From the IMG/VR virus record IMGVR_UViG_3300047375_000738: a DNA stretch of 64,000 bases. One strand, given 5' to 3'. Shown piece by piece: positions 1 through 64,000 of this stretch. The stretch comes from a virus (taxonomy: Duplodnaviria; Caudoviricetes). The notes beneath the pieces were generated by a model. That model searched no databases. It saw only the letters and a program-made list of their open reading frames with translations, and was not told the origin of the DNA. The position numbers were made by a program, and so were the translations under genes. Numbering within the stretch: position 1 is the first letter of the stretch; each line of letters starts with the position of its first letter.

Positions 1-103
1 TATCGCGATCTGGTAAGTCTTTCCAGTGTGCTATGTTATAAAAACGCTCAATACCACCGAAGAAGTCAGCAATGACTCCGTCCATATCTAAATATAATTT
101 CAT
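1..103 (-). CDS. HAD-family 5'(3')-deoxyribonucleotidase-like protein, 5' part (runs off the window)
   Basis: Hand translation MKLYLDMDGVIADFFGG; DxDGV HAD motif I; GAGAGG RBS; not in ORF track. Confidence 0.7.
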   Translation of the reverse strand, partial: MKLYLDMDGVIADFFGGIERFYNIAHWKDLPDRD

Positions 104-135
104 GTGTGCCTCTCTATTTGCCTAAATTATGCTTT

Positions 136-163
136 ATTATAACATAGGAGACTGCGTTGTCAA
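136..163 (-). promoter_or_regulatory. sigma70-like promoter
   Basis: TTGACA-N16-TGnTATAAT on the minus strand upstream of the HAD gene. Confidence 0.65.
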
Positions 164-171
164 CCAGTTTA

Positions 172-2481
172 TCACCAAGGTAGTGCAATATTGTATGCGT
201 ATACTACTCCGGTTTTGTCTGCTACGTATAGTTTTGTTCCGTATCCATTATACCATATTGAAGCTGGTTTGTTATTTGCTATCATTGGAATGTCTACACT
301 TTCTATTGCTGTGATAGTACCGCCTAAATCCCACGGAGTGCTATTTTCAAACAAATGCAACTTTCGTTGATTAGTTACAAATAATATATATTTTCCGTCG
401 TGACTAACCTCAAAGCCATTTATTTGATAATCGTCGCCAACTGGTATTTCGTGAGTTCCTCCACGTGGTATTACAAACTGCGCACTAGTTCCAGTATCAA
501 GAGTCCATCCGCCTGTTGCATTTTCTACACTAGAGTTAGTTGAAGTCATTTGTCTTAACCAATAGATTTCTGGAGATGAAAAATCACGTAACAATACAAA
601 TAATTTATAGTCAATATTATTATTACCGTCTGCATCTTGTCTATAACGAAGATCAATAACATCCGTTGCTGCTCTATTAAATGTTGCATCACCTGCTGGG
701 CCATTATCTTCTACCCACGATGTAATATTTCTTGTAGACGGTGGACCGAGAGGAGCAAAGGGAGACGGAGGTTCGCTTGATATATATGTCAAGTGGTACT
801 CTCTGGATTGTCCAGTGCCTTCGGTTTGAATTGTAACAGCCCTCTTATCTGTAGTACTAGTCATACCATGCATAGGCCAGCTGTTGTGACTGGTGTTTTC
901 TTTATAACCAAAATCTGACAAGCCGCTGGTGCCTAAATTGTCTTGGTTGAAGCTCCATGTTTCTCTTAACAAAGTACCCGTGCCGTATTCTTTGAAAAAA
1001 CTTAAATATCTAGAAGGAGAATTATAGTTTAAATTATTTTCCATTAATAAAGCATTTGAGTTTAAATAATAAGCTGGTAGGTTTGTCTGCCTAGTTCCGG
1101 TCATTATACCTAACGCTTCGTTTGCACCTCTTGCAGGAAGGAAAGTCAATGTACTCATATCATAAGGTGTGCTCAATGCGCCTATATGTAGTGTATTGCC
1201 TGTGCTCCACCCTTTGATAAGATAAAAAATAGATCCTGCCGGATCGCCGTTTGGAAGCACACCACCATTTAACTCTTCATTCCATGCCATTCCTACCATT
1301 AATCTACTTCCATGGACATCACCTAAATCGTGACTAACTACAGTTTCTGTTGATAGTGTGCTTAAATCAAAACCTGTACTCATAGTTCTTGTTCTAAAAT
1401 TCCAATCTTGTATGTCATTACAATAAACTACTTTTGTTCCGTCATTGGTGATATAACCGCCAAAGAATTCACTTGAAGTATCTGATTGCGTAGGTGTTGA
1501 AGACATAGTAGTCAAATCGTAGCCTGTGCTTAATGTATATTTAAATAGTCCGCCGCCGGTACCATCTGTACCAACTATTAATTCAGTACCGTTACTATTA
1601 AATTTTAATAATGTTAATGTGCTGCTAAAAATACTAATTCCATAACCACCAAAAGTAGTTGTCTGTGTGGGTGTAGTGTTAATTGATGTAATATCCCATG
1701 CAGTATTAAGAGTGTATTTTTTAATATAGTTTCGTGTTGAACCAAGTTTAGCTGTTATAATAGTTGTACTATCAATATATATTGTATGTGTTCCTATATC
1801 AGACTGACTAGCCACGGGTTGTTGTTGTTGTGATTCAAATAGTCCTTGCCGATTTTGTAGCCAGTCAGGATCTGCATCAGTATCGCCTGGAAAAAATCTA
1901 AAATTAGATTGATAATACTGTTTGCCGCTGTTGGCAGAGGCAGATGCAAGAAATCCTCTATTGTTTGGCATAACACTAGGATTGTAAATGATCTCTCCAA
2001 GGCCGCCAGACCCTACACTCTTTAATCCAGTAGCTTCTAAGCCATGTAGTCGAGGTCCTACACCGATACTTGGATACTCGATAGTAGAAATTTTATATAG
2101 TCTTGGATTAACACTTGTATTATTAATAGTAACCGATACTGATGTTGCTAAAACATCAGTACCTGGTGTATTTTGAATGTACGTATATAGTTCTACTCTA
2201 AAAGTTTCTGCATCATCATCAAAGCTACTAGCGTCTGCGGTAGGAGTAATTGTAAAAGAAGCAGCATTACTGTTAATAGTTATTACTCCATCTGTGTCAT
2301 CTAGCTCACTTTGATTACTTGCTTCCCAGTATAGATCGGTTCCATCAGATATATTAGTTGTAGTCACATTGAACGTTAATGCACTTCCTTCATCGATATT
2401 GTTAGCTGTTGGAACAATTGCATAAGTGCTATTGTATCCGGTTGAGCCAGATGCTGCCATGAGCATTTTGGTTATAATCAT
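172..2481 (-). CDS. Virion/tail-associated protein with Calx-beta-like N-terminus and beta-propeller-like repeats
   Basis: Start moved to MIITKMLMAASG (ATGA overlap with upstream stop); IDEGSALTFNVTT segment; repeated L-x-T-x-(W/Y/F)-D-x-(S/T)-T motifs; follows a tail fibre gene. Confidence 0.6.
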   Translation of the reverse strand: MIITKMLMAASGSTGYNSTYAIVPTANNIDEGSALTFNVTTTNISDGTDLYWEASNQSELDDTDGVITINSNAASFTITPTADASSFDDDAETFRVELYTYIQNTPGTDVLATSVSVTINNTSVNPRLYKISTIEYPSIGVGPRLHGLEATGLKSVGSGGLGEIIYNPSVMPNNRGFLASASANSGKQYYQSNFRFFPGDTDADPDWLQNRQGLFESQQQQPVASQSDIGTHTIYIDSTTIITAKLGSTRNYIKKYTLNTAWDITSINTTPTQTTTFGGYGISIFSSTLTLLKFNSNGTELIVGTDGTGGGLFKYTLSTGYDLTTMSSTPTQSDTSSEFFGGYITNDGTKVVYCNDIQDWNFRTRTMSTGFDLSTLSTETVVSHDLGDVHGSRLMVGMAWNEELNGGVLPNGDPAGSIFYLIKGWSTGNTLHIGALSTPYDMSTLTFLPARGANEALGIMTGTRQTNLPAYYLNSNALLMENNLNYNSPSRYLSFFKEYGTGTLLRETWSFNQDNLGTSGLSDFGYKENTSHNSWPMHGMTSTTDKRAVTIQTEGTGQSREYHLTYISSEPPSPFAPLGPPSTRNITSWVEDNGPAGDATFNRAATDVIDLRYRQDADGNNNIDYKLFVLLRDFSSPEIYWLRQMTSTNSSVENATGGWTLDTGTSAQFVIPRGGTHEIPVGDDYQINGFEVSHDGKYILFVTNQRKLHLFENSTPWDLGGTITAIESVDIPMIANNKPASIWYNGYGTKLYVADKTGVVYAYNIALPW

Positions 2482-4907
2482 GCCATTGCGTCTCCGGCTT
2501 GAAACCCAAACCAAGATGTGCCATTGAATGTAGTAAACACATAAATGTCCAGTTCTCCATTATTTGGCACGTCAGGCTGAACGCCACCAGACCATAATAC
2601 ACTAGACGGCCAAGTAATGCTAAAAGTTGGATTACTTGAGCTCCTATTTAGATATAATGTAAAAGACTCAACTCCAGATGCATATCCTTGAAATACGAAA
2701 GTTGTACTGCCGACTAATGTTATAGAAAAATGATTTGCACTACTAGTATCTAGAAGCTTTGTTGATTGCACTGCGCCTTCGCTGCTAAAAAATTCAGTTA
2801 CATTAGACTTTAAATTAATACTGCCTCCACCGTTTGCAGTAATATCAATATCGCCATTAGTTGTTGAGGTAGTAAGACTATAAGTTTGCATGTCAAGATT
2901 ACCGCCTAATTGTGGCGATGTATCGTCAACAACATCGCCGCTGCCGCCATCTGTAATTCCATATCCGGCAAGTGTTGTTGGTGTTCCTGTTAGATCAGAA
3001 AATGCAACACTTGTAAGATAGTTACTATCGTTTGTCCACTGGCTAATGTTACCACTTTTATTTATTAATGTATCAGTTGAACTTGGTGTAAATATAATGT
3101 CACTTGTTAATGCAAAGGTTCCTGGTGTTCCACCTGGTATACTATGAGTATTAATTGTGCCTAAACTTGTAATATCATATGTTTGTGCGTCAAGGTTACC
3201 ACCTAATTGTGGAGTAATGTCAGCAGCTACACTAGCGATTCCTTTTGTTGTCCAAATATAATCGCCGGTGTTACTGTTTAAAGTTGGATCCCAACCTAAA
3301 ACGTCACCTGAGCCTGCAGTACTAGTATTTAAATGCGCATCTACACTTGCATCTGCATATCCTCCTCCACCGCCGCCGGAAATATCAGAAAGTAAGGCAT
3401 AGGTACCTCCGCTACCTGTAGGAAGAGTGTGTCCGTTTAGACTACCAGTAATTGTAACACCATCGTTGCTGGTTGCTAATCGTTCATTATTGTCGTAGTA
3501 TAATGTACTTGCTGAACTTTTAAACTGAGCAAATTTACTTCCGCCTGAAGATTGGACAATAGTTGTAGAGGATATAATTTTTGTTGTACCAGAGCCGTCG
3601 CCAGCTCCTGTATCTTTTATAATACTATCAGTGCCATCATGAAATATTTCAAAATCTGCCGATGCACCTAGTGCTAGTTTGCCATTATCAGCAAAGGTAA
3701 TACTACTGCCATTTGCAACAGGTGTTGTGATAAATCCTGCATCATTGGTTAGATCGCTATTATTAAGTCCTGATATGCTTGTAATGTAACCGCTATCATT
3801 GGTTAACTGGCTTATATTTTCGCCATTTATACTAGTAAGATAGCTGCTCAAGTCAGGTGGTGTATATTGAAATTGTCCATTAGTGTTGTCATAAGATACA
3901 CTGCCCGATCCACTTGCGGTTGCACTAGCAATAAAACTTAAACTGTTTAATTGTATGTAACCTGGGTTACTAAAATTAACAGTAATGTTACCTTCTATAT
4001 CACTAGTTGTTGATATAGAAGTTCCGCCTTTGATGCTAAATGTTTCACCTCGAGAAATACTAATGCTAGTAGAATCGTCTGCTGTAATGTTAAAAACATT
4101 ATCTTCAATACGACTAAACCTATCAATAACTGTAGTTGCAAAATTTGGATCGTCTCCTAATGCTGCTGCTAGTTCATTTAACGTATTTAATGCACCAGGA
4201 GCACTATCAATTACATTAGCAATAGCACTATCGATATTTGCTTGATTAACTCCGTCAGTGATACCAAATCCTGCTAAAGTTGTGGGCTTGCTTGTTAAAT
4301 CGGCAAAAGCCACACTAGTTAAATAACTACTTAGATCGGGCGGAGTGTAATCAAATTCGCCAGTAGTGTTGTCGTAGGATAACGCTGCTGTTCCTACTGC
4401 ATTTGTTGTTACACTAATCTCTGTTAAATTAATATAGTTAGCATCATTTGTAAATGCACTTACATCCGTAGGAACTCCTGTGAGACTACTGAATGCAAAA
4501 TCTTGTGTAAAACCATTTGTGATTGTTATACTATCGGTTGCAGAATCTGTTGAGATAGAGATGTTTGTTCCAGCTACTAAAGTGATTGTATCTGTTTTAC
4601 TATCTGCATCAATATTTGTTTGCCCAGAAACTGCAAAGGTACTAAAAGCATTTTGATTTATCTCGCCGCTTGCTTGAGTAGCTGCAAGTTGATCCCATCC
4701 TACACTAGTATACCCTTCAAATAAATTAAGTGTATTATTATATCTTAAAGAACCTAAAGTAGGAGAACTATCACGCTCTGCTGTACTACCAATTGGAATT
4801 TGTACAGAACCACTTACACTTGTGCGAGGTGCAATAGCATCAAAATTATCATCCATTTCTGTATAGGTTAACGCCGAACCTTTAGTAGAACGTTTTGTTA
4901 CAGCCAT
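2478..4907 (-). CDS. Tail fibre protein
   Basis: APGALNTLNELAAALGDDPNFATT fibre motif; internal repeats TND(A/S)xY/F x4, PQLGGNLD x2, PTTLAG(F/Y)GITDG x2, YTPPDLSSYLTS x2; Gly/Ser/Thr-rich. Confidence 0.75.
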   Translation of the reverse strand: MAVTKRSTKGSALTYTEMDDNFDAIAPRTSVSGSVQIPIGSTAERDSSPTLGSLRYNNTLNLFEGYTSVGWDQLAATQASGEINQNAFSTFAVSGQTNIDADSKTDTITLVAGTNISISTDSATDSITITNGFTQDFAFSSLTGVPTDVSAFTNDANYINLTEISVTTNAVGTAALSYDNTTGEFDYTPPDLSSYLTSVAFADLTSKPTTLAGFGITDGVNQANIDSAIANVIDSAPGALNTLNELAAALGDDPNFATTVIDRFSRIEDNVFNITADDSTSISISRGETFSIKGGTSISTTSDIEGNITVNFSNPGYIQLNSLSFIASATASGSGSVSYDNTNGQFQYTPPDLSSYLTSINGENISQLTNDSGYITSISGLNNSDLTNDAGFITTPVANGSSITFADNGKLALGASADFEIFHDGTDSIIKDTGAGDGSGTTKIISSTTIVQSSGGSKFAQFKSSASTLYYDNNERLATSNDGVTITGSLNGHTLPTGSGGTYALLSDISGGGGGGYADASVDAHLNTSTAGSGDVLGWDPTLNSNTGDYIWTTKGIASVAADITPQLGGNLDAQTYDITSLGTINTHSIPGGTPGTFALTSDIIFTPSSTDTLINKSGNISQWTNDSNYLTSVAFSDLTGTPTTLAGYGITDGGSGDVVDDTSPQLGGNLDMQTYSLTTSTTNGDIDITANGGGSINLKSNVTEFFSSEGAVQSTKLLDTSSANHFSITLVGSTTFVFQGYASGVESFTLYLNRSSSNPTFSITWPSSVLWSGGVQPDVPNNGELDIYVFTTFNGTSWFGFQAGDAMA

Positions 4908-5143
4908 TATGTTTGTTCTCCGTTATCATTGTAGTATTTACCCACATATGAATTTAGAGAATTTCCAACTACACCAGGATTGTCTTCGATGTAATTAGAT
5001 GTTGTATACTCAAACAGCTCTATTTCAGCTTCGGTTAGTGCTGTGTTAAACACATAGGTCTGAGCTATCAAACTTGCTTTAATTCCTGGATCGGTTTCTA
5101 CTGCAATCTGAGCCAGTAAACTAGCATAGTTTGGATTTGCCAT
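4907..5143 (-). CDS. Hypothetical protein
   Basis: 78 aa, coupled to neighbouring genes by TAATG overlaps. Confidence 0.6.
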   Translation of the reverse strand: MANPNYASLLAQIAVETDPGIKASLIAQTYVFNTALTEAEIELFEYTTSNYIEDNPGVVGNSLNSYVGKYYNDNGEQT

Positions 5144-5436
5144 TATTCATTTACCAACACAGACGCAACACCGTTGAGAGCCGAGTTTGCTGGAAAACTA
5201 CCATGTCCTCCTGTGGCATCGCCTGATCTATGAACAAGTTCGCCTTCGCAGTATACGTTTGGACTTGTGCCTACTACTGGATCGCCACATGATGTTGCAT
5301 CTCCATCTCTAATTACGTTACCTAATCCAGCAAATACGCTGGTTTGTGAGGCAACATATTTTGTTTGGTGGAAAGGATTTGGAGTAGGACTTGCGTGTCC
5401 TACATGTTTATATTTGTCAGTAACTAACTGAGGCAT
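5143..5436 (-). CDS. PAAR-like tail spike tip protein (T4 gp5.4-like)
   Basis: 97 aa; H-x-S-P, GDATSCG and GDATGGHG repeats with His/Cys metal ligands. Confidence 0.75.
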   Translation of the reverse strand: MPQLVTDKYKHVGHASPTPNPFHQTKYVASQTSVFAGLGNVIRDGDATSCGDPVVGTSPNVYCEGELVHRSGDATGGHGSFPANSALNGVASVLVNE

Positions 5437-5444
5437 TTATACTC

Positions 5445-5735
5445 CTAGGCCATTTGAATGCCTGTGGTGCTAGTCATATATTGTTTGGCCATTTCTGGTT
5501 CTGTTTTGCACACAAACATCACTGTACTCTTATTTATCGGTACTTTTGCATCCTGTGCAATAGTAAATGCAAATGGTGCTAGACCCATTCCTTGCTGTGT
5601 TGCCATTAGTGCAAGGGGCTTACTAACTGTAATAGTTTTGTCGTTTTCTTCAACAAAACGTGCAACAACTTCGTCGCCGCTGGTTGTTTTGATTGTAATT
5701 GTATCGTTTGTTTTGTATGGTGCTTCGATAATCAT
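5445..5735 (-). CDS. Small protein, possible Sm/LSm fold
   Basis: TITIKTTSGDEVVARFVEENDKTITVSKP resembles an Sm1 beta-strand pattern (by eye only). Confidence 0.4.
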   Translation of the reverse strand: MIIEAPYKTNDTITIKTTSGDEVVARFVEENDKTITVSKPLALMATQQGMGLAPFAFTIAQDAKVPINKSTVMFVCKTEPEMAKQYMTSTTGIQMA

Positions 5736-6388
5736 TCGTATCCAAATCTTTCTTTTGTTTTTTTAAACTTATTTTGTATGTATTCTAAGTGTTCGTCACT
5801 TATTTCTAAATCTGGGTAGTTGTAATGGTTTCCTGGGCCGTCTTTTGCATTAAATTTAGTAGTACTTAATAATGTCTTGAGAAACGGATTCTTACTTTTT
5901 GTACCTAGTCTTACTATTTCCATATCATCGGTATATTCATCGCCAATATCGTGTACACAGTGTCGAAAGAAAGCAGAATCATGTGCCAATGGCGATGCTG
6001 GATTTCTTTTAAAATCAGCAAGTTTTACATTATCATATTGTTTTACTAAATTCATATGTACATCAAATGTGTATTCAGTTACTAGTTTAGAAGGCAGATG
6101 GCGATTATCTACAAAATATTTTGTCCTGTCAAAATTGTGATTCCAATGCCTCCAGTAGTGCCAGTAACCACTAATAAATCTTTCTATTGGATCGCGAACT
6201 AAAATATACATTGGCTTTCTGTTTGGAGTGCGCCTCATATATTCTTTTACACTAGTTCTTCCTGCTGCTGGATAAGCCGAATCATGCTCGACCCAAACAT
6301 AGTCTTTTGACACTGTATGTCGCAACATAGTAGTGCCACACTTGTTAAAGAAAAACAGTACGCCCTTGTCGTTGTACAGGAATGCCAT
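5732..6388 (-). CDS. Sulfotransferase family 2 protein
   Basis: 5'-PSB-like NKCGTT and 3'-PB-like ILVRDPIERFISGY motifs. Confidence 0.7.
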   Translation of the reverse strand: MAFLYNDKGVLFFFNKCGTTMLRHTVSKDYVWVEHDSAYPAAGRTSVKEYMRRTPNRKPMYILVRDPIERFISGYWHYWRHWNHNFDRTKYFVDNRHLPSKLVTEYTFDVHMNLVKQYDNVKLADFKRNPASPLAHDSAFFRHCVHDIGDEYTDDMEIVRLGTKSKNPFLKTLLSTTKFNAKDGPGNHYNYPDLEISDEHLEYIQNKFKKTKERFGYE

Positions 6389-6478
6389 TTATTTTTTACG
6401 CTTTTTAGTAATTTTTGTTGCTCGTTTTGCAGCAACTTTCATCTTAGTTTTTGTTGCTCGAGGTTTACGAAGTGCCAT
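6389..6478 (-). CDS. 29-aa highly basic peptide
   Basis: MALRKPRATKTKMKVAAKRATKITKKRKK; ATG overlaps glutaredoxin TAA and its TAA abuts the next ATG; not in ORF track. Confidence 0.65.
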   Translation of the reverse strand: MALRKPRATKTKMKVAAKRATKITKKRKK

Positions 6479-6729
6479 TATAAAGTATACCCTGTTCCGT
6501 TATATCCAGTATCTTCTAAGTATTTTACAAATTCATCATAGCCGCCAACTGCTTTGCCACCGACTGTAATTTGAGGAAATGTTCTAGCATTTGGAAATAC
6601 TTCAAAAACTTGTTCTCTAGTAAAGTCTACGTCTAATTGTTTGTAGGTGTACTCGTACTGCCGTGTTTCGCATAGGCTTTTTGCCCTGTTGCAAAACACA
6701 CAATTCTCTTTACCCCATACCTCAATCAT
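6478..6729 (-). CDS. nrdC: Glutaredoxin (T4 NrdC-like)
   Basis: CVFC active site, TFPQI cis-Pro loop, GGY; adjacent to nrdB. Confidence 0.85.
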   Translation of the reverse strand: MIEVWGKENCVFCNRAKSLCETRQYEYTYKQLDVDFTREQVFEVFPNARTFPQITVGGKAVGGYDEFVKYLEDTGYNGTGYTL

Positions 6730-7853
6730 AGACTAAAGCCTTTGAATGTATCTGCTTCAACATCTTGCTTTGTGCCACCTGAAACATAACTTGTAATCTC
6801 TGTTTCTTGTGGAGCAACTTGTACATCTGCACCTGAGATCCATTTCTGTGTCCACGGCAGTGGGTTATTCTTTACACTATAAGGCGACTTTAGATTTACG
6901 TTAGTCATTCTACGTGTGCAAATCCATTCAATATACTGTCCTAGTAGTTCAGTATTCAAACCAATCATTGAGCCGTCTTTAAACAAATACTTTGCCCATG
7001 CTTTCTCTTGATCAACTGCATCTACAAACATCTGAATACATTCAGCTTCTGTTTCTTTTGCAATCTTAGCATAGTCTGGGTCGTCTGTTTTAAGAATCTT
7101 TAGTAGCATTTGTGTACTTGCCAAGTGCAAGTTTTCATCACGAGCAATTAGTTTAATAATTTTAGCATTGCCTTCCATTTTCTTTAGTTCAGCGAATGCC
7201 CAACTACACGCAAATGATACATAGAAACGCACACCCTCTAAGATGTTTACACTCATTAGTGTAAGCCACAAGTTTTTCTTTAGTTCATATAAATCAACTG
7301 TTTTCTTTTTACCATTGACTGTGTGAGTGCCTTCGCCTAACAAGTTGTACCACATGCTTTGCTCAATTAAGTCGTCATAGTACTTTGAGATATCTCCAGC
7401 ACAATCTACAATCTCTTCAATGTCCATTAGTTCATCAAAGATTTTACTAGGGTTGCTGTATACGTTGCGAATAATGTGTGTATAACTACGTGAGTGAATT
7501 GTTTCACTGAATGTCCATGTCTGGATCCAGTTCTCAATCTCTGGCAAGCTCACAATAGGAGCAAATGCTTCTACTGGTGCTCTACCTTGTACACTATCCA
7601 ACAGGATCTGACGCTTCAAATTACTTGTAAAGATATGACGCTCGTGGTCAGTAAGTGCTTTAAAGTCCTTGCTGTCTTTGGTTACATCAACTTCTTCTGG
7701 TCGCCAAAAGAAACCAAGTTGCTTATCAGTTAGCCCGTCAAAGCTCTTATATTTTAGTGTATCGTAGCGTTGGATAGTCGGACCGCCCGACGGATCCAAA
7801 AACGCTAGAACCTTTGTGTGATCAGTTTTATTTGTTGTATCAAAAACGCTCAT
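6726..7853 (-). CDS. nrdB: Class Ia ribonucleotide reductase beta subunit
   Basis: FFWRPEEVD, FSETIHSRSY, ILEGVRFYVSF, IARDENLH diiron motifs; C-terminal VAPQETEITSY. Confidence 0.97.
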   Translation of the reverse strand: MSVFDTTNKTDHTKVLAFLDPSGGPTIQRYDTLKYKSFDGLTDKQLGFFWRPEEVDVTKDSKDFKALTDHERHIFTSNLKRQILLDSVQGRAPVEAFAPIVSLPEIENWIQTWTFSETIHSRSYTHIIRNVYSNPSKIFDELMDIEEIVDCAGDISKYYDDLIEQSMWYNLLGEGTHTVNGKKKTVDLYELKKNLWLTLMSVNILEGVRFYVSFACSWAFAELKKMEGNAKIIKLIARDENLHLASTQMLLKILKTDDPDYAKIAKETEAECIQMFVDAVDQEKAWAKYLFKDGSMIGLNTELLGQYIEWICTRRMTNVNLKSPYSVKNNPLPWTQKWISGADVQVAPQETEITSYVSGGTKQDVEADTFKGFSL

Positions 7854-7872
7854 GTGTGTATCCTTTTTTTAA

Positions 7873-7901
7873 GTTATAGCATATGTTTTCTAGTTTGTCA
7901 A
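7873..7901 (-). promoter_or_regulatory. sigma70-like promoter of nrdB
   Basis: TTGACA-N17-TATAAC with extended -10 TG. Confidence 0.65.
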
Positions 7902-10211
7902 CTAGATAACGCAGGTTTCGCAATATTCGTCTTCGACGTCAGCTGATTCAAGTTCTGGTAAAGCTTCTGCACCCATCATTTTGTTGATATCTAATTCGCC
8001 TTGACCATCGTGTGTGTTAAAATAATACAGTTGCTTACCACCGTATTTATAAAACATAAGCATGTGTTGTAGCATTGTACTCATTGGAATCTTTTCATCA
8101 TCATAGAACACTGGATTGTAACTTGTGTTTACACTGATGCCTTGGTCGATGTACTTCTGCAACACTGCCATAATTTTTAAGTAACCTTCTGGCGATTGCT
8201 GATCCCACAGTAGGTCGTACTTGTTCTTTAGACGCTTGTACTCTGGTACAACCTGTTTAAGAACACCGTGCTTTGATTGCTTCACACTAATCAAACTACG
8301 TGGAGGTTCAATGCCGTTGGTTGCATTTGCAATCTGCGCACTTGTTTCACTTGGCATAAGTGCCATTAGTGTTGAGTTACGAATGCCTGTATCTTTTAGC
8401 TGTGCTCTAAGTGCATCCCAATCCATACGCTCAACATGCGGCACCAACTCGTCTAAGTCTTTCTTATACGTTTGGTTAGGTGTAATACCGTGTCCGTACT
8501 TTGTTTCCATGTTGCCACTTGGTGCGCCAACTTCTGCTGCTAGGTCTGCACTTGCTTTAATCAAATAGTAACTCCATGCTTCTGCATACTCGTCTACCAT
8601 TGCTAACCCTTCAGCATCGATATTTTGATAATCAAGACCGTTCTTGGCTAACCAATATGCAAAGTTAATAATACCAACGCCTAAAGGACGGCGTTTCTCT
8701 GTAGATAACTGTGCTGCTAGGATAGGATAGTTTTGGTAATCTAGTAGTGCATCAAGTCCACGTACTGCTAGTTTTGCTACACGTTCAAAGTCTGCCGGAG
8801 TTCTAACATTACCCCAGTTGATTGCACTCAGCGTACACAAACTAATTTCACCATCAGGGTCATCAAAACTCTTTAATGGCTTTGTTGGTAAGTCAATCTC
8901 TGCACACAAGTTTGATTGTTTAATAGGTGCAACGTCAGGAAGGAATGCGCCGTGGTCATTAGCATTATCAACATTCTGTAGATAGATACGACCTGTGTTC
9001 TTACGCTCTTCCATAAAGCTACCAAATAGTTGTGCGGCGGGAATAGTTTTTTTGCGTAGTCGTGTATTACGTTCAGCTGTTTCATATAGCTCACGGAATT
9101 TATCTTGGTCTGCAAAGAACGCATCATACAAGCCCGGTACATCACTAGGCGAGAAAAGAGTTATATCGCCGCCTGTAACAAGTCTTTCATACATTAGTTT
9201 GTTAAACTGTACACCATAGTCCATATGACGCACACGATTTTCTTCTGTGCCTTTGTTGTTCTTTAGCACAAGCATTTCTTCTGCTTCTAAATGCCAAATA
9301 GGATAATAAATTGTAGCTGCTCCGCCACGCACACCGCCTTGGCTGCATGACTTTGTTGCTGCTTGAAACATCTTGTAGAAAGGGATAATACCTGTATGGT
9401 AAGCATCGCCCTTGCGGATTGGAGAACCAATAGCACGGATACTGCCGCCGCCAATTCCAATGCCTGCTTTTTGACTTACATACTTTACAACACTGCTAGT
9501 AGTAGCATTAATGCTATCAAGACTATCGTCAGTTTCAATAAGGACACAAGATGAGAATTGACGCTGCGGCGTGCGTACACCTGCCATAACAGGAGTAGGC
9601 AAACTAATGTCGTGTAAACTAATAGCATCATAATATTCCTTTACCCATGTTAGTCTAGTTTCTACTGAGTAATCTGCAAACAATGTTGCTGCTATAAGTA
9701 TGTAACACATCTGCGGTGTTTCAAATATCTCACCAGTTACTCTGTTCTGACAAAGATACTTACCACGGAGTTGTTCCATAGCAACATAAGTTAAGTTTTC
9801 ATCACGCTCGTGTTTAATAAAATTATTAATTTTATCCCACTCTTCGTCACTGTATTTTGTAATTAATTCAGGATCGTAAAACCCAGCTTCAATGTTGCGT
9901 TCAACTAATTCTTTTACATGGCAAGGATCGTAGCCGTCATAGACTTCCTTACGCAATGCATAATTGATAAGTCTACCACCGACATATTGATAGTTAGGAG
10001 TCTCTTCACTAATAAGATCTGCTGCTGCTTTGATAAGAGTTTCTTGAATTTCGCTTGTCTTCATACCATTAAAAAATTGTATTTGACTTTTAATTTCTAC
10101 CTCGCTTGGGCTAACTCCTGTAATGTCGTTACATGCAAAAAATACAACTTTGTGTAACTTTTCTACGTCTAGTGTTTCTTTATCGCCGTTGCGCTTGGTA
10201 ACTTGAATCAT
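7902..10211 (-). CDS. nrdA: Class Ia ribonucleotide reductase alpha subunit with ATP cone
   Basis: Start moved to MIQVTKRNG (RBS upstream); QFSSCVL, QSNLCAEI, LMPSETS, KQLYY, C-terminal CETC; no intein or intron seen. Confidence 0.97.
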   Translation of the reverse strand: MIQVTKRNGDKETLDVEKLHKVVFFACNDITGVSPSEVEIKSQIQFFNGMKTSEIQETLIKAAADLISEETPNYQYVGGRLINYALRKEVYDGYDPCHVKELVERNIEAGFYDPELITKYSDEEWDKINNFIKHERDENLTYVAMEQLRGKYLCQNRVTGEIFETPQMCYILIAATLFADYSVETRLTWVKEYYDAISLHDISLPTPVMAGVRTPQRQFSSCVLIETDDSLDSINATTSSVVKYVSQKAGIGIGGGSIRAIGSPIRKGDAYHTGIIPFYKMFQAATKSCSQGGVRGGAATIYYPIWHLEAEEMLVLKNNKGTEENRVRHMDYGVQFNKLMYERLVTGGDITLFSPSDVPGLYDAFFADQDKFRELYETAERNTRLRKKTIPAAQLFGSFMEERKNTGRIYLQNVDNANDHGAFLPDVAPIKQSNLCAEIDLPTKPLKSFDDPDGEISLCTLSAINWGNVRTPADFERVAKLAVRGLDALLDYQNYPILAAQLSTEKRRPLGVGIINFAYWLAKNGLDYQNIDAEGLAMVDEYAEAWSYYLIKASADLAAEVGAPSGNMETKYGHGITPNQTYKKDLDELVPHVERMDWDALRAQLKDTGIRNSTLMALMPSETSAQIANATNGIEPPRSLISVKQSKHGVLKQVVPEYKRLKNKYDLLWDQQSPEGYLKIMAVLQKYIDQGISVNTSYNPVFYDDEKIPMSTMLQHMLMFYKYGGKQLYYFNTHDGQGELDINKMMGAEALPELESADVEDEYCETCVI

Positions 10212-10242
10212 TCTCTCTTTTCCTTCTATCAATGTTTGGTAT

Positions 10243-10668
10243 TTAGTATTCGTTCGGTAACGAATATACTGATTCGACAACTAAATTGTCGGGTAAATTT
10301 TCTTTTTTAATGATGCTTCCTCGGTCATATCCAATCACATTATCGTCAACAAAAAACAAGTAATGTGAAGTGGATCTATCTTTGTCTTGTGTAATATGTA
10401 TCTCTTTGACACTAGTAGAAAAACGTTCAGTTAACCCTAAAGTGTAACCAATTCCTAAAATATATCCAAACTCATCGTACTTGTTTTCTTCAAGTAGTTC
10501 CCAAGGAGTTGGCCAGTTCGAAGGAGTGTACGGATCAATACAAAAAGCAGATATTGGCGCAGTATTATATAACTCTACTGTGCTTTTAAAAGGCTGTTCA
10601 TCTGTTTCTAGATGTTGTCTAAAATCATACCAGGCACGAAGCCGGTCTTCAATATTTTTATCAAACAT
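10243..10668 (-). CDS. Hypothetical protein
   Basis: Start moved to MFDKNIEDR just after the upstream stop. Confidence 0.6.
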   Translation of the reverse strand: MFDKNIEDRLRAWYDFRQHLETDEQPFKSTVELYNTAPISAFCIDPYTPSNWPTPWELLEENKYDEFGYILGIGYTLGLTERFSTSVKEIHITQDKDRSTSHYLFFVDDNVIGYDRGSIIKKENLPDNLVVESVYSLPNEY

Positions 10669-10670
10669 AA

Positions 10671-12380
10671 CTACGCACGTACACGGTAAGAGTAAGTGAA
10701 TAGGTCTTCTGTTAATGGCGTTAGGTTTTTGCACTTGACAACAATGCTAGGCGATAACGAACCGTCGATGTCGTCTGTTGTTGCTGAAAACACAAAGTTC
10801 GCTAGATAAGTTGTGTCACCTGTAAAATCAGTTGTTTGATTCACTAGCAAGGTAGTGTTGTTGCTATCGTAATGAAATTCCATAGTTCCTGTCTGTCTTA
10901 AAAAAATGTTTGCATCTACGCCGTTTACTCGTTGTCCTTCGTAAAGATAGTCTAAGTAAACTACTCCTTCATTATACAACGGTAATTTAAGAATGTCAAC
11001 CGGATCTGTGCCACCATCTACCTGTGTATTTCCGATAGTGATTGAATGGCGTGTTTTGTTATCAAAATTTACTCTACCTGCAACATCAGCTATGTAGTTG
11101 GTTCCAATGTGCGGATCAATTATACTACTATCGCCTGCTGATCTATGTGGTGACAAACGTAGTGTTCTTTGGAAGTGATCGTTTTCAGTCTTGTTGTCCA
11201 TATCATTTGTAAAACTAATAACAGGTGTAACACATTGGCCTTCGTCGCCACCATCGTTGCCACAGTTTAAGAATGTATTGTTTTGACTGGTGTTGTAGTT
11301 TCCATTTTCAAATAGAAGTGTGTCTCTATAAACTAGATCAAATTTACTATCTTGAATAATATTATAACTAGGACCAGTCGCAAATCCATTTGCACTATTT
11401 AATGATCCTACGCCCATTACAAATGCTTGCCAACAAATACTTGCATTGATATTTGTCCATACATTTTTATCTGCATCGTGCGGTGCTTCAACAATGTGAT
11501 AGAAGTTATCGCAATCAATATTTGTAAACGTATTTTCAATGCACTGTGCATTACCAGTGCCGATCATATCAAACACTACGTGAAAACTTTCGTCAGCATC
11601 TCCAAAGTCGCCGCCAAATGTCCACACACCTTCAATTTTTAAATCACTAAAGTTACTACGTGCAACTTCACGCATTTGGAATACTGCACTAAATCTATTG
11701 TTGCGTAGTGTCATTCCGCTGATATTATTGTGTCTTACTTGTGTTGTATCAGAACTTGTTACTGGAACTGTTTGTGCTAACCCTGTATAAACACCAGGCT
11801 GGGCATTACCGTTTGCAAATGCAAACATTGGTTTTGTACTTGCGGTAGCTGTAGTATCTGATTCGGTGTAAAGTATAGTTTTACCAACTCCGTCACCAAC
11901 CAAACTTACAAGTGGCGGAATGTAAATTGTACTGCGTAGAATGTATTCGCCTGCTGGCACCTTAAGAGTTACTTTTTCTTTGCTTATTAGACTACGTAAA
12001 TAAAGTGCATCAATTGCTGCTTGGAACGCCGGCGCATCATCAGTACCAAGTCCATCTCCAACTGCACCAAAGTCAATTACTGTTGTTGTGGCATCAAGTT
12101 TAGCTTCAAGTGTTTGTGCTATCTTTGCAGTCGAACCCCAAAGGTTGCTAGTATTCTTATAGATATAAGAATTAGCTAGTGCAAAGATATCGCTGTGTTG
12201 TGTAAGAATTTCAGTATTACCAACTGCTGGGGCGCCTTCGCTAACTGCACCGTTACCGATATACATCTTTTGTGTATCAATTGCCCAACCAATTTCGCCG
12301 CCGGCTAACTGCGGAATACCAATTTCAGTTAGTTCTCTACCGCGTCTGTTCTGTATGCGAGAAATTTGAACAATGGCCAT
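10671..12380 (-). CDS. Tail/baseplate protein with pectate-lyase-like beta-helix
   Basis: N-terminal MAIVQISRIQNRRG...LAGGEIGWAIDTQKMYIGNG; DFGAVGDG-x-x-DDAPAFQAAID-x-VPAGEY; TAAATA late promoter and AGGAG RBS. Confidence 0.7.
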   Translation of the reverse strand: MAIVQISRIQNRRGRELTEIGIPQLAGGEIGWAIDTQKMYIGNGAVSEGAPAVGNTEILTQHSDIFALANSYIYKNTSNLWGSTAKIAQTLEAKLDATTTVIDFGAVGDGLGTDDAPAFQAAIDALYLRSLISKEKVTLKVPAGEYILRSTIYIPPLVSLVGDGVGKTILYTESDTTATASTKPMFAFANGNAQPGVYTGLAQTVPVTSSDTTQVRHNNISGMTLRNNRFSAVFQMREVARSNFSDLKIEGVWTFGGDFGDADESFHVVFDMIGTGNAQCIENTFTNIDCDNFYHIVEAPHDADKNVWTNINASICWQAFVMGVGSLNSANGFATGPSYNIIQDSKFDLVYRDTLLFENGNYNTSQNNTFLNCGNDGGDEGQCVTPVISFTNDMDNKTENDHFQRTLRLSPHRSAGDSSIIDPHIGTNYIADVAGRVNFDNKTRHSITIGNTQVDGGTDPVDILKLPLYNEGVVYLDYLYEGQRVNGVDANIFLRQTGTMEFHYDSNNTTLLVNQTTDFTGDTTYLANFVFSATTDDIDGSLSPSIVVKCKNLTPLTEDLFTYSYRVRA

Positions 12381-12396
12381 GTTATACTCCTAGTGA

Positions 12397-13104
12397 TCAT
12401 TTTAAGTATTTATCCAATCGTCCTGATTGCACCCAATCGCCGTAACCGTTTTCTTGCGCAAGTTTTGTAGTGTGATACGGAGTTACTTCGGTTTGCTCCC
12501 AAGTGTGTGGACTCAATGGATAATCATCTATAATATTTTTTGCATCCATTGGTAGTAAATCGTTTAATCTAGGTTTAATTTGTAAATCAGGTGCTGGAAT
12601 AAAAACAAAAGGTATTCCGCTTCTAACCAAGGTAGCCCATGTACTGTGTATAATCCAAGCGTCTTGATCTGCTTTAGATCTCCATTCGTAGTTCTTAACA
12701 AAGAATGTTTTTATATTTTTAACAACCTTTGGAACATCGTGTTGTAGCAGACTAGTCAAACTGTTCGAAATAATACTTGGATATTCTTTAAAACGTGAAT
12801 CTAAACTACTAACATCTTCTAGTCCTTGATAATTAAAATCAAACAAGTTAGGAGGATGTCCTTGGGCTCTTTCAGCTTTGATTTCTATTCTATCAGCTTG
12901 AGTTGAACCCCAAAAGATAAAGTCAACTCCATCTTCAATAAGCTGATTGACTTGATATCTTATGAGTGTGTTACTACAATCGCCTCGAGCAAATGTTTTA
13001 TAGTTAGTAGCATAATGTATAGCGATATGCTGTGTAAAGTGTTGACCCGGATAGTCTTGTCTTGCAGACATAAAACTATCTCCTGCTACTCCAATTGTCT
13101 TCAT
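12397..13104 (-). CDS. SGNH/GDSL-like hydrolase or acyltransferase
   Basis: VAGDSF block I and C-terminal His. Confidence 0.45.
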   Translation of the reverse strand: MKTIGVAGDSFMSARQDYPGQHFTQHIAIHYATNYKTFARGDCSNTLIRYQVNQLIEDGVDFIFWGSTQADRIEIKAERAQGHPPNLFDFNYQGLEDVSSLDSRFKEYPSIISNSLTSLLQHDVPKVVKNIKTFFVKNYEWRSKADQDAWIIHSTWATLVRSGIPFVFIPAPDLQIKPRLNDLLPMDAKNIIDDYPLSPHTWEQTEVTPYHTTKLAQENGYGDWVQSGRLDKYLK

Positions 13105-13784
13105 CCATGTTTCTCATAATACTGGCGGCAGCGATTCCACCACTCTTGTTCCCATTCTGCAAACTCATCTGGCCACAAGTCAAACTGCTGATACTCCAAG
13201 CCGCGACTGCACATAAAGATGTGTCCTTCACGTATGTCTGTACCATGCACTTCGTTATGTCCTAGTGCATATGCTGTAAGCTGTAGATAGTAGTCTTCTA
13301 CCCACTCAGGCTTCTTAGGCTTGTTGGTTTGCTTGAAATCCATAATACAAGGATTGCCTTTGTATTGTCCTACAAGATCAGTAGTACCAGCATAGATACC
13401 AGGAACATAAAGAGGAACTTCGCTGCCCCATATTTCATCTACATCAAGCATTGCTTCATCACGTATAACACATGCCATTTGATATGCTTGCTGTGCGTAT
13501 GGATTGCTGCCTGCGCTTTCTGTCCATACACCATTATCAACATAGTCTTCAAGATACTTGTGCATACGTGTACCAACACCACTTGCTTCAGTAACGATTT
13601 CCTGTGCTTTCTTTTCGCCTACACGTTTCTTCCAGGCAATAAGATGGCTCATGTCTTTGGTGCCGCTAAGGATTGTTGTTACACTTGCTACAGGAGGTCC
13701 GCCGGGTGCAGCATATCTGCGCTTGCCGCCAACTTCTACACGCTTTAGTTTTTCATACGTGTACTTAGGTTTTATTAATGTCAT
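13101..13784 (-). CDS. PD-(D/E)XK exonuclease (RecB/Cas4-like phage family)
   Basis: SVTTILS, GTRMH, YAGTTDLV, IMDFKQT, YYLQLTAYA. Confidence 0.8.
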   Translation of the reverse strand: MTLIKPKYTYEKLKRVEVGGKRRYAAPGGPPVASVTTILSGTKDMSHLIAWKKRVGEKKAQEIVTEASGVGTRMHKYLEDYVDNGVWTESAGSNPYAQQAYQMACVIRDEAMLDVDEIWGSEVPLYVPGIYAGTTDLVGQYKGNPCIMDFKQTNKPKKPEWVEDYYLQLTAYALGHNEVHGTDIREGHIFMCSRGLEYQQFDLWPDEFAEWEQEWWNRCRQYYEKHG

Positions 13785-13790
13785 ACTTAG

Positions 13791-13819
13791 ATTATAATTG
13801 GATCTGGTCCAATTGTCAA
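13791..13819 (-). promoter_or_regulatory. sigma70-like promoter with palindromic spacer, 6 nt before ATG
   Basis: TTGACA-N17-TATAAT; AATTGGA/TCCAATT inverted repeat. Confidence 0.7.
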
Positions 13820-13820
13820 C

Positions 13821-14138
13821 CTATAATTTTTTACCAACATTAGTAGCTTTCTTAGCCATTTTGCCTACTTTATCTTTGTCACGCTTTTTATCTTTAGGAT
13901 CTAAGTCATCAACTTCGCTTGTTTTTAATTCAAGTGTGTCTTGGGTAAAGTCTTTGATAATTTCGTTAACTCTAGCATCTGTATCATATGCTGCTTTTAG
14001 CATATCGTAACTAAACTGTGGAGCACCCATGTTTAACATGTACTCGTTAATTTCGTCCATTGTAATAGAGGTTTGGCCCTTGTCTTTCAACAGGGCCAAT
14101 ACTTGATAGAGCTTGTCAGTTCTGATAGCTTCAGTTAC
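13821..14138 (-). CDS. ORF in the -1 frame of the upstream gene; probable frameshift extension (VTEAIRTDKLYQVLALLKDKG...)
   Basis: No ATG/GTG or RBS before TTG 14099; frame stays open across the A9G run ending the upstream ORF. Confidence 0.55.
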   Translation of the reverse strand, partial: VTEAIRTDKLYQVLALLKDKGQTSITMDEINEYMLNMGAPQFSYDMLKAAYDTDARVNEIIKDFTQDTLELKTSEVDDLDPKDKKRDKDKVGKMAKKATNVGKKL

Positions 14139-14899
14139 TTTTTTTTTGAAAGTGTTTTTGCTAGTTTGCGTGGATCAACGCTTTCACGTTGTTCTCTTTC
14201 ATCTGGCATATCTTCGCCGCCTGCTGCTGGATCGGATGCTGCCATATCGTCCATGTCATCCATGTCCATATCGCCTGTGTCGCCCATGTCGTCAGTTGGT
14301 TCCATATCCATGTCCATGTCGTCCATGTCTGGATCAGCACCCATCATGTCATCTCCGCCTTCGCCTGTGATTTGGCCTACGCCTGATGTTAGTGCAACAC
14401 GAGTTGATTCCATTGCACCGTATAAACTGTCTAGTGCTGGCTTGATAGTGTTTGTAAATGTTTCGCTTGCTTCAGCACCCATTTCATCACGGATAGCATC
14501 TGCTAGTTCTAGCATGGACTCTGTTTGCATTTCCGCTGTGTCTTCCATCCAACCAGTTAAACGGTCAACCATTTCTTTAGCTGCCATTACTAGCTCTGCT
14601 TGATCTTCTGCACCTTCGTTGACTTGTGAGTCTTCTGGGATTTCAATATCGCCACGCTCACTAATCTCTGCATTCAATACATCTAACATTAGCTTTGATT
14701 TTTGATATGTTTCGTTGTGTACGTTATCAAAACTTTCGTTTGTTTCTACATTGAATACTTGTGTACGTAATTTATTACGAGCGTTTTGTAGTTGCTCTAG
14801 AGTAAACTTCTCTAGGTTAAGTTTAGCGCCGAAGCGTTTTGCTAGACTTTCATTAAGTGTCTTAGCTGTTACTGGTTTTGCAAATTCTGAAATAATCAT
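14135..14899 (-). CDS. Acidic prohead core/scaffold-like protein
   Basis: Coiled-coil N-terminus, D/M-rich low-complexity tail, LNE/TNE/VNE sites, TAAATA late promoter. Confidence 0.45.
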   Translation of the reverse strand: MIISEFAKPVTAKTLNESLAKRFGAKLNLEKFTLEQLQNARNKLRTQVFNVETNESFDNVHNETYQKSKLMLDVLNAEISERGDIEIPEDSQVNEGAEDQAELVMAAKEMVDRLTGWMEDTAEMQTESMLELADAIRDEMGAEASETFTNTIKPALDSLYGAMESTRVALTSGVGQITGEGGDDMMGADPDMDDMDMDMEPTDDMGDTGDMDMDDMDDMAASDPAAGGEDMPDEREQRESVDPRKLAKTLSKKK

Positions 14900-14935
14900 G
14901 GGTCCATCCTGATGTTTTATTAAAAGTATTTATCA

Positions 14936-15358
14936 CTAGTGTTTTAAAATGTATGATTCTAGATCTGTATTAATGCTTTCTAACTCTGATTTTGCTACTT
15001 CTAGCCTAATTTCTAGCATTAATTTTTTATTTTCGTCATTGGTTCTATCGATAATGTATGAATAGTGCATTGCATCGTTTAAATGTTTTGATGCATTGTG
15101 ATCCTTTTGTTGTAGTTGATCAATTCTATGTCCACCAAGACTAGCTTTAGCAATTGCTACTGCACCATGCTTGGTATCTGCTGTCGATACTGTAGCATTA
15201 TCCTCAGTGTCTACAATTATGTACCCATGCCTTGTACTACGACGAACAAGCATTTTACCAATACGTATTGTCTTGCCTTCTTTGTAAGGCAAAGTATATT
15301 GCGGAATAATTTTATCGACTAAACTTTGTAATGTATCTGCTGTGCTACGAGTGCTCAT
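14936..15358 (-). CDS. Hypothetical protein
   Basis: Start moved to MSTRSTAD; overlaps upstream stop region. Confidence 0.6.
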   Translation of the reverse strand: MSTRSTADTLQSLVDKIIPQYTLPYKEGKTIRIGKMLVRRSTRHGYIIVDTEDNATVSTADTKHGAVAIAKASLGGHRIDQLQQKDHNASKHLNDAMHYSYIIDRTNDENKKLMLEIRLEVAKSELESINTDLESYILKH

Positions 15359-15551
15359 GTCCAACAACCAATAAGGCTCCCTTGTAATTGACTTTAGAAA
15401 CTAGGCTTTTGCGAACCAGGTTGTCTAAGACAATCTGTTCACGTTCAGTAAAAAACTCAATATAACACGGTTTTTCTAACTTGTCAAGTAAAGACTTTTC
15501 TTCGTTAGTTGTGTATATTTCAAATCCTTTTACTAGTTCATTCAATTTCAT
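15345..15551 (-). CDS. Hypothetical protein (MKLNEL leader)
   Basis: 68 aa in coupled late operon. Confidence 0.6.
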   Translation of the reverse strand: MKLNELVKGFEIYTTNEEKSLLDKLEKPCYIEFFTEREQIVLDNLVRKSLVSKVNYKGALLVVGHEHS

Positions 15552-16111
15552 TGTTCAGCGGCCCTCTGTAAATCTGCACTTTTGTAAGTCATTTTCTTTG
15601 GTTCGCCTGGCTTGGCTTGCGGATCTTCAATTTCAACTTCGTCGCCTTGTGTGCGTGTTACTTTGAAGTTCTTCTTGCCGCCTGGAGTATTGGTTGGTAG
15701 TTTTATTGCTTTGCCTACCTTTAAAGCTGGATCGCCACCCATTGTTTTGGCGCCTTGTGCGGCACTTGCTGCACCTGGGTTGGTTGGTGCTTTGCCTGAT
15801 GTTGGAGCAGGCTTTGCTGTTGCTGGTTGAGTACCAACTTTAGCATTTGGATCGTTTGTAGGTGCTTCGTCGTCATCACCGGCTACTGCATTATATGCCC
15901 CTTTTGCCACATTGCCGACACCTTTAGCAACACCCTTTGCTGCTTTGTATGCACCCTTGGCTGCAAGTTTTCCAACACCTAGTGCTGCCTTGCCTGCAAG
16001 TTTTCCAACGCCGCCAACTGCGGCTCGAGCTACACCACCTGCAATTGCAGGAATAAGAGGAAGTATTTCATCCAACTGCTCTTCTTCTTTTATGAACTCG
16101 TGTGCTCTCAT
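15548..16111 (-). CDS. Putative internal head/ejection protein with Gly/Ala amphipathic segment
   Basis: MRAHEFIKEEEQLDE leader then ILPLIPAIAGGVARAAVGGVGKLAGK...; Pro/Ala linker. Confidence 0.5.
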   Translation of the reverse strand: MRAHEFIKEEEQLDEILPLIPAIAGGVARAAVGGVGKLAGKAALGVGKLAAKGAYKAAKGVAKGVGNVAKGAYNAVAGDDDEAPTNDPNAKVGTQPATAKPAPTSGKAPTNPGAASAAQGAKTMGGDPALKVGKAIKLPTNTPGGKKNFKVTRTQGDEVEIEDPQAKPGEPKKMTYKSADLQRAAEQ

Positions 16112-16413
16112 CTTTTACTCTTACGCCTTCTTTTTGGTTTGATACTAGTTTTGTTTAGATTGTAAACACGTTTGGTTGTTGGTCTTCTTACAGTTCTACT
16201 TCTATTGATTGCTTGTACACTGCTTTTACTTCTGCGTGTTCTTTTTAGACTAGTACTTTTCTTTTGCGAGGTTGGTGTTGAGCATGTTGCAGGTTTAGCT
16301 ACCACGCGACCTTTTTTAGGTCCGCTGGTACAACGATACTTGCGCTTAACGCCGCCTTTGCTATCTCTTGCCCATACTTGGGTGTAGCTTTCTATGATTT
16401 CTGCATATCTCAT
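16108..16413 (-). CDS. Basic putative internal head DNA-binding protein (paralog 1)
   Basis: QVWAR...RKYRCTSGPKKGRVVAK; K/R-rich. Confidence 0.5.
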   Translation of the reverse strand: MRYAEIIESYTQVWARDSKGGVKRKYRCTSGPKKGRVVAKPATCSTPTSQKKSTSLKRTRRSKSSVQAINRSRTVRRPTTKRVYNLNKTSIKPKRRRKSKR

Positions 16414-16703
16414 CGTTTGTTCAAAGTCTTTAGACGCTTGCTTGCTGGATTAACTCTTTTTGTTTTCTTTGCTTTACGAGCCATCTTAGAGCCCAGTCTG
16501 CGTTTAGTTTGTTTAAATCTAACACTAGCTTTAATATTCAAAGGTGCATAGCACTGCGACATTTTTGCAACTACACGGCCCTTGCGTCTTCCGGCAGTAC
16601 AACGATACTTTCGTACAGTTTTCTTTCCAGAACGAGCCCAGACTTGTTTTTCGTCTAGTTCTTCTGATTCAGATGGTGTTAGGGTAAACTCTCTAATAAA
16701 CAT
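16410..16703 (-). CDS. Basic putative internal head DNA-binding protein (paralog 2)
   Basis: QVWAR...RKYRCTAGRRKGRVVAK; TAAATA 4 nt before ATG. Confidence 0.5.
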   Translation of the reverse strand: MFIREFTLTPSESEELDEKQVWARSGKKTVRKYRCTAGRRKGRVVAKMSQCYAPLNIKASVRFKQTKRRLGSKMARKAKKTKRVNPASKRLKTLNKR

Positions 16704-16722
16704 AAAGTATTTATCAGAGATA

Positions 16723-16962
16723 TTAAAGTTGCATTAAGATTACAACAATAGTTGATAATAGTCCAGCTGTTATAGTTCCAGCAGCACCAATAATAACTTT
16801 GGTAAGTCCGGCTTGTCCGGCTGCCATTTGATCAGCAATGCCGTCAAGTTTTTCTTCAACTTTGGTTAGACGTACATCTAACTGCTCATAGCGTAGCGCA
16901 CACAGATCTACGTGTGCTTCAAGTGATTCTTTTTCTAACTGGGTTGATCCGATGGTTGACAT
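16723..16962 (-). CDS. Coiled-coil protein with C-terminal transmembrane helix (XhlA/holin-like)
   Basis: RLTKVEEKLD heptads; IIGAAGTITAGLLSTIVVILMQL. Confidence 0.5.
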   Translation of the reverse strand: MSTIGSTQLEKESLEAHVDLCALRYEQLDVRLTKVEEKLDGIADQMAAGQAGLTKVIIGAAGTITAGLLSTIVVILMQL

Positions 16963-17044
16963 TTAAACTCCATAATAATTAACGTCGATAGCCTTGTTTA
17001 CGTATTTTAAATGCCTGACAGAATATGTTCTGTAATACTATTTA

Positions 17045-17419
17045 TCATTGCACCAAAGAAAAAACTGTGTTGATCTTGTGATCTTTGGTATAAAATGCAT
17101 TTGTTTTAATAGTTTCATCTAGCTCAGGTATAATTGGAATCATATGCATATCTTCTATTAGTTGTTCAATACTATGAGCATCAGTTAAATCAAACTCAAA
17201 GCATAACTTCCAAAGTTTATGATTACCTTTGTATCCAAAAGACATTGCAGATATATCCTGCATACTACTAGATGAATTAATTATAATTGGGTTAGCTCTA
17301 ATTCCAATTGTCTGTATTACAGATTGATAATTTTGCTGTTGATGTATTCTAAATTTATCATCGCCTCGTCTAGCATGAGTTTCAGTAATATCAATCAATG
17401 TAAACATATTAAATCGCAT
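17045..17419 (-). CDS. Hypothetical protein
   Basis: 124 aa; TAAATA 4 nt before ATG. Confidence 0.6.
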   Translation of the reverse strand: MRFNMFTLIDITETHARRGDDKFRIHQQQNYQSVIQTIGIRANPIIINSSSSMQDISAMSFGYKGNHKLWKLCFEFDLTDAHSIEQLIEDMHMIPIIPELDETIKTNAFYTKDHKINTVFSLVQ

Positions 17420-17436
17420 ACGGTATTTACAGTCAT

Positions 17437-17467
17437 AAAAAAAGGGCCCAGTAAAAACTGAACCCTT
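17437..17467 (-). terminator. Intrinsic terminator
   Basis: AAGGGTTCAGT-TTTT-ACTGGGCCCTT stem followed by a T run. Confidence 0.75.
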
Positions 17468-17504
17468 GTGTGACGCCTGCCACGTTCCTAAGGTAAGGAA
17501 TTAT

Positions 17505-17756
17505 TTAAGCTGCAAATGTTGCTACTAGTGAAATACCAGATACTGCTTCTGCGCCGCCTGGTCCACCTTGTACTGCAACGTGGTTGCCGTTTGCTACACC
17601 TTCAACTGCTGCGATTGTTCCGCCGTATGTTGTTGTGATTGAATCACATGCTGCTGCTACTGTGATTGTTCCAGTTGCTACTGCATAGATGTATGTTGTT
17701 GGTCCTAGACCACTCTTTGCAACTACTGCTGCGTTTGGGTTTGATACTGTTGCCAT
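17505..17756 (-). CDS. Small Ala/Thr/Gly-rich protein, possibly abundant virion decoration
   Basis: Own TAAATA promoter, AGGAG RBS and terminator. Confidence 0.45.
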   Translation of the reverse strand: MATVSNPNAAVVAKSGLGPTTYIYAVATGTITVAAACDSITTTYGGTIAAVEGVANGNHVAVQGGPGGAEAVSGISLVATFAA

Positions 17757-17859
17757 TTTTTTCTCCTAAATCTTAATGACCTGCACACTCTGTGCAGTTT
17801 TATATATTGTATTTAGTCTTTGAGACAAAAATAGGGGTAAAACGGTTCAAAAACGGGTG

Positions 17860-18609
17860 TTAATGTTTTATTAATGATTTTATACGGTTTAAATGCTTAT
17901 CGCCTAGCGATTCTGTAGGTTCAACCTTTTTTGCTTTCCATGCTGACTTTGGATTGTCGTCTGCTTCAAACTTGTCTACTATTGCTTGTGCATTTGGATT
18001 AGCTTTAACAATTGATTCTACACTACCTAAGTCAGCTGCTTTAGCATTGTCACCTAATAGCATTTTTGCAATTTCATCTGTATTGTTTGAAACTAATTCA
18101 TTTGTTTCTCTGTTTACCAAACCAATGTACGGGCTCCACTTCATGCCTTTTTCTTTTGCAAGTGCAGCAACCATCATCTGTTTGTGTACACCCTTGTAAG
18201 GTGAGCCGCCTGGAATATCGTGTACATGAAACTTCTGTGCTTTATCACCACCTGGAACAACCATAATGTCTACTTGTTGGCCTGCTCCGCCAATGTTAGT
18301 TTTTACATGTACGATTTGTCCTGTTTTACGTGTTTCAAATCCTGCTGCTTGAAATACCTTTTCTAATTCAATTCTAGCATTTTTAGCATCAGCAACACCA
18401 AAGTATTTTGCCATTGCACCTGCATCAGCAATCATATCCAAGTCGCCTGACATCTTACCTGCTTGAGGTGTAGCGCCCGACCCAATAGGCAAAGCCTTTA
18501 CGCCTGTCTTGCCCATTACACTGTCAATTTGTTTTTGAATAGCAGGAATTATCTTTTGGTCAAAGTTTGACGTGCCTTGGAATATGTTTCCGCCTTCATT
18601 AAGAATCAT
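17860..18609 (-). CDS. Pol-beta-superfamily nucleotidyltransferase-like protein
   Basis: LPIGS-x9-SGDLD plus a later QVDIM aspartate; MILNEGG leader. Confidence 0.55.
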   Translation of the reverse strand: MILNEGGNIFQGTSNFDQKIIPAIQKQIDSVMGKTGVKALPIGSGATPQAGKMSGDLDMIADAGAMAKYFGVADAKNARIELEKVFQAAGFETRKTGQIVHVKTNIGGAGQQVDIMVVPGGDKAQKFHVHDIPGGSPYKGVHKQMMVAALAKEKGMKWSPYIGLVNRETNELVSNNTDEIAKMLLGDNAKAADLGSVESIVKANPNAQAIVDKFEADDNPKSAWKAKKVEPTESLGDKHLNRIKSLIKH

Positions 18610-18857
18610 TTCTTGCTCTCTTTAACTTTATCGATACCTACTTTAAATTTACGTGGATTGTTACCACGGATACTATTTAGGAAGCGTCTCTCAAGATCGT
18701 TTGCTGTTTCTGCATCATATGTTTCGTGTAATCTTTTAATAAGGTTACATGCGCTCTCTATTAGATTTGTGCCAGTTGTTTGTAAAAAGTCGTCATTCTG
18801 ATTCTTACTGCCAATGTGACTCAGTTCTTCAAGTATACCTCTAGTTCGTTTTCTCAT
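18606..18857 (-). CDS. Hypothetical protein
   Basis: 83 aa; TAAATA and AGGA upstream; ATGA overlap. Confidence 0.6.
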   Translation of the reverse strand: MRKRTRGILEELSHIGSKNQNDDFLQTTGTNLIESACNLIKRLHETYDAETANDLERRFLNSIRGNNPRKFKVGIDKVKESKK

Positions 18858-18919
18858 TGTTCTGTTTCCTTATTTGTATTTAGTTATACCGATTAATAAA
18901 TATTGTTATAAGTGAGGGC

Positions 18920-19687
18920 TTGAAAATGATAACAGAAATGACATTCCATGAGCGTAGTCTCTTATTTGCTAACTTAGCTAGTATAGCATATAACGACGAC
19001 ATAGAGCAAGTAAAAAAACTTGTACGTAAACTTGGTTTTACCACAGTAGAATTTTATAACAAAGACGGAGCACAGGCATACCGTTTTATGAACAAGAAAG
19101 ATTTAGTTATTGCTTGTCGCGGAACACAACCAAGTGAGTTCAACGATATCAAAGCAGACTTGAAAGCAATGCCTGTTGTTGCTGAAACTGTAAGCAGAGT
19201 ACACAGAGGTTTCAAAGCAGAAGTAGATGAACTATGGCCTATGATATCTGAAGACCTAGCACGTAAAACTAATCGAGACAAGGACGTTTGGTTCTGTGGA
19301 CATAGTTTAGGTGCTGCTATGACAACTATTATGGCTAGTAGATGCAACTGCGATGTTGACATGCCTGATATACAGGAAGTGTACACATACGGTTCGCCAA
19401 GAGTAGGATGGCGTGGTTACTGTCGTAGTTTAGATGTAGCACACCATCGTTGGGTAAACAACAATGATATTGTTACTAGAGTACCACTAAGAGCTATGGG
19501 CTACATACATCACGGCACAGAACATTATATGAATGCACACGGGCTAGAGCGTAAGCTCACACCTTGGCAGCGTACTAAAGATCGTTGCAGAGGTATGTGG
19601 ATGGGCTTAAAGCAAGGTGGCGTCGATAGTTTCAGTGATCATTCAATGACAAACTATATTGCTAACTTGAAAAAAATGCAGGGCTAA
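18920..19687 (+). CDS. Class 3 lipase (alpha/beta hydrolase)
   Basis: IACRGT, VHRGF, CGHSLGAA nucleophile elbow, TYGSPRVG, DIVTRVP, C-terminal DHSM. Confidence 0.88.
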   Translation: MKMITEMTFHERSLLFANLASIAYNDDIEQVKKLVRKLGFTTVEFYNKDGAQAYRFMNKKDLVIACRGTQPSEFNDIKADLKAMPVVAETVSRVHRGFKAEVDELWPMISEDLARKTNRDKDVWFCGHSLGAAMTTIMASRCNCDVDMPDIQEVYTYGSPRVGWRGYCRSLDVAHHRWVNNNDIVTRVPLRAMGYIHHGTEHYMNAHGLERKLTPWQRTKDRCRGMWMGLKQGGVDSFSDHSMTNYIANLKKMQG

Positions 19688-19736
19688 CCATTGGCCCTGC
19701 TCGTGCTTATTACGTAGCAACCCGACCCTATGGGTA

Positions 19737-20708
19737 TTACAAACCGTTTGGTACAATAATATAATGGATCATTAGCACTAGTGCAACTGATGCACCCAAG
19801 CCTACCATCATTTTACCAAAGTCTTTTGCTACTAGCGGAAACACACTCTTTGTTTTCTTTTTGCCAAAGTATGTTGCCATAGCCAACTCGCGTCCTGCTA
19901 ACAAGCCTACAAACACCCATGTTGTACTCATTGGAATGTCGTTTAGTTCTTTAAAGAAGTATAAGCATAGCCAGTAGAACAAGTCAATCAACGTTGCACT
20001 ACGCACGTATCTTGTGTTGTGTTTCTCCAATACAATCTGTTGTATCTTACCGCCACGTTCTCTAAACATAAAGAACAAGCCTACAACAAATACTGCACTG
20101 ACTAGGAACATTAAGTCCAGCGGAACTTCACGTGGAAGGAACACTGCAATGTTGGCCATGTCATGTGACAACCAAGTCCACCACAAGCCTCCTGTTGCTA
20201 CCCATTGTGCTACACGCCAAAACTTCTTGTTCTTTTCAGCAACCTTTTCAGTTTCATCATACCATCTACCGAAGTACTTGTGTATTGCAAACCAAATCAC
20301 ATATGCAAATGCGGCTGCAACACCATATCCCATGATTGATTTCATAAGCATCTTCTCAAGCACAAAGGTACTTGCGAACACTGACAGCACCAAGAAACTT
20401 GTGCTAACTGGTACGCCCATCCTTGTAAGTGCTACAAGAATAGCAGGTGCGGCTGCGTGATACCATTGCACTTCTTGCCAGGGTATCTTGTTTAGTCTTC
20501 CGTAACTGATGTCTCCACCATTTACACTCCAGCCATACCATAGCGTTGCAAGTAACACTGCACTTGCGGCTCCCCATAGTATTTTATAACTGAATCGCTC
20601 ATTGTTTGATGCCATCCAAGTACCGAGCGTTTGTACTGAATCGTTTGCTATCACTGCATAGGCAGCAAGCAGGAAGCCAATTAGGCTCCATAAGGTGAGT
20701 GCGTCCAT
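19737..20708 (-). CDS. Polytopic membrane transporter, PiT (phosphate)-like
   Basis: About 10 hydrophobic segments; IANDSVQTLGT and HDMANIA resemble the two PiT GANDxAN signatures. Confidence 0.55.
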   Translation of the reverse strand: MDALTLWSLIGFLLAAYAVIANDSVQTLGTWMASNNERFSYKILWGAASAVLLATLWYGWSVNGGDISYGRLNKIPWQEVQWYHAAAPAILVALTRMGVPVSTSFLVLSVFASTFVLEKMLMKSIMGYGVAAAFAYVIWFAIHKYFGRWYDETEKVAEKNKKFWRVAQWVATGGLWWTWLSHDMANIAVFLPREVPLDLMFLVSAVFVVGLFFMFRERGGKIQQIVLEKHNTRYVRSATLIDLFYWLCLYFFKELNDIPMSTTWVFVGLLAGRELAMATYFGKKKTKSVFPLVAKDFGKMMVGLGASVALVLMIHYIIVPNGL

Positions 20709-20903
20709 TAGTTTCTCCTTTGCTTGACGGCTTTACCCCGTCGCTCACAAGTAACTGTACGTTACACTTTTAATTAGCATTTGTCAACCTGATCATAAAT
20801 AGAACGGCCAGAAAAGAGAAGTTATTCACACCTTCGACCTGACAAACGTGAAAAGACACGTGGCGTTCGCCTTACAAAACAGCATTACATATTGGAGAAA
20901 ACA

Positions 20904-21095
20904 ATGACAACTATAGCAAACATGCTTGGTAGTGTAATGACTGCGGTCAGACTACCAAGAAGAAAAACAGGATTGATACACATCAATCATAACCTTGAAA
21001 CTTATGTTAAGACAGAATTTAGCAAAGGTGATCAGGCATACGTCTTAGACTGTATGCTACGTGGAGACACTCTCGACAGACGTAACATAGTATAA
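20904..21095 (+). CDS. Small hypothetical protein
   Basis: GGAG RBS before MTTIAN; followed by terminator. Confidence 0.6.
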   Translation: MTTIANMLGSVMTAVRLPRRKTGLIHINHNLETYVKTEFSKGDQAYVLDCMLRGDTLDRRNIV

Positions 21096-21097
21096 GG

Positions 21098-21125
21098 AAA
21101 AAGAGCCCCGTAGGGCTCTTTTTTT
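21098..21125. terminator. Bidirectional intrinsic terminator
   Basis: AAAAAGAGCCC-CGTA-GGGCTCTTTTTTT between convergent genes. Confidence 0.85.
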
Positions 21126-21130
21126 ATTCA

Positions 21131-22045
21131 TCAGGCATATTCATCAACTTTAATACCTTTCTCGTAGTTCAACTTAATAGCATCTACAGGCATACAATGA
21201 CGACCTTTCATTCGTTGATAATGAGCAAACTTTTGATATAAGCCATAAGCAACGCCGTCGTGCCATTGATGTGTATTACGATACTCTCTAAATGATAAAT
21301 CTTGTATCGTCATAACCATAGGCAAAATATTTACAAACCAGTCTTCGAACTCTTTGTAAATCTTTGTTTCAGGATCCATTAGTTCTTCATAACTGCTGTG
21401 GCTAAACAGTCTTGCCATTCCGGACAGTAGTGTATCATTCATACCATACTTTGGATAGGCATAATCTATTAGTTCGGCTGCACGGATAGTTTCATCAACA
21501 CCCATTTTAACTGCTTTTACAAAGTTAGCAAACTTAACTTTTTTACGACCATTGCCTTCATTAACTTTACCGCATTTTAAGTTAGAGCGTTCTAATACAC
21601 TTTTATAGAAAAGAGCATCCGCTTCTTCGCCAATAACTTCGGCCCAAAACAGTTGTTCTGATGAAAGACTTCGAGACGCTGTGCCATTCATTTTAGCAAA
21701 TAGTTGGGCCGCATATCTCGAATCGTTTGTATCAATGATATGAGCAGGCACTTCTGTGATTTCTGGAGCGAAATATTTAACTAGTTCAATACGATGTTGA
21801 CCGTTTATAAGTTTTAATGTGCCATCTTTATATCTAACTGCTGTGGCATATCCAAAAAGGTTCCAATCTACACCTTTTGACTTTTCAGCATAACGCCAGA
21901 TATTAGGTATTTGTAAATCTCTTTGTGCCGCATCCATTTCTGTATCAACTGGAATACGCTCGCCTGGAGCCATATCTCCACGAATAGCACCAATATATTG
22001 TTCAAGTTTTTTAGGCATCTTGATTGCCTGTGTGTGTTGTTCCAT
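21131..22045 (-). CDS. ParB/Srx-like N-terminal domain protein
   Basis: YKDGTLKLINGQHRI motif. Confidence 0.55.
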   Translation of the reverse strand: MEQHTQAIKMPKKLEQYIGAIRGDMAPGERIPVDTEMDAAQRDLQIPNIWRYAEKSKGVDWNLFGYATAVRYKDGTLKLINGQHRIELVKYFAPEITEVPAHIIDTNDSRYAAQLFAKMNGTASRSLSSEQLFWAEVIGEEADALFYKSVLERSNLKCGKVNEGNGRKKVKFANFVKAVKMGVDETIRAAELIDYAYPKYGMNDTLLSGMARLFSHSSYEELMDPETKIYKEFEDWFVNILPMVMTIQDLSFREYRNTHQWHDGVAYGLYQKFAHYQRMKGRHCMPVDAIKLNYEKGIKVDEYA

Positions 22046-22378
22046 AATGTTCTCCTTTTGCCAAACAACAAAAAGCAGGATACTTTAACAAATATCCAAC
22101 TAGTGAACAGAAAGGCTTACAAGCCTATCTGTGTTAAGTTTTCTAACTTAACAATACTAACATAACAAAAGAAACAGTAAAGGTCAACCTCTTTTTTTAA
22201 CAGTTGCCCTATTCTTTTGGGTGCGCAGATCTGCACAGTTGCGCTGTACGCATATCGTCTTTGCGCATACAACAGTTGTTCTCACCGGTTTTTCATGTTA
22301 AATATAGTTGTAGAAGGAGTAAAACTAACGGTTGTTAGACTCGGATCACACACATATATATACGAAGGAAACGGAAAA

Positions 22379-22639
22379 ATGACTACATTGGTAGCAAACA
22401 CATTCGAAATAGTTGGACTAAACGGCATCGCTAACTTTTTCAAAAACTTAGGTGCCGAACTACGCAGACGCAGAAACATCAAACAAACATACAGAGCACT
22501 TTCAGAACTATCAAACCACGAACTTAATGATATTGGTATTGCTCGTGGCGATATTAAATTTATTGCAAATCAATCATACCCAAAAGCATTACGTGGCGAA
22601 GCTGTAGAAGCAAACCGCAACTTGAGAGGTTGGGTATAA
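22379..22639 (+). CDS. DUF1127 (YjiS-like) small protein
   Basis: RRRRNIKQTYRALSELSNHELNDIGIARGDI is the DUF1127 signature; start moved to MTTLVAN (AAGGA RBS). Confidence 0.85.
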   Translation: MTTLVANTFEIVGLNGIANFFKNLGAELRRRRNIKQTYRALSELSNHELNDIGIARGDIKFIANQSYPKALRGEAVEANRNLRGWV

Positions 22640-22839
22640 TGCAAGAATCAATGGAAGTGGTAGGTAACACACCAGTAGAAACACCAAAGTTTATCAAAAC
22701 ACTTGGCAAGTATGCAGTAGCATTTGCAATGGGCGTATGGGCTTTTGGTGAATCAGCAGGCAGAGCAAGAGCAGCCGCTGAACTACATCGTCAAGGCTTT
22801 TACGAAGAAGCAAAACGTTTGATGTTGGAGGACAAATAA
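22639..22839 (+). CDS. Small protein with EL-x-x-x-G-x-Y motif
   Basis: TAATG coupling; RARAAAELHRQGFYEEA. Confidence 0.65.
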   Translation: MQESMEVVGNTPVETPKFIKTLGKYAVAFAMGVWAFGESAGRARAAAELHRQGFYEEAKRLMLEDK

Positions 22840-22840
22840 T

Positions 22841-22975
22841 ATGTTTAAGAGATTTATGAAAGCAATGGAATATCGTTCATACTGCATGGCAATTAGAGAA
22901 CTAAGAAACAGAGGCATGTATAAAAAAGCTGATGAGATCTCTGAGTTCAAAAGTAAAATGTATCCGAGTTACTAA
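22841..22975 (+). CDS. 44-aa protein with EL-x-x-x-G-x-Y motif
   Basis: MFKRFMKAMEYRSYCMAIRELRNRGMYKKADEISEFKSKMYPSY; GGAGG RBS; not in ORF track. Confidence 0.6.
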   Translation: MFKRFMKAMEYRSYCMAIRELRNRGMYKKADEISEFKSKMYPSY

Positions 22976-23037
22976 TGATAGATCCGGATCATACATACGT
23001 AAAGCCCAAGGGCGAAAAGAAAAAGGGCGGCAAATAG
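22975..23037 (+). CDS. 20-aa peptide
   Basis: MIDPDHTYVKPKGEKKKGGK; TAATG coupling; GGCAA/TTGCC hairpin plus T-rich tail follows. Confidence 0.4.
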   Translation: MIDPDHTYVKPKGEKKKGGK

Positions 23038-23049
23038 TTGCCTTTGTTC

Positions 23050-23078
23050 TTGACAAATACTAAATAATACGTTATATT
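23050..23078 (+). promoter_or_regulatory. sigma70-like promoter with a TAAATA box inside its spacer
   Basis: TTGACA-N17-TATATT; TAAATA at 23061-23066. Confidence 0.6.
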
Positions 23079-23115
23079 AATAACACTACACATTCACACA
23101 CACAGGAGTAACAAA

Positions 23116-23415
23116 ATGAATGAACAACTGACAAAGCAATTTGAAACATTTGCTGACATGATGAAGACAGCAATGCCACAAGTAAAAGCCAACAAGAATG
23201 GCTATGAAATCCGTACAAAGGTGCTAGAGATGGCACAAGGTAATGTATGGAATGACTATCATGCAAAGTTTGCAGGATGGGAACAAACCGTAAAACGTGA
23301 TACAGATACTGGTGAAGTTGTAACAACAGTTACAATGCCAGAAGTACCTGGCGCAGATGCAGTATTAGAAGCAGCTGATAAGTTTTATGCGTTTGTGAGT
23401 GGAACTAAAAAATAA
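23116..23415 (+). CDS. Hypothetical protein
   Basis: AGGAG RBS; GYEIRTKVLEMA...VLEAADKFYAFVS; CCCCTAG/CTAGGGG hairpin at 23459-23484. Confidence 0.7.
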   Translation: MNEQLTKQFETFADMMKTAMPQVKANKNGYEIRTKVLEMAQGNVWNDYHAKFAGWEQTVKRDTDTGEVVTTVTMPEVPGADAVLEAADKFYAFVSGTKK

Positions 23416-23512
23416 AGATTAAATGGACATAGTCCTTACAAGTACATTAGACAAGCAGCCCCTAGTTATTAATTTAGCTAGGGGTTAATCTTGACTTTAA
23501 CTAAGTACTGTT

Positions 23513-23689
23513 ATGATAAAATCAATAATAAAGTTTTTCAAAGAATACAATAGTACACAAACAGAATTACAAAATCAGGGAATCTATTGTTATAGTTCAC
23601 ACGGACTTGTGTTTCAGTATGTTGATAGAGAGACATTTGAAAGACATAACAAAAAAATGGCAGAGGATGATCAACCCCCTGCCAAGTAG
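23513..23689 (+). CDS. 58-aa protein with EL-x-x-x-G-x-Y motif
   Basis: MIKSIIKFFKEYNSTQTELQNQGIYCYSSHGLV...; resembles 22841..22975; not in ORF track. Confidence 0.5.
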   Translation: MIKSIIKFFKEYNSTQTELQNQGIYCYSSHGLVFQYVDRETFERHNKKMAEDDQPPAK

Positions 23690-23694
23690 TAAGT

Positions 23695-23928
23695 TTACTT
23701 ACGGTTCCAAATGGCCCATAGTACCCATACTGCGATCAAGCCCATAACGCCCTGCGAACCTAAGCTCGCAATCATTCCTGATACGTTATCAACTACTGAT
23801 AGACCCTGTGGCATAAACGGCATATTGCCTAGCCCTAAAACTTCAGCTATGATCACTAAAGCTGCCAGACTAACACCAACTTCTGCTAGTGCGCCTGCCC
23901 ACGCTTTTACTTTATTAAGCATCTCCAT
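23695..23928 (-). CDS. Small two-helix membrane protein
   Basis: Two hydrophobic segments; AGGAGG-like RBS. Confidence 0.65.
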   Translation of the reverse strand: MEMLNKVKAWAGALAEVGVSLAALVIIAEVLGLGNMPFMPQGLSVVDNVSGMIASLGSQGVMGLIAVWVLWAIWNRK

Positions 23929-24074
23929 AAGAAATACCTCCTTCTTGTTATACGAACATAAAGTCCGTCTGTTATTTAAATATACCGAGACCCGGTATTA
24001 TAACCCAACTAAACAGTTATAACATCACTTAACTTTGGATTTGATAAATAATTTTACCATAAAGTGAGTATATA

Positions 24075-25277
24075 ATGATTAATTTAACACCTTTCGAGGA
24101 TATCATAGAAAAATTTAAAGCTGACGGGAACTATCGTGTGTTCAACGATATACTACGTGAACGTGGAAAATTTCCTAAAAATATTTGGTATGGAAAGTAC
24201 GCAATTAAAGAAATCGTCAATTGGTGTAGTAATGATTACCTCGGTATGGGACAACATAAGGTAGTGATTGATGCTATGCATACTGCATTAGAACAGACCG
24301 GAGCAGGCTCAGGCGGCACTCGGAATATAAGTGGCACAAGTCATTATCATGTTGCTCTAGAAGCAGAGCTTGCAGTGTTACATAGTAAAAAAAGTGCTCT
24401 ACTCTTTTCTAGTGCTTATGTTGCAAATGAATGGAGTCTAATTGCGCTAAACAAGATCGTTCCCAACATTATGTTTTTGAGTGATAGTAAAAATCACGCA
24501 AGCCTCATACAGGGTATCCGACATAGTGGTGCTGACAAATCTATATGGCAGCACAACGATATGAAGCAATTAGAGCAACAATTGGAGCAGGCACGAGCCT
24601 CCGGACACACCCCTTGCATAGTGTTTGAGTCTGTGTATAGCATGGACGGCGATGTATCTCCAATTGAAGCAATTTGTGACTTAGCAGAAAAATACAATGC
24701 CATCACATATATCGATGAAGTTCATGCAGTAGGTTTGTATGGTAAGCGTGGAGCAGGGCAGTTAGAAAAACTAGGTGTTCAAGATCGTGTTGACATTGTA
24801 AATGGCACACTAGGTAAAGCCATAGGTGTTACTGGTGGATATATAGCAGGTGAAGCAAGTGTTATTGATGCAATACGCTTGATCGCATCAGGCTTTATAT
24901 TCACTACTTCTTTATCGCCTGTTCTATGTGCAGGTGCTTTAGCAAGTATTAAATGGTTACAGGATCATCCTGAGTTAAGAGAACAGCATCAACGGCAAGC
25001 ACAGCGTTTGAAGTGTGGCTTTGAAGCAAAAGGCATCGAAGTAGCAAAGACAACCACTACCCACATTGTGCCTGTGATGATTAGAGATGCTGTTAAATGT
25101 AAACGTATCAGTGATGTATTGCTGGATGACTATGGACTGTATGTACAGCCTATTAACTATCCAACAGTACCAGTAGGCGAGGAAAGGTTACGTTTTGCTC
25201 CTACACCATTGCACACTGATGCTATGATAAGTGACTGTGTAATGGCAGTAAGAAAGGTTATAGATGAATATACGTAA
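24075..25277 (+). CDS. hemA: 5-aminolevulinate synthase (PLP-dependent)
   Basis: [39 protein letters not shown] (PLP Lys), [19 protein letters not shown]. Confidence 0.93.
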
Positions 25278-25680
25278 AACGTTATGGCTAATCGCAGGCT
25301 TCTTTTGCTTGGGTATGGCTTATGTAGGTGTAGTAGTACCTGGAATACCATTTAGTATTTTCCTAGTAATGGCTGCATACTGCTTTAGTAAAAGTAGTCA
25401 GCGGATGCATGACTGGTTATACAATCACAAATACTTTGGACCGTTCCTAACTAATTGGGTACAAAAGAAAGTGTTTCCGACCAAAGGCAAATACCTAATG
25501 GTAATAGTAATGGCAAGTTCTCTTGCATTCCTTTGGTTTACAACAGAGAATATTAAAGCTGTTGCGTGGAGCGGAGGATTTATGGCACTAGTTGCTATAT
25601 GGGCATGGCGCTACCCAGGTACTGTTGCAGAACAGGAACGCAGAGTCAAAGCAGGCGAAAAGGTTGCTTGGTTCAAATAA
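25264..25680 (+). CDS. ybaN: YbaN/DUF454 inner membrane protein
   Basis: [30 protein letters not shown]-x-RMHDWL...FGP. Confidence 0.85.
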
Positions 25681-25885
25681 ATTAGACCTACACGGAGTTA
25701 GGCACTACGAAGTTGACTACAAGGTAGAAAACTTTATACTAATGAATCAAAAGCTGTTACCGCTTACAATTATTTGCGGTAACAGTCCTGCTATGATTAG
25801 TTTAGTTGAAACTGTAATTAAAAGAATAGACTGTGAAGAAGTAGCAATGGATCGCTACGGAGTAATAGTTGTTAGACGTATCTAA
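25664..25885 (+). CDS. Small Smr-domain-like protein
   Basis: KLDLHG and IICG-x-S motifs; probable TTG start at 25664. Confidence 0.5.
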   Translation: MLGSNKLDLHGVRHYEVDYKVENFILMNQKLLPLTIICGNSPAMISLVETVIKRIDCEEVAMDRYGVIVVRRI

Positions 25886-26394
25886 ACAAGCCACTGTTCC
25901 CAACTTGGATGTTTTACTTGAATATCCATTAACTTTCGTTTCCTAGCAAGTTCGTAGTATCCTGGCTTGTAAGGCTTGTTGATAGGACTAATGTTTAGCT
26001 TATTGCTCTTTCTACTATTACAAGGACCACATGCACAAACACAATTAGTCCAACTTGTTTTACCACCATGACTGATAGGAAGTACATGGTCTACAGTTAG
26101 TTGAGCTTTGGGAAATGGGTTGTTACAATATTGGCAAGTGTATTGGTCACGTAAGTAAAGGTTGTTTTTGCTAAATCTAGGGTTCCTGGTGCGCCGGAGG
26201 AAATCTTTTAGCATTATAACCGCCGGCACTCTCGTTTCCCACCGGGGGCTCCGTACGATCCAATCGTCGTACCAATCTAATACTGTACACTTGTCGTGAT
26301 ACATGTAAAGAATAGCTTCTCGCCATTGTACTGCACTAAGTGGTAGATAACTTACAGGCTGTCCGTCTGCATTAATAACTAAGGTGTCGCTCAT
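25882..26394 (-). CDS. HNH endonuclease (McrA-like)
   Basis: RDQYTCQYC, LTVDHVLPISHGG, WTNCVCACGPCNSRK. Confidence 0.9.
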   Translation of the reverse strand: MSDTLVINADGQPVSYLPLSAVQWREAILYMYHDKCTVLDWYDDWIVRSPRWETRVPAVIMLKDFLRRTRNPRFSKNNLYLRDQYTCQYCNNPFPKAQLTVDHVLPISHGGKTSWTNCVCACGPCNSRKSNKLNISPINKPYKPGYYELARKRKLMDIQVKHPSWEQWLV

Positions 26395-26402
26395 AAAGAT
26401 AT

Positions 26403-26594
26403 TTATGTACTGGTATCTTCGTTGAGGTTAATACAGAGTGCTTGCTGTCCTGCTTTGAAATAACCGGCGCCTTTACCTACTTCGTCACTAAGTGCTTCAC
26501 GTGCATGGAAACATTCTACCATACTAGTATGTACTGTCACTGCTTCAATATAAGGAGTTGTATCATAAAAGTATATAAAAACCAATGCCCACAT
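26403..26594 (-). CDS. Small hypothetical protein
   Basis: 63 aa; TAATG coupling. Confidence 0.55.
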   Translation of the reverse strand: MWALVFIYFYDTTPYIEAVTVHTSMVECFHAREALSDEVGKGAGYFKAGQQALCINLNEDTST

Positions 26595-26959
26595 TACAAT
26601 CCGTCCTTCTCTGTATTTTTAAAGTCTGGTTGCCCGCCTACATAAGGTGCAAAGTCTCTACCGTTTGCTACCATACAAGCATAGCCATCGCCGTATACTT
26701 GTAACATTGTCCAAGTGCCTGTGTCTTGATTTGTAAAGAAGAACATACCTCCTGTAAACGGTTGGTTGCCTTGCATACCAAATTGTAGTCCGGTACCTGT
26801 GAACAGCATCGACTCTCCGTACTTGGCAGGTGTCTTCAACATCTCTGCAAACGGAGCGCAAGGTTGTTTTGTATAAAATGTTTTGGCTTGTTGGTCTTGG
26901 GCACTTACAATTGGAGCGGTTAGGCACAATATAAATGCCAAGGCGATTAATCTTAGCAT
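26594..26959 (-). CDS. Secreted hypothetical protein
   Basis: Signal peptide MLRLIALAFILCLTAPIVSA; two Cys. Confidence 0.65.
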   Translation of the reverse strand: MLRLIALAFILCLTAPIVSAQDQQAKTFYTKQPCAPFAEMLKTPAKYGESMLFTGTGLQFGMQGNQPFTGGMFFFTNQDTGTWTMLQVYGDGYACMVANGRDFAPYVGGQPDFKNTEKDGL

Positions 26960-27021
26960 CTTTCTATCCTTTATGTAGTATTTATTAAGACTACTATACT
27001 ATTTAGGTATTGTCAACCTTT

Positions 27022-27582
27022 TTATACAAAATTAAGTAATAGTTTTGGTGTGCGTCCGCCATTGAAGCCTGCATGCCAAATGAATGGGTCACGCCATTTG
27101 TATACTGTACCAACTGGTTGATTGATATAGTAATCATCTTCTATCATAAAGACGTGACCCATCTCTGGGGGGTTGATGTGGACATGATAGCGTCCTAAAC
27201 CAAAGCTGCGAAGCTCATGCTGATCTATATGCCACGGACAACAGAAGCCTGGCTTGATCATACTTACCCAACAGGCGTTAGCATCTTGTACGCCCATAAA
27301 ATCCATAAGACGTTCCTGCACACTTTGATCAAAGTTTATTCCTGGATAGAACATATACCATTCTGCACTACCACCTTCGCTTACTTTTTTATAGCCAGCT
27401 GCGTCCCAAGTTGATAGAGTAGCTTCTAGATCTTCGGGCTTGGTTACTGTTTCTAGCTCGCCGTCTACATACCCTAGTCCTGTGTGCGGAGCAATTGTAG
27501 CAGGCACTTGTTCAAGCAGGCTTGAACAGAACTCCTGCCAATCTACTGTGTCCATTACACCAATATTAGTTGCTGATTTCAT
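27022..27582 (-). CDS. 2OG-Fe(II) oxygenase (Asp/Asn beta-hydroxylase-like)
   Basis: PWHID (HxD), RYHVH, WHAGFN. Confidence 0.7.
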   Translation of the reverse strand: MKSATNIGVMDTVDWQEFCSSLLEQVPATIAPHTGLGYVDGELETVTKPEDLEATLSTWDAAGYKKVSEGGSAEWYMFYPGINFDQSVQERLMDFMGVQDANACWVSMIKPGFCCPWHIDQHELRSFGLGRYHVHINPPEMGHVFMIEDDYYINQPVGTVYKWRDPFIWHAGFNGGRTPKLLLNFV

Positions 27583-28106
27583 ATATACTGATCAAACATT
27601 GACTTGCTAATGTGATCCATTGATGCTTGCCATACACTACCTGCTTTTGTATCCCATATTAGTCTAGGAGGCAGGTCAGTTACTAGCCATGCTTTGTCTA
27701 CTTTAATTTCTTTCTCAAGCTGCCCAGGTGACCATTGTGTTAATCCTGCACAAATTTTAAAGGCATCTGGACGTTGTTGACTTACAAGTTTTTCAAACAT
27801 CAAATCATCACTAGAGATATTTACACCCTTGTCAAGAAACAGTGTATTAGAACTGACAAAGTCTTCTGTGTGCATCATCATTATACTCATAGGATTTACA
27901 GGTCCACCTATGTGTATTGGATCAATGTTGTTTGGATAGTTGATGCCGTGTTGTTGAAGTAAATCGCTAAGATACTTTCCACTCATTCGATTGATCACTA
28001 GACCTGTTGCACCTGCAGGTGTTTCTTCAAATATAAAAACTACTGTGTTGTTAAAGAATCCTTTGAGAGTAGGTGATGATACTAGGAACTTTCCTGTGCG
28101 TTTCAA
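27579..28106 (-). CDS. yqgE: YqgE/AlgH (DUF179) family protein
   Basis: FNNTVVFI, GATGLVINR, IGGPV, GLTQWSPGQLEKE. Confidence 0.85.
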   Translation of the reverse strand: MKRTGKFLVSSPTLKGFFNNTVVFIFEETPAGATGLVINRMSGKYLSDLLQQHGINYPNNIDPIHIGGPVNPMSIMMMHTEDFVSSNTLFLDKGVNISSDDLMFEKLVSQQRPDAFKICAGLTQWSPGQLEKEIKVDKAWLVTDLPPRLIWDTKAGSVWQASMDHISKSMFDQYI

Positions 28107-28115
28107 TGTAGACTC

Positions 28116-28361
28116 CTATGAATAGTCTGGTAATGGACCGCCGTGTGCTGCACCTTTAACCTTGCCTTTGATTTTCCTGCGTTTCTTACTGCCGCCGTAA
28201 CGTGCTTTTACTTTACTATCTCGACCACGCAAACCTTGACTCTTGCAACTGCTCAACGCACTAGCACCAATAGCACTATCAGGTTTTGAGCTTTTGCATA
28301 GTTCTTTGCTGGCTTTCCATTCAGCAAGTTCTTCGTCTTCTAATAGGTGTTCAATCTTCAT
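28116..28361 (-). CDS. Basic small protein with acidic leader (putative internal head protein)
   Basis: MKIEHLLEDEELAE followed by K/R-rich body; TAAATA 4 nt before ATG. Confidence 0.5.
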   Translation of the reverse strand: MKIEHLLEDEELAEWKASKELCKSSKPDSAIGASALSSCKSQGLRGRDSKVKARYGGSKKRRKIKGKVKGAAHGGPLPDYS

Positions 28362-28368
28362 ACTGTAT

Positions 28369-28554
28369 TTATATTTCTTTGGTAGGTATACTAAAGGTCA
28401 AGGCTTTTCGTTTTCCTTTGGTAGTTCCTAAACTAATCTCACCTGTTCTTTCAAAATATTCTATCTTTGTAATTTGTGCCGGTTCTCTGTTTTTACCGAC
28501 TAATATGGTTTGACCTACTTCTAAGTCAACTGTAAGTTTTGTAAGATTACTCAT
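28369..28554 (-). CDS. Small hypothetical protein
   Basis: 61 aa; AGGAG RBS and TAAATA upstream. Confidence 0.55.
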   Translation of the reverse strand: MSNLTKLTVDLEVGQTILVGKNREPAQITKIEYFERTGEISLGTTKGKRKALTFSIPTKEI

Positions 28555-28578
28555 TGGAAACTCCTTATTGAATAATAT

Positions 28579-29631
28579 TTACCAGCCTATATTTGGGTAG
28601 TCTTCCAAAAGCTGTTGTGCTTGCCCACGTGCTTTAAAAACTGTTTGTCTCATAAGTTCTGCTGCTGGCATCCATTGATATCCATCTTTGTGCAGTAGAT
28701 CAGGTAGCGGAGTTAGTGCTATCTTTTTGAGTAATTCTAGTCTGTTTCTTTCTACTGTGGGTTTAAAACTATTGTACACTTCTACAGGGTCATTGTCAAG
28801 CAGGTTTTTAACATTATCTACAACACCACGTACTCTATCCATTGTAAATGGCAGTGCATCAAATGCATAGTCTATATGCGGCAATAGTTCATAGCCCTGT
28901 GAACTATACAATTCATGCAGTCCTGCGCCTCCAACACCTATCCACGGCCTAGCCCAAATAGTATTACTCCAGGTCTTTTCTGTTAGGTTAGCATACTTTA
29001 TAATAGTTTCTGTGGTTATGTTAAAGGCTGCGTTTGCCCAATAGTCTAGTGGCGGCGGCGGGTTGTTGCACATCTCTGGTACTAGATCCATGTCCAAGTC
29101 TGCACTGGGTAGCCATCCTAGTACATTCTCTTGCCAAGTATCTCCGCCTGGTGGTTGAGGATCCGCATAGTCTTTCCATTCTGCTGTTCTATCCTGTGTG
29201 TAGCTAACAGTGCCGTGAGCAAACCTGTCCATGCTCCACAATGCTTTTACCAACTGTGTTCTATGTGGCTTTGCTATTCTATTCTGACTGTGATAGTGTA
29301 TTTTAGGCTCGCTCAACGGATGAGGAGTTTGATATCCTATATACCAGTCGTATGCACTCCAACTGTGTCTGTAAAACTCTTCAGAGGACATACTAGGATT
29401 TGAGCTGTTGTGCCAGTATTCAAATGTTCTGCTGCGTATTTTGTTGCGCAACTGATCAAGCAAGAATCGTGGCCTATGACGATCTTTACCCACTGCCAGT
29501 TCATATCTCACAAGGTCTTGTGGAGTAGTTGCTTCTTCACCTACATCAAAGTATACAAGTGCTTGACTTGAGTGCAACAAATGTGGATTGGTTGCTAGAT
29601 CTTCTCTAGCGGCGACTGTTGCGAATTGCAT
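28579..29631 (-). CDS. TEK-motif protein, putative glycosyltransferase-like (paralog A)
   Basis: AFNITTET...LTEKTW...ARPW. Confidence 0.4.
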   Translation of the reverse strand: MQFATVAAREDLATNPHLLHSSQALVYFDVGEEATTPQDLVRYELAVGKDRHRPRFLLDQLRNKIRSRTFEYWHNSSNPSMSSEEFYRHSWSAYDWYIGYQTPHPLSEPKIHYHSQNRIAKPHRTQLVKALWSMDRFAHGTVSYTQDRTAEWKDYADPQPPGGDTWQENVLGWLPSADLDMDLVPEMCNNPPPPLDYWANAAFNITTETIIKYANLTEKTWSNTIWARPWIGVGGAGLHELYSSQGYELLPHIDYAFDALPFTMDRVRGVVDNVKNLLDNDPVEVYNSFKPTVERNRLELLKKIALTPLPDLLHKDGYQWMPAAELMRQTVFKARGQAQQLLEDYPNIGW

Positions 29632-30607
29632 ACCAAACTCCTATAAGATGTTCTCGCATGCCTGCTGCTCCAGGCGAACAGTGTCCAGGTGCTGTCACAA
29701 CCCAAGGCATTCCTTCTTCTAGTACTTGTTCTTGTATTCTACGTTGATTGTGTAGTGCAACTTCTCTGTTGCGTAGTACTAGCTCCTCGGGTGTAAATCG
29801 TTTGCAGAGTTCGGCTACCTGTTGTGCTAGTCTTTCTACTCTGGCTCGTTCATCACGGATACTGTCAAAGCTGTAGTCTATGTCCTCCATAAGACGATAT
29901 CCGTTGTCTATAAGATGTTGATGCACTCCTACAGGTCCGTTGCACAGCACAGGTCTAGCATGCCACATGGGCTGCCATATCTTTTCTGTTACTATGCTGC
30001 CTTCTTTGTTGTGATGTGTTTCTGTTACTAGATTAAAAGCAGTGTCTGCCCACACTCTCACAGGCGGTGAAGGCATGTCCCATACTGCAGGCAACTGCCA
30101 CTGTTCAACTTGATCTAGTTCTATCCAGGGCTTTTCGGTACGATACTGTTTGTGTGTTTTTCGCTGTAGTTGATTTAGAATACCTGGATCCATTGGAGGT
30201 TCTCTATCTCCCCAACTGATCCTGCCACACTCAAACGCTCCGTTGCTTGCCAATGCTTGTATTAGATATGCTCTGTGTGGACGCATAGTAAGATTCATAC
30301 ACACATAGTGATGTGTAGGTGTTGCCTCAGGTACAGTTTTACTGGTATAGGCCAACATTTTATCAAATCCCTGCCAAATCTGCACTTGAGGTATTGGACT
30401 ATAACAACTGTGTATCTTCAGCCTTCCATCTTGCCAAAGCTGTCTAGCATCTCTAGCAACACTTGGATAAAATCCCTTGCTCCACTCCATCCAGTTGTTG
30501 CAGTTCTCTTGCCAGCCAAACACATGCAGCTCTTCACAGTCGGTGCTGTACCAAAGTTTGGCACTGTTTGAATAGAGTTCTTGGTACTTGATGAAGTAGG
30601 TGTGCAT
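29606..30607 (-). CDS. TEK-motif protein, putative glycosyltransferase-like (paralog B)
   Basis: AFNLVTET...VTEKIW...ARPV; start MHTY is 5 nt after TAAATA. Confidence 0.4.
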   Translation of the reverse strand: MHTYFIKYQELYSNSAKLWYSTDCEELHVFGWQENCNNWMEWSKGFYPSVARDARQLWQDGRLKIHSCYSPIPQVQIWQGFDKMLAYTSKTVPEATPTHHYVCMNLTMRPHRAYLIQALASNGAFECGRISWGDREPPMDPGILNQLQRKTHKQYRTEKPWIELDQVEQWQLPAVWDMPSPPVRVWADTAFNLVTETHHNKEGSIVTEKIWQPMWHARPVLCNGPVGVHQHLIDNGYRLMEDIDYSFDSIRDERARVERLAQQVAELCKRFTPEELVLRNREVALHNQRRIQEQVLEEGMPWVVTAPGHCSPGAAGMREHLIGVWYAIRNSRR

Positions 30608-30645
30608 ACACATATTTATATGCGTAGTTAACGATAAATAGTGTT

Positions 30646-31044
30646 ATGAGCAACATCTACACCAAACAGCTAGAACTCTCAGAAGGTCCTTGGCGTATAC
30701 AAAATCAACACAGACTAACCATAGTAGATCCACTGGACAGAACTATTGCTGTGGTCAAAGACAATAGAGCAATTCCTGTAGAACAAAGACTGGCCAATGC
30801 ACACTGTATAGCAGCCGCTCCTGAACTACTGGCTGCACTCAAAGAAGCCACATTCTTACTGCACAACACTGGAGTAAACACCAACGGTGCTATAGTTGAT
30901 CTTCTCTTGAGAGCCGCTCCAGACGATACTCAAATTCGTGAGTGGGCAAACCAAGTACCCTCTGGCAAAGACGCACGACTTCAAAAACTTCGCGACGGTT
31001 CTCTCCTAGCACACGAGTCGAATCCAACTCCGCCCAAGCCCTAA
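30646..31044 (+). CDS. Hypothetical protein
   Basis: ANAHCIAAAPELLAALK, a common phage motif; TAAATA 5 nt before ATG. Confidence 0.6.
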   Translation: MSNIYTKQLELSEGPWRIQNQHRLTIVDPLDRTIAVVKDNRAIPVEQRLANAHCIAAAPELLAALKEATFLLHNTGVNTNGAIVDLLLRAAPDDTQIREWANQVPSGKDARLQKLRDGSLLAHESNPTPPKP

Positions 31045-31537
31045 GTCTTTCTAGTATGCTCGCACTATCCCTTCTCCGCCACTGAGGAGCTATAGTCAAT
31101 CCACTTATAGGATCTACACTAGGATCAATCAACCAAGCTACACAAGTTTCTACACTACGTGAAGGCCATACCCAACTACTCGATCCAATCACAGTACGTG
31201 AAGTGTCCGATCTAGCAACAGGCCACCAAGTGGTTTCGCGCAAAAATTTTGGTGTATCTCCTGTATAACCTATATAGTCTGCGCCCATAGTGGTACAGGT
31301 TTTAGTATAGAGTTCGTATACAGCTTCACTAAAGTCTGAGTTTATCCACACACTGATAGTATCCGTACTAGGTTCCAAGTCCAACATTGCCCTACACAAT
31401 AGTCTAGGAGATAGTATATTGTGGTTGGTGCTAAACTTAGGCTTATCCACTACTATAGTCACAGGTACACCTAGTCGTAAACTTCTATCTTTGTGGTGTA
31501 TGATGTGTCCACGAGGTTCTGGTGTTTCAAACTGCAT
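30890..31537 (-). CDS. Hypothetical protein
   Basis: 215 aa; TAAATA 4 nt before ATG; 3' end overlaps convergent gene by 155 nt. Confidence 0.5.
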   Translation of the reverse strand: MQFETPEPRGHIIHHKDRSLRLGVPVTIVVDKPKFSTNHNILSPRLLCRAMLDLEPSTDTISVWINSDFSEAVYELYTKTCTTMGADYIGYTGDTPKFLRETTWWPVARSDTSRTVIGSSSWVWPSRSVETCVAWLIDPSVDPISGLTIAPQWRRRDSASILERLRAWAELDSTRVLGENRREVFEVVRLCQRVLGLPTHEFEYRLERLSREDQL

Positions 31538-31562
31538 ATACTATTTAATATACTATACGTAT

Positions 31563-31613
31563 AGGCCCCGCTGTTAGTGAAGCACATATTAGTATAAAAG
31601 GCCCCGCTGTTAG
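31563..31613. repeat. 15-bp direct repeat x2
   Basis: AGGCCCCGCTGTTAG at 31563 and 31599. Confidence 0.9.
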
Positions 31614-31992
31614 CATCTAAGATATTTGTGAAGAGTGCCGTTGACTATTGTGATGGACTTGGACAATTTTATTTCACCAATTCTCTACTCTCCAACAGCC
31701 AACGACAAACATATTTATCCTAGTATAGACTATAGTATAGTCGAGAACAATAGTCAAGAAGATAGTCGAGTAGAGTTCTCACACTGTGTGTATAGTATAG
31801 TATAGAGTTTGAACTGTAGTGTATACGCATCGAGTATAGTTGAGAGAGACTATAGTAGTAGGTTAGAGTCACAGTGTACACTCGTGGATTTATTGGCAAA
31901 AGTATTTGAACTATGCCTCCTTCTACCTTGGTCAATGGTTTAAAATACTCTAGTAAATCGTTGAAAAACTTAGAGAATATCACTGTGACCGT

Positions 31993-32077
31993 GTCATACG
32001 ACCCCGTATGACTTGTCGTTAACCACCGTATGACACGTCGATAGCCACCGTATGACGTGTCGATAAGCACCGTATGA
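31993..32077. repeat. Iteron-like array with 22-bp period
   Basis: CCGTATGA at 32004, 32026, 32048, 32070; inverted GTCATACG at 31993. Confidence 0.9.
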
Positions 32078-32174
32078 AGGTTAACTTGACGATGTAAGCT
32101 ATTGATCTTTAAGCGAATATTCACTTTTGAGAACTTGACTTGCTTGACAAAGGCTCAGCACTAAGTGTATAGTA

Positions 32175-32749
32175 TAAGCAGTTGATTTTATTATCCTTTT
32201 TCCTCCACTATAGTCTACTACTATACTATACACACTTATAGTATATACTTCAACCTCTTAGTATACTATACTATATACTATAGCAACTTCGTCTGCTAAG
32301 TCTTTGTTTTTGTTGACAAAATCAAATCCTCTTTTAAATCAATAGGTTAGCTAGTGTTGTTCCGAGGGGCCATGTGCTGTGTGTAAGTGTTTGAGGCCAT
32401 TAGAGAAATACTACACTGTAAGTCATTGAGATCATTGGATAATGTGAGGGGCGCCGCTAGGAGTGTGTGCAGCTTAGAGACCCCGCGAGAGAATGGTTTA
32501 ATATTAAACTATATTTTCTAACTAGTTTAGTATTAAACTATCTCGAGGCAGGTAGTTTAACATTAAACCATTTTGGCGAGAAGGTTTAGTATTAAACCAT
32601 TTTGAGACCAGGAGATAGTTTAACGTTAAACCATAGGTTCAGAGCTCCGTGCCCTCCCGTACGGTACATTCTTTCCCGGCCTCACATATAATATAACATG
32701 ACTCCTAGAGGTTTGCAACCAGAAAGAATCTAATAAAATCAATAGGTTA
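32175..32749. promoter_or_regulatory. Three IHF consensus sites
   Basis: WATCAANNNNTTR at 32175-32187 (-), 32337-32349 (+), 32737-32749 (+); the last two are identical AATCAATAGGTTA. Confidence 0.6.
32496..32631. repeat. Array of five 14-bp palindromes GTTTA-N4-TAAAC
   Basis: Starts 32496, 32525, 32555, 32584, 32618. Confidence 0.9.
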
Positions 32750-32840
32750 TAAAATAAATTTATTTTATTTTTTTGGTTGACAACGTTGTATACATGTGCT
32801 ATATTATATGTATAAGTTAACAAGCATAGAGGGAAATATT

Positions 32841-33128
32841 ATGCTACACTATACACAAAATGACAAATTTGTATTTTTTAACGCTGTTGACGCACAAGTG
32901 CAGCTAACAGTAGAAGACGCTGTTGTTGGCGCTGCTGACAGTGTAGACGCACTTGTTGAGCTGCTGCTACGTGCAGACGTTCGTGCAACAGACAGAATTA
33001 TGTTTAGCAGCGACATGGACTTTGCTAGTGAAGAAGGCTTTGCTACAGATTCCGCTGCACATGAGCTGCTAGAAGCTGCACTTGAAACAAGTGGCTTGAC
33101 TGCACAAGCAGACGACTTGCTAGTATAG
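32841..33128 (+). CDS. Early hypothetical protein
   Basis: Start moved to MLHYTQ after GAGGGA RBS. Confidence 0.7.
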   Translation: MLHYTQNDKFVFFNAVDAQVQLTVEDAVVGAADSVDALVELLLRADVRATDRIMFSSDMDFASEEGFATDSAAHELLEAALETSGLTAQADDLLV

Positions 33129-33199
33129 CAAAAAAAAGACTTGACACTATAGCGCACTTGTGCTATAGTGTTAGTATAAACAAACATAGAGGGCAATCA

Positions 33200-33544
33200 A
33201 TGTTTTACATTTACGAAAAATCAAGTACTTATATTATGGGATACAAAAACGGCAAAGTTCGTCCGGATCACCGCAAGAGCTATAAGACTATGGCTAGTGC
33301 TAGAGCAGCATTAACCAAGTGGAGCCATCAGTGGTGGCGTGAAGAAGGTATCAACGGCGACAGTGCAAACAACAATCCTCACTTCCGTTATGGCATCGCA
33401 AGGGCCAACTACTTCCACGACACTATTGAGAAGAAGCGTACAGTGTACAGCATCTTTGATGAGGCTAAGGAAAACCCAATCACTGAGACTGTGAACACTC
33501 CAGGTTACATGTCGCCCAGCAGAGAATCTTATTGGAGCATGTAA
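33200..33544 (+). CDS. Early hypothetical protein
   Basis: Start MFYIYEK after GAGGGC RBS. Confidence 0.7.
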   Translation: MFYIYEKSSTYIMGYKNGKVRPDHRKSYKTMASARAALTKWSHQWWREEGINGDSANNNPHFRYGIARANYFHDTIEKKRTVYSIFDEAKENPITETVNTPGYMSPSRESYWSM

Positions 33545-33616
33545 AAAAGAGGTTGACACAGCCGCAAGGCTGTGTTATATTAATTGTATAGAAACGCTAA
33601 ACGGAGGGCATCCACA

Positions 33617-34093
33617 ATGGCAACTAGAGCTCGTATCGGAATCGAAAACGCAGACGGTTCAATCTTAACTTCATATCATCACTGGGACGGTTACCCAGCA
33701 GGCTTGGGTTTCAACCTAGTCAACAACTGGGCAGACGAAGATTTGCTTGGTGCCGCTATTCAGTTAGGTGACGCATCGCATTGGGCAGACACTATTGGTA
33801 GCAAGACAGACTTTGACTGCCGTGACGATAACTATTACGCACAGAATGTCTACTACGGACGTGACCGTGGCGAAACAGATGTAGGTCCTAAGGCTTATGC
33901 TTCCTATGAAGTGTTTGAAAAGTGCTTCCAGCGCAACACACCCTGTGGTGAAGAGTATGCTTATGTCTTGCGCTTAGACGGTACATGGACACAGATTGCA
34001 GTGTATACCAAAGAAGTCTTGCATGATGCGGAGGATTCAATCCGCACTGCCAAGGCTCGTATGCAACGCATGATTGATCAGGAGGTAGTGTAA
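33617..34093 (+). CDS. Early protein of a widespread phage family (Y-x-H-x-DGYP)
   Basis: MATRARIG...SYHHWDGYPAGLG; GAGGGC RBS. Confidence 0.7.
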   Translation: MATRARIGIENADGSILTSYHHWDGYPAGLGFNLVNNWADEDLLGAAIQLGDASHWADTIGSKTDFDCRDDNYYAQNVYYGRDRGETDVGPKAYASYEVFEKCFQRNTPCGEEYAYVLRLDGTWTQIAVYTKEVLHDAEDSIRTAKARMQRMIDQEVV

Positions 34094-34617
34094 TGCCTAA
34101 CTGGTGCAACAACACAATCACAATCACTGGCGATTACGATACACTCGTCCAACTGAAACCTGTAGTAGAAGCAGGCGAAGGCTTGCTTCAAGCAATCGCA
34201 CCTATGCCTAAGGAACTAGAAGGCACTGTGGCTCCTAGTGATGAACCCAACTGGTATGACTGGTGTCACGAGAACTGGGGCACCAAGTGGGATCCAGAGC
34301 TGAACCTAGAGTTCATCGACAATGGTGATGGCACTGCTACTATCACAGGATTCTTTGAAACTGCATGGGCTCCACCTATTGCGGCAATGCACACCTTGTC
34401 ACAAGACTGGGACTCGTGCTACATTGAACTCTTCTATGAAGAAGGCGGTATGTGCTTCGTAGGCTGTTGGGATAGTGAAGGTGGCGATGACTACTACGAC
34501 TATTCAGAAGCTGACAGCAAGACCATCACCGACATCGTTCCCAAGTACCTAGTAGAGGAGTTCGCACTAGACGAACGGTTAGCTGAGTATGAAGAAGAGG
34601 AGTTGCAGGATGCTTGA
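34093..34617 (+). CDS. DUF1281/YubB ferredoxin-like domain protein
   Basis: MPNWCNN, WYDWCHENWGTKWD, FETAWAPP. Confidence 0.75.
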   Translation: MPNWCNNTITITGDYDTLVQLKPVVEAGEGLLQAIAPMPKELEGTVAPSDEPNWYDWCHENWGTKWDPELNLEFIDNGDGTATITGFFETAWAPPIAAMHTLSQDWDSCYIELFYEEGGMCFVGCWDSEGGDDYYDYSEADSKTITDIVPKYLVEEFALDERLAEYEEEELQDA

Positions 34618-34753
34618 TGCTCTACTAGACGATATCGAAGCTGTGCTCAAGAAGTATAGCGGAAGCGATTGGGAGATTATGGATGTTGACTTCAGCGATG
34701 GCGGAGCAGTGTTCACAGTGAGTGCAGGCCTTAAGGAGGAAGAGGATGTATAA
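34610..34753 (+). CDS. 47-aa acidic early protein
   Basis: MLDALLDDIEAVLKKY...; overlaps upstream stop; not in ORF track. Confidence 0.55.
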   Translation: MLDALLDDIEAVLKKYSGSDWEIMDVDFSDGGAVFTVSAGLKEEEDV

Positions 34754-34868
34754 GGTAAAGGATGCCTCAGGCGAAATAGTTGCTATCTGTAGTCGACTAG
34801 AAGATGCAGAAGCTATGTGCCAAACTGTTGGAAAACAAATTCGTAGATTTATTGAAAAAGTAGGTTGA
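34746..34868 (+). CDS. 40-aa early protein
   Basis: MYKVKDASGEIVAICSRLEDAEAM...; stop TGA lies inside the next -35 box. Confidence 0.55.
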   Translation: MYKVKDASGEIVAICSRLEDAEAMCQTVGKQIRRFIEKVG

Positions 34869-34931
34869 CAACTAGTGTGCCCTATGCTATATTATATGTA
34901 TAGGGCAACACAGTAAGAGGGAACTTACAAA

Positions 34932-35129
34932 ATGGCAGACATTTGCATTTTTAACTCAGCATACCGTGACAGCGAAAAGCGTTGGATCTCAGTAGACGAT
35001 GTGCGTGTAGTAACAATGAAAATGGACTACGACAACCGTCCTTACATGCTGTTTGAGCACACAGACTTTCCACTAGGCGGATTACGTGCAGACTTCAAAG
35101 ACGGCAACTGGTACTGTGATTTAGATTAA
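34932..35129 (+). CDS. Early hypothetical protein
   Basis: Own promoter, GAGGGA RBS. Confidence 0.7.
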   Translation: MADICIFNSAYRDSEKRWISVDDVRVVTMKMDYDNRPYMLFEHTDFPLGGLRADFKDGNWYCDLD

Positions 35130-35142
35130 TAGGAGATAGAAT

Positions 35143-35388
35143 ATGAAACTTAATGCAAGAGAACTTCAGAAGCTAATGGGTCTTCTACGCAATGTAGCAG
35201 AAGTTGATCCAGAAGATGTGATCTCCAACTGTGCATCGCAGCTGGCGTATGAACTTGAAACTGTTAAGGTGCCATTCGACACCAACACAATGAACGAGAA
35301 GCGCCAAGAGCTTGTTCGTTATGCTATCGGAAAAAGAAACAAATATCGGTTGACACCCGGCGCTCGTCATGCTATAGTAGTAGAGTAA
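35143..35388 (+). CDS. Early hypothetical protein
   Basis: AGGAG RBS. Confidence 0.65.
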   Translation: MKLNARELQKLMGLLRNVAEVDPEDVISNCASQLAYELETVKVPFDTNTMNEKRQELVRYAIGKRNKYRLTPGARHAIVVE

Positions 35389-35407
35389 TAAGGGCAAAGA
35401 GGGTAAT

Positions 35408-35536
35408 ATGGAAATCGATTATTTTGAAGACGATGTAGAAGAGCGCAGCTGGATCGCTGCAATGCTTATCAATGCAACCAGCTTCGCAATGAACTTGACA
35501 CTCGTTGTAGGCTTAACATATTGGATGGTAGGATGA
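35408..35536 (+). CDS. 42-aa early membrane peptide
   Basis: MEIDYFEDDVEERSWIAAMLINATSFAMNLTLVVGLTYWMVG; GAGGGT RBS; not in ORF track. Confidence 0.6.
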   Translation: MEIDYFEDDVEERSWIAAMLINATSFAMNLTLVVGLTYWMVG

Positions 35537-35742
35537 ACGACTTATTTGAAATCGTAGAAGACCTTAAGGACATTGACACCTTTGGTAGCGATACCACAGC
35601 GTTCGAAGACATCCTTGTGAAGTGGCAAGCTCGTTTGGTAGAAGCTGAACATGAAGCGGATCGTCAATATGAAATGTTTGCAGGAGTCGCTAAGATACTT
35701 GACAAACGTTATGAAACATTTGAAATGGATGACGGAGCATAG
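35533..35742 (+). CDS. Early acidic hypothetical protein
   Basis: ATGA overlap; MNDLFEIVEDL. Confidence 0.6.
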   Translation: MNDLFEIVEDLKDIDTFGSDTTAFEDILVKWQARLVEAEHEADRQYEMFAGVAKILDKRYETFEMDDGA

Positions 35743-35750
35743 ATAGAACT

Positions 35751-35834
35751 GCTCGCATGGTGGAATGGTAGACACTACAGACTTAAAATCTGTTGCCGCA
35801 AGGCGTCCCGGTTCGAATCCGGGTGCGAGTACCA
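35751..35834 (+). tRNA. trnL: tRNA-Leu (anticodon UAA)
   Basis: Acceptor GCTCGCA/TGCGAGT-ACCA; anticodon arm ACAGA-CTTAAAA-TCTGT; long variable arm; GGTTCGAATCC. Confidence 0.95.
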
Positions 35835-35846
35835 AATACTTCTGCT

Positions 35847-35923
35847 GGTCTCTTAGCTCAGCTGGATAGAGCAAGTGCCTTCTAAGCACTAGGTCGCAGG
35901 TTCGAATCCTGCAGAGATCGCCA
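35847..35923 (+). tRNA. trnR: tRNA-Arg (anticodon UCU)
   Basis: Acceptor GGTCTCT/AGAGATC-GCCA; AGTGC-CTTCTAA-GCACT; GGTTCGAATCC. Confidence 0.95.
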
Positions 35924-36007
35924 AAAGTATTTGAACAAAGAGGTTGACAATGTGCTGCTCTCATGCTATATTATATGTATAGGGCAAACAGACAAGGGCT
36001 AAAGATT

Positions 36008-36325
36008 ATGAAATTTGTTATCTCAACACAGTACTTAGAAAACTATGGCGCACACTGTGAGGACGGTAAGTTCTCCAGCGGTAATGCATACTGGAAGATG
36101 AAGGGCGGCACTGATTACATCGTGTCCGACTTAGAGCGTGTTCAGGATGCGATTGCATTCGTAATGGCCAAGTTCGGCACTAATGATATCTCCCAGAAGG
36201 AGTATCCAGTAGCGTTCCGCAGCTATGATGAGTGGGAGACAGAGTTGGACAAGGAGAGCGTTGAATATGCTGACTTCATTAGGTCAACAGCCAAAGATGT
36301 GTCACCACTAGAGGAGGCGATATAA
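36008..36325 (+). CDS. Early hypothetical protein
   Basis: Start MKFVISTQYLENYGAH after its own promoter. Confidence 0.7.
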   Translation: MKFVISTQYLENYGAHCEDGKFSSGNAYWKMKGGTDYIVSDLERVQDAIAFVMAKFGTNDISQKEYPVAFRSYDEWETELDKESVEYADFIRSTAKDVSPLEEAI

Positions 36326-36486
36326 TGTTTGAAGGTTCAGTTGAAATCCTAATTGCGTTCGTCGCTGTACTTGCTGCGGTAGGTGTAGTCACTATGATTA
36401 TCCGTGCTATGAACGTTCCTGTAGTAGCAGCAGCAACCATTGGCGTTCTAGGTTGGATGCTTTTCTTTTATCAATTATCACAATAA
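36325..36486 (+). CDS. 53-aa early two-helix membrane peptide
   Basis: MFEGSVEILIAFVAVLAAVGVV...; TAATG coupling; not in ORF track. Confidence 0.55.
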   Translation: MFEGSVEILIAFVAVLAAVGVVTMIIRAMNVPVVAAATIGVLGWMLFFYQLSQ

Positions 36487-36549
36487 GGGGTTGACAAGCG
36501 AATGACTATGTCGTATAGTATACGTAACAAAACAACTTATGAGGGTAAG

Positions 36550-37551
36550 ATGAACGTTAGATTCAACAGTGGCTATTTTAGCTTTAAGGGTAGAAACATC
36601 GAAGTGGCAGATAAAGTACTTCCATTATCACAAGGATTCAAGATAGGTGTTCGCGGCGGCTACGTAACAGTAGACGGTAGTGCAGTGTCTGGTTATCCAG
36701 ATCGCAATATCAAAGTCTATGTAGACAGTGAGCAAGACTTCGTTGAAGTTGATGACTCCGTAGCCGTCGCTGCTCCTGAAGACGAGAGTGATGCTGCAAT
36801 TGTAGAACGCTTGCGCAAACGTTTTAACATGCTAGGCGACATGACTAAGGCAGTCAAGAAGGGTGATGTACGTGCAATGATCGTAAGTGGCCCTCCAGGT
36901 GTAGGCAAGTCGCATGGTGTTGAAGAAGTACTAGACCGCTACAAGACTCTAGAAGCCTTAGGAGGTACACGCAAGTATGAAGTGATCAAAGGTGCTATGT
37001 CACCTATTGGATTGTACTGCAAGCTCTATGGCATGGCAGACAAAGGTAACGTTGTGGTATTTGATGACTGTGACAGCATCTTCCAAGACGATCTAAGCCT
37101 TAACATTCTAAAAGCTGCACTAGACAGCAAGGGTCGTAGAATGATCCATTGGAACACTGATTCATTCAAGCTGCGCAACGAAGGTGTGCCAGACTCGTTT
37201 GAGTTTAAAGCATCTGCTATCTTTATTACCAACATGAAGTTTGACAAAGTCAAAGGCAAGCTAAAGGAGCACCTAGAAGCACTAGAGTCACGTTGCCACT
37301 ATATGGACCTTACAATTGACACAGACCGTGACAAGATGCTGCGTATCAAGCAGGTTGTGATGGACGGTATGCTCAATGCATACAAGCTAGATCAAGAGAT
37401 CAAGGACGAGATCGTAGACTTCGTTGATATTAATAAGAACCGACTACGTGAGCTGTCATTGCGTACAGTGCTCAAGGTAGCGGATCTAGCAGTGGCATTC
37501 CCAGACGATTGGGAAGCCTTTGCAGAGAATACGGTGATGCGTCGAGCATAG
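36550..37551 (+). CDS. AAA+-type P-loop ATPase
   Basis: Walker A SGPPGVGKS, Walker B VVVFDDCD, sensor FITN, ALESRC Arg finger; start moved to MNVRFN. Confidence 0.8.
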   Translation: MNVRFNSGYFSFKGRNIEVADKVLPLSQGFKIGVRGGYVTVDGSAVSGYPDRNIKVYVDSEQDFVEVDDSVAVAAPEDESDAAIVERLRKRFNMLGDMTKAVKKGDVRAMIVSGPPGVGKSHGVEEVLDRYKTLEALGGTRKYEVIKGAMSPIGLYCKLYGMADKGNVVVFDDCDSIFQDDLSLNILKAALDSKGRRMIHWNTDSFKLRNEGVPDSFEFKASAIFITNMKFDKVKGKLKEHLEALESRCHYMDLTIDTDRDKMLRIKQVVMDGMLNAYKLDQEIKDEIVDFVDINKNRLRELSLRTVLKVADLAVAFPDDWEAFAENTVMRRA

Positions 37552-37572
37552 AGCTCCGCACATCGTACAAAC

Positions 37573-37686
37573 GCTGCTAAAGGTGCCCTCCCTTAGCAGC
37601 ACATAGGAAGCAATGCAATGCCCTCACGCTGCGCTTCCAACCATGTAGCAGCAGGACCGCCCTCATCCTGCTGCTACAATTCTTTT
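37573..37686 (+). ncRNA. Candidate three-hairpin sRNA with GCCCUC loops (cuckoo-like architecture)
   Basis: Stems 37573-37600, 37606-37638 (imperfect), 37644-37678 (13 bp); GCCCTC in every loop; T-rich tail. Confidence 0.7.
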
Positions 37687-37757
37687 AAAATAGTGGTTGA
37701 CAACTGAGTATTCTCATGCTATATTATATGTATAGTTAGACACAACGGAGGGCTCCA

Positions 37758-38036
37758 ATGGCATACTACACTCACACAAAGGATCCAGTTGGTGCATTCC
37801 AAGAGAAGGACACTGGCAACTGGTTTGAATGGAGCATCAACAACGATGTGCTCAATAACATCAACGAAGACTTTCCACACAAGGTTTGGACTGGTGGTGC
37901 AGGCGTGTGTGGCGATCAAGGATATCGTTATGCTCACGTGATGAAGACTCGTGTGGTAGTGTGTGTAGACGAAGACGAGTTTGGTCTTCCTGTAGTAGAG
38001 AAATGGTATACCAAGAAACATAATATTTATGGTTGA
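37758..38036 (+). CDS. Early hypothetical protein
   Basis: GAGGGC RBS; stop inside next -35 box. Confidence 0.7.
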   Translation: MAYYTHTKDPVGAFQEKDTGNWFEWSINNDVLNNINEDFPHKVWTGGAGVCGDQGYRYAHVMKTRVVVCVDEDEFGLPVVEKWYTKKHNIYG

Positions 38037-38091
38037 CAACTAGTACAACCTGTCGTATACTATTAATATAAACAGACATTAGGAGGGCTCC

Positions 38092-38310
38092 ATGTCAACA
38101 GAATTAAAAAGCAACACCAAAGATGTAAGCCTTACACGCTTCTGGGGAGGAGAACTTAAAGTTCAAGTCACTACACCTCGTGCTGCCAACTTAGGTCCGC
38201 TGACTACAGCAGACAAGTTCTTCCAAAGCATACAGCTCAGCAAAGACGAAGCTAGGTCATTAGCACTAGACTTGTTCCGCTTCGCAGAAGATCAATCGGA
38301 GGAATTGTAA
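38092..38310 (+). CDS. Early hypothetical protein
   Basis: GAGGGC RBS; LTRFWGG motif. Confidence 0.7.
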   Translation: MSTELKSNTKDVSLTRFWGGELKVQVTTPRAANLGPLTTADKFFQSIQLSKDEARSLALDLFRFAEDQSEEL

Positions 38311-38438
38311 TGACTCGCAAGGAATGGGTAGGCGAACTGTTTGGTTACGCTGTTATCGCAATATTCGCATTTGGATGGATTGACTTTGGACAAGGACCTA
38401 GTCTTACTTGGTGGAATTTAATTCAATTTTTTGGTTGA
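38310..38438 (+). CDS. 42-aa early membrane peptide
   Basis: MTRKEWVGELFGYAVIAIFAFGWIDF...; TAATG coupling; stop inside -35 box. Confidence 0.55.
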   Translation: MTRKEWVGELFGYAVIAIFAFGWIDFGQGPSLTWWNLIQFFG

Positions 38439-38498
38439 CAGCATACCAATCCTGTCGTATAATATTAGTATAAACAAAACAATGTAGAGGGCATTTAC

Positions 38499-38768
38499 AT
38501 GAAACGCAATTTAAGAACAGCATACAATCAATTGAACAAGATTGGTTGTCCAACTATTGAAGGTGGATACTACGGCGAAGACAGCTTTCGCATCAGTGCA
38601 GAGAGTGGTGATGAGCACCACACATGGGCTGACTACTATATGATGACAGACGGTGATTGCACTGGCTACATCATGGGCGTAAGCAACCGTATCAATGATA
38701 TACTGGATCCACTGGGCTTGTATGCCGAATGGATCAATCCAGGTGTCCTAGCAGTGTGTGAGGCCTAA
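38499..38768 (+). CDS. Early hypothetical protein
   Basis: GAGGGC RBS; EWINPG motif. Confidence 0.7.
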   Translation: MKRNLRTAYNQLNKIGCPTIEGGYYGEDSFRISAESGDEHHTWADYYMMTDGDCTGYIMGVSNRINDILDPLGLYAEWINPGVLAVCEA

Positions 38769-38769
38769 T

Positions 38770-39042
38770 ATGAAAAACCTCAACAACTATATAAACGAAA
38801 ACTTGATGTTCGGTGGCTTTTATGGCACCAACATCACCTTTCCACTTAGCCAGAAGAGTGTGGACACTATTGCACGTAGACTGGACAGAGATTTGTCACC
38901 TGAGAACCTACACTGTGATGGAGAGATAAGCCACGCTGAAGCAGAGCGCAAGTATCAGTTCTATGGTCGGGTGATCCGCGAGCTTGAGAACTATTGTCTC
39001 AACAACTGGTTGAACTCTCCTGTGGTAGAAGAATATTATTAA
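38770..39042 (+). CDS. Early hypothetical protein
   Basis: Start MKNLNNY; LSPENLHCDGE motif. Confidence 0.65.
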   Translation: MKNLNNYINENLMFGGFYGTNITFPLSQKSVDTIARRLDRDLSPENLHCDGEISHAEAERKYQFYGRVIRELENYCLNNWLNSPVVEEYY

Positions 39043-39117
39043 TTAAATGGTTGACAGTATACGGTAGATGTCGTATACTGTTACTATAAGTTAAACATTG
39101 TAAGAGGGCAAAACACA

Positions 39118-39540
39118 ATGGCATATGTATCACAAGCAGACAAAAAATCATTAGCACCAGCTATCAAGGCAGTGCTCAACAAGTATGGTATGAAAGGTTC
39201 AATCCGTGTGCGCAATCATTCAACACTGTGTGTAACAGTTAAGAGTGGTGGCATTGACTTCTCAGACTACATGCGTGGAGAAGCCTACATTGATGTCAAC
39301 GAGTATTGGATCGATCAACACTATTCAGGCATTGCTCGCAACTTCCTAAACGAACTATTGGACGCAATGAAAGGTCCTAACTACTTCAACAATGATGATG
39401 CGATGACAGACTACTTCCACCGCAGCCACTACACTGATATCACTATTGGTACAGCGTGGAACAAGCCTTACACCTACATGCCCAACAGCATTCCAAACGA
39501 ACTAAAGGTGGATGCAACTAAGGCAGCCTACATAGTATAA
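39118..39540 (+). CDS. Early hypothetical protein
   Basis: GAGGGC RBS; NNDDAMTDYF motif. Confidence 0.7.
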   Translation: MAYVSQADKKSLAPAIKAVLNKYGMKGSIRVRNHSTLCVTVKSGGIDFSDYMRGEAYIDVNEYWIDQHYSGIARNFLNELLDAMKGPNYFNNDDAMTDYFHRSHYTDITIGTAWNKPYTYMPNSIPNELKVDATKAAYIV

Positions 39541-39610
39541 GAGGTTGACAGTATACGGCATGTGTCGTATACTGTATGTATATTAACAAACAAGATATGA
39601 GGGTATCACA

Positions 39611-39895
39611 ATGACTATGATTAATACAGTACTAGATCAAATCCAACGCATGGACAACGACGAACTCAATAGAGTTATTGCAGCAGTCAAGAGTCAGCGA
39701 ACATACATTGCTCGCAACATGACACGCAAGCTGAGGGTAGGTGATGTAGTCACCTTTGAAGGCAGAGGTGGTGCGACTGTTACTGGTAGTGTGCGCAAGA
39801 TCAATCCTAAGACTGTGCTAGTAAAGGACAGGGCTAGTGCTACTACATGGAAGGTTACAGCTACGCTTCTAACACCATTGCACGTAGGAGAATAG
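39611..39895 (+). CDS. Early protein, SH3/KOW-like C-terminus
   Basis: LRVGDVVTF...GSVRKINPKTVLV; GAGGGT RBS. Confidence 0.65.
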   Translation: MTMINTVLDQIQRMDNDELNRVIAAVKSQRTYIARNMTRKLRVGDVVTFEGRGGATVTGSVRKINPKTVLVKDRASATTWKVTATLLTPLHVGE

Positions 39896-39955
39896 GCAGC
39901 TAGGAGCCTGTTGAGACTCGTAGGGAGTTAGACTATCCTAGACTACACTAGACGG

Positions 39956-39989
39956 AGAGGCAATCAGAAATGGTTGTCTCTTTTTCTTT
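39956..39989 (+). terminator. Intrinsic terminator closing the early island
   Basis: AGAGGCAATCA-GAAA-TGGTTGTCTCT then TTTTCTTT. Confidence 0.8.
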
Positions 39990-40381
39990 GGTCGGTCACT
40001 AACGAAAAAAAAAAAATTTTGAGAGGTCGGTCGCTTAGTATATTATACAATTAATACAAGCACTTAGCTAGTAGTGGGGTTGCAAAATCACCACCGTGAA
40101 AGCATAAGTACTTCTCTATAAAAAACTGCGCAGCAAAATTTTTACCCTGCAGGACCCATTTCGGATATATAACTGTATGCACGGTGATAGAGGAAATCCT
40201 AAGATAGTTGTACTAATGATTGGTCTATGTGTGTTTCTACACTTTATACTAATACCCGTATGGATGTATCTTTTAGGACTATAACGTTCTCGACTATATC
40301 GAGCAACACGAAGTGAGTCAATAGACGACACGTAGTGCAGCGAAGTTATCGAGTATACGAGATATTCACTATAAATACTGT

Positions 40382-40636
40382 ATGGCTCAATGGTTTGTTA
40401 CTGTACATAGGTCAAGTGAAGATCCGTTCAATTATCCTTATTTGGGTAAAGTACAATACTTCAAGGTAGAGCTAATGCATCATCGTTTTAGTATACTAGA
40501 GCATCCTGACTATCCCGGTAGTCATCGTGCTAGGTTTATTGCACTACATGAATGTGATAGTCGCATAACATATGTAGCTATGAAATATCACGATTGCATA
40601 CCGTTCTCTTATGATAAAATGACTTCTTTTGTATAA
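40382..40636 (+). CDS. Hypothetical protein
   Basis: TATAAATA 4 nt before ATG. Confidence 0.55.
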   Translation: MAQWFVTVHRSSEDPFNYPYLGKVQYFKVELMHHRFSILEHPDYPGSHRARFIALHECDSRITYVAMKYHDCIPFSYDKMTSFV

Positions 40637-40639
40637 CCT

Positions 40640-40681
40640 TGTCGTACGGTAGCTAACGGCATGTCGTACGGGGCCGTATGA
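40640..40681. repeat. Iteron-related motifs right of the early island
   Basis: TGTCGTACGG at 40640 and 40662 (22 nt apart); CCGTATGA at 40674. Confidence 0.7.
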
Positions 40682-40780
40682 GTATGGTGTGTATGTTTTT
40701 TATAGTGTATATGGTCCACTAGTATGGTACTAGAATTTTTTGCTGCAAGCTGCTTCGCAGCTATTTGCGGCGCTAAACCA

Positions 40781-41914
40781 CTACGTGGCTTGTTGGCGAA
40801 GTGCAGTTTTTTTAGCCATGTGCCACAACCAATTGCTTGTTTCTGGTCTTTCTACACTAGGGTCGGTTCTAGTACATTCAAACTCTGGTGGCAGTGGGTT
40901 GTGCTGTGTTCTAGTGTGCAGTACACTTCTATTGTGTATACTATCTTGGCGTGGTGGGTCACTGTGTAGATACTGTGCGAGTCTAGCGGCACCGTCTGCT
41001 ATAGTGTCGTATTCAGGTATTTCAAAGTCATAGCCAAGCTCTACTAGATCTCTGATATAGTGTTGAGCTCCAAATGGATGCACACTTCTACCAACTGCAA
41101 ACACTTTGAATAGTTTTTCAGTGTGTATAATTCCTTCAGTGGGATTTAGTGCATGGCTATCACCAACCCAAACAGTGTGTGCATTAGCTATAGCAATTCC
41201 AATTCCTCCTTTGCCCATTATATCATGTTCTCGCATGTTCCACGGACCTTGGCGGTGTGTGAAAGCTCTAGGAAGAAGCTGTATTTCTCGATGGTTGCCC
41301 ACTCTACGGTAGAATCTAAGAGCGTGATCAGGGTCTGCATACAGCTCAGGTACAAAATGATTTCTCCAGGTTTCGTTTGCGACAGTGGCCCAGTAGTTGG
41401 TGTTGCCCATACTAGCGTACACACTGTGCTGTGTTTGGTGTGTCAAGTGATGATATATCACCATTCGTTCAGGTGCAATTCGTCTGCTCATCCACAGTAT
41501 ATCTCTAGTGGGTTTGAGTTCTTGATAGCGCCACCATGTACTGCAGGATTTTACAGTTTGATGTTCCCAGCTGTTGTACACAAACCCGCCTTCACCAGGT
41601 AAATCACAACTGCGCACTTGAGCAGGGCTAATCAGTGCATAGTACACTCGAGTGGCTTTGCTAAGTTTTACTAGCATTTTGCGTAGACCTGCGGGTACAC
41701 TGGGCCAGCCAATAGCTTCTGTGCCACAGTATACTATTACAGCTTCACTAGCGTACACACTTGAAGGCAGTGGACGTGCATTGTCTGCTAGTGTTTCGTA
41801 GTCAATTACACACAGATGGTTTTCAGTGTTGTCCACTAGAGGCAGTAGGTTTACACACATTAGTTCTCTTGCAAGTTCTTCGTAGTGAGGAGTAAATGCA
41901 TACTGTTTATTCAT
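40781..41914 (-). CDS. TEK-motif protein, putative glycosyltransferase-like (paralog C)
   Basis: IHTEKLFKVFAVGRSVHPFG. Confidence 0.4.
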   Translation of the reverse strand: MNKQYAFTPHYEELARELMCVNLLPLVDNTENHLCVIDYETLADNARPLPSSVYASEAVIVYCGTEAIGWPSVPAGLRKMLVKLSKATRVYYALISPAQVRSCDLPGEGGFVYNSWEHQTVKSCSTWWRYQELKPTRDILWMSRRIAPERMVIYHHLTHQTQHSVYASMGNTNYWATVANETWRNHFVPELYADPDHALRFYRRVGNHREIQLLPRAFTHRQGPWNMREHDIMGKGGIGIAIANAHTVWVGDSHALNPTEGIIHTEKLFKVFAVGRSVHPFGAQHYIRDLVELGYDFEIPEYDTIADGAARLAQYLHSDPPRQDSIHNRSVLHTRTQHNPLPPEFECTRTDPSVERPETSNWLWHMAKKTALRQQAT

Positions 41915-42278
41915 GACTGCACCATTCCTCTAGAACACTGCTACTCTTACCCCAAACTATTACTTGTGTCATAGGAATATTGTCCTGCAGATTGGTGTAT
42001 AGTTCCAGTGTTTGTCTGTTACTCCAGCTGGGCAATTCTAGTAACACCAGTGCAGTACTCCATTGTCTAACGATGCTCATGTGCTTGTCCCATATGTAGT
42101 GTGCAGTGGGTATTCCAGTGCTTATTTCATTGGCATCATACACAAACAAACTGCCGCTGGCATAAGGTCGACTGTGATGTCTTGGTAGATAATGATGCCA
42201 CTTTAGTCTATACAGCCATAGCTTTGGATTTGCATAAGCAGTGTTTAGATGCAGTTGCTTACGCATATCTAGCTCCAA
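41907..42278 (-). CDS. Hypothetical protein
   Basis: Overlap-coupled to flanking genes. Confidence 0.5.
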   Translation of the reverse strand: MELDMRKQLHLNTAYANPKLWLYRLKWHHYLPRHHSRPYASGSLFVYDANEISTGIPTAHYIWDKHMSIVRQWSTALVLLELPSWSNRQTLELYTNLQDNIPMTQVIVWGKSSSVLEEWCSHE

Positions 42279-43326
42279 TGTTTTCGAAGTCTGCTACACT
42301 GCCTGTGTATTGTTCTATATGGTCGTGTAGTATTGGATTGTTGTGCCGAGTGTCCATACTATACAGTTGTTCACAAGCACGATGTACTGCAACAAATGCA
42401 TCAAAATGGTCTGTTCCTGGTATCTCCAACCACGTGAGTATTTGCGGTTCTGTGATAGCCTGTGCATATATATCTTTAAGCTCTTTGGGCATATTGCGCA
42501 AGTCCAAGTACGCTGGAGACTGTATCATTTCCATAGTACAGTTCCACTGTGGGTAGTGTTTGGCAAACCAATTACGCATACTGGTTTGATCCATTGCATT
42601 GTATATGCCAACAGCACTGTGTATAGTAACGTCAGTGGTGTATTTTTTCCATGCATCAAATCTGGCTATTTCTTTTGCCAACGGCTCTGCGCCTTGTCTC
42701 ACCATTTGATTAACACCGTCTAGTCCGTCCCTGCTGATTATAACTCTTAGACTTTTTGCTGTACTCAACATCTCGTGATACAACTCAGGTATGCTTACGC
42801 TGTTGTTGGTTATAATTTCTAAGTCAATTGTACTCCAGTTGATACGTTCCTTGCTCCACTCTACAAACTGTTTGAAGCCGCTGCTGACCAAAGGCTCACC
42901 TCCAAACATCTTTACTCTAGTAATAGTTTCCCATGGCAACTGTTTGTATTTTGTATTGTGTAGGTATTTGGCTTCAGCAACAGTATTGCCTAGGAACTTG
43001 CTTTCACGTTTTGCTGCTAGATGAGAGTATTCACTGCTGCACATCACACATTCAAAGTTGCATATATTATCTACACTGAGATCAACACTGGTTATATTGT
43101 CGCTGTAGGGTAGATATTGATTGAAGCGATCACGTAGATTAGGCTGTTTGTGTTTAGAAAAATTATCACAGCCACTACAGCCTTCAATAGATTTTCCTTG
43201 CATCATTTGTTTTTTTGTATCTTCTCGATCAAACTCTAGACTAGATGGCCAGAAGCAACAGGGTGTTTGATTTCCCTGTGGGGTAATGTGTACGTTACTC
43301 CATACTGCTGAACAAGAAGTTTTCAT
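42259..43326 (-). CDS. Radical SAM protein with N-terminal SPASM/twitch-like Cys cluster
   Basis: CNFECVMC (CxxxCxxC), FGGEPL, ITNNS; N-terminal C...PCCFW...CSGC. Confidence 0.85.
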   Translation of the reverse strand: MKTSCSAVWSNVHITPQGNQTPCCFWPSSLEFDREDTKKQMMQGKSIEGCSGCDNFSKHKQPNLRDRFNQYLPYSDNITSVDLSVDNICNFECVMCSSEYSHLAAKRESKFLGNTVAEAKYLHNTKYKQLPWETITRVKMFGGEPLVSSGFKQFVEWSKERINWSTIDLEIITNNSVSIPELYHEMLSTAKSLRVIISRDGLDGVNQMVRQGAEPLAKEIARFDAWKKYTTDVTIHSAVGIYNAMDQTSMRNWFAKHYPQWNCTMEMIQSPAYLDLRNMPKELKDIYAQAITEPQILTWLEIPGTDHFDAFVAVHRACEQLYSMDTRHNNPILHDHIEQYTGSVADFENIGARYA

Positions 43327-43331
43327 TATAA

Positions 43332-44018
43332 CTACTTATTATCAAGTACAGCTAGTACTTTCTCTTTTAGTCTTTGATTTGTTTGTATACCAGGATGTGC
43401 TAAGTCTCTAGCAGTATCCACATGATTGTCCATAAACCAATCTCTGTCATTGTCAATAATAAACATGTTGTTGTGAAATGTTTTCAATGCAGTAACATTT
43501 TTTTGTTTGTTTAATTTGTAGTTTTGTTTATGCTGAAAAAGATTTCCCCAAGGTGTGTTTTCAAATACATGATGTTCATGTATGCTCACGTTGCCATAAG
43601 GAATAACTTCATATCGAATACTAGGCGGCTCCAGTATAAAAACAAATTTAGGATTTAATTTTTCAATCCAATACGAACTAATCCTGTATATGCTATCCCA
43701 CGAACCGCCACCTAGTCCTAAGTTATAACAGGCTAAATCTAGCTCTTGTGCTACCAATGTTGCCCAGGTGTTTTGTATAGGCAACCCTATGCCTATGGTG
43801 TAACTGCAACCTAAGAATACCGCATTATCTTCTACATCAAACTCTTTGCATCTAAACCCTTTGCTGTTGAACTTGTATGTAAAAGAATTGTTGATCCATG
43901 GAGAAAGTTCTTGTGCATTTTGTTTGAGATTGTATTTGTACAGTTGCTTGGTATCCCCAGGCAACCAATTGATTTCTTGATTTATTAATTCAGGATATGC
44001 TGAATTATCCATCTCCAT
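43332..44018 (-). CDS. SGNH-like protein
   Basis: FLGCSYT, YNLGLGGGS, DLAHPG. Confidence 0.5.
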   Translation of the reverse strand: MEMDNSAYPELINQEINWLPGDTKQLYKYNLKQNAQELSPWINNSFTYKFNSKGFRCKEFDVEDNAVFLGCSYTIGIGLPIQNTWATLVAQELDLACYNLGLGGGSWDSIYRISSYWIEKLNPKFVFILEPPSIRYEVIPYGNVSIHEHHVFENTPWGNLFQHKQNYKLNKQKNVTALKTFHNNMFIIDNDRDWFMDNHVDTARDLAHPGIQTNQRLKEKVLAVLDNK

Positions 44019-44252
44019 TTATTTCTCTCCAACAAAATCTAGCTCTGAATGTTTAAGTTTTAAAAACGTAAAATGCTTTTGTGATAGTTCAGCATAATAA
44101 TACATCTTGTCAGGTGTATACTCGACCCACATACGACTGCTGTATTTTTTAATTTCATCTGCAACCGTTTCACCAACTTGATGTGCAAACGGATCCCACG
44201 GACTAAGCTCAAGAAAGTCTGGCGTGTTTGAACTAGCAATACATACCTTCAT
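44019..44252 (-). CDS. Hypothetical protein
   Basis: 77 aa, coupled to helicase stop. Confidence 0.55.
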   Translation of the reverse strand: MKVCIASSNTPDFLELSPWDPFAHQVGETVADEIKKYSSRMWVEYTPDKMYYYAELSQKHFTFLKLKHSELDFVGEK

Positions 44253-45661
44253 TCAGTACCCAAGTTATTAATAAAGTTACGTAGTTGCGTACTATCAGCA
44301 TCTGCTTTGAGCTTTGGCGCACTTGATCCACTAACTGGATCTTGTACTGGTGCATTGCTACGTTTAATATTGTCTAAGATGTTGCTGCCTGTAGTTGTAC
44401 TAGTTGCACCATCGTCATCATCATCGCCCAAGTCTTCAATGCGCAGTGTGTCTAAGTTAAAGCCTAGATCAATCTTTTGTCCTACTCCACTTGAGTTACG
44501 TGTTTTCATCAACTGTAGCTGATAGCGTCCACGTTCACGCATAGCTCTACTTGTAAAGATACCAAACACGTTGTCCGCAGTCTGGATCTTACTAAGTCCA
44601 CCACTGATGTGCGAGTGATCAAATTCAATCTCTTCCACAGCACCTCTGTTTAACTGTGCTGCTGTTACAAACACTGTGTTCAATTCCATTGCTAGGTTAC
44701 GTAGTTCTTCACTTACGTACTTGTCTTTGATAAACAAGTTCTCTGCACTTACCTTTGTGCTTGCTGGCATCAACAAGTCCAAGTAGTCAATCAGCAGTAC
44801 GTCTACCTTCTTGCCTGTTTTAATCTCATACTCTTTAATGTAGCTACGTACATCGTTTGCTGTCTTGCCACTTGGCATATACTTGACTTGGAATGCACCC
44901 GACTTCTTGCCAATAATCTTAACCTTCATTTCAACATCGTCAATGCTCTTAAACACATCACGACTTGGAATGCCTGTGGTCATACTATCAAGTCTCATAC
45001 TAACTAGACTCTCTGCAAGCTCTAGTGTCAAGTAGATTACATTCAAGCCTTTCTCAGCCATGTTAACGCCAATGTTAGCAAGGAACAAACTCTTACCTGC
45101 ACCCGAACCACCTGCAAAGATATTCAGCTCGCCTCTGTTGAAGCCGCCAAACAGTTTCTTATCCATAGCTGGCCAGCCTGTGCTTACCTGTCCGTTAGTA
45201 CTCTTGATGCCTTCTAGTCTAGCTCTTGGATCAGCATAGTAGTCTGTACCCAAGTCTTTTTGCAAACCAATCTGTACAGCCTTCTTAACTAGATCCTCGC
45301 ACTGCCCATAGTCACCGTTCTCTAACAAGTCGGCACTCTTTAGGATTGCTGCTTCTAGTGCCTTGTGTTTACTAAACGTTTCAAACTCTTGCATCAGCCA
45401 GTCATAGTGATTTTCTTGTAGCTGCCCTGGATCTTTTAAATTAATATCAGTTGCTGCATTAATCATATCAAACGTAGGCAATGCATTGTGTTCACTAACA
45501 TAATTGTTTAAAAACTCTGCTGGTGCCTTTAGTCTTCTATCAAAACTATCTGGATCAAACACAGCCTGACAACGTACAAAGCTCTCGGCATCGCTCATCA
45601 TCATTTCAAGATATACTTTCTGTATATCATATCCATAGTCTGTGTTTTGTCTAGTTGCCAT
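44249..45661 (-). CDS. DnaB-like replicative helicase (T4 gp41-type)
   Basis: GGSGAGKS, TLELAE, LLIDYLDL, TAAQLNR, QLMKTRNS. Confidence 0.93.
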   Translation of the reverse strand: MATRQNTDYGYDIQKVYLEMMMSDAESFVRCQAVFDPDSFDRRLKAPAEFLNNYVSEHNALPTFDMINAATDINLKDPGQLQENHYDWLMQEFETFSKHKALEAAILKSADLLENGDYGQCEDLVKKAVQIGLQKDLGTDYYADPRARLEGIKSTNGQVSTGWPAMDKKLFGGFNRGELNIFAGGSGAGKSLFLANIGVNMAEKGLNVIYLTLELAESLVSMRLDSMTTGIPSRDVFKSIDDVEMKVKIIGKKSGAFQVKYMPSGKTANDVRSYIKEYEIKTGKKVDVLLIDYLDLLMPASTKVSAENLFIKDKYVSEELRNLAMELNTVFVTAAQLNRGAVEEIEFDHSHISGGLSKIQTADNVFGIFTSRAMRERGRYQLQLMKTRNSSGVGQKIDLGFNLDTLRIEDLGDDDDDGATSTTTGSNILDNIKRSNAPVQDPVSGSSAPKLKADADSTQLRNFINNLGTE

Positions 45662-45778
45662 TCTTTGCTTCCGTTATATGTGATTGCGATTTTACTTGTC
45701 CGCACGTTTTACAATATCTTATTATAACACAAAACTTGTGGTTGTCAACTTCAATTACTTCTGAATGCTGAGATTGTA

Positions 45779-47248
45779 TTACGTTGTTGCAGCAGCCGTG
45801 CATACCTTTACTCCATAATGCTTTTCAAATGCTAGTGCATCTTCTGTAGTATTTACAATAGGTTTGCCTTTGATATTAAGCGAGGTATTTAGTAACATCG
45901 GACAACCTGTTTTTGCATACCATGCTTCTAACAGTTTTCTAATTCCGCTATTGTTGTTTGGTACTGTTTGTACTCTGCTTGTTCCGTCTGCGTGACAGAT
46001 TGCAGGGTACAATTCTGGATGTTTACAGGTTGAGGTATACTGCATATAATTGTTGTAGTATCCTTCAAAGTTATCACTTGCATGTTCTTCAAGCACTACT
46101 GGTGCAAATGGTCTAAACTGTTGCCTTTGTTTGATGACATTGACTCTGTCTTTGATGTCATTGCCACGAGGATCAGCAAGCAAAGACCGATTACCAAAAG
46201 CCCTCGGGCCAAATTCTGCCCTACCCGACGCGACTCCGCAGATGCCAGTTTGGGCAAGTTCTTTGATTGTTTCTTCAACTGGATATTCTCCTTCTATATC
46301 ATATCCTAAGAACGCATGATCCATAAGCATAGTTTTATTTTTGTGTGCCAACACACACCCTATAGCACTTCCTGCATCACCCGGATTAGGCATAATCCAT
46401 ACGTCATCAAAATACTTATAGGCTAGGTGATTAGCCGAACAATTTAATGCGCACCCTCCCATGAGTACCAGATTAGAACTCCAACCTTGACTTGCTGCCC
46501 ATGCTAAAATTTGGTTAAGTAGTTCTACGTATACCTTCTGTGTAGCTGCCGCTATGTCAAAGTAGTCTTGTTCTGACTGTAACTCGGGCATCCAGTCCAT
46601 ACACCCTCGATGTAAGTTGTTGTTAAATGTTACAGGCTTGCCTATAGCGTCAATAAAATCATTGTAAATTGTTTGATATAATCTATCCGGGTCGCCATAA
46701 GCTGCCATACCCATAAGAATATACTCGTCTTCTTGTGGCTTTAAACCGATACGCTGTGTCATAGCACTATACCATAGTCCTACACTATGCGGATAACTTT
46801 GTACATATTTCTTTTCGAGTGTATCTCCTTTGCCGTGCCATACAGTTAACGTTTCAAATTCTCCAATACTGTCAATACAAACAACAGTGGCATCTGTAAA
46901 AGACGTAGTATAATAACCGGCAGCAGCATGGGAACGGTGATGAGAAATATAACTAACAGGAGCAGATATCCCATAAGATCGAAGATAACGATTGATATTG
47001 TTTTCCCTAAAGTTGAATCCTTGTCCTGCTCGAAGTTGTCTAATAGTTTTTCTAAAGGGTCTTTCGTACCAAATAATTTCATCAGGTTCTCCCCACTTTC
47101 TTGCATAATTGATTAGTTCTTTATTTAAGTGAGCATCGTTTTTTACACCGCTGAAACGTTCACTATGACTAGCAAATTCTAGTCCGTCATTTGAAAATAC
47201 TGCTAGAGCAGCATCATGACTGTTTGCACTTATCCCCCAAGTAATCAT
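45779..47248 (-). CDS. Carbamoyltransferase (NodU/CmcH/TobZ family)
   Basis: SHDAALA, HHRSHAAAG, GGCALNCSAN, PNPGDAGSAIG, EFGPRAFGNRS, FRPFAP, LLNTSLN; start moved to MITWGIS. Confidence 0.93.
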   Translation of the reverse strand: MITWGISANSHDAALAVFSNDGLEFASHSERFSGVKNDAHLNKELINYARKWGEPDEIIWYERPFRKTIRQLRAGQGFNFRENNINRYLRSYGISAPVSYISHHRSHAAAGYYTTSFTDATVVCIDSIGEFETLTVWHGKGDTLEKKYVQSYPHSVGLWYSAMTQRIGLKPQEDEYILMGMAAYGDPDRLYQTIYNDFIDAIGKPVTFNNNLHRGCMDWMPELQSEQDYFDIAAATQKVYVELLNQILAWAASQGWSSNLVLMGGCALNCSANHLAYKYFDDVWIMPNPGDAGSAIGCVLAHKNKTMLMDHAFLGYDIEGEYPVEETIKELAQTGICGVASGRAEFGPRAFGNRSLLADPRGNDIKDRVNVIKQRQQFRPFAPVVLEEHASDNFEGYYNNYMQYTSTCKHPELYPAICHADGTSRVQTVPNNNSGIRKLLEAWYAKTGCPMLLNTSLNIKGKPIVNTTEDALAFEKHYGVKVCTAAATT

Positions 47249-47811
47249 AGTAACTGTAATACCTCTTGTACGCCGTTGGCTACATTTGTTTGCCACGTGT
47301 CTGCTTGATGCGGTGTGCCTACATAATCAGTTATATACTTGTAGCAGGTGAATTGCACATTCATACGTTTGCATACACTGGCAATAGCATACGCTTCCAT
47401 ATCAACTATGTCAATTTTGTTTTCTATTAACCATGTTTCAAGTTCGTGTACAAACTGATCTCCTGTGCCTAGTGTAAGACTAGATGTCATATCAGGAGAG
47501 AAGTCTAAGTAAGGCAGTCCTGCTTCAAAAGGTGTAACGCCTCTTGGTGCTTGTGGCTCTGCGTTCATGTCACGCTGTACAAACTTTGTAATACGATGTA
47601 TACCATTTAGCTCTGCTTGACAACTTCCGACTGTACCGTAGTTGTATACTTCAGGATGAAAGCCTAGACTGTGTGCTTCTGCAATAGCTTGTGTTGCTGC
47701 AAATGCTGCATTAACTTTGCCTACACCAGTGTATACTACTTTGTAATCATTGGGTGCCTGCTTGTATGGTAGTTCTGCTTCAAGAGCAACTAATAATATT
47801 CTATACTTCAA
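47245..47811 (-). CDS. MTA/SAH nucleosidase-like (purine nucleoside phosphorylase family 1)
   Basis: TGVGKVNAA, NYGTVGS, GTGDQF, VDMEAYAIA, KYITD. Confidence 0.8.
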   Translation of the reverse strand: MKYRILLVALEAELPYKQAPNDYKVVYTGVGKVNAAFAATQAIAEAHSLGFHPEVYNYGTVGSCQAELNGIHRITKFVQRDMNAEPQAPRGVTPFEAGLPYLDFSPDMTSSLTLGTGDQFVHELETWLIENKIDIVDMEAYAIASVCKRMNVQFTCYKYITDYVGTPHQADTWQTNVANGVQEVLQLL

Positions 47812-48079
47812 TGTCGATATATTGTCCTTGTGTTTCGCCTGGGCTTACTGTTTTGCCATGTTGATCATATCTAGTAGCAGCTTGATCTCTTAGTGCTTGT
47901 ATTTCTTTCATACGCTCTTCTACTTGTCTAGTTTGATCTAATTTAAGATCTGATCGTGTAGCTGCTTCTACAACTCGAATACGTTCTTTTTCCATCGGCG
48001 GTTTAATATGTTCACTGTTAGGATACACATTAGGATGCCCGTACTGGCTTGCTTGTAATGCTTGTTTAATTTCACTCAT
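47801..48079 (-). CDS. Hypothetical protein
   Basis: 92 aa, overlap-coupled. Confidence 0.55.
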   Translation of the reverse strand: MSEIKQALQASQYGHPNVYPNSEHIKPPMEKERIRVVEAATRSDLKLDQTRQVEERMKEIQALRDQAATRYDQHGKTVSPGETQGQYIDIEV

Positions 48080-48198
48080 TTGTAAATAAACGGATCACGT
48101 TTTCTAAGTTCTTTTAGTCGCTTGCGCCAAGTAATTTCTTCCTTGATACGTGTGTATGGCCAAATAATAATTCGCCAAACTTTCTTAATTAAAACCAT
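48076..48198 (-). CDS. 40-aa basic peptide ending KRDPFIYK
   Basis: MVLIKKVWRIIIWPYTRIKEEITWRKRLKELRKRDPFIYK; overlaps both neighbours; not in ORF track. Confidence 0.6.
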   Translation of the reverse strand: MVLIKKVWRIIIWPYTRIKEEITWRKRLKELRKRDPFIYK

Positions 48199-49166
48199 TT
48201 CTTTGCTCTCAATCTAATTTTAAGTGGGCTGCTTTCGGCAGCATTTGCAATACTATACAATGTATATAGTCTACCGTATTTACTCACAGCATCTCCTACA
48301 TCGTTAATGTCTGAATCCCAAAGTGGTAGACTAACACTCCATCCTAGTTCAATAGCTTGCTCAACTAACTTACTACCTGCACTATCTCTGTCAGGCACAA
48401 CTATAACATCTTTTGCAAGTCTATTTAATAGCATTGCTTGTTGGTCATTGATTTCACTACCGCCTAGCGCACATCCATCTATGTGAATAGCATCTACCTG
48501 TCCTTCACATACAATAGCAAACACTTTGTTGTAGCCTTGTTCGTCAAGTCCATATACAAAGCCTGGCTGTGTTTCTGTAAGATACTTGGGCTTTTTATCT
48601 TCTGTAATAGTTCTAGCAGTCCATCCTACAATACGTTTCTCATAATAAAATGGAATAATAAGCCTGTCACGATACCCTAAGCTAGGGCTCCAGTAGTAAT
48701 CTGTATCATCTAAGTTTAAGTTACGAGCAGCTATATATTCTAGTATAGCTATACTAAACTTGTTGAAGTCTTTTATATCTGCAATTTTTACAGCATCTGG
48801 TGGTAGTGGTACAGTTTCAAACGTAGGCAGTTCTATCTTGCGCTCTGCTACTTCAACACCTTCGTTTATACGCATTACATCTAGTGCAAGTTTATTAATT
48901 TCGCTATCGGGTGTATTGCACCATTCTAGTAACTTTTTAAACTTGTAACTAAGACTACGTCCTGGTTGCCAACTAGCTTTGTATCCACAGTTGAAACAGT
49001 GATAGCTTATAACATCGCCTTCACTGATAAGTCCACCGCGACCTCTGGTATCAGTAGTGTTGCCATTGTTATGACAGCAAGGTGCATTGAAGCTAGTCCA
49101 ACCACTAGGTGTAGTTTTACGCTTCGAAGGCAGATAGGCTGTCAATAGATCAGATACAATGCTCAT
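48189..49166 (-). CDS. DNA primase (T4 gp61-type)
   Basis: Zn ribbon NAPCC...YHCFNC; RLIIPF; TOPRIM CEGQVDA and PDRD; sigma70 promoter 49173-49201. Confidence 0.9.
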   Translation of the reverse strand: MSIVSDLLTAYLPSKRKTTPSGWTSFNAPCCHNNGNTTDTRGRGGLISEGDVISYHCFNCGYKASWQPGRSLSYKFKKLLEWCNTPDSEINKLALDVMRINEGVEVAERKIELPTFETVPLPPDAVKIADIKDFNKFSIAILEYIAARNLNLDDTDYYWSPSLGYRDRLIIPFYYEKRIVGWTARTITEDKKPKYLTETQPGFVYGLDEQGYNKVFAIVCEGQVDAIHIDGCALGGSEINDQQAMLLNRLAKDVIVVPDRDSAGSKLVEQAIELGWSVSLPLWDSDINDVGDAVSKYGRLYTLYSIANAAESSPLKIRLRAKKWF

Positions 49167-49197
49167 AATATTATTATAGCATTGTATTAATTAGTTG

Positions 49198-49548
49198 TCA
49201 ATGATTTAATGTAATTGAATTAATTGTTCCAGCAGTCCATGTATCAACATATGCTCTTACCCATACATAGTTGCCTGTAAAGTTATACATAAACGATCCA
49301 GTACTTCCGGTGTATGTATTTTCTGTATCAGCTACATCAAACCAATCTGCTTCTACAGGGGTTGTTGCTAGTGTAGCTTGTATAACTACTCTGCCACGGA
49401 ATTCATTTGCTAGATTATATTGTACAGTATGAAATCCGTCTGCACGACTATAGTAACCGTCACCTTTGTATTTGTCTCCAGTTGCAGTTTGAGTAGAGCT
49501 ATCTCCTACATGAGACGATGCTGATAAAATTGTTTCACTATTTGTCAT
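49198..49548 (-). CDS. Hypothetical (probably virion) protein
   Basis: Beta-rich; TAAATA 4 nt before ATG; GNYVWVRA resembles the end of the upstream gene product. Confidence 0.5.
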   Translation of the reverse strand: MTNSETILSASSHVGDSSTQTATGDKYKGDGYYSRADGFHTVQYNLANEFRGRVVIQATLATTPVEADWFDVADTENTYTGSTGSFMYNFTGNYVWVRAYVDTWTAGTINSITLNH

Positions 49549-49560
49549 GCTGTATTTACC

Positions 49561-50349
49561 TTAATTTCTAATTAGAACCTTTGTTACTTTGTCTGTTGGA
49601 TCAGCAGTTGCTTTTAATCTTAGATAACTAAACACACCGTTTATATTAGTTGGTACAGGCTGAGACTCATTGCCAGTAAATGTGATAGTTGACAATGTCG
49701 TCCAGTTGTTTAGTCCTGTAATTTGATTATCAAGTGTCCCTTGTATCTCAATATCGCCAACATATGAATCTGTGTATATTGCAAGTGTATGTAATGCTTC
49801 GTTGCCATTAAGCCCAGGCTCGGCTGTAATCTTAGTTGAGTCATCGCTGCCTGCATACCATTGCGAATTTTCTTCTTTAAAATTAATTATTTCTTTACTT
49901 AATTTTGGACCTGGGTATGCAACACTGTCTAGCATAATTACGCCAGCACTTTCAAAATCTCTATTTGCATATGTAACAGTATTTGTGGAGCCGTTTGACA
50001 TATAGATATTATATTTTAAATATTGCTGTTTTACATTTAATAAATCGTTTTCAGTAAGCGATACATTAAACATGCCTTTGGTTGAAGTTGTACTACCGTC
50101 GTCTGTAACCGTACAAGCTCTTTCGATTATCTTTGAATTGTTTTCATCAAATATTACTATGTACGGAGTATCTGTTATCCATACTGGCTTTTGATCCGCA
50201 TTGATAAATCTAAATTGAATAGCGTTATCGATGCCTCTATAAATTTTTAATTGTCTACTATACACTGGTCTATACTCCACAACAAATCCAGTATCGTTTG
50301 ATACAACGTCTATTTTGTTTTCGACTAAATATCTAGGTATTAGTTGCAT
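49561..50349 (-). CDS. Hypothetical (probably virion/baseplate) protein
   Basis: Beta-rich; LKIYRGIDNAIQF; TAAATA promoter. Confidence 0.5.
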   Translation of the reverse strand: MQLIPRYLVENKIDVVSNDTGFVVEYRPVYSRQLKIYRGIDNAIQFRFINADQKPVWITDTPYIVIFDENNSKIIERACTVTDDGSTTSTKGMFNVSLTENDLLNVKQQYLKYNIYMSNGSTNTVTYANRDFESAGVIMLDSVAYPGPKLSKEIINFKEENSQWYAGSDDSTKITAEPGLNGNEALHTLAIYTDSYVGDIEIQGTLDNQITGLNNWTTLSTITFTGNESQPVPTNINGVFSYLRLKATADPTDKVTKVLIRN

Positions 50350-50382
50350 TAAAGGATCCTTCTTGTATAAGTATTTATCGGC

Positions 50383-50757
50383 ATGTTATTAAAAGAAATA
50401 GAGAATCAGTATCCATATATTAGTGTTGTCGCTTACGGCGGCAACGAATACGTGGGCATCATATCAAATCAAGATGCATTTGTAACAAGTATGTTTATAT
50501 ACACCTCATTAAAAACTATTGATGAAAAGGAATTATTATTAGACCTTGGAGATATTTGGTGGTGGGAATCAAACAGAATGATACCAATTAATATTTTCCT
50601 TAAAAGAGAAATGGAAAGATTTAATTATAGTTTGCTTACAATGAATAGTAAAAACGTTAAAGTAGTAATTGGTCCGTGTGTTAATATCAACAACTTGTCA
50701 ATCAAACGTGTTAAACGCAAAAGTGTTCAACTTATAAAACGATCTGCTAGTACGTAA
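50383..50757 (+). CDS. Hypothetical protein
   Basis: 124 aa; WWWESNRMIPINIFL. Confidence 0.6.
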   Translation: MLLKEIENQYPYISVVAYGGNEYVGIISNQDAFVTSMFIYTSLKTIDEKELLLDLGDIWWWESNRMIPINIFLKREMERFNYSLLTMNSKNVKVVIGPCVNINNLSIKRVKRKSVQLIKRSAST

Positions 50758-51307
50758 GACTTTCACAGATTAAATTTACATGTACAACACAAGATAATGC
50801 ATATGCTACAGCATGTGCTTTCTTAAAATAGTAACTGCCGTCTTCAGGCTTCTTCCAAACTTCTTTGAATATCGTTTGCCATGTTTCGTTGGCAAGATGC
50901 CTCTTGGCAGGCCGAATTATCGCTAGTGTCGCTGCTAACTGTTCTACCGAAGTAGGTTTCAATTGCTGCAATAGTTCGCTGTGCCCGTTTAGATGAAAGA
51001 CTTGATCTGAAAAGTCTTTGTGTTCCAATAGTTGCCATAACGGTTCCTTCTCCATTAGTGTGTTTAAGTGTGCTTCGTTCTTAACGTCTTTGTATATGCT
51101 TACGTTAAGAAAGTCTAGTTTAAAGTATCCACGTTCTTCTGCGGTCTTGTGTTCAATAGTAGATAGATTGTCTATAGGATTATGAGGACACTCTGTAACA
51201 TATACACCAGTGTTGTGTTTTTTACCTGTATCTAATTTTGCCACACGATGTTCTATCTTATCTAGTATAAGATTACGATCGGCAAAGTCAATATCAATAT
51301 CTGGCAT
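50747..51307 (-). CDS. Minimal DnaE (Pol III alpha)-like catalytic core
   Basis: PDIDIDF, KHNTGVY, GYFKLDFLNV, AIIRP, YFKKAHAVAY in 186 aa. Confidence 0.75.
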   Translation of the reverse strand: MPDIDIDFADRNLILDKIEHRVAKLDTGKKHNTGVYVTECPHNPIDNLSTIEHKTAEERGYFKLDFLNVSIYKDVKNEAHLNTLMEKEPLWQLLEHKDFSDQVFHLNGHSELLQQLKPTSVEQLAATLAIIRPAKRHLANETWQTIFKEVWKKPEDGSYYFKKAHAVAYALSCVVHVNLICESLTY

Positions 51308-51309
51308 TT

Positions 51310-52014
51310 TTATACTTTCGTGCTATCAAAACTAAACCAACCCGATGGCACTCTTATATGCCATCTATTGTCTATGATTTTGTAAATGCATTTGTTATCT
51401 AAGAATATATTATTTTTTGTTATTTCACATTCATAATTATTAGAAAAAAATCCTGAATGAGAAACATTACTTTTTCTACGTGGAAGCCATTGTAAATTGT
51501 TTACATAACCTTTGTGTATATGTTGGTACATTTTTTGATGCAGCAATTCAAACGGCCGGTTGTCAAAGACATAATCAATTGTATATTTGTCTAGTTCACA
51601 TTCGTCTCCCCAAAGCATAACATTTATTTCTTTGTCTGGAAAAAATTGAAAAAAAGAAAGTCTAGTTGTTCCTGGATGACAAAAATATTTATTGTTAAGA
51701 TAATTAATACTAATTGGATCTTTCCATTTAGAATTTGCTAGTTCATAAGTTATAAGTAGAGATCTAAATAATGCTTCATTACGAACAAAATGTATGTCAT
51801 ACAATTTTTGTTCTAACACATTTAATCTTTCACATGTTCTTCTATGTGTATCAAGTCCTATAAGATTTGTAATCTTTACAAGATTTCCAAGTGTAACTTT
51901 ACAAATACGAAAATTATATTTTTCTTTTGCTAGTAAAAAATGTTCTTTTGTTTTGATAATGTTGCTAGTTTGATCACATACATTTCCGTTTACTTTTTTT
52001 TCGAGATTAGGCAT
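51310..52014 (-). CDS. Hypothetical protein (paralog of 53119..53757)
   Basis: KDPISI...HPGTTRL; very AT-rich. Confidence 0.55.
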   Translation of the reverse strand: MPNLEKKVNGNVCDQTSNIIKTKEHFLLAKEKYNFRICKVTLGNLVKITNLIGLDTHRRTCERLNVLEQKLYDIHFVRNEALFRSLLITYELANSKWKDPISINYLNNKYFCHPGTTRLSFFQFFPDKEINVMLWGDECELDKYTIDYVFDNRPFELLHQKMYQHIHKGYVNNLQWLPRRKSNVSHSGFFSNNYECEITKNNIFLDNKCIYKIIDNRWHIRVPSGWFSFDSTKV

Positions 52015-52022
52015 GTTCTATC

Positions 52023-52313
52023 CTATAGTATAAACAGTTGCACCATAGCAATGCTGTTCATTACAACAAACCATGCACACAAGACTATTGCAAATGCTGC
52101 TTTACGTATTACTGTACTTATAACTCCGAGTATACTGCCTAGCAAATACAAAGGAATAAAAATCTTTGTTGCTGGGTCTAATACTGTAAATGTTAGAATA
52201 GCACTTGCAACAATCAATAATGTTGTTTCGACCATTTCGCAATAAAATGCAATAGGTGACAGCCTATAACTTTCTTTGCAAAAGTCTACAATATATTTAA
52301 TCAAGTTTGCCAT
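52023..52313 (-). CDS. Small membrane protein
   Basis: Three hydrophobic segments. Confidence 0.6.
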   Translation of the reverse strand: MANLIKYIVDFCKESYRLSPIAFYCEMVETTLLIVASAILTFTVLDPATKIFIPLYLLGSILGVISTVIRKAAFAIVLCAWFVVMNSIAMVQLFIL

Positions 52314-52704
52314 TACGTCTCATTTCTGCACGAATTTTTGTTGCACTTATGTTATGTATTGTAGCACCCAAATCGTGTTCTGTCAAGGTATATCCTACAC
52401 CTCTGCCATAACTAATATCTACAATATTAGGAACAATCATAATAACATATTCTTTGTCATATGTAAAACCTTCTTTTGCTAGTTCTTTTTTAATATTTCC
52501 CATAACATCTGTAACAATAAATGGATTATCATCTTGTGTTGCTGTACGTCCACCTGATGCATCAGTGTCTTGTGGCACAGTTCTAATCTGTATACATACT
52601 TGTCCTGTTTCAGCAAGAGCCCGCTTAAATAGTTCAGTATGACCAGCATGCCAAGGTTGCCAGCGTCCTAGCATTTGCGTTGTAGGTTTAAATCTATCAA
52701 ACAC
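52297..52704 (-). CDS. HIGH-motif cytidylyltransferase-like protein
   Basis: GRWQPWHAGH; ISATKIR. Confidence 0.75.
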   Translation of the reverse strand: MFDRFKPTTQMLGRWQPWHAGHTELFKRALAETGQVCIQIRTVPQDTDASGGRTATQDDNPFIVTDVMGNIKKELAKEGFTYDKEYVIMIVPNIVDISYGRGVGYTLTEHDLGATIHNISATKIRAEMRRNGKLD

Positions 52705-53122
52705 GATTAATACCCATCCAACGTTGTACTACTGGCATTAGTTGTTCGTGTGCATTGTCAAACCATTTCTCTACATGGTAGTCTACAAGCTCTGGCGTTT
52801 CAAACATATCATTTGTGTCTTCAAAACGGCCACGAGAAATAGTATCCATCCACACTGTATAATCTGGATTAAATTCTAACCGTGCTTCTGGAGTTGGGCA
52901 AACAAAGTCAGCAACAGCAATCTTGCCTGCCATTACAACACCGTCTGCTAGATGTTTCATACGTTGTGCTTGGCGCATACGTCCTTCTGGTGTAAAGTCC
53001 CAATCATCGTAACTTGTGCGTACTACGTCTGCGTTTAGATGGACGCCGCCAATTAGTTCTGCAAAAGGTTTTGCTAATGTAGTCTTGCCGCTACCAGGCA
53101 ACCCAAAAATTAATATCTTCAT
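52697..53122 (-). CDS. cysC: Adenylylsulfate kinase-like P-loop protein
   Basis: GLPGSGKTT, LNADVVR, DFVCP, FETPE. Confidence 0.7.
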   Translation of the reverse strand: MKILIFGLPGSGKTTLAKPFAELIGGVHLNADVVRTSYDDWDFTPEGRMRQAQRMKHLADGVVMAGKIAVADFVCPTPEARLEFNPDYTVWMDTISRGRFEDTNDMFETPELVDYHVEKWFDNAHEQLMPVVQRWMGINRV

Positions 53123-53757
53123 TTTTCCTCCATTAAATTAGGTAAACAAATTTTCCAGTCGTGGTCTTTTTTAAAGACTTCGATATCATTAAAATATACA
53201 GTATCGTCTTTTAAATAAATCTCAATATCTTCTTGGGTTACTAAATTTTTATAGCTTTGTTGTCTATCATACGGACGTACTTGTGTAGTAATATTTTCGC
53301 CCCATAATGTTTCTATTACTATATTATCACTAAGAAATCGAATACTGTCGTCAGTACGCCCAAATTTTCTAAATTTAAAATATATTATTTCTTGGTTAGG
53401 CAAATAAGGAATGAATAAAGAACGTTTTAATCCAGGTTGTATTTCAATTCGTTGTCCATCGTCGTGTATGGTAATTGGATCTCTAATGAATCTATCTTTT
53501 ATTAAAATAAAATATACATCAAGAAGTGAATTATAATTATCTATTGGGTTATGTATAAAGTCTCGATTTGTATATGATTGTTTACTTTTATTTTTAAAAT
53601 ATCTTATAACTAATTGATTCCATCGATTGTATTGTGGCGATGCGTGTTTAACAATATTTTTATAGAACTCAAAAGAAGATGTTTTGTGTACAACAAAATT
53701 TAAATCTCTTTTTGCGTATTCTAAATCGTCGATTGTTTTTAAAGAATACACAGTCAT
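53119..53757 (-). CDS. Hypothetical protein (paralog of 51310..52014)
   Basis: RDPITI...QPGLKRS; very AT-rich. Confidence 0.55.
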   Translation of the reverse strand: MTVYSLKTIDDLEYAKRDLNFVVHKTSSFEFYKNIVKHASPQYNRWNQLVIRYFKNKSKQSYTNRDFIHNPIDNYNSLLDVYFILIKDRFIRDPITIHDDGQRIEIQPGLKRSLFIPYLPNQEIIYFKFRKFGRTDDSIRFLSDNIVIETLWGENITTQVRPYDRQQSYKNLVTQEDIEIYLKDDTVYFNDIEVFKKDHDWKICLPNLMEEK

Positions 53758-54452
53758 TAGAGCATCGCCTTTTTTGCAATATTTTTAATAAGTTCAATAT
53801 CCTTTGGTTGTCTTTTAAATCGCATTGCCCAGTGACTTGGATCTAAAACATTGCTTAACATTCCTAACTGTTCCCCAGATAAACTACTTAATGCTTGTTT
53901 GCCTGAACTACAATTTAGTACTAGCCACGGAGATACTTTACCGTCTTTGATATCCCATGTGAGTCTGTTTTCATTTACATATCTAAAGTAATCGTTGAAT
54001 CGACTATTTTTCTCTTCAGCCCATTTTGTCATTGTTGCAATACTACGTTCAAGTGCAGTTTCAACGCCTTCTTTACGTATAAGCTCTACAGCATATGCTT
54101 CGTACATTTCTTCTCGGCACCAATGGTCGAGTTTTACATTACTAGTAACAACATAATCGATATACTTGTCAGGATAAAGAGGACGCACATTAGATACAAA
54201 ACTTCCAAACTTAACAAAGGCATTATAAAAACTACTCTTTGAAAACTCTTCATACGTTTTTTCTTTTTTGTGTCCTGCACTTAAAGTATAGAATCGTTGG
54301 AATGCATAAAAGCCCAACGTAACACGTTTTTCATCTTTTTGTAGCCAGCGTCTTTTGGGCTCACACATATGCGCTAAGAGTGTGCTTTCTTTAACATAAC
54401 TCTTATTACAATATTCGCATGTGTGTTTAGATGTCAACTTTGTCGTAACCAT
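53757..54452 (-). CDS. Protein with N-terminal C2H2-like zinc finger
   Basis: CEYCNKSYVKESTLLAHMC; start moved to MVTTK. Confidence 0.6.
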   Translation of the reverse strand: MVTTKLTSKHTCEYCNKSYVKESTLLAHMCEPKRRWLQKDEKRVTLGFYAFQRFYTLSAGHKKEKTYEEFSKSSFYNAFVKFGSFVSNVRPLYPDKYIDYVVTSNVKLDHWCREEMYEAYAVELIRKEGVETALERSIATMTKWAEEKNSRFNDYFRYVNENRLTWDIKDGKVSPWLVLNCSSGKQALSSLSGEQLGMLSNVLDPSHWAMRFKRQPKDIELIKNIAKKAML

Positions 54453-54897
54453 GCTCTTTGGCAAACTGCTTGATTTCTTTTTTTGTAGATATTCTAGCAA
54501 GTAATTCAACCTCGTCTAATTTCATTTCAGGATATATTTGTGATAGCAATTTTGCTGCTTTACTGCTTTCATCTTTTTTCTTTTTAAGACCAATCCACGG
54601 ATGAAACATTTTCTTTCCAGTTTTGCCAGCAACACACAATAACTGCCATTGTAGTTTGATGTGATTTGTTCCACCAATATCATTCCAGTTTTTATTGTAG
54701 TATTCATTTACTTTGAATACTGCTAATGCTTGGTCTTCGAACTTGCCTTTAACACTACTGATGTAACGATTGAGATTCCATAAGTCACCTTTGATATCTT
54801 TCTTACCAACATCACTTGCTGCATCATACAGCTCTTTGATGCCCATATCAATACTTGGAATAAGTTCTTTAAATAAGTCTAGTTCTTTATTTGGCAT
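54427..54897 (-). CDS. Possible clamp-loader small subunit (T4 gp62-like)
   Basis: LNRYISS, NEYYN, MFHPWI and helical C-terminus resemble gp62 homologues (by eye). Confidence 0.45.
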   Translation of the reverse strand: MPNKELDLFKELIPSIDMGIKELYDAASDVGKKDIKGDLWNLNRYISSVKGKFEDQALAVFKVNEYYNKNWNDIGGTNHIKLQWQLLCVAGKTGKKMFHPWIGLKKKKDESSKAAKLLSQIYPEMKLDEVELLARISTKKEIKQFAKEHGYDKVDI

Positions 54898-55561
54898 GCC
54901 ATTCCTCTACATCACTTGGCGAATTAATCTCTACTCCATTGTATTGTACACTCAAACAACCAATTTGCCAACCACTTTTTAGCCAGCGTAGTTGTTCTAA
55001 TTTTTCAACTTCTTCTTCACGTTCTACAGGCAAAGTAGTATACATTTCTAACGCATTACGCTTATATCCGTATACTCCTAAGTGCCAGTCACCGTAGCCG
55101 GTCATACCTCTTCCAAACCATAGGGCTTGGTCGCCAGCACGTACCATCTTAACTGAGTTAGGGTCGTTCTGTTTGTCTTCTTGCATTTGAGTAAACACTG
55201 TGGTAACAGGATAGTGTTGTAAGTGCCATTGTGCCTTTTCAATCATCTCTAGTGTTACATCAGGCATATCACCTTGTACGTTTATAAAGTTTTTGTATTG
55301 ATCTAATATATCAAACTTAGCAACAGCACCTGCACATCTTTCAGTTCCGTTTTCGTAATCGCGGTGATCTAATAGGCAATTTGCACCTATTACATTGTAT
55401 ATGTTTTGGTCATCAGTAAGCACATATGTTGGTATCTTAGACGCTGTACAAGCGTCATACACACGCTTTATCATAGGAACACCATCTAACAGTGCCAAAG
55501 GTTTTCCAGGGAAGCGTGTGCTACCGTACCTAGCGGGAATAAGAATAACTGATGATGTCAC
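54887..55561 (-). CDS. kdsB: CMP-Kdo synthetase
   Basis: IPARYGSTRFPGKPL, NGTER, NVQGDMP, HLGVYGY, EKLEQLRWL. Confidence 0.93.
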   Translation of the reverse strand: MTSSVILIPARYGSTRFPGKPLALLDGVPMIKRVYDACTASKIPTYVLTDDQNIYNVIGANCLLDHRDYENGTERCAGAVAKFDILDQYKNFINVQGDMPDVTLEMIEKAQWHLQHYPVTTVFTQMQEDKQNDPNSVKMVRAGDQALWFGRGMTGYGDWHLGVYGYKRNALEMYTTLPVEREEEVEKLEQLRWLKSGWQIGCLSVQYNGVEINSPSDVEEWHAK

Positions 55562-56303
55562 GTACTACCTCCTCGAAGTTATCTAAGCGTAGCATGTTAG
55601 GCCCATCGCTTGGTGCATTATCAGGATCAGGATGAACTTCTATGAAAAAATCTGTAATCCCAAGAGCACTGCTTGCCCTAGCCAAACCAGGAATATAATC
55701 CCTGTTGCCGCCACTAGATTCCCCATTGCCTCCGGGCTTTTGGCACGAGTGGCTAATATCGTACACAATTGGAGTGTTATAAGTGTCAAGCATATACTGC
55801 AAACCAGTAAAGTCAACGACAAGATTATTGTAACCAAAACTTGTTCCCCTTTCAGTTATCCAGACGTCTTTAGCGCCTTCTGTTTTACTTAGTACACCTT
55901 TCATATCCCAGGGTGCCATAAACTGTCCTTTTTTAATATTAACAATTTTATCTGTAGCACAAGCTGCTTGGATCAAGTCAGTCTGTCTACACAAGAATGC
56001 AGGTATCTGATAGACATCAACTGCATCTTTAAATTCTCTTTCAATACGTGCGACCTGTACATAGTCGTGTACATCAGTAAGTGTCTTTACACCTAGTTCT
56101 ACTTTTAGTGCTAGGAAGTCAGTTAGTGTTGCTTCCATACCCATACCACGTTTGCCTTTAATACTCGAACGATTGGCTTTGTCGTAACTTGCTTTGAAGT
56201 AATACTCAATACCATACTTATCGCATACACGTTTACACTCGCGAGCAATCTCTAAACTTTGCGGCAATGATTCGTGTTGACACGGGCCTGCTATAATTCT
56301 CAT
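55530..56303 (-). CDS. kdsA: Kdo-8-phosphate synthase
   Basis: IAGPCQHE, KASYDKANRSS, QIPAFLCRQTD, KKGQF, ERGTSFGY, EVHPDPDNAPSDG. Confidence 0.95.
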   Translation of the reverse strand: MRIIAGPCQHESLPQSLEIARECKRVCDKYGIEYYFKASYDKANRSSIKGKRGMGMEATLTDFLALKVELGVKTLTDVHDYVQVARIEREFKDAVDVYQIPAFLCRQTDLIQAACATDKIVNIKKGQFMAPWDMKGVLSKTEGAKDVWITERGTSFGYNNLVVDFTGLQYMLDTYNTPIVYDISHSCQKPGGNGESSGGNRDYIPGLARASSALGITDFFIEVHPDPDNAPSDGPNMLRLDNFEEVVRDIISYSYSR

Positions 56304-56304
56304 T

Positions 56305-56589
56305 TTATTCCTTATCCTTTACAATATAATACACATCTAAAGTTTTGTCAAGTTGTTTTCTTAGTGTAGGATACTTGTCGGCTAATGCAAATAAATTTTT
56401 CCATTGGTCGTAACTTACTATTCCCATAGCTTCGTTAACAGCTTCTAATTCTCCGCCAATTATCCAACGTCCTTCAAATTTTGATTTCTTTGGCTCATCT
56501 CTAAATCTAGCATATATTACACCATTAGCATTTTCATATATCAATGCTTCATGTGCTAGTTCAGTTTTTTCAGGTGTATCAATTATCAT
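56305..56589 (-). CDS. Hypothetical protein
   Basis: LIYENANGVIYAR motif. Confidence 0.6.
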   Translation of the reverse strand: MIIDTPEKTELAHEALIYENANGVIYARFRDEPKKSKFEGRWIIGGELEAVNEAMGIVSYDQWKNLFALADKYPTLRKQLDKTLDVYYIVKDKE

Positions 56590-57377
56590 TTACGCATACC
56601 ACTAAAAGTTGTTGTTTTAAACTTTTCATTATCATTTTTAAGACTCTCGATAAGATCAAAGTTTAATTCATTTTCCTGTAGTGTATGGGCAAGTGCTGCA
56701 ACATCTTTAGGCAAGCACATGCCACCGTATCCACGCAATCTATTATTTACATCAAGATAGAAGTTCTTTGTTTTACCAGTTTGTACATATGCATCTTTAA
56801 CTTGCGAATAATCGCACTCAAACTTTTCACAGAGTTCATAGAATACGTTTGCAAATACAATACGCAATGCTGCATACGAATTATTAAAGTACTTGAGTAT
56901 TTCTGCTTCAGTAGGTGCTAATTGCTTTACAGCCTTAGGTAAATGTCCGTGTGCTTCTACAATTTTTTTGTATACGTAAGGATCATCAGTACCAATTGCA
57001 AGTAGCTCATGATTATTAATAAAGTCATCTGCTGCTGCACGTTCACGCAAAAACTCTGGAGCACAACAAATCGTTAATGTTTCATGTTTGTCTATCATAC
57101 GTTCGGTAAAGCCTGGTTCGACTGTGCTACGTATACATGCTACACCTTGATAGTTAATATCAACAAGTTCTTGTAATACATTTTCAATAACCGATGTATC
57201 GCAAGCACCGTTTGTTTCAGGTGTTGGTAAGCACATGAATACAACTTCGGTATCTGTTAAATCTGTTATTTCAGTATCAAACTTGATATCGTGTTCTGCA
57301 ACTTCGTGTTCTAGTAATCTAAATCCTGTTGCATTTGCGTTTCCAACAACGCCCATTCCGATAATTCCTAGTTTCAT
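56586..57377 (-). CDS. UDP-glucose/GDP-mannose 6-dehydrogenase family
   Basis: GIIGMGVVG, CLPTP, RSTVEPG, PEFLRE, GYGGMCLPKD; lacks the C-terminal domain. Confidence 0.85.
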   Translation of the reverse strand: MKLGIIGMGVVGNANATGFRLLEHEVAEHDIKFDTEITDLTDTEVVFMCLPTPETNGACDTSVIENVLQELVDINYQGVACIRSTVEPGFTERMIDKHETLTICCAPEFLRERAAADDFINNHELLAIGTDDPYVYKKIVEAHGHLPKAVKQLAPTEAEILKYFNNSYAALRIVFANVFYELCEKFECDYSQVKDAYVQTGKTKNFYLDVNNRLRGYGGMCLPKDVAALAHTLQENELNFDLIESLKNDNEKFKTTTFSGMRK

Positions 57378-58237
57378 AATAAACTCTCTACTGTTTTTCT
57401 TAACCCTATTTCTAAAGGTGTATAATCTGTAAATCCTGTAAGTGTTTGTACTAGCGTAGTATCAGGACATCTACGTGTAGCACTTCCAACTGGACCAGGA
57501 CGTATTTCTAATCTATCAGGATTGATACCCATGTATCCCATAATTAATTTTGCTACAACACTTATACGTGTCTCAACGTCCTGTCCTACATTTACTGTTT
57601 GGTTACTAGCAGTTTGTATTAGTATGTCTGTCATACGCACAGCATCGTCAACATAACAAAAACTACGTGTGTCGTTGCCTTTGATATAGTACTCGCCTTG
57701 TTTACAACGTTCTACAAACTCATTTATAAAGTGGTCAATTTGTCCAGGACCGTATACATTAAAGTAGCGTATGATAAGATACTCAAGTCCGCTATTAGCA
57801 ACTAGGTTTTCGCCTAATGCTTTTGGTATACTATAACTCCAACGTGGATTAGTAATGTCGTTGTACATAACTGGTACTGCTTCGTCAGTAGGTACATGGT
57901 AGTAACCGTTGTCTATTGTGCTGTTGAATATTTCGCATGTACTAGCAAATACAAACTTTGTATCAGTGTTTCTATAACGTTCGATCAAGTTAATAGTAGG
58001 CAGTGTGTTGTTGATACAAACATCTGTAGGATTTTGATAAAAAAGTCTTGTACCATTAGTTGCTGCTAAGTGTACTACAACATCTGTATCGGGCATTGAA
58101 CTAGTTACATCCGAGTATCTTAGATTTTTACTATTATTATCTTTTTGATCATAGCCCGTTACGTTGTACGTATCTTTTATATAATTATAAAAGTGATTAC
58201 CTATGAATCCTTTATGTCCAGTTACTATTACTTCCAA
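57374..58237 (-). CDS. NAD-dependent epimerase/dehydratase
   Basis: TGHKGFIG, HLAA, YSIPK (YxxxK), RYFNVYGP. Confidence 0.9.
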   Translation of the reverse strand: MEVIVTGHKGFIGNHFYNYIKDTYNVTGYDQKDNNSKNLRYSDVTSSMPDTDVVVHLAATNGTRLFYQNPTDVCINNTLPTINLIERYRNTDTKFVFASTCEIFNSTIDNGYYHVPTDEAVPVMYNDITNPRWSYSIPKALGENLVANSGLEYLIIRYFNVYGPGQIDHFINEFVERCKQGEYYIKGNDTRSFCYVDDAVRMTDILIQTASNQTVNVGQDVETRISVVAKLIMGYMGINPDRLEIRPGPVGSATRRCPDTTLVQTLTGFTDYTPLEIGLRKTVESLL

Positions 58238-58893
58238 CCTGCTTCTTCCTTACTATTGCTAGTTGTATAATACTCTTGTGGCAATGCCATTGTAGTGTGA
58301 ATATCAATTTCGCCATTTATATGGTGTTGCATGTAATTAGCAAATTCTTTATTCTGTTGAGGGCTCATGTGGCAATAACGATGATCATCGTCTTCTTTTA
58401 ATCCCAATGCTTGCCAGTCAAGTTTGCTTATATTAATCATACTACCATTAGTACGATCAAGAAAATCAAATGCAAAAATAATATGTGTATCAGGGCGCTG
58501 ATATTTAATACTATCTAAGTATGCTGTATGATAAATGATATTGCTATCGTAATGCATATTTTTTTGTACTTCGTTTTTTATTGTTTTTGTTAAACGAGAA
58601 TCGAATAAACAGTTTGCATCTTTATTCATATCTTTTAGATCTGGATAATTAGTATTTTGATAAAATGCCAAATGCTTTGGGGTATTATTTTTAGTAGTAA
58701 AAATACTACCTCGTGTAGTACTAGTAACTACAAATATAATAGTATCATGCTTATGATGATTGTTTAAAAATTGAAAATAAGAATAATCAAAACTACTACC
58801 ACCAATACTATAATTAGTTACATCACCTATCAGAGATGGCCAGCCATTGCCGTATCCAAGTCCATAACTATCTCCAAATATTGCTATTGTCAT
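58228..58893 (-). CDS. SGNH-like protein
   Basis: IFGDSYG, NYSIGGSS, YCHMS. Confidence 0.5.
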   Translation of the reverse strand: MTIAIFGDSYGLGYGNGWPSLIGDVTNYSIGGSSFDYSYFQFLNNHHKHDTIIFVVTSTTRGSIFTTKNNTPKHLAFYQNTNYPDLKDMNKDANCLFDSRLTKTIKNEVQKNMHYDSNIIYHTAYLDSIKYQRPDTHIIFAFDFLDRTNGSMINISKLDWQALGLKEDDDHRYCHMSPQQNKEFANYMQHHINGEIDIHTTMALPQEYYTTSNSKEEAGWK

Positions 58894-59600
58894 TTAAAAC
58901 TTTCAAAGTATGCAGGCGGTAAACGTTTTTTAGTTGGACCTTTTTCGTGTAACATATATTCACTTAAAAAACATTTATTCAGCGGTGTATGTGTATTTTT
59001 GTCTATGCTTAGTTCAGATAAGTCTTTGTATTTTAATTTACTTGCTGCAAACATGCAAACCTGCCCGTCATACCATTTTGTAATTTCTTTAGGCTTATTA
59101 ACATATGCTTTCTTGTATGTTTCTAAAAATTGAAAAAAGTGTTTGTGATTTTTATTTACAATTACAAATCCTGATTCTGCACTATATTTTTCACCTAGAT
59201 AATCATGACTGAATAATGCAACACAATATTTTTTAGGACATAGTTCTGTAATTAATTTTGTTGCAAATTCTTTACGATACATTATATCAGCATCAGACCA
59301 AATTAAATAATCAGTATCTATATTTTCTAATGCGTGTATAAATGTTAAACCTTTCTTTGCAAATTTTATTTCTTTTTGCACAGATGATTTAAATTGTTTC
59401 CACTGTGGATATACTACATGATTCCAGTCGTATACTTTAAGTTTATCTGTTTCTGTAAACTTTGAGTTTACATTTTCAGCATAAAGATTTATCCTACAAT
59501 TACTTGGCGAATATTTTAAAAAACTGTTCAGCATATATCGACCAACATTATCATAATAATGCTGGTCCATAGTTGTTACATATTCAAACTTCAGTGCCAC
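58890..59600 (-). CDS. GT-A-type glycosyltransferase-like protein
   Basis: LIWSDADI (DxD), ESGF, WYDGQV. Confidence 0.55.
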   Translation of the reverse strand: MALKFEYVTTMDQHYYDNVGRYMLNSFLKYSPSNCRINLYAENVNSKFTETDKLKVYDWNHVVYPQWKQFKSSVQKEIKFAKKGLTFIHALENIDTDYLIWSDADIMYRKEFATKLITELCPKKYCVALFSHDYLGEKYSAESGFVIVNKNHKHFFQFLETYKKAYVNKPKEITKWYDGQVCMFAASKLKYKDLSELSIDKNTHTPLNKCFLSEYMLHEKGPTKKRLPPAYFESFK

Positions 59601-59934
59601 TTGTGCGTCTTACAATATCATCGTGATTGAACTCTGCCCAATACAATTCAAATGCAACGCCGTCTTCAAGGCCTTCGAACTGGTGTATCTTGCCTGGCTT
59701 AACTTGTGTAAAGTCGCCTGCGTTAAGAATAGTTTCGTCAACTAGTCCTTGATCATCTTGCCATACACGTACAAGCATTTGTCCTGACTCAACAAAGAAG
59801 CCGTTCCATTTAAACTGATGTTCGTGTTCACTGCATTTGTAACCTTTATTGAATTCAATACGATGGAACTCAAGTGCTCCATTTGCATGAATTAACTCTG
59901 TGTTACCCCAAATTTTTCCTGCTTTAATTCCCAT
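59584..59934 (-). CDS. Cupin (sugar isomerase/epimerase-like)
   Basis: CSEHEHQFKWNGF...PGKIHQF. Confidence 0.7.
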   Translation of the reverse strand: MGIKAGKIWGNTELIHANGALEFHRIEFNKGYKCSEHEHQFKWNGFFVESGQMLVRVWQDDQGLVDETILNAGDFTQVKPGKIHQFEGLEDGVAFELYWAEFNHDDIVRRTSGTEV

Positions 59935-59943
59935 TTTATTCTC

Positions 59944-60450
59944 CTATAATAATTTTCCGTAATCAACAATTTCACTTTGTCGATTAATATCTTTTACAAA
60001 ATATGCACAATCAGGATTTTCTCCATCAAAGATAGGAACGCTTAGTAAATGTCCGTTACGCATCTTTGGAAAAAACCATTTTACATCATTGTAAAAATTT
60101 GTAATTTCGATCTTAGCAAAGCGTGGATGTGTACCAGTTAACGGATTAAACAAAAATGCTTCAAAGCCTCTTTCGTTTAAACTTGTTAATGGTAGTACTT
60201 CTAAGTCACTGCCGCTTTGGCTGCATCCTACAGCAAGGCACCAATCTAATGGCATAGTAATTTCATTACCGCCAATTTCCATTACTATGGCTGGCGAATT
60301 AAAACTTTCTAAAAAGATCAACGGATTAAAGAAAAAATCCGGATCTTGTGGGTTACTGTTATCAAGCACTGCAAATCGTAAATCATCTTCGATTACTTCA
60401 GGCAAGGAATTTAATAGAAAACTTTCGTTTTCAAGTGTCATTATTCGCAT
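59944..60450 (-). CDS. Hypothetical protein downstream of the helicase
   Basis: Start moved to MRIMTLEN, 1 nt after the helicase stop. Confidence 0.6.
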   Translation of the reverse strand: MRIMTLENESFLLNSLPEVIEDDLRFAVLDNSNPQDPDFFFNPLIFLESFNSPAIVMEIGGNEITMPLDWCLAVGCSQSGSDLEVLPLTSLNERGFEAFLFNPLTGTHPRFAKIEITNFYNDVKWFFPKMRNGHLLSVPIFDGENPDCAYFVKDINRQSEIVDYGKLL

Positions 60451-60451
60451 G

Positions 60452-61915
60452 TTAATTCCAATCAACTTTTTCGATAGTGAATGGGTACTGCGCCTCTTTG
60501 TAAAACTTTTTACGTTGGGTAAGGTGCCGCTTCGCAAACTTGCATGTAGATGTCAAGTCCCATATTTGCACGAAGTCTTTGTCCTTTGCCTTTCTTACAC
60601 CTCTACCAATAGATTGAATTACTCTTACAAAGGACTTGCCAGGCTCCAAAAGAACCAAGTTAAAAATACGAGGAATGTTAAGACCCACGGCAGCAACTCC
60701 ATAGGTCGCGATAATAACCTCATTAGTTCCTTCACGGATTGTATCATATGTTTCTTTCCTGTCTTTGTTTTTAACAGCACCGCTTACAAATGTGCTGCCT
60801 GGTATAAGTTCAGCAAGCATTTCGCCTGCGCTAATTCTATCTACTAGTATTAATGTATTGCCTGATTCTTTTACTGTGTTTAATAATTTGCCTATATATT
60901 CTATTCTTGCTGGATTGTTAACAAGATATTTTAATTCTTCTTGGTAACCGCTGTGTGCTACTGTGTCAATCAATTGTACTACATTAACATGACATTCTGA
61001 CAGTACACCTTTGTCTTGTAATTCTTTTGCCGAGATGTTGCCAATTACAGGACCAAGACTAGCATGAATACTTTCAAACTCAAACTTTTCTTTAGGTACT
61101 GTACCAGTTAGTCCCCAACGTATAGGTGCATTACGTAGGTTGCGAGTGAGCAGGTTTTTAAGAACTTCTGCTTTGGCTTGGTGTACTTCGTCGACAATAA
61201 TAGTGCTTACACCTTCTAGAAACTCTGCAAGTGATAACACTGCTGAGCCGTCTTTTTGCTTCTTGTCTAGAATATTTAAACTCTGCCAAGTGCAAATAGT
61301 GTGAGTCTTACCTAACATCTTCCTGTCTCCGAAGTACACCCCTACATCGAGACCGCAGTTAATATAGTCCTCTTCTGTTTGTTCTACTAACGACTTGTTA
61401 GGAACAATCACAAGACTTCTACCATACGGCTCAGTTATGTGTGACAGCGTTGCTGTGGTAATAGTTTTACCTGCGCCAGTAGCAATCTGTTGCAAGCTCT
61501 GTGGGTTATTCAAAAAGTTATTAATTGCTTCTACTTGATAGTCACGTAGAATAATATCTTCGCCTTCTGCTGGATGACCTTCTGGCCATACTACGCCTTG
61601 ATCCTTCCAGTAGTTTTCTGTTACTGGTGTAAAGTCTAATTGTATAGGATGTCTATTGTCTTGAATATCAACTATTTCAACATTATTTTTTTGTAGCACT
61701 TGACTAACAGTGTCAAGATGATTAACATAGCCAGTACCGCCAATACCAAAAAAAGCAACTTTTCCATCCCAGCGACCAAGTTTATACTGTGGCATATATC
61801 GTGCGTAAGGCACTTCAAACTTGAGAGCATTCGATAACTTTCTCCGTACATCAACGTCTAGTCCTTCTAGTTTAATGTTTACTTCGTCTTCAATTATCAA
61901 TCTACACGTAGCCAT
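60452..61915 (-). CDS. uvsW: UvsW-like SF2 DNA helicase
   Basis: LRDYQ, ATGAGKT, DEVH, GLTGT, GLNIP, QSIGRGVR. Confidence 0.9.
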   Translation of the reverse strand: MATCRLIIEDEVNIKLEGLDVDVRRKLSNALKFEVPYARYMPQYKLGRWDGKVAFFGIGGTGYVNHLDTVSQVLQKNNVEIVDIQDNRHPIQLDFTPVTENYWKDQGVVWPEGHPAEGEDIILRDYQVEAINNFLNNPQSLQQIATGAGKTITTATLSHITEPYGRSLVIVPNKSLVEQTEEDYINCGLDVGVYFGDRKMLGKTHTICTWQSLNILDKKQKDGSAVLSLAEFLEGVSTIIVDEVHQAKAEVLKNLLTRNLRNAPIRWGLTGTVPKEKFEFESIHASLGPVIGNISAKELQDKGVLSECHVNVVQLIDTVAHSGYQEELKYLVNNPARIEYIGKLLNTVKESGNTLILVDRISAGEMLAELIPGSTFVSGAVKNKDRKETYDTIREGTNEVIIATYGVAAVGLNIPRIFNLVLLEPGKSFVRVIQSIGRGVRKAKDKDFVQIWDLTSTCKFAKRHLTQRKKFYKEAQYPFTIEKVDWN

Positions 61916-63080
61916 TTAGTCTCCATTTGTTTTTAAAAATACTTGGGCTATCGTCGTTATATATAATAAGATCGCATAATGAATCAATATAATTTTGAAC
62001 TTTATGATTGTTTCTTATACTGCTTATTGATATAGTTGCTTGAGGCTGCCAGTTATTTTTAAATAATAATTTAGGTAGTTTATCTTTACTAATATATACA
62101 ACTTCTGTACTATTGTCAAGCCAATTATTTAATTTTTTATCTTTAATATAATTGTTTACATTATATTCGTCGGATGATTTAGATCTAAATAATACTGTTT
62201 GTTTTTGAGTATTAAAATTGTGTTGTTCAAATGATTCAACAAAAGCAGCAAGTTCAGTTAACGGATTGTCAGGTGAAATTATTACTAGCAACGGAAACCG
62301 TTCTAGTTTTTTTAATCCTAAAATTATTTCGTCTAAATAAAATTCTTTTGGAGTAAGACATATTTCTGGATGCGAACGTTGTGCAATTAAATTTTCTATT
62401 GTATTATCTTTATCGCAAGTAATGTATTCAATGCCTAGTTGACGCTTACGATCTAACAATTGCAAACGACTAAAATTTTTAGTATACATATTAGCTTTTT
62501 CAGGTAAGTTTGATAATGCATCGTTCCACAACCCTGGTACATATTTTGAAGGGTTAGATTTGATAACTTTTATTTCTTCATACCAATCTACTAATTTTTT
62601 ATCTATCTCAAATTGAGTATTAATAAATTGAGAGCAAATATTGTCAATTGACTTTTCAGTTAACTGAAAGTAATGTTCGTGCGAACCTTTATCATGCTGA
62701 TAACTAAATTTAGGAATAGCATTAATTTTCATAATATCTTTTTTACTAAACGGAAATCTAATTTTAATCCATTCAACATTTTCAATTTTAACTATCTTGA
62801 TGTACTTTCTACGATCAATTTTTCTTAATGGCAATCGTAATGATTCTAATGCTATATCAAAATTATCAAACTTATTTTCTAAAAATTGATTTTTGTATGT
62901 AGCAAGTTTTATTTTCATAAGTGCATACTGTTTATCAGTTAACGCACTTCCTTTATAAACTTGTCTAGCAATACTATACATGATAGTCTTATCGCTTTTA
63001 TCAATTTCAATGCTGGAATCGCGAGACAGCCCTGCTATAGTTTCAAGACAATCTTCAATAGTATGTAAATAATTGCTCAT
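61902..63080 (-). CDS. Hypothetical protein
   Basis: 392 aa, AT-rich; own sigma70 promoter. Confidence 0.6.
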   Translation of the reverse strand: MSNYLHTIEDCLETIAGLSRDSSIEIDKSDKTIMYSIARQVYKGSALTDKQYALMKIKLATYKNQFLENKFDNFDIALESLRLPLRKIDRRKYIKIVKIENVEWIKIRFPFSKKDIMKINAIPKFSYQHDKGSHEHYFQLTEKSIDNICSQFINTQFEIDKKLVDWYEEIKVIKSNPSKYVPGLWNDALSNLPEKANMYTKNFSRLQLLDRKRQLGIEYITCDKDNTIENLIAQRSHPEICLTPKEFYLDEIILGLKKLERFPLLVIISPDNPLTELAAFVESFEQHNFNTQKQTVLFRSKSSDEYNVNNYIKDKKLNNWLDNSTEVVYISKDKLPKLLFKNNWQPQATISISSIRNNHKVQNYIDSLCDLIIYNDDSPSIFKNKWRLNGYV

Positions 63081-63097
63081 AATATTATAATAACAGA

Positions 63098-63955
63098 TTA
63101 TAGATAATCTGTCAATCTTTTTAGTGGAATACCTTGTGATATTTCATCTACAGTATATTCAGTATGGGCATAGTCGTTAAGCCATTGTGTTCTATCTGTC
63201 ATTAATGGTTGTTCAATATCGTGTAAAAAGTCTATATCGTTGGCCACATCATAAGCAAGACTATGAGTACTAACAAAAGCAGGAACGCCTTCGATGATAG
63301 AATGTATCCCAGGATTGCTACTGTAACTGATAGTGCAATGTATATCATTAAAGCCCATATCAAAAGAATCATAAGTGCCGTTAACATGTCGAGGCTCCTG
63401 TCTTGTTACGTGTGTAAGTCCGCGTTCTATATGTTCTAGTCTACAGCGTGGATGAGGTCGAAATATTATAGGACGGTCTGTGTGTTTACGTATTTCTTCG
63501 TATGTATTTAAGAACCAATTACTCATACGTGGCATGTCTTGCCATTGTAAACTTTTATCATGCTGCCCACATAACAAAATATATTTGCTGCTAGTACGCC
63601 ATGGTTTTACTTCGAGTCCCAGTAAACGCTTACGGCTATCATCGTTATTACTATCCCCAAAATAAGCATCTCGATTAATTCCATTTAGCCCCACCTTCCA
63701 CGTCGTACCTCTTTTGATGCCGCCAACTTCGAGGACGATAACTGGTTTACGAAGTTCACGACAACGGGTCCAAATATCTTTGTTACGAGCCATTCTACCG
63801 TGAAAAAGCACACTCCAAATAACATGGCAATCGGCATCATTAATATTATCACTATTACTAATGTTATGCCCATTAGTAATACAACTCCGCTCAAAAGCAG
63901 AAAAAACATCTTTGGAATTAAGGGCACCGTATTCTTTCCATAATTTAAATTTCAT
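63098..63955 (-). CDS. KpsC/KpsS-like (capsule synthesis) glycosyltransferase
   Basis: LLCGQ-x-x-x-S, IIFRPHP, SYSSNPGIHSIIEGVP. Confidence 0.6.
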   Translation of the reverse strand: MKFKLWKEYGALNSKDVFSAFERSCITNGHNISNSDNINDADCHVIWSVLFHGRMARNKDIWTRCRELRKPVIVLEVGGIKRGTTWKVGLNGINRDAYFGDSNNDDSRKRLLGLEVKPWRTSSKYILLCGQHDKSLQWQDMPRMSNWFLNTYEEIRKHTDRPIIFRPHPRCRLEHIERGLTHVTRQEPRHVNGTYDSFDMGFNDIHCTISYSSNPGIHSIIEGVPAFVSTHSLAYDVANDIDFLHDIEQPLMTDRTQWLNDYAHTEYTVDEISQGIPLKRLTDYL

Positions 63956-64000
63956 AGTTAAATAGTAACATATTTATAAGGAAAAGTCAATGACAATTAC

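Follow-up and report, generated by a model that had tools for sequence, protein, structure and literature searches.

The locus considered here lies on the minus strand of a 64-kb stretch of phage DNA (64,000 nucleotides, hereafter the window) and raises the question whether an acidic late protein ends where its reading frame ends, directly after a run of nine adenines, or whether a part of its copies is extended into the -1 frame, which stays open across the run. The elements that bear on this question are:

14135..14899, minus strand: P1, the zero-frame ORF, acidic, 254 aa, 28.1 kDa, pI 4.1, ending SKKK*
14138..14147, minus strand: the candidate slip site A9G, nine A's at 14147-14139 and the G at 14138
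14144-14138, minus strand: the classical heptamer A_AAA_AAG, in phase with the P1 frame
14135..14137, minus strand: the zero-frame TAA, immediately 3' of the slip site
13821..14147, minus strand: P2, the -1 extension, KKK plus 105 aa, stop included
14130..14138, minus strand: the V-T-E junction motif, a [VIL]-x-E cleavage motif of the T4 gp21 type, the next residue being Ala
14907..14910, minus strand: AGGA, Shine-Dalgarno-like, 7 nt 5' of the P1 ATG
14927..14934, minus strand: a T4-type late-promoter core, GATAAATA, 28 nt 5' of the P1 start codon

Read from 14899 to 14135, the P1 gene ends in TCA AAA AAA AAG TAA, i.e. ...LSKKK*. In the -1 frame the run reads KKKVTEAIRTDKLYQVLALLKDKG..., with a stop at 13823-13821, 105 residues past KKK, and the predicted trans-frame product P1-P2 comprises 359 aa (40.0 kDa). 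The initial annotation had described an acidic 254-aa ORF ending LSKKK* on A9G, a -1 frame open through the run for about 105 aa and a P2 without a start or ribosome-binding site of its own before a weak TTG, and coordinates and translation confirm this description: 105 codons lead to the -1 stop, and the earliest -1-frame start codon in the window, the TTG at 14099, lies 13 codons past the run and lacks a Shine-Dalgarno sequence, the earliest P2 ATG in the window being found 26 codons past the run. The A9 is the sole A/T run of exactly nine bases within the 64-kb window, and the sole longer one is an A12 at 40005-40016.

The locus was compared in 118 distinct relatives, all IMG/VR metagenome contigs, from a family of abundant, uncultured, giant T4-like aquatic phages that spans more than 500 IMG/VR contigs. 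In 117 of the 118 an ATAAATA precedes the P1 start by at most 90 nt, and in 114 of the 118 a P2 homologue follows in the -1 frame, with an A-run inside the short overlap, which shrinks to 10 nt in some relatives; by chance, the -1 relation is expected in one in three. The runs of these 114 are A9G (97), A10T (7), A8G (5), A6G (4) and A9C (1), so that A9 occurs in 98 and at least eight A's in 110. In nucleotide identity the run stands out as an island (2 bits per position, as compared to 0.1-0.7 bits in the flanks) within sequence that is saturated with changes, and both halves of the locus are conserved at the protein level down to 30-50% identity. Thus, the alignment of homologues that had been proposed as a check yields an A-run and a -1 layout that are kept in 114 of 118 relatives while their flanks have diverged. 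Because the layout is kept in more than 100 diverged relatives we regard the frame switch as real and built-in, and it is very probable, as judged from this comparison, that the A-run is a maintained frame switch that yields a P1-P2 fusion.

Homopolymers are error-prone, and the break between P1 and P2 might be a miscount that hides a true A10 and a single ORF, or might mark a recently inactivated gene. One Logan contig indeed carries an A11 run with P1 and P2 in one frame, giving a single 376-aa ORF. However, 114 distinct sequences, drawn from numerous separate metagenome data sets, show the identical break, the -1 relation is preserved through run lengths of 6, 8, 9 and 10, and the protein-level conservation of both halves argues against a dead gene, so that an artefact or a decaying gene is extremely improbable. 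In-frame fusion in relatives, which the initial annotation had named as evidence to the contrary, is rare, being confined to the A11 contig, and we count it as support. Neither a fused nor a full-length standalone P2 was found among near relatives in the protein collection, and no fused form was found among longer proteins sharing words with P2; an exhaustive profile search revealed one fused form.

A different reading dispenses with recoding altogether: P1 and P2 would be ordinary genes, P2 being translated from an internal start, either the TTG at 14099 or an ATG further on, or by ribosomes that re-initiate past the P1 stop, and the A-run would be kept only for the Lys-Lys-Lys tail of P1. 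Gene callers place the starts of the relatives' P2 in this manner, at internal Met codons (ORFs of 65-93 aa), P2 is truly separate with its own start in Pseudomonas phage PA5oct and in 4 of the 118 relatives, and many distant P2 relatives are free-standing. Nevertheless, the first possible P2 start varies from 8 to 40 codons past the run across relatives without a conserved position, and the conserved P2 coding sequence begins at the run itself (P2 alignment A1), V-x-E and then the first helix, L-Y-x-V-L, being conserved residues 5' of every candidate start. Moreover, a Lys tail would permit AAG, which makes up 30% of the Lys codons elsewhere in the P1 and P2 genes but is never found within the run, and separate genes are also opposed by the -1 relation in 114 of 118 relatives. 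Free-standing P2 relatives bear an N-terminal M-[RK]-x-x-E leader, which an internally started P2 of the window would not. The four run-less relatives, in which P2 has its own ATG, have P1 ending in SSKK, SKPSK or SKTSK, and among the 118 relatives an own ATG and an A-run are mutually exclusive. An independent start, likewise named beforehand as speaking against a frameshift, is thus found exactly where the A-run is missing, and we take it as support. Hence, two separate genes without recoding are very unlikely.

The sequence marks the A-run as a programmed site of -1 recoding, with predicted products of 28 kDa and, as a fusion, 40 kDa. Most translation would stop at the TAA, giving P1 with 254 aa, and a set minority of products would shift to the -1 frame, giving the 359-aa P1-P2 that carries the start-less domain. 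In the ribosomal route, lysine tRNAs on A_AAA_AAG would re-pair one base back; the slowly decoded stop codon adjoining the site may assist, as may a local hairpin in many relatives. We favour this route since the G is conserved and the phase is correct, and in view of the A6G clade, the stop beside the site and the extra local RNA structure. The A AAA AAG highlighted in the initial annotation is in phase at 14144-14138, and every one of the 114 frameshift-type relatives has an in-phase heptamer, A_AAA_AAG, A_AAA_AAA or A_AAA_AAC. A_AAA_AAG stays in phase in the A8G and A6G variants, the remaining variants being A_AAA_AAA and A_AAA_AAC, and the G 3' of the run is found in 106 of 114, whatever the next -1 codon (GTA, GTC, GCT, GGC, GAT or GAA). 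In 71 of the 114 relatives nothing separates the zero-frame stop from the run. The Val codon at the junction is GTA in 62 cases, GTC in 14, GTG in one and GTT in none, although GTT accounts for 45% of the Val codons elsewhere, and as GTT is never used here the zero-frame stop stays next to the site, an adjacent stop thus being selected.

Additionally, the 45 nt 3' of the run are more structured than shuffled sequences across the family (mean folding z -1.34, 31% below -2), as compared to about -0.2 and 6% at ten other positions of the same loci. These downstream hairpins vary by clade, and the only clade-shared stem contains a single compensatory change. In the window itself the corresponding 45 nt fold with -4.6 kcal/mol (z +0.6), so that no significant structure lies at the usual distance of 5-9 nt from the site, and a Shine-Dalgarno-like element upstream of the slip site is absent. 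The weak CTGA/TCAG hairpin reported after the stop does exist, but given the z value of the window we reject it as a conserved stimulator. The window's only strong hairpin, 14073-14099, begins 39 nt 3' of the site; it was considered as a conserved element and discarded, as RNAalifold gave no consensus and pair counts did not exceed those of shuffled or slid controls.

The same frame switch could be brought about during transcription, i.e. the host polymerase, directed by a phage late sigma factor, would stutter on the nine-A run and add one A, and normal translation of such transcripts would yield P1-P2. The length of the run speaks for such a process: the final six A's plus the G would suffice for a ribosomal slip, yet the run has exactly nine A's followed by G in 97 of 114 relatives and at least eight A's in 110, three A's of the nine lying beyond the ribosomal heptamer. 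A kept A9 is the signature of transcriptional slippage on 9A sites; it includes the synonymous third base of the preceding Ser codon and is never broken by the otherwise frequent AAG. Run-length depletion marks polymerases that slip on such runs, with nine as a common threshold (Baranov et al., PMC1088944), and in the window as well as in 600 kb of related loci the count ratio drops to 0.08-0.09 at the step from seven to eight, as compared to 0.33-0.40 for shorter steps. A/T runs of at least eight are about 4-fold depleted in the lineage, as expected with a polymerase that slips on them, and the complete genome of a relative with the same P1-P2 site contains only three A9 runs in 357 kb. The window lacks a convincing ribosomal stimulator, and the A10T variants present A_AAA_AAA, on which E. 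coli ribosomes shift less readily than on A_AAA_AAG (PMC5009743) but which would suit a polymerase better. On the other hand, the run of one clade (n=4) is no longer than A6G and sits precisely in the ribosomal phase, GGA AAA AAG, and as runs of six are not depleted polymerase slippage should be low there. Furthermore, polymerase slippage leaves the conserved G, the codon phase, the avoidance of GTT and the excess of downstream structure unexplained, and an A9 within an ordinary long ORF of the complete relative indicates that nine A's are tolerated inside genes. The other two A9 runs of that genome were considered as frame switches and dismissed, both lying inside ordinary ORFs. A frame switch that is transcriptional altogether is thus a serious possibility, but we do not consider it the probable one. 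Rather, we lean towards most of the frame switching being carried out by ribosomes and not by RNA polymerase, the polymerase probably also inserting an extra A on the A9 in some transcripts.

Several known systems share features with P1-P2. E. coli dnaX (tau/gamma) uses the same A_AAA_AAG in the same phase to make two products at a set ratio from one gene (PMC5009743), but the dnaX shift truncates, whereas the P1-P2 shift extends by 105 residues. Moreover, the dnaX shift is driven by a Shine-Dalgarno-like element 5' of the site together with a strong hairpin 3' of it, whereas P1-P2 has no single conserved stimulator and, unlike E. coli dnaX, a nine-A run and a stop that abuts the site. The dnaX gene of Thermus thermophilus and the 9A insertion sequences work by programmed transcriptional slippage, with which P1-P2 shares a conserved A9 in a two-ORF overlap whose layout homologues keep, the criterion applied by Baranov et al. 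2005 (PMC1088944); P1-P2 differs from this 9A class in that its 3' G, codon phase and neighbouring stop are conserved as well, and in having a clade with A6G only. In IS1/IS3 elements, orfA-orfB likewise give a short product and a trans-frame fusion, and the set of motifs that dominates there is shared, A_AAA_AAG being the most frequent, followed by A_AAA_AAA and A_AAA_AAC (PMC4066793), but P1-P2 is a late phage virion gene and not a transposase, and has no IS context. Among phages, the lambda tail chaperone G/GT, T7/T3 gene 10A/10B and the major head protein of Lactobacillus phage A2 also shift to the -1 frame close to the 3' end of a late structural gene, which gives a minor longer form at a fixed ratio (PMC5009743; PMC10885494). 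P1-P2 belongs to another gene family, that of an internal/core-type virion protein of T4-like giant phages, and what is added is a distinct domain without a start, encoded by a gene of its own in other phages.

The nature of the two halves was approached by profile comparison and structure prediction. P1 is modelled as all-helical with a disordered acidic stretch (pLDDT below 50 at residues 187-231), and two regions are relevant here:

14360..14638, minus strand: conserved central helical hairpin, P1 residues 88-180, the predicted self-association surface
14204..14359, minus strand: Asp/Met/Glu-rich disordered region, P1 residues 181-232, of variable length among relatives (alignment A2, P1 of 38 relatives)

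A P1 dimer was predicted with a score of 0.43, a mark reached by 20 of 30 solved same-chain pairs and 1 of 23 solved single chains, the best of three controls scoring 0.00. The interface comprises residues 99-177, and the runs gave at least 47% contact agreement and a partner pLDDT of at least 64. P1 thus probably self-associates, as judged from these models. With blastn and tblastn, the region and both proteins gave nothing at E <=1e-3 in the phage collection, Pfam gave no match for P1 or P2, and no meaningful match emerged when profiles were compared with PDB sequences. Only with E relaxed to 5 and P1 residues 1-185 as query did leads appear in PA5oct, Atu_ph07 and Phosso, which were then profile-checked, and hhalign matched P1 to PA5oct gp247 (95.5%, E 1.5e-8) and to Atu_ph07 gp044 (95.7%). 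The only PHROGs match of P1 is phrog_14154, 'virion structural protein' (E 2.9e-17). PA5oct gp247 and gp246 as well as Atu_ph07 gp044 are annotated as virion structural, and the PA5oct record contains ESI-MS/MS notes.

In PA5oct, gp247, the P1 homologue, is followed by the 104-aa gp246, which has the same position and size as P2, and the downstream order, an exonuclease and then ribonucleotide reductase, is shared. There, however, gp247 and gp246 share one frame, with a single TAA between them and no A-run, and gp246 is provided with an AGGA, a GTG start and a leader, VKIKDILVE, of its own. Taken alone, the similarity between gp246 and P2 is weak (hhalign E 0.02), and P2 has no similarity to Atu_ph07 gp044. 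The fusion is not obligatory, as relatives with a free-standing P2 demonstrate.

Two regions of P2 itself stand out:

13923..14120, minus strand: winged-helix-like core, P2 residues 10-75, model pLDDT about 86
13833..13871, minus strand: conserved C-terminal tail, V-x-x-M-A-K-x-A-T-x-x-G (P2 alignment A1)

The P2 model has the topology H-E-H-H-H-E-E, and its top structural matches are all winged-helix domains (Z 5-6.5, Foldseek E 0.2-1), from which we propose, with weak to moderate confidence, that P2 carries a winged-helix-like domain. In the tail, M97, A98 and A101 are invariant in A1. A search of the protein atlas with P2 returned only unnamed viral clusters.

What the extension might be for is suggested by the junction. 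The initial annotation had seen a prohead-protease-like VTE-A site there, and this observation extends to the whole family: [VIL]-x-E lies at most 16 residues from the run in 113 of 114 relatives, mostly followed by A, G, N, T or S, and the Glu of the motif is invariant in A1. The T4 prohead protease cleaves according to the rule L/I-X-E (PMC9026906). A T4 gp21-type protease (PF03420, E 8.5e-27) is encoded in the complete relative genome (L162), where the gene of a gp23-type capsid protein adjoins it; in five partial contigs no prohead protease was matched, but the controls were silent as well. In T4, gp21 removes the capsid-targeting sequence of internal proteins after L/I-X-E, and similar [LIV]-x-E motifs are conserved at the N-termini of P1 and of the free-standing P2 relatives as well as at the frameshift junction; along P1 the Glu of such a motif occupies residues 5, 17, 81 and 95 in 37-38 of 38 sequences. 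P1-P2 shows no sequence homology to the T4 internal proteins.

In L162 the P1-P2 locus, at about 347 kb, is some 235 kb away from the protease and capsid genes, which are found at about 110 kb; this places the P1-P2 gene outside the head-morphogenesis module (of the T4 genes 67, 68, 21, 22 type). T4 genes for internal proteins are likewise scattered. Given this distance P1 is not the main scaffold; it is rather a helical, probably self-associating protein, virion-associated as judged from its homologues. Of the scaffold-like head protein proposed initially, the association with the virion thus stands, by way of the homologues, but not the role of main scaffold.

Based on the conservation of the motif and the homology to virion proteins we tentatively suggest a role of the fusion in head loading. 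P1 would be a core or internal head protein with which P1-P2 co-assembles, so that P2 enters the prohead in a fixed ratio, and a T4-type prohead protease would then cut after the conserved V-x-E and release P2. One may speculate further that the frameshift is a cargo-loading device able to replace a capsid-targeting leader, P2 entering the prohead only as a minority fusion to the self-assembling core protein P1 that is cut at V-x-E, which is conceivable but rather doubtful. In this cargo reading, neither a start of its own nor the M-[RK]-x-x-E leader would be left to P2 in the marine lineage, both having been lost, following the Gag-Pol logic of retroviruses, and relatives would alternate between a leader and start codon of their own and an A-run without a start codon. 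The fusion to P1 occupies the place of the relatives' leader, in which it differs from the T4 internal proteins. The account as a whole, i.e. recoding that is mainly ribosomal and a fusion that loads P2 into the prohead, appears to us, by a modest preference, to be the best explanation of the locus.

Taken together, the locus is a frame switch of a known type, in a late gene of an uncultured giant T4-like marine phage. Gene callers miss the site throughout and databases carry P2 as truncated hypothetical proteins of 65-93 aa, so that the correction is broad, affecting more than 500 IMG/VR contigs. The site has features of ribosomal as well as of polymerase slippage and is well suited to measuring what each contributes. 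Moreover, the alternation of a free-standing gene with a leader and a start-less domain behind an A-run constitutes a natural experiment, by which the dosing of a small protein into the heads of giant phages becomes testable.

The frame switch lies on the minus strand, at the end of the zero-frame ORF P1:

14899-14135, minus strand: P1, 254 aa, pI 4.1, 3' end TCA AAA AAA AAG TAA
14147-14139, minus strand: A9 run at the end of P1, followed by G at 14138

Through this run the -1 frame is open (KKKVTEAIRTDKLYQVL...) and continues for 105 residues beyond KKK up to a stop at 13823-13821. Its earliest start codon is a TTG 13 codons past the run that lacks a Shine-Dalgarno sequence, and its earliest ATG is found 26 codons past the run. 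Re-reading agrees with the initial annotation, which had described a 254-aa ORF ending on A9G and a -1 frame open for about 105 aa with a weak TTG only. No other A/T run in the 64-kb window is exactly nine bases long, and just one exceeds it, an A12 at 40005-40016 (plus strand), the longest homopolymer of the window.

Two scans of IMG/VR yielded more than 530 related loci, 160 of which were taken, and after identical copies had been dropped 118 distinct P1-P2 sequences were left. Relative to P1, a homologue of the -1-frame extension (P2) occupies the -1 frame in 114 of these 118 (chance expectation one in three), and in all 114 an A-run is located within the two-frame overlap (A9G in 97, A10T in 7, A8G in 5, A6G in 4, A9C in 1), the shortest overlaps being 10 nt, i.e. 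the run itself. In some relatives the run stands one to seven codons ahead of a variable zero-frame stop (TAA or TAG), i.e. the run is conserved and the stop is not. T-C-A9-G carries 1.6-2.0 bits per position as compared to 0.1-0.7 bits in the flanks, AAG, which accounts for 30% of the Lys codons elsewhere in these genes, never occurs inside the run, and the conservation of P2 sets in at the run, the earliest possible start in its frame lying 8-40 codons downstream at variable position. The frame break recurs in so many independent data sets, and at so many run lengths, that neither faulty assembly nor an inactivated gene is a credible cause.

In the four relatives without an A-run (L120, L131, L136/L139) P1 ends in SSKK, SKPSK or SKTSK, and P2 has its own ATG and the leader MKVSE, MKVFE or MKIFE. 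Thus, the run goes with the lack of a start and a start with the lack of a run, with zero exceptions among the 118 distinct relatives. An in-frame fusion is present in one Logan contig (SRR33375163, L171:3001-4131), where an A11 run, read as CCA AAA AAA AAA ATA, gives a single ORF of 376 aa, which shows at the sequence level that the predicted P1-P2 fusion would be a coherent protein. This A11 equals an A10T-type site plus one A and may reflect either natural variation or a miscounted homopolymer. Of the arrangements held against a frameshift in the initial annotation, an independent start is thus confined to the four runless loci and an in-frame fusion to the A11 contig, and the homologue comparison it had proposed finds A-run and -1 ORF kept in the other 114 relatives.

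Some loci carry a second motif. In L069:3732-3790 and L075:1234-1290 (also in L077) the slip motif occurs twice in succession, as TCAAAAAAAAAGATCTAACTAAC and next as TCAAAAAAAAAGATAGCTG; the second A9G is back in phase once the first shift is done, and a second slip would meet a stop. At the junctions of L105, L108, L118 and L115 an A9G is followed about eight codons on by a second A_AAA_AAG or A7G beside the zero-frame stop, both runs being within the two-frame overlap. The complete 357.6-kb relative has only two other A9 runs (G006:C1:333061-333069, L177, and G006:C1:60850-60858, L176). One falls within an ORF of about 440 codons; as either alternative frame meets a stop after 1-13 codons, slippage there would shorten the product. 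The second is near the N-terminus of an ORF.

As to the main route, we lean towards slippage of the ribosome. The base after the run is G in 106 of the 114 relatives, and this holds across the different G-starting codons that follow in the -1 frame; A_AAA_AAG stays in phase in the A8G and A6G variants. The Val codon at the junction is GTA in 62, GTC in 14, GTG in 1 and never GTT, the codon used for 45% of Val elsewhere, and this avoidance keeps a zero-frame stop at or adjoining the site; such stops next to slippery runs reportedly promote slippage, as Weiss et al. are said to have found in 1987. Among the relatives, the 45 nt 3' of the run are more stably folded than their shuffled versions (mean z -1.34, 31% below -2), as compared to z of about -0.2 and 6% below -2 for ten other windows inside the same loci. 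Moreover, the variant motifs are those dominating IS1/IS3 frameshift sites (PMC4066793).

Slippage of the polymerase on the nine-A run is a possible, less probable main route. The run is kept at exactly nine A's, three beyond what the ribosome needs, and in many bacteria selection against slippage-prone runs is seen at a length of nine, while 9A IS elements make use of such polymerase slippage (PMC1088944). In the window (1-64000) and the 118 related loci A/T runs of at least eight are about 4-fold depleted, the ratio of run counts between successive lengths being 0.33-0.40 as far as length seven and 0.08-0.09 for the step from there to eight, which suggests, judging by these counts, selection against slippage-prone runs. 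Hairpins downstream of the site, which also bear on this route, are clade-specific and almost devoid of covariation, and in the window no significant structure is found at the usual spacing (z +0.6), so that the CTGA/TCAG hairpin proposed earlier does not hold up as a stimulator. A strong hairpin (UUGGCCCUGUUGAAAGACAAGGGCCAA, 14073-14099, minus strand) lies 39 nt past the slip site (70-nt region z -2.7); a few close relatives have it too, but covariation gives it no support. Ribosomal and polymerase slippage may both contribute.

The model of P1 consists entirely of helices apart from a disordered stretch rich in Asp and Met; residues 92-178 make a long helical hairpin. Prediction of a P1 dimer (interface residues 99-177) scores 0.43, a narrow pass, against 0.00 for the best of 3 controls; contact agreement between the runs is at least 47% and partner pLDDT at least 64. 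Of proteins with a solved structure, 20 of 30 that are pairs of one chain came up to this mark, as did 1 of 23 single chains. In profile comparison (hhalign) the central domain of P1 corresponds to PA5oct gp247 (95.5%, E 1.5e-8) and to Atu_ph07 gp044 (95.7%), both annotated as virion structural proteins, with ESI-MS/MS notes in the PA5oct record. The gene order is common to PA5oct, i.e. small structural proteins, gp247, gp246, gp245, exonuclease and ribonucleotide reductase. Upstream of P1 (14936-16703, minus strand), the small late genes start with M-x-x-x-E-type leaders and match in position PA5oct small proteins (L088, PA5oct 152989-161294) listed by mass spectrometry as virion components. 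PA5oct gp246 (104 aa) occupies the place of P2; unlike P2 of the window, it shares its frame with gp247, from which a single TAA separates it, and has its own AGGA and GTG start (leader VKIKDILVE).

For P2, modelling gives a weak to moderate indication of a winged-helix-like domain, all top structural matches being winged-helix domains (Z 5-6.5); its tail, V-x-x-M-A-K-x-A-T, is conserved. An exhaustive profile search gave 515 representative clusters, most of which are gene calls cut short. Distant relatives are in many cases free-standing proteins with the N-terminus M-[RK]-[FIL]-x-E-[FIV], and in a few members the domain is the N-terminus of longer proteins, e.g. P0073 (771 aa), P0049 (463 aa) and P0028 (261 aa), where it has an M-x-x-x-E leader.

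The window further encodes ribonucleotide reductase, a PD-(D/E)XK exonuclease, DnaB, primase, helicases and a tail-fibre-like gene; the nearest relatives of the exonuclease are in RaK2-like giant phages and T4-like cyanophages, and related contigs reach 357.6 kb, graded complete. An ATAAATA late-promoter core is upstream of P1 in 117 of 118 loci. L/I-X-E is the motif after which the T4 prohead protease cuts, and the internal proteins of T4 have an N-terminal targeting sequence that is cleaved off (PMC9026906). Four sites of the form [LIV]-x-E are conserved in P1, with their Glu at positions 5, 17, 81 and 95, and the V-T-E/A junction site of the initial annotation recurs, as a motif of this type 3' of the slip site, in 113 of 114 relatives, the next residue usually being small. 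In a complete relative with the same site a gp21-type protease gene (E 8.5e-27) adjoins a gp23-type capsid gene. The P1-P2 locus of that relative is about 235 kb away from the head module, and P1, first read as scaffold-like, is thus not the main scaffold. In the simplest reading P1 would be a protein of the core or interior of the head, the P1-P2 fusion would enter the prohead together with P1, and the prohead protease may then free P2 from it. By the comparison of relatives, the slip site is a genuine recoding site of a classical type, and its conservation is strong. For the P1-P2 gene family the literature searched describes no such site.

Follow-up and report, generated by a model that had tools for sequence, protein, structure and literature searches.

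A multi-loop 3'UTR RNA in marine jumbo phages that may read a private Shine-Dalgarno tag on early genes

Three adjacent hairpins behind an early AAA ATPase gene, each with the hexamer GCCCUC in its loop, raise the question of whether a phage can encode an RNA that reads the ribosome-binding sites of its own early genes. They lie in a 64,000-nucleotide stretch of viral DNA (IMG/VR record IMGVR_UViG_3300047375_000738; Caudoviricetes), hereafter the window, which belongs to an abundant uncultured marine jumbo phage present in the seawater data of at least 13 studies. Large lytic phages stop their early genes by RegB cleavage of GGAG, by RegA repression and by changes to RNA polymerase. If the pairing considered here is real, RNA-RNA control joins these known routes of early-gene shut-off.

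The hairpin array occupies 37573-37678 of the + strand, begins 22 nt past the ATPase stop codon and ends with hairpin 3 and its U tail (Table 1). Its minimum free energy (MFE) is -51.5 kcal/mol, as opposed to -34.7 +/- 3.4 for shuffled sequences (z = -5.0; none of 200 shuffles reached it). Across the folding ensemble, the loop motifs stay 74-98% unpaired. The apical region of hairpin 2 is a conserved module, (U)GCCCUCACGCU. Hairpin 3 (loop CCGCCCTCA in DNA, CCGCCCUCA in RNA) combines a G+C-rich stem of 13 bp with TTCTTTT directly 3' of it (UUCUUUU in the RNA), and serves the ATPase transcript as its intrinsic terminator; the U-tracts after the last hairpin are clearer in relatives, where they reach 7-9 U. 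The small hairpin over the stop codon is kept in the marine relatives (group 1, below), sometimes with a further GCCCUCA in its loop.

The array is thus placed as expected of an sRNA derived from a 3'UTR, in that it follows the stop codon, ends with the intrinsic terminator of its mRNA and has no promoter of its own: a promoter scan of the + strand found no promoter-like site between 36519 and 37697. An alternative ATPase start at ATG 36502 was rejected because that ATG sits within the gene's own promoter. Four studies gave contigs from RNA libraries that extend over the array and the 3' end of the ATPase gene, at a depth of 2-4.5 and with DNA carry-over possible, and one such contig runs through the terminator. 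Four metatranscriptome runs gave contigs on the flanking genes with a gap exactly over 37566-37740. All these data are assembled contigs, from which transcript ends are not readable.

The genes around the ATPase form an island with 13 near-consensus TTGACA-N17-TATAnT promoters on the + strand (32144-39573), 12 of which precede a gene. In 11 of these 12 promoter-proximal early genes the Shine-Dalgarno (SD) sequence is GAGGG followed by C, U or A, and in the twelfth AAGGGC stands in its place, always 9-15 nt 5' of an ATG. Genes beyond the island use AGGAG, GGAG or AAGGA. The predicted duplexes between loops and start regions have a mean energy of -15.7 kcal/mol in the 12 early genes vs. -8.9 in 46 others (Mann-Whitney p = 2e-6), and shuffled loops matched the observed mean in only 1 of 500 trials. 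An earlier note, made by a model from the letters of this DNA, had described three stem-loops after the ATPase stop with GCCCTC in each loop, GAGGG before the ATG of 11 of 12 early genes with AAGGGC in the twelfth, and GGAG/AGGAG-type sites before most of the internal and late genes; each of these descriptions proved accurate, at all of the positions that it listed. Its idea of a link between loops and early leaders also survived the comparison with non-early genes, since GAGGG is not their site. Hairpins that hold the SD in the loop and the AUG in the stem occur in 24% of leaders vs. 11% with flanks shuffled, and the AUG is paired in 63% vs. 43%; mean MFE is not below that of the shuffles. 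These values lend weak support to such leader folds, which take no part in the argument below.

Table 1. Features of the window that bear on the hairpin array and its candidate targets.
Feature	Position	Strand	Remarks
GUGAGGGC	18912-18919	+	outside early island; precedes esterase/lipase-like gene with ATG 18926
Solitary fourth hairpin	32647-32664	+	GCCCUCCC loop, T-rich tail; start of early island, downstream of orphan promoter 32144
SD tag GAGGGA	32829-32834	+	ATG 32841
SD tag GAGGGC	33189-33194	+	ATG 33200
SD tag GAGGGC	33604-33609	+	ATG 33617
SD tag GAGGGA	34917-34922	+	ATG 34932; additional AGGGCA upstream near 34902
Leader with AAGGGC and GAGGGU	35390-35404	+	ATG 35408; GAGGGT at 35399
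Tag AAGGGC	35994-35999	+	ATG 36008; additional AGGGCA near 35981
ATPase early promoter, sigma70-type	36491-36519	+	TTGACA-17-TATAGT
ATPase's own SD tag GAGGGU	36541-36546	+	complementary to GCCCUC loops, one G-U pair possible
AAA ATPase gene	36550-37551	+	NrdC.10-like, PHROG 1250; hairpin array is its 3'UTR
Small hairpin GAGC/GCUC	37544-37556	+	spans ATPase stop codon
Hairpin 1	37573-37600	+	8-bp stem 37573-37580 / 37593-37600; loop AGGUGCCCUCCC; anti-SD motif GCCCUC 37585-37590
Hairpin 2	37606-37638	+	6-bp outer stem 37606-37611 / 37633-37638; GCCCUC 37620-37625
Hairpin 3 and U-rich tail	37644-37686	+	13-bp stem 37644-37656 / 37666-37678; GCCCUC 37659-37664
Next early promoter	37697-37725	+	TTGACA-17-TATATT; directly 3' of array
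SD tag GAGGGC	37748-37753	+	ATG 37758
SD tag GAGGGC	38083-38088	+	ATG 38092
SD tag GAGGGC	38487-38492	+	ATG 38499
SD tag GAGGGC	39104-39109	+	ATG 39118
SD tag GAGGGU	39599-39604	+	ATG 39611

The relatives compared here, drawn from a larger set with roughly 250 + 470 further ATPase relatives, fall into three groups by motif. For group 1 we fetched 80 marine metagenome loci, which yielded 64 distinct 3'UTRs behind ATPases that are 72-99% identical. Each carries 2-5 GCCCUC loops on many different stems, all 218 copies of the motif are on the sense strand, and 262 of 291 distinct leaders have (G/A)AGGGC(A). Group 2, freshwater jumbo-phage relatives, has GAUUCGCUCCC loops in the same place and GGAGCGAA on its early leaders, UUCGCUCC in the loops being matched to the leader tag. 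The group-2 loop is invariant among about 44 distinct sequences while the stems vary freely, and an exact double copy of its 11-mer occurs in at least 94 IMG/VR contigs, where about none would be expected by chance. In group 3, a third clade, the 3'UTR has UAGCUCCU and the leader AGGAGCUA. Here the tag is on the ATPase's own leader only and the downstream gene is without it; in one member (L031) the match between loop and leader is longer on both sides, reaching 10 bp.

No locus among those compared mixes the motif classes. Loop and leader also agree at the non-anchor bases (G/C/A in group 1, G/A/A in group 2), which are positions left out of the lining-up, and across groups 1 and 2 the private extension of the SD is kept on about 90% of early leaders. 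These observations are in line with two expectations of the earlier note, namely that relatives with GAGGGC leaders also retain the loops, and that a phage multi-hairpin RNA with invariant loops and variable stems has changed together with a private ribosome-site code. Together with the invariance of the loops, the joint switches of loop and leader motif between clades are strong support for the view that the loops have co-evolved with such a code on the phage's early genes. The motif class changed about four times on the ATPase tree and the classes are nearly monophyletic, so that the co-variation stands on about three independent switches rather than on hundreds of events.

Folding of the relatives is consistent with display of the motif in loops. 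With per-sequence folding against shuffled flanks, which we substituted for RNAalifold, every base of the motif lies unpaired within a hairpin loop in 55-57% of units vs. 4-5% of the controls. RNAalifold itself, on loop-anchored MAFFT alignments, found no more than the inner 3 bp of hairpin 2 and missed hairpin 1 entirely, because the outer stems stand at differing offsets. A stem scan with wide loop limits did not discriminate (4-bp 'stems' at 88% of control sites) and was rerun with tighter limits.

In a 356-kb genome of group 2, GGAGCGAA occurs 14 times in sense orientation, eight of these copies lying no more than about 8 kb from the ATPase, and the loop 11-mer only three times; the leader tag does not serve as ribosome site throughout the genome. 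In group 2 the loops keep 11 nt constant, of which pairing with the leader uses 8, and the surplus (5' GA and 3' C) hints at a further constraint, for example a protein partner.

We propose that the 3'UTR of the early ATPase mRNA acts as a regulatory RNA built of adjacent hairpins, each loop of which would display (U)GCCCUC, the complement of a private SD tag. This tag, GAGGGC(A), labels the genes next to promoters in the sigma70-driven early island, and may be seen as a 4-nt SD core (GAGG) plus 2-4 bases that the tail of 16S rRNA would not read. Because of these additional bases, the loops would form 6-8 bp with early leaders, a stronger pairing than that of the ribosome, and would favour tagged leaders over mRNAs that have the generic GGAG/GAGG core alone. 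Such an RNA would be made within the ATPase transcript and end at the ATPase terminator, its active form being either the 3'UTR itself or a processed 3' fragment, and would bind in trans to the ribosome sites of early mRNAs, that of the ATPase mRNA included. The most likely outcome would be occlusion of 30S binding, so that early translation is tuned down or shut off as the RNA accumulates.

We regard this overall explanation, a trans-acting hairpin RNA from the ATPase 3'UTR that pairs with early SD tags, as probable. Since loops and tags have changed together in related phages, they very probably base-pair, and would in this way control early protein synthesis. That they do so in the cell, as a discrete and stable RNA and with a repressive effect, we infer from the sequence and its variation. 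The array might even serve as a repressive, negative-feedback 'timer' of early expression and might also act on host mRNAs, both as the earlier note suggested; as it is transcribed from an early promoter together with its targets, a timer running in this direction would require differential RNA stability. Action in trans is favoured by two relatives (L181 and L223) in which another array of three loops follows a winged-helix-turn-helix (wHTH) gene, within its 3'UTR, the gene's own leader being AGAGGA and without the tag.

Other readings of the same features start from pairing within one message. If the 3'UTR motif simply folded onto the SD of the same ATPase mRNA, as an autoregulator of its translation or decay, the tags on other leaders would have another cause. 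The ATPase's own leader is tagged to match in all three groups, and in group 3, where the tag stands solely at the ATPase ribosome site and its complement solely in the ATPase 3'UTR, with the compensatory extension in L031, cis or auto-regulation fits well; the icaR 3'UTR of Staphylococcus aureus is a precedent (PMC3868564). However, one SD needs no 2-5 redundant loops, and neither the extension retained on most early leaders of groups 1 and 2 nor the second array behind the untagged wHTH gene is explained, and as an account of the whole system cis-only pairing seems unlikely. Alternatively, the loops might mask in cis the SD at 37748 on read-through transcripts, so that this gene would be translated solely from messages of its own promoter. 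In the MFE fold of 37541-37760, GCCCUCC of hairpin 1 does pair with GGAGGGC at 37746-37752, and one RNA-library contig continues past the terminator. Against this, the array stands behind one gene (rarely two) rather than between all early cassettes, the downstream gene is untagged in group 3, and tags on leaders kilobases away would be left unexplained, so that we give this reading very little probability. The T4 genes e, soc, 49 and I-TevI, with inhibitory hairpins that sequester the ribosome-binding site on early read-through transcripts, resemble the present case in that an SD in phage early/late control is masked by an upstream complementary RNA segment, but there a local cis hairpin sits at each regulated gene, whereas here one distal array fits many leaders.

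The remaining alternatives dispense with RNA-RNA pairing. Hairpins bound by proteins typically combine conserved loops with variable stems, and a sequence-specific RNA-binding protein could use the loops as its sites (an antiterminator of the boxB/N kind, a repressor like RegA or a protein sponge like CsrB), with leader complementarity being secondary. The surplus conservation of the group-2 loops agrees with this, and control by antitermination is conceivable, the last hairpin being a terminator. A single protein would not, however, recognize both a sequence and its complement, and exact complementarity at three non-core positions in each of three clades has a chance of about 4e-6 if positions are independent; we consider such a protein very unlikely to be the main explanation. 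Still less credible is a DNA operator, GAGGGC/GCCCTC in either orientation, for a DNA-binding protein with clade-specific specificity. A change of specificity in one protein would also mimic co-variation in both orientations, but the polarity is strict: the leader tag is always sense, 9-15 nt before the ATG and the sole SD there, and the 3'UTR complement is likewise always sense and lies in hairpin loops with compensating stems, which are features of RNA rather than of double-stranded DNA. Finally, hairpin 3 is an intrinsic terminator and C-rich loops are common, and ordinary terminator or stabilizer hairpins might look anti-SD-like by chance. Invariance over hundreds of diverged copies, the repeated 11-mer in viral contigs and three clade-specific complement pairs effectively refute this.

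Among known systems, the alphaproteobacterial cuckoo/CcsR RNAs (RSs0680, alpha-r14) are multi-hairpin anti-SD sRNAs processed from a 3'UTR, with 2-4 adjacent hairpins, one anti-SD-like motif per loop and highly variable stems (PMC4615179, PMC8034643), and in both cases the final hairpin is the terminator. The earlier note had taken the array for a phage variant of these RNAs, and in this it was mistaken. Cuckoo/CcsR loops are CCUCCUCCC, in contrast to GCCCUC, UUCGCUCC or UAGCUCCU in the phages, and their genes lie on the bacterial chromosome beside a DUF1127 gene instead of behind an AAA ATPase in a phage genome. The phage loops match a private, clade-specific SD extension on a defined gene set of their own genome, and there is no sequence or covariance-model similarity between the two. 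With Rfam gathering thresholds, the window and 14 relatives gave no family for the array, but only tRNAs and one glutamine riboswitch (L007), and a permissive scan of 37300-37900 (E <= 10) gave spurious miRNA models and no cuckoo/CcsR.

The icaR mRNA of S. aureus has a short C-rich 3'UTR anti-SD complementary to the SD of the same message (PMC3868564), and a 5'/3'-UTR interaction is also known for hbs (PMC5737220). For icaR, the pairing was proven by compensatory mutations, and its authors consider pairing in trans as well as in cis (PMC3868564). Besides compensatory mutation, RNase III cleavage of the duplex is a mark of an icaR-type interaction; the phages offer natural co-variation between clades as the counterpart. 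The phage ATPase mRNA has the same relation between its GCCCUC loops and its own GAGGGU at 36541, as have the ATPase mRNAs of groups 2 and 3, and icaR is the closest parallel to group 3 and to the leader of the ATPase itself. It differs from the array, which has several looped copies, a tag common to about a dozen other leaders and a second copy behind an untagged gene, and which is known from its sequence alone. The C-rich loops of Firmicutes sRNAs (RNAIII, RsaE/RoxS; UCCC) are similar in that several exposed loops base-pair to G-rich ribosome sites on more than one target (PMC4615179, PMC6158497); these sites are generic SDs of host regulons, whereas the array is phage-borne and would draw its specificity from 2-4 non-SD bases. 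The layout also recalls the promoter-early stem-loop (PeSL) cassettes of T4-type phages, promoter-terminator modules that drive gene shuffling, in which a terminator stem-loop directly precedes a strong sigma70-like early promoter among small non-essential early genes (PMC2839356, abstract). Here hairpin 3 ends at 37678 and the next promoter begins at 37697. The likeness is one of layout and does not cover the loops, and the PeSL abstract makes no mention of ribosome-site-complementary loops or multi-hairpin arrays (PMC2839356). In the literature we found no description of such a phage system, and a DNA search of INPHARED with the locus gave no match. In the T4-like phages phiR1-RT and PEi26 a leader/UTR complement was sought and not found. 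The cultured phage PA5oct was not counted as an example: it has 43 nt after the ATPase and a lone 8-nt leader/UTR complement (chance about 2% by a hand estimate) that lies beside, not over, the SD.

A broader reading, which we advance only tentatively, is that the aquatic jumbo-phage relatives of PA5oct and Atu_ph07 share a lineage-wide private SD code (GAGGGCA, GGAGCGAA or AGGAGCUA, depending on the clade) on early genes transcribed by host RNA polymerase, with a matching multi-loop RNA, located in one or two early-gene 3'UTRs, that would switch early translation globally and in trans. Code and reader would have been swapped jointly several times, giving natural orthogonal SD/anti-SD pairs. 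Such a switch need not repress; the array could protect phage leaders against a nuclease that cuts SDs, or keep phage messages apart from those of the host.

If the pairing is real, it represents a virus-encoded, genome-wide post-transcriptional switch for an entire temporal gene class, made of a short private SD extension and a multi-loop RNA that reads it. The three natural pairs of code and reader are ready specificity controls, and potential orthogonal parts for translation control in synthetic biology. More generally, odd 'ribosome sites' in phages can be regulatory addresses and not mere variants. One such address may lie far from the island: the gene at 18926 is the sole other GAGGGC-ATG in the window outside it, and its leader holds GUGAGGGC, the 8-nt complement of loop 2 (GCCCUCAC), which makes it a possible extra target of the array.

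Twenty-two nucleotides 3' of the stop codon of an early AAA ATPase gene, the window carries three consecutive hairpins with GCCCUC in every loop, hereafter the array (see table). A 151-nt stretch here has a minimum free energy of -51.5 kcal/mol, whereas dinucleotide shuffles average -34.7 +/- 3.4 (z = -5.0), and the ensemble leaves the three GCCCUC motifs 74-98% unpaired. The upstream gene is NrdC.10-like (PHROG 1250, function unknown), and T4-like and PA5oct-like phages have relatives of it. As its start codon, ATG 36502 was ruled out because it falls within the gene's own promoter, so that the true start is ATG 36550. A further small hairpin straddles the ATPase stop codon; it is kept in marine relatives, has an additional GCCCUCA in its loop in many loci of group 1 (defined below), and would be opened by terminating ribosomes.

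Features of the window and of related loci
Feature	Sequence	Coordinates	Strand	Description
Esterase/lipase-like gene	window	18926-19687	+	outside early island; GUGAGGGC before ATG (18912-18928)
Early promoters (13)	window	32144-39573	+	TTGACA-N17-TATAnT
Orphan sigma70 promoter	window	32144-32173		near-consensus; no gene behind
Repeat run	window	32180-32290		TATAGT/ACTATA type
Palindromes	window	32494-32633		five of 18 bp, GTTTAAyrTTAAAC type, spaced ~30 nt
Hairpin	window	32647-32664		loop GCCCUCCC
Early leaders (12)	window	32812-39625
tRNA genes	window	35751-35923		tRNA-Leu(UAA), tRNA-Arg(UCU)
Stop-codon hairpin	window	37544-37556		GAGC/GCUC, extendable to GCG..CGC
ATPase stop codon	window	37549-37551	+
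Array	window	37573-37678	+	three hairpins
Hairpin 1	window		+	8-bp stem, loop AGGUGCCCUCCC
Hairpin 2	window		+	6-bp outer stem, apical part with GCCCUCACGCU
Hairpin 3	window		+	13-bp stem, loop CCGCCCUCA, then UUCUUUU
Sigma70 promoter	window	37697-37725		near-consensus; directly after array
Start region of gene 38770	window	38745-38772		GUGUGAGGCC before ATG
RNA-library contigs over array	window	37375-37735; 37493-37643; 37573-37723; 37565-38014		last one reads through past terminator
Second array	L181	5432-5824		three GAUUCGCUCCC hairpins
Second array	L223	8900-9325	-	three GAUUCGCUCCC hairpins
C/U-rich sites	L004	4039-4110		CCCUCUCCCUC after stop, loop ACCCUCCCACUCCCA
Glutamine riboswitch	L007	6589-6639		RF01739, 38.1 bits (threshold 35)
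Leader and post-gene hairpin	PA5oct (L081, MK797984)	2660-2697 and 3850-3892		leader GGAGUAGCAU, 3' arm AUGCUACU

The early island holds 13 promoters that match the consensus at 11-12 of 12 positions, 12 of them with a gene directly behind. Eleven of these 12 promoter-proximal genes have GAGGG[C/U/A] 9-15 nt before the ATG and the remaining one has AAGGGC, while genes outside the island and non-promoter-proximal genes inside it use AGGAG, GGAG, AAGGA or GGAGG as their Shine-Dalgarno (SD) element. An earlier note on this DNA had described the hairpins, this leader element (the tag) and the GGAG/AGGAG-type sites of other genes; we verified the coordinates and the leaders, and found GAGGGC-ATG elsewhere in the window only at gene 18926. 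Its claim that the loops complement the early ribosome sites is also borne out, and with it the observation as a whole: predicted loop:start-region duplexes have a mean of -15.7 kcal/mol in the 12 early genes vs -8.9 in 46 others (Mann-Whitney p = 2e-6), a mean that only 1 of 500 trials with shuffled loops reached for the early genes.

Two further start regions deserve mention. At gene 18926, which follows a TAAATA motif and not a sigma70 promoter, GUGAGGGC is complementary to loop 2 over 8 nt, with a predicted duplex energy of -18.7 kcal/mol. Internal early gene 38770, although not promoter-proximal, has the most stable predicted duplex of any gene (-20.2 kcal/mol). Most of the 12 leaders in the window have the tag in or beside a small-hairpin loop, with the AUG in a stem in about five; over 265 related leaders such hairpins are modestly enriched (24% vs 11% with shuffled flanks), with fold stability not above that of shuffles.

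ATPase loci from IMG/VR (80) and from metagenome contigs (80) fell into three groups when compared. Group 1 (the window, L001-3, L005-7 and marine L084-L163; ATPase identity 62-99%) comprises 64 distinct 3'UTRs with 218 GCCCUC motifs, two to five per UTR and all 218 on the sense strand; the loops are conserved where the GAGGGC leaders are. The motifs recur in the modules GGUGCCCUCCC, (U)GCCCUCACGCU, GGA-CCGCCCUCA-UCC, UAGU-GUGCCCUC-GCUA and GGAU-GUGCCCUC-GUCC, around which the stems vary freely. Its 291 distinct promoter-proximal leaders carry GAGGGC (168), AAGGGC (41), GAGGGU (33) or GAGGGA (20), and generic elements are few (GGAGG 30, AGGAG 23). Group 2 (most of L008-L080, freshwater contigs of up to 356 kb; ATPase identity 60-67%) has two hairpins at the equivalent position, the second being the terminator; the loop GAUUCGCUCCC is invariant in about 44 distinct sequences, and the stems are almost unrelated in sequence with complementarity kept. 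Early leaders here read A-GGAGCGAA-(A/C), and UUCGCUCC is the exact 8-nt complement of this tag. In group 3 (L029-31, 35, 38, 40, 55, 63, 66, 68, 72, 73), single-stranded GG-UAGCUCCU-GG immediately follows the stop, then a hairpin and terminator, and the ATPase leader reads A-AGGAGCUA-GA; L031 has both partners lengthened, to AGGAGCUAUA and UAUAGCUCCU.

Among the loci compared, we found no loop of one class with leaders of another. In position logos anchored on the core only (AGGG/CCCU or GGAGC/GCUCC), the unanchored neighbours of leader and reverse-complemented loop match as G, C, A in group 1 and G, A, A in group 2; with C, U, A of group 3 this makes nine matching non-core positions (chance ~4e-6 if these can be taken as independent). 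A quickly built tree of 119 ATPase sequences shows four changes of class label, the possible minimum being three, which points to a few coordinated switches, each involving several loops and many leaders, rather than hundreds of independent events. These switches support the core reading of the earlier note, an anti-SD RNA co-evolving with a private ribosome-site code, and make it directly testable in nature's own code changes; the dynamics are unproven.

Structure was also assessed without alignment, by folding each motif with 28 nt of flank on each side against shuffled flanks. Of 155 distinct group-1 units, 57% had the motif fully unpaired within a hairpin loop (5% in controls), as did 55% of 89 group-2 units (4%). 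The covarying stems named as a check in the earlier note were recovered in part: on loop-anchored alignments, RNAalifold picked up only the three innermost pairs of the terminator hairpin in group 2, where CG->GC and CG->UA changes compensate, and missed the outer stems because their offsets differ between sequences.

An exact scan found two GATTCGCTCCC 34-64 nt apart in at least 94 IMG/VR contigs, with essentially none expected by chance, and in 74 of 80 GATTCGCTCCC contigs examined the ATPase C-terminus lies on the same strand no more than 400 nt upstream (three were too short to tell). In the relatives L181 and L223 there is another array, placed in the 3'UTR of a winged-helix gene of 91 aa (PF14090, PHROG 4973). 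The leader of this gene, AGAGGA, is without the GGAGCGAA tag; this array cannot target its own gene's SD, which argues for action in trans. L223 also has one loop motif after the ATPase and 14 sense GGAGCGA in 12 kb. In the 356-kb genome behind L056 (96% complete), GGAGCGAA occurs 14 times in sense, against one match per strand for the backwards-read control, and eight of the 14 fall, counted across the contig ends, no farther than ~8 kb from the ATPase; of three copies of the 11-nt loop in all, two are in the ATPase 3'UTR. The tag thus appears to be an address rather than the phage's general ribosome site.

Since the motif is sense-only, sits in loops on compensating stems between stop and terminator, and complements the leaders' sole SD-like element, we regard these as RNA features. 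In the simplest mechanism the loops would base-pair with the tags over 6-8 bp, up to 10, and so compete with the 30S subunit. The tag joins a 4-nt core readable by the 16S tail (GAGG or GGAG) to two to four private bases; the loops are therefore predicted to have a higher affinity for phage early leaders than the ribosome has, and mRNAs with only a generic SD core should be largely spared. Repression is an inference, and so is the 'timer' of the earlier note, which would need a structured 3' fragment outliving the mRNAs because the array comes from an early promoter.

Trans action is favoured by the number of loops on each RNA, by the dozen leaders that bear the tag and by a second array behind a gene that lacks it. 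Judging from group 3 and from the tag in the ATPase's own leader, predicted self-pairing of the icaR type probably contributes as well and may be the ancestral state. Autoregulation of the ATPase mRNA in cis alone is unlikely, weakened by the multiple loops, by a tag common to other early leaders and by the array behind the winged-helix gene. Group-2 loops conserve additional bases, which would be compatible with a protein partner; that the loops are simply protein-binding sites is nevertheless quite improbable, three clade-specific complement pairs going beyond one protein. Slightly less credible again is that the loops mask the following gene's SD when transcripts read through the terminator, as other cassettes have no array between them and the downstream tag is absent in group 3. 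Strict polarity and loop placement contradict a DNA operator, to which we give still less weight, and chance resemblance, the least probable of all, is effectively excluded. Trans pairing with the tags is the reading we prefer and consider probable.

The closest known architecture is that of the cuckoo/CcsR sRNAs, which have two to four adjacent hairpins with one anti-SD-like motif in every loop and variable stems, and which in Rhodobacter are processed from a 3'UTR (PMC4615179, PMC8034643). Of the kinship proposed in the earlier note, however, only this architecture stands: the array lacks the family's defining loop motif, its genomic context differs, and no Rfam covariance-model match to cuckoo/CcsR was found in the window, the array locus or 14 relatives, so that membership is rejected. 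Self-pairing matches the icaR 5'-3' UTR interaction (PMC3868564), and hairpin 3 with the promoter behind it is laid out like the PeSL cassettes of T4-type phages (PMC2839356). We regard the array as a variation on kinds already known, multi-loop anti-SD regulatory RNAs and 3'UTR anti-SD elements; the literature we searched contained no description of a phage RNA that matches a private SD code of early genes. Relative L004 (62% identical), with leaders of ordinary AGAGGA or AGGAGA, is a generic, cuckoo-like anti-SD version without the private extension. In PA5oct, the leader of the ATPase homologue and the post-gene hairpin share 8-nt complementarity beside the SD (chance ~2% by hand estimate), which could be a distant fourth variant or coincidence.

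Expression was read from assembled contigs of public runs, in which neither RNA ends nor strand are readable and DNA carry-over is possible. In four metatranscriptome runs contigs cover the ATPase and downstream genes with 37566-37740 empty, one stopping exactly at the ATPase stop codon; four further RNA libraries, each of a different study, gave contigs over the array at low depth. Transcription of the array together with the ATPase is plausible; a discrete stable RNA is unproven. In run X29, at window 37559, a metatranscriptome contig that matches the ATPase 3' end continues into a different 3'UTR with CGCUCC, and a marine relative with a group-2-type loop therefore co-occurs with the window phage.

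The window has no DNA match in INPHARED. A helicase encoded in it shares 51-55% identity with its counterparts in the jumbo phages Phosso, Atu_ph07 and PA5oct, and seawater metagenomes of at least 13 studies contain a near-identical stretch; the source is therefore an abundant, uncultured marine phage of jumbo-phage lineage. Between the orphan promoter and the first early gene, there are the repeat run and ~500 nt without a convincing ORF, closed by the GCCCUCCC-loop hairpin, and this stretch may be a long non-coding transcript; the five palindromes in this non-coding part look like binding sites of a dimeric protein. The riboswitch of L007 lies in the early region of a group-1 relative, and, as the early island holds two tRNA genes, relatives too have tRNAs beside the ATPase region.

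Follow-up and report, generated by a model that had tools for sequence, protein, structure and literature searches.

The stretch of DNA analysed here, 64,000 nucleotides in length and referred to below as the window, comes from an uncultured marine jumbo phage whose branch is very abundant in metagenomes. At 50747..51307 its minus strand carries a gene with an ATG start and a TAG stop codon that encodes a protein of 186 amino acids, designated the C-half in this report. The five sequence motifs quoted in the original prediction are all present in the translated open reading frame and follow each other in the same order as in DnaE. PDIDIDF (residues 2-8; codons at 51284..51304, minus strand, as for all motifs) contains D3 and D5, the counterparts of D401 and D403 of the Escherichia coli α subunit, which are the first two catalytic carboxylates. 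KHNTGVY (residues 30-36; 51200..51220) was placed by motif order and structural alignment and is probably equivalent to the THAAG strand that follows the thumb in DnaE. GYFKLDFL (residues 60-67; 51107..51130) provides K63 and D65, corresponding to K553 and the third catalytic aspartate, D555, of the E. coli protein, whose active-site triad is D401/D403/D555 (PMC8485763). AIIRP (residues 129-133; 50909..50923) includes R132-P133, the equivalent of R639-P640 in the finger-helix motif 'ALFRPG', and YFKKAHAVAY (residues 160-169; 50801..50830) includes K163-A164-H165, which corresponds to K758-S759-H760. The protein begins with MPDIDIDF, i.e. exactly at the DxD metal-binding strand of the Pol III α palm. 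The three catalytic aspartates and the clean gene boundaries noted earlier were both confirmed: D3, D5, and D65 are in place and invariant in 80 of 80 homologues, and the reading frame runs from ATG to TAG with a length that is confined to 185-191 amino acids in 64 genes (the window copy and those of 63 IMG/VR loci).

The gene had been described as lying among T4-type replisome genes, which normally accompany a family-B polymerase. The first part of this statement holds, as the window encodes a DnaB-like helicase (44249-45661), a T4-type primase (48189-49166), a second helicase (60452-61915), and also ribonucleotide reductase (RNR) genes; a PolB gene is not present within the 64 kb. PolB proteins of about 890 amino acids are encoded by two IMG/VR relatives, G002 and G003 (loci L086 and L087), whose C-half proteins are 74 and 72 % identical to the window copy, respectively. 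Their C-terminal ends, ...FNSLFDFGD and ...FNSLFEFGV, form a T4-like tail for clamp binding, which is missing from both halves of the split polymerase described below. The immediate neighbourhood of the C-half gene forms a block with the order Zn-finger gene (phrog_11058; 53757-54509), variable slot, C-half gene, convergent 124-aa gene, virion-protein-like gene, and primase gene. This block is retained in 75-80 of 80 related loci and also in phage PA5oct, where the gene upstream of the C-half gene corresponds to the Zn-finger gene of the window.

In the window, the variable slot is occupied by a 2.4-kb insert (51310-53757, minus strand). Adjacent to the C-half gene it contains an ORF of 234 amino acids (51310-52014, minus strand) without a match in PHROGs or Pfam. 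A further ORF of 212 amino acids, likewise without a PHROG or Pfam match, shares with it a weak stretch at matching positions (E 3e-4). A match to the 'kinase' family phrog_10255 (230 positions; 52297-53122, minus strand) is spread over two ORFs overlapping by 8 nt, a 141-aa P-loop kinase that covers profile positions 2-115 and a 135-aa cytidylyltransferase-like protein that covers positions 124-228; either the pair is naturally encoded by two genes or a bifunctional gene has been split. Among the 80 related loci, the kinase was found in the slot of 23, the cytidylyltransferase-like protein in 20, the 212-aa ORF in a single one, and the 234-aa ORF in none. Downstream, the convergent 124-aa gene (50383-50757, plus strand; phrog_11637, E 1.1e-30) shares 11 nt with the 3' end of the C-half gene, and its position is kept in 76 of the 80 related loci and in PA5oct. 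Two consecutive ORFs of a virion-structural-protein family (phrog_14467, 323 positions; 49198-50349, minus strand) are located between the C-half gene and the primase gene, amid replication genes; the 262-aa ORF covers profile positions 23-241 and the 116-aa ORF positions 201-292, and in PA5oct the annotation of the homologue reads structural protein and notes ESI-MS/MS. In the window, promoter-like sites were not more frequent than in shuffled sequences (27 vs 21.8 ± 4.7), and upstream of the C-half gene neither a recognisable promoter of its own nor a conserved late-promoter box was found. The stop codon of the preceding gene directly adjoins or overlaps the ATG of the C-half gene, both in the window and in many of its relatives, which suggests that the C-half gene is translationally coupled.

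Over its whole length the C-half protein matches the PHROG family phrog_11778, 'DNA polymerase' (E 3.5e-58). In Pfam, DNA_pol3_finger was the sole match, at a sub-threshold E value of 0.0062, and no PHP or OB domain was matched. A tblastn search detected a homologue in 96 deposited phage records; the genomes of the listed matches are of jumbo size (284-490 kb), with one 94-kb record as the sole exception. PA5oct and its kin show 53 % identity to the C-half and the 121Q/PBECO4/Rak2-type phages 37 %; further carriers are Sinorhizobium phage Phosso and Agrobacterium phage Atu_ph07. A near match to the phage itself was not found among 50,697 deposited phage genomes. In public metagenomes the family comprises at least 8000 clusters at 90 % identity (E ≤ 1e-3) and 412 clusters at the 50 % clustering level. 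The best 120 metagenome clusters have lengths of 185-196 amino acids and are 77-99 % identical to the C-half, and a 322-kb ENA contig contains a copy (P0005) with 94 % identity to the window protein. Of 150 listed cluster representatives, 78 are 180-221 amino acids long, and 75 of these 78 full-length representatives have the DxDxD motif inside the first 30 residues.

Such a protein has been described before. Iyer, Anantharaman, Krishnan, Burroughs, and Aravind (2021, Viruses 13:63; PMC7824862) reported a split minimal Pol III α in group 2.2 jumbo phages, the C-terminal unit of which is the Mg2+- and template-binding part. Judged by sequence, the window gene is almost certainly this C-terminal unit, and the family is therefore already known, having been published in 2021 from sequence analysis alone. 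In the literature searched, including that which appeared after 2021, no biochemical or genetic work on any family member was found. Many members are labelled 'DNA polymerase III alpha subunit' by JGI; this label and 'hypothetical protein' should both be avoided for the window gene, for which 'split minimal Pol III alpha, C-terminal unit' is the correct annotation.

The resemblance of the C-half to DnaE is more than chance. With phmmer against the PDB, the single sequence gave weak but collinear pieces of Mycobacterium tuberculosis DnaE1 (residues 1-12 with 413-424, where MPDIDIDF is identical, 88-135 with 616-664, and 157-171 with 773-787). When a profile was built from an alignment of 80 homologues with 28-94 % identity (alignment A2, also the input for AlphaFold2 and for the conservation counts), the PDB search returned exclusively Pol III α chains (nine distinct sequences, E 6.6e-6 to 7.9e-5). 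The profile paired K63/D65 with K553/D555, R132-P133 with R639-P640, and K163-A164-H165 with K758-S759-H760 of the E. coli protein. A full-length cellular DnaE, which was a chance pattern match from the metagenome scan described below and was used for collinear mapping, was matched in three collinear blocks (408-439, 545-644, and 736-767). The structure prediction that had been proposed as a check against the Pol III α palm pointed in the same direction. The AlphaFold2 model of the C-half has a mean pLDDT of 96.3 and a pTM of 0.88, and in a Foldseek search of the PDB the top 17 entries were all C-family polymerases (best E 3.1e-4, probability 1.0). In VIA-align comparisons, 184 of the 186 residues were aligned with residues 461-838 of Taq Pol III α (Z 10.1, rmsd 3.4 Å), residues 419-808 of M. 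tuberculosis DnaE1 gave a Z score of 9.8, and 180 residues were aligned with residues 400-781 of E. coli α (Z 9.4). The five best entries lie at Z 9.4-10.1 with 180-184 aligned residues; another C-family chain, 9qrn (residues 970-1301), scored Z 7.8, and the first unrelated fold Z 3.3.

D3, D5, K63, D65, R132, and P133 are invariant in all 80 homologues; D7, H31, G34, and H165 each occur in 79 of them, K162 in 74, and K163 in 63. H165 is the counterpart of H760 of E. coli, which is invariant in Pol III α and is the proposed steric gate against ribonucleotides (PMC8485763). The position equivalent to S759 is alanine in the window copy (A164), as in 18 of the 80 homologues; in E. coli, an S759A allele complements a temperature-sensitive dnaE allele (PMC8485763). 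The comparison of dN/dS across homologues that had been suggested yielded a median of 0.11 relative to the window copy (range 0.06-0.21; Nei-Gojobori method, 64 genes, with dS near saturation), i.e. purifying selection. The case named as a refutation, in which the homologues are full-length proteins and this copy evolves under relaxed selection, does not apply, since the homologues themselves are 185-191 amino acids long in the 64 genes and selection is purifying.

A Pol-β-type palm requires, in addition to the DxD strand and the third aspartate carried by the C-half, a G[GS] motif, and in the relatives this motif (GVGRGS) is found on a partner protein, the N-half; the two parts are united in one domain only in the fusions described below. 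In PA5oct, the N-half is a 169-aa ORF at 187.5 kb, located 44 kb from the C-half gene (EST35_0220) and ending with ...GVGRGSSVASYVLFLIGVHKVDSLKYNLDIKEFLK; a search with the Pfam model PF07733 (DNA_pol3_alpha) found one more place in this genome, namely that ORF. In G002 and G003, the N-half consists of 185 amino acids (L084:1174-1731 and L083:1177-1734) with the ends ...GVGRGSSVASYVLYLIGVH.INSIQYGLDWREFLR, and its first approximately 100 residues fall outside the PF07733 match; in G002, 122 kb separate the two genes. With 7993 matches, the N-half family equals the C-half family in abundance; GVGRGS is present in 118 of 118 members checked, and the C-terminal ends lie near ...EFLR. The end ...DWREFLR was compared with the cellular DnaE sequence, and this comparison shows that the break comes exactly after the helix-loop that binds NTP and before the first strand that binds metal in the Pol-β-type palm. 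Per phage genus, the counts of the two halves are equal or almost equal (Escherichia 34/34, Salmonella 8/8, Erwinia 8/8, Xanthomonas 4/4, Yersinia 4/4, Klebsiella 11/10). Within the 64-kb window, no N-half was detected, either with the patterns G[RK]GS and I[TS]xx[DN]P or by tblastn with the N-halves of PA5oct, G002, and G003; by analogy to these relatives, its gene is expected elsewhere in the phage's own genome. A weak tblastn match at 26600-26824 (E 0.008) was rejected as it belongs to a signal-peptide protein. The upstream 234-aa gene was also rejected as a partner, having no PHROG or Pfam match and being missing from 80 of 80 related loci.

Natural single-chain forms of the two halves were found by an exhaustive search of the cluster representatives. 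In P0218, a protein of 375 amino acids, the window C-half is matched by residues 190-369; in pairwise comparison, residues 15-180 are 31 % identical to the N-half of G002 (E 9e-23) and residues 189-368 are 35 % identical to the window protein (E 2e-34), and the halves are connected by an 8-residue linker. P0392 and P0393, each 376 amino acids long and 78-81 % identical, come from other sources and have the same in-frame junction, again with an 8-residue linker. Regarding the genomic context of these fusions, a scan of IMG/VR gave no relative, and a metagenome scan gave a single C-half locus, together with two full-length cellular DnaE genes that were chance pattern matches. The three proteins serve as Rosetta-stone evidence for a joint function of the halves as a single enzyme. 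The AlphaFold2 model of P0218 has a pLDDT of 81.8 and a pTM of 0.77. Residues 1-80, the counterpart of the N-half part outside the PF07733 match, are poorly defined (pLDDT 40-64), and this low confidence results from the reduced alignment (A4) used for the model, as MAFFT stacked N-halves onto C-half columns once more than about eight C-halves were included. The model superposes on the Taq Pol III α ternary complex with a Z score of 21.2 (290 residues, rmsd 3.0 Å) and on PolC with a Z score of 20.4; its next neighbours after the C-family are small Pol-β-type nucleotidyltransferases, MenT and Cid1, at Z 2-4. Among the interpretations offered at the outset, that of a split-polymerase subunit agrees with these data: the C-half has its N-terminus at the DxD strand, GVGRGS is encoded by a gene of its own for a protein of about 185 amino acids in PA5oct and the IMG/VR relatives, and both halves are joined in three natural proteins of 375-376 amino acids. 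The notion of a minimal C-family nucleotidyltransferase acting alone is not supported, as the polypeptide is without the NTP-binding half of the Pol-β-type palm. As to a repurposed DNA-modifying enzyme, the data speak neither for nor against it.

On the basis of sequence comparison and structural modelling, the C-half is very probably a subunit of a miniature, two-subunit C-family nucleotidyltransferase that group 2.2 jumbo myoviruses possess beside a T4-type family-B replicase. It carries the strands with D3, D5, and D65, the phosphate-contacting K63, and two finger helices, one with the RP motif and one with the KxH 'steric-gate' motif; the helix-loop with the NTP-binding motif GVGRGS is on the N-half of about 185 amino acids, which in the relatives is encoded by a distant gene. 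The two halves would associate and thereby rebuild a single palm active site. As the steric-gate histidine is conserved, dNTPs are the probable substrate. Since a thumb, a clamp tail, and an exonuclease are lacking, DNA synthesis would presumably be distributive and restricted to short patches, so that repair, the filling of gaps, or a particular step at the fork might be the task of the enzyme, with bulk replication left to PolB. The reading we consider most likely is that of an accessory polymerase which works distributively and uses dNTPs. Templated DNA synthesis is not assured, because the thumb, about 100 finger residues that hold the primer-template and the dNTP, and the clamp-binding peptide are all missing, and we favour a template-directed DNA polymerase over another kind of nucleotidyl transfer by a limited degree.

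A more specific proposal, to which we attach a low probability, is that of a mini-Pol III which is no spare replicase and is assembled on demand, with halves originating from distant, differently timed units and the C-half coupled to the gene upstream in the conserved block near the primase, for a special step that PolB cannot do. Such a step could be the extension of primase products, short-patch synthesis on modified (deazaguanine-type) phage DNA, or untemplated nucleotidyl transfer. If this were true, the pair would also serve as a functioning model for the core of C-family polymerases as it was in the ancestor, before fusion.

The alternative that survives best accepts a real two-piece enzyme and assigns to it another task of Pol-β-type nucleotidyltransferases, such as tailing without a template, the attachment of a nucleotide to a protein or to a DNA end, the production of a nucleotide signal, or the handling of modified nucleotides. 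The deletion of the thumb and of most of the fingers, together with the absence of a PHP domain, a clamp-binding tail, and an OB domain, would suit such a task; the relatives already own a complete T4-type PolB replicase, and MenT and Cid1 are the next neighbours of the fused model, if only at Z 2-4. However, the residues that handle dNTP and template have been kept as well, the steric-gate histidine in 79, the RP motif in 80, K162 in 74, and K163 in 63 of 80 homologues, and the fit of the fused model to the ternary complexes of Taq and PolC with bound DNA reaches Z scores of 20-21, which makes this alternative unlikely in our judgement.

That the 186-aa protein is a self-sufficient minimal polymerase appears very improbable. 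The three catalytic aspartates, the clean boundaries, and a fold that is predicted with confidence for the protein alone speak in its favour, but the chain starts at the DxD strand without an hG[GS] NTP-binding element, this element resides on a separate, equally conserved, and co-occurring protein, and the halves are fused in three natural proteins. Least credible of all is a DnaE remnant in decay, or a decoy without activity that disturbs host Pol III, as might be suspected from the shortness of the protein relative to DnaE and the loss of most domains: the fixed length (185-191 amino acids in 64 genes), the median dN/dS of 0.11, and the abundance of the family exclude decay, the catalytic residues are invariant over 28-94 % identity, and a decoy would be without the region that binds the clamp, τ, or ε and with which it could compete.

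To our knowledge, the split mini-Pol III family, naturally cut through the active site, is the smallest relative of the bacterial replicative polymerase. Should the pair of halves be active, the least that a C-family polymerase needs as its catalytic core would be defined, which bears on the origin of the bacterial replicase, the argument put forward by Iyer et al. (2021). The natural 375-aa single-chain forms offer an easy construct for biochemistry. Both halves are very common (at least 8000 clusters each), with much of this diversity coming from aquatic and marine jumbo phages.

Among known enzymes, MenT toxins and Cid1-type TUTases share with mini-Pol III the minimal palm composed of hG[GS], DxD, and a third carboxylate, but they are without the DnaE-specific finger helices that are conserved in the C-half and reach Z scores of only 2-4. 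DnaE and PolC (PDB 2HNH, 3E0D, 5LEW, and 3F2B) have in common with it the Pol-β-type palm, the triad D401/D403/D555 with K553, the 'RPG' finger helix, the K-S-H steric-gate helix, and the collinear order of these elements. They differ in architecture, being composed of 1100-1400 amino acids in one chain as compared to about 186 and 185 in two. Unlike DnaE, mini-Pol III possesses no PHP domain, clamp-binding motif, OB domain, or τ-binding domain; the thumb is absent from the C-half, where 23 residues join D7 to H31, some 100 finger residues (approximately 642-738 in E. coli) are reduced to about 15, and nothing is equivalent to E. coli α beyond residue ~781. Compared with the split Pol III α of Iyer et al. 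(2021), nothing essential differs in the window copy. The size, the break directly before DxD, and the homologues in PA5oct, Atu_ph07, and 121Q/Rak2-type phages (37-53 % identity) are the same, as are, in the relatives, the distant N-terminal unit and the family-B polymerase and T4-type replisome genes alongside. The main text of that study deals with split forms only, whereas three natural single-chain forms were found here. In addition to these forms and the model built from one of them, the present analysis adds to the earlier description the conservation at residue level, including the steric gate, the test of selection, the abundance figures, and the gene block.
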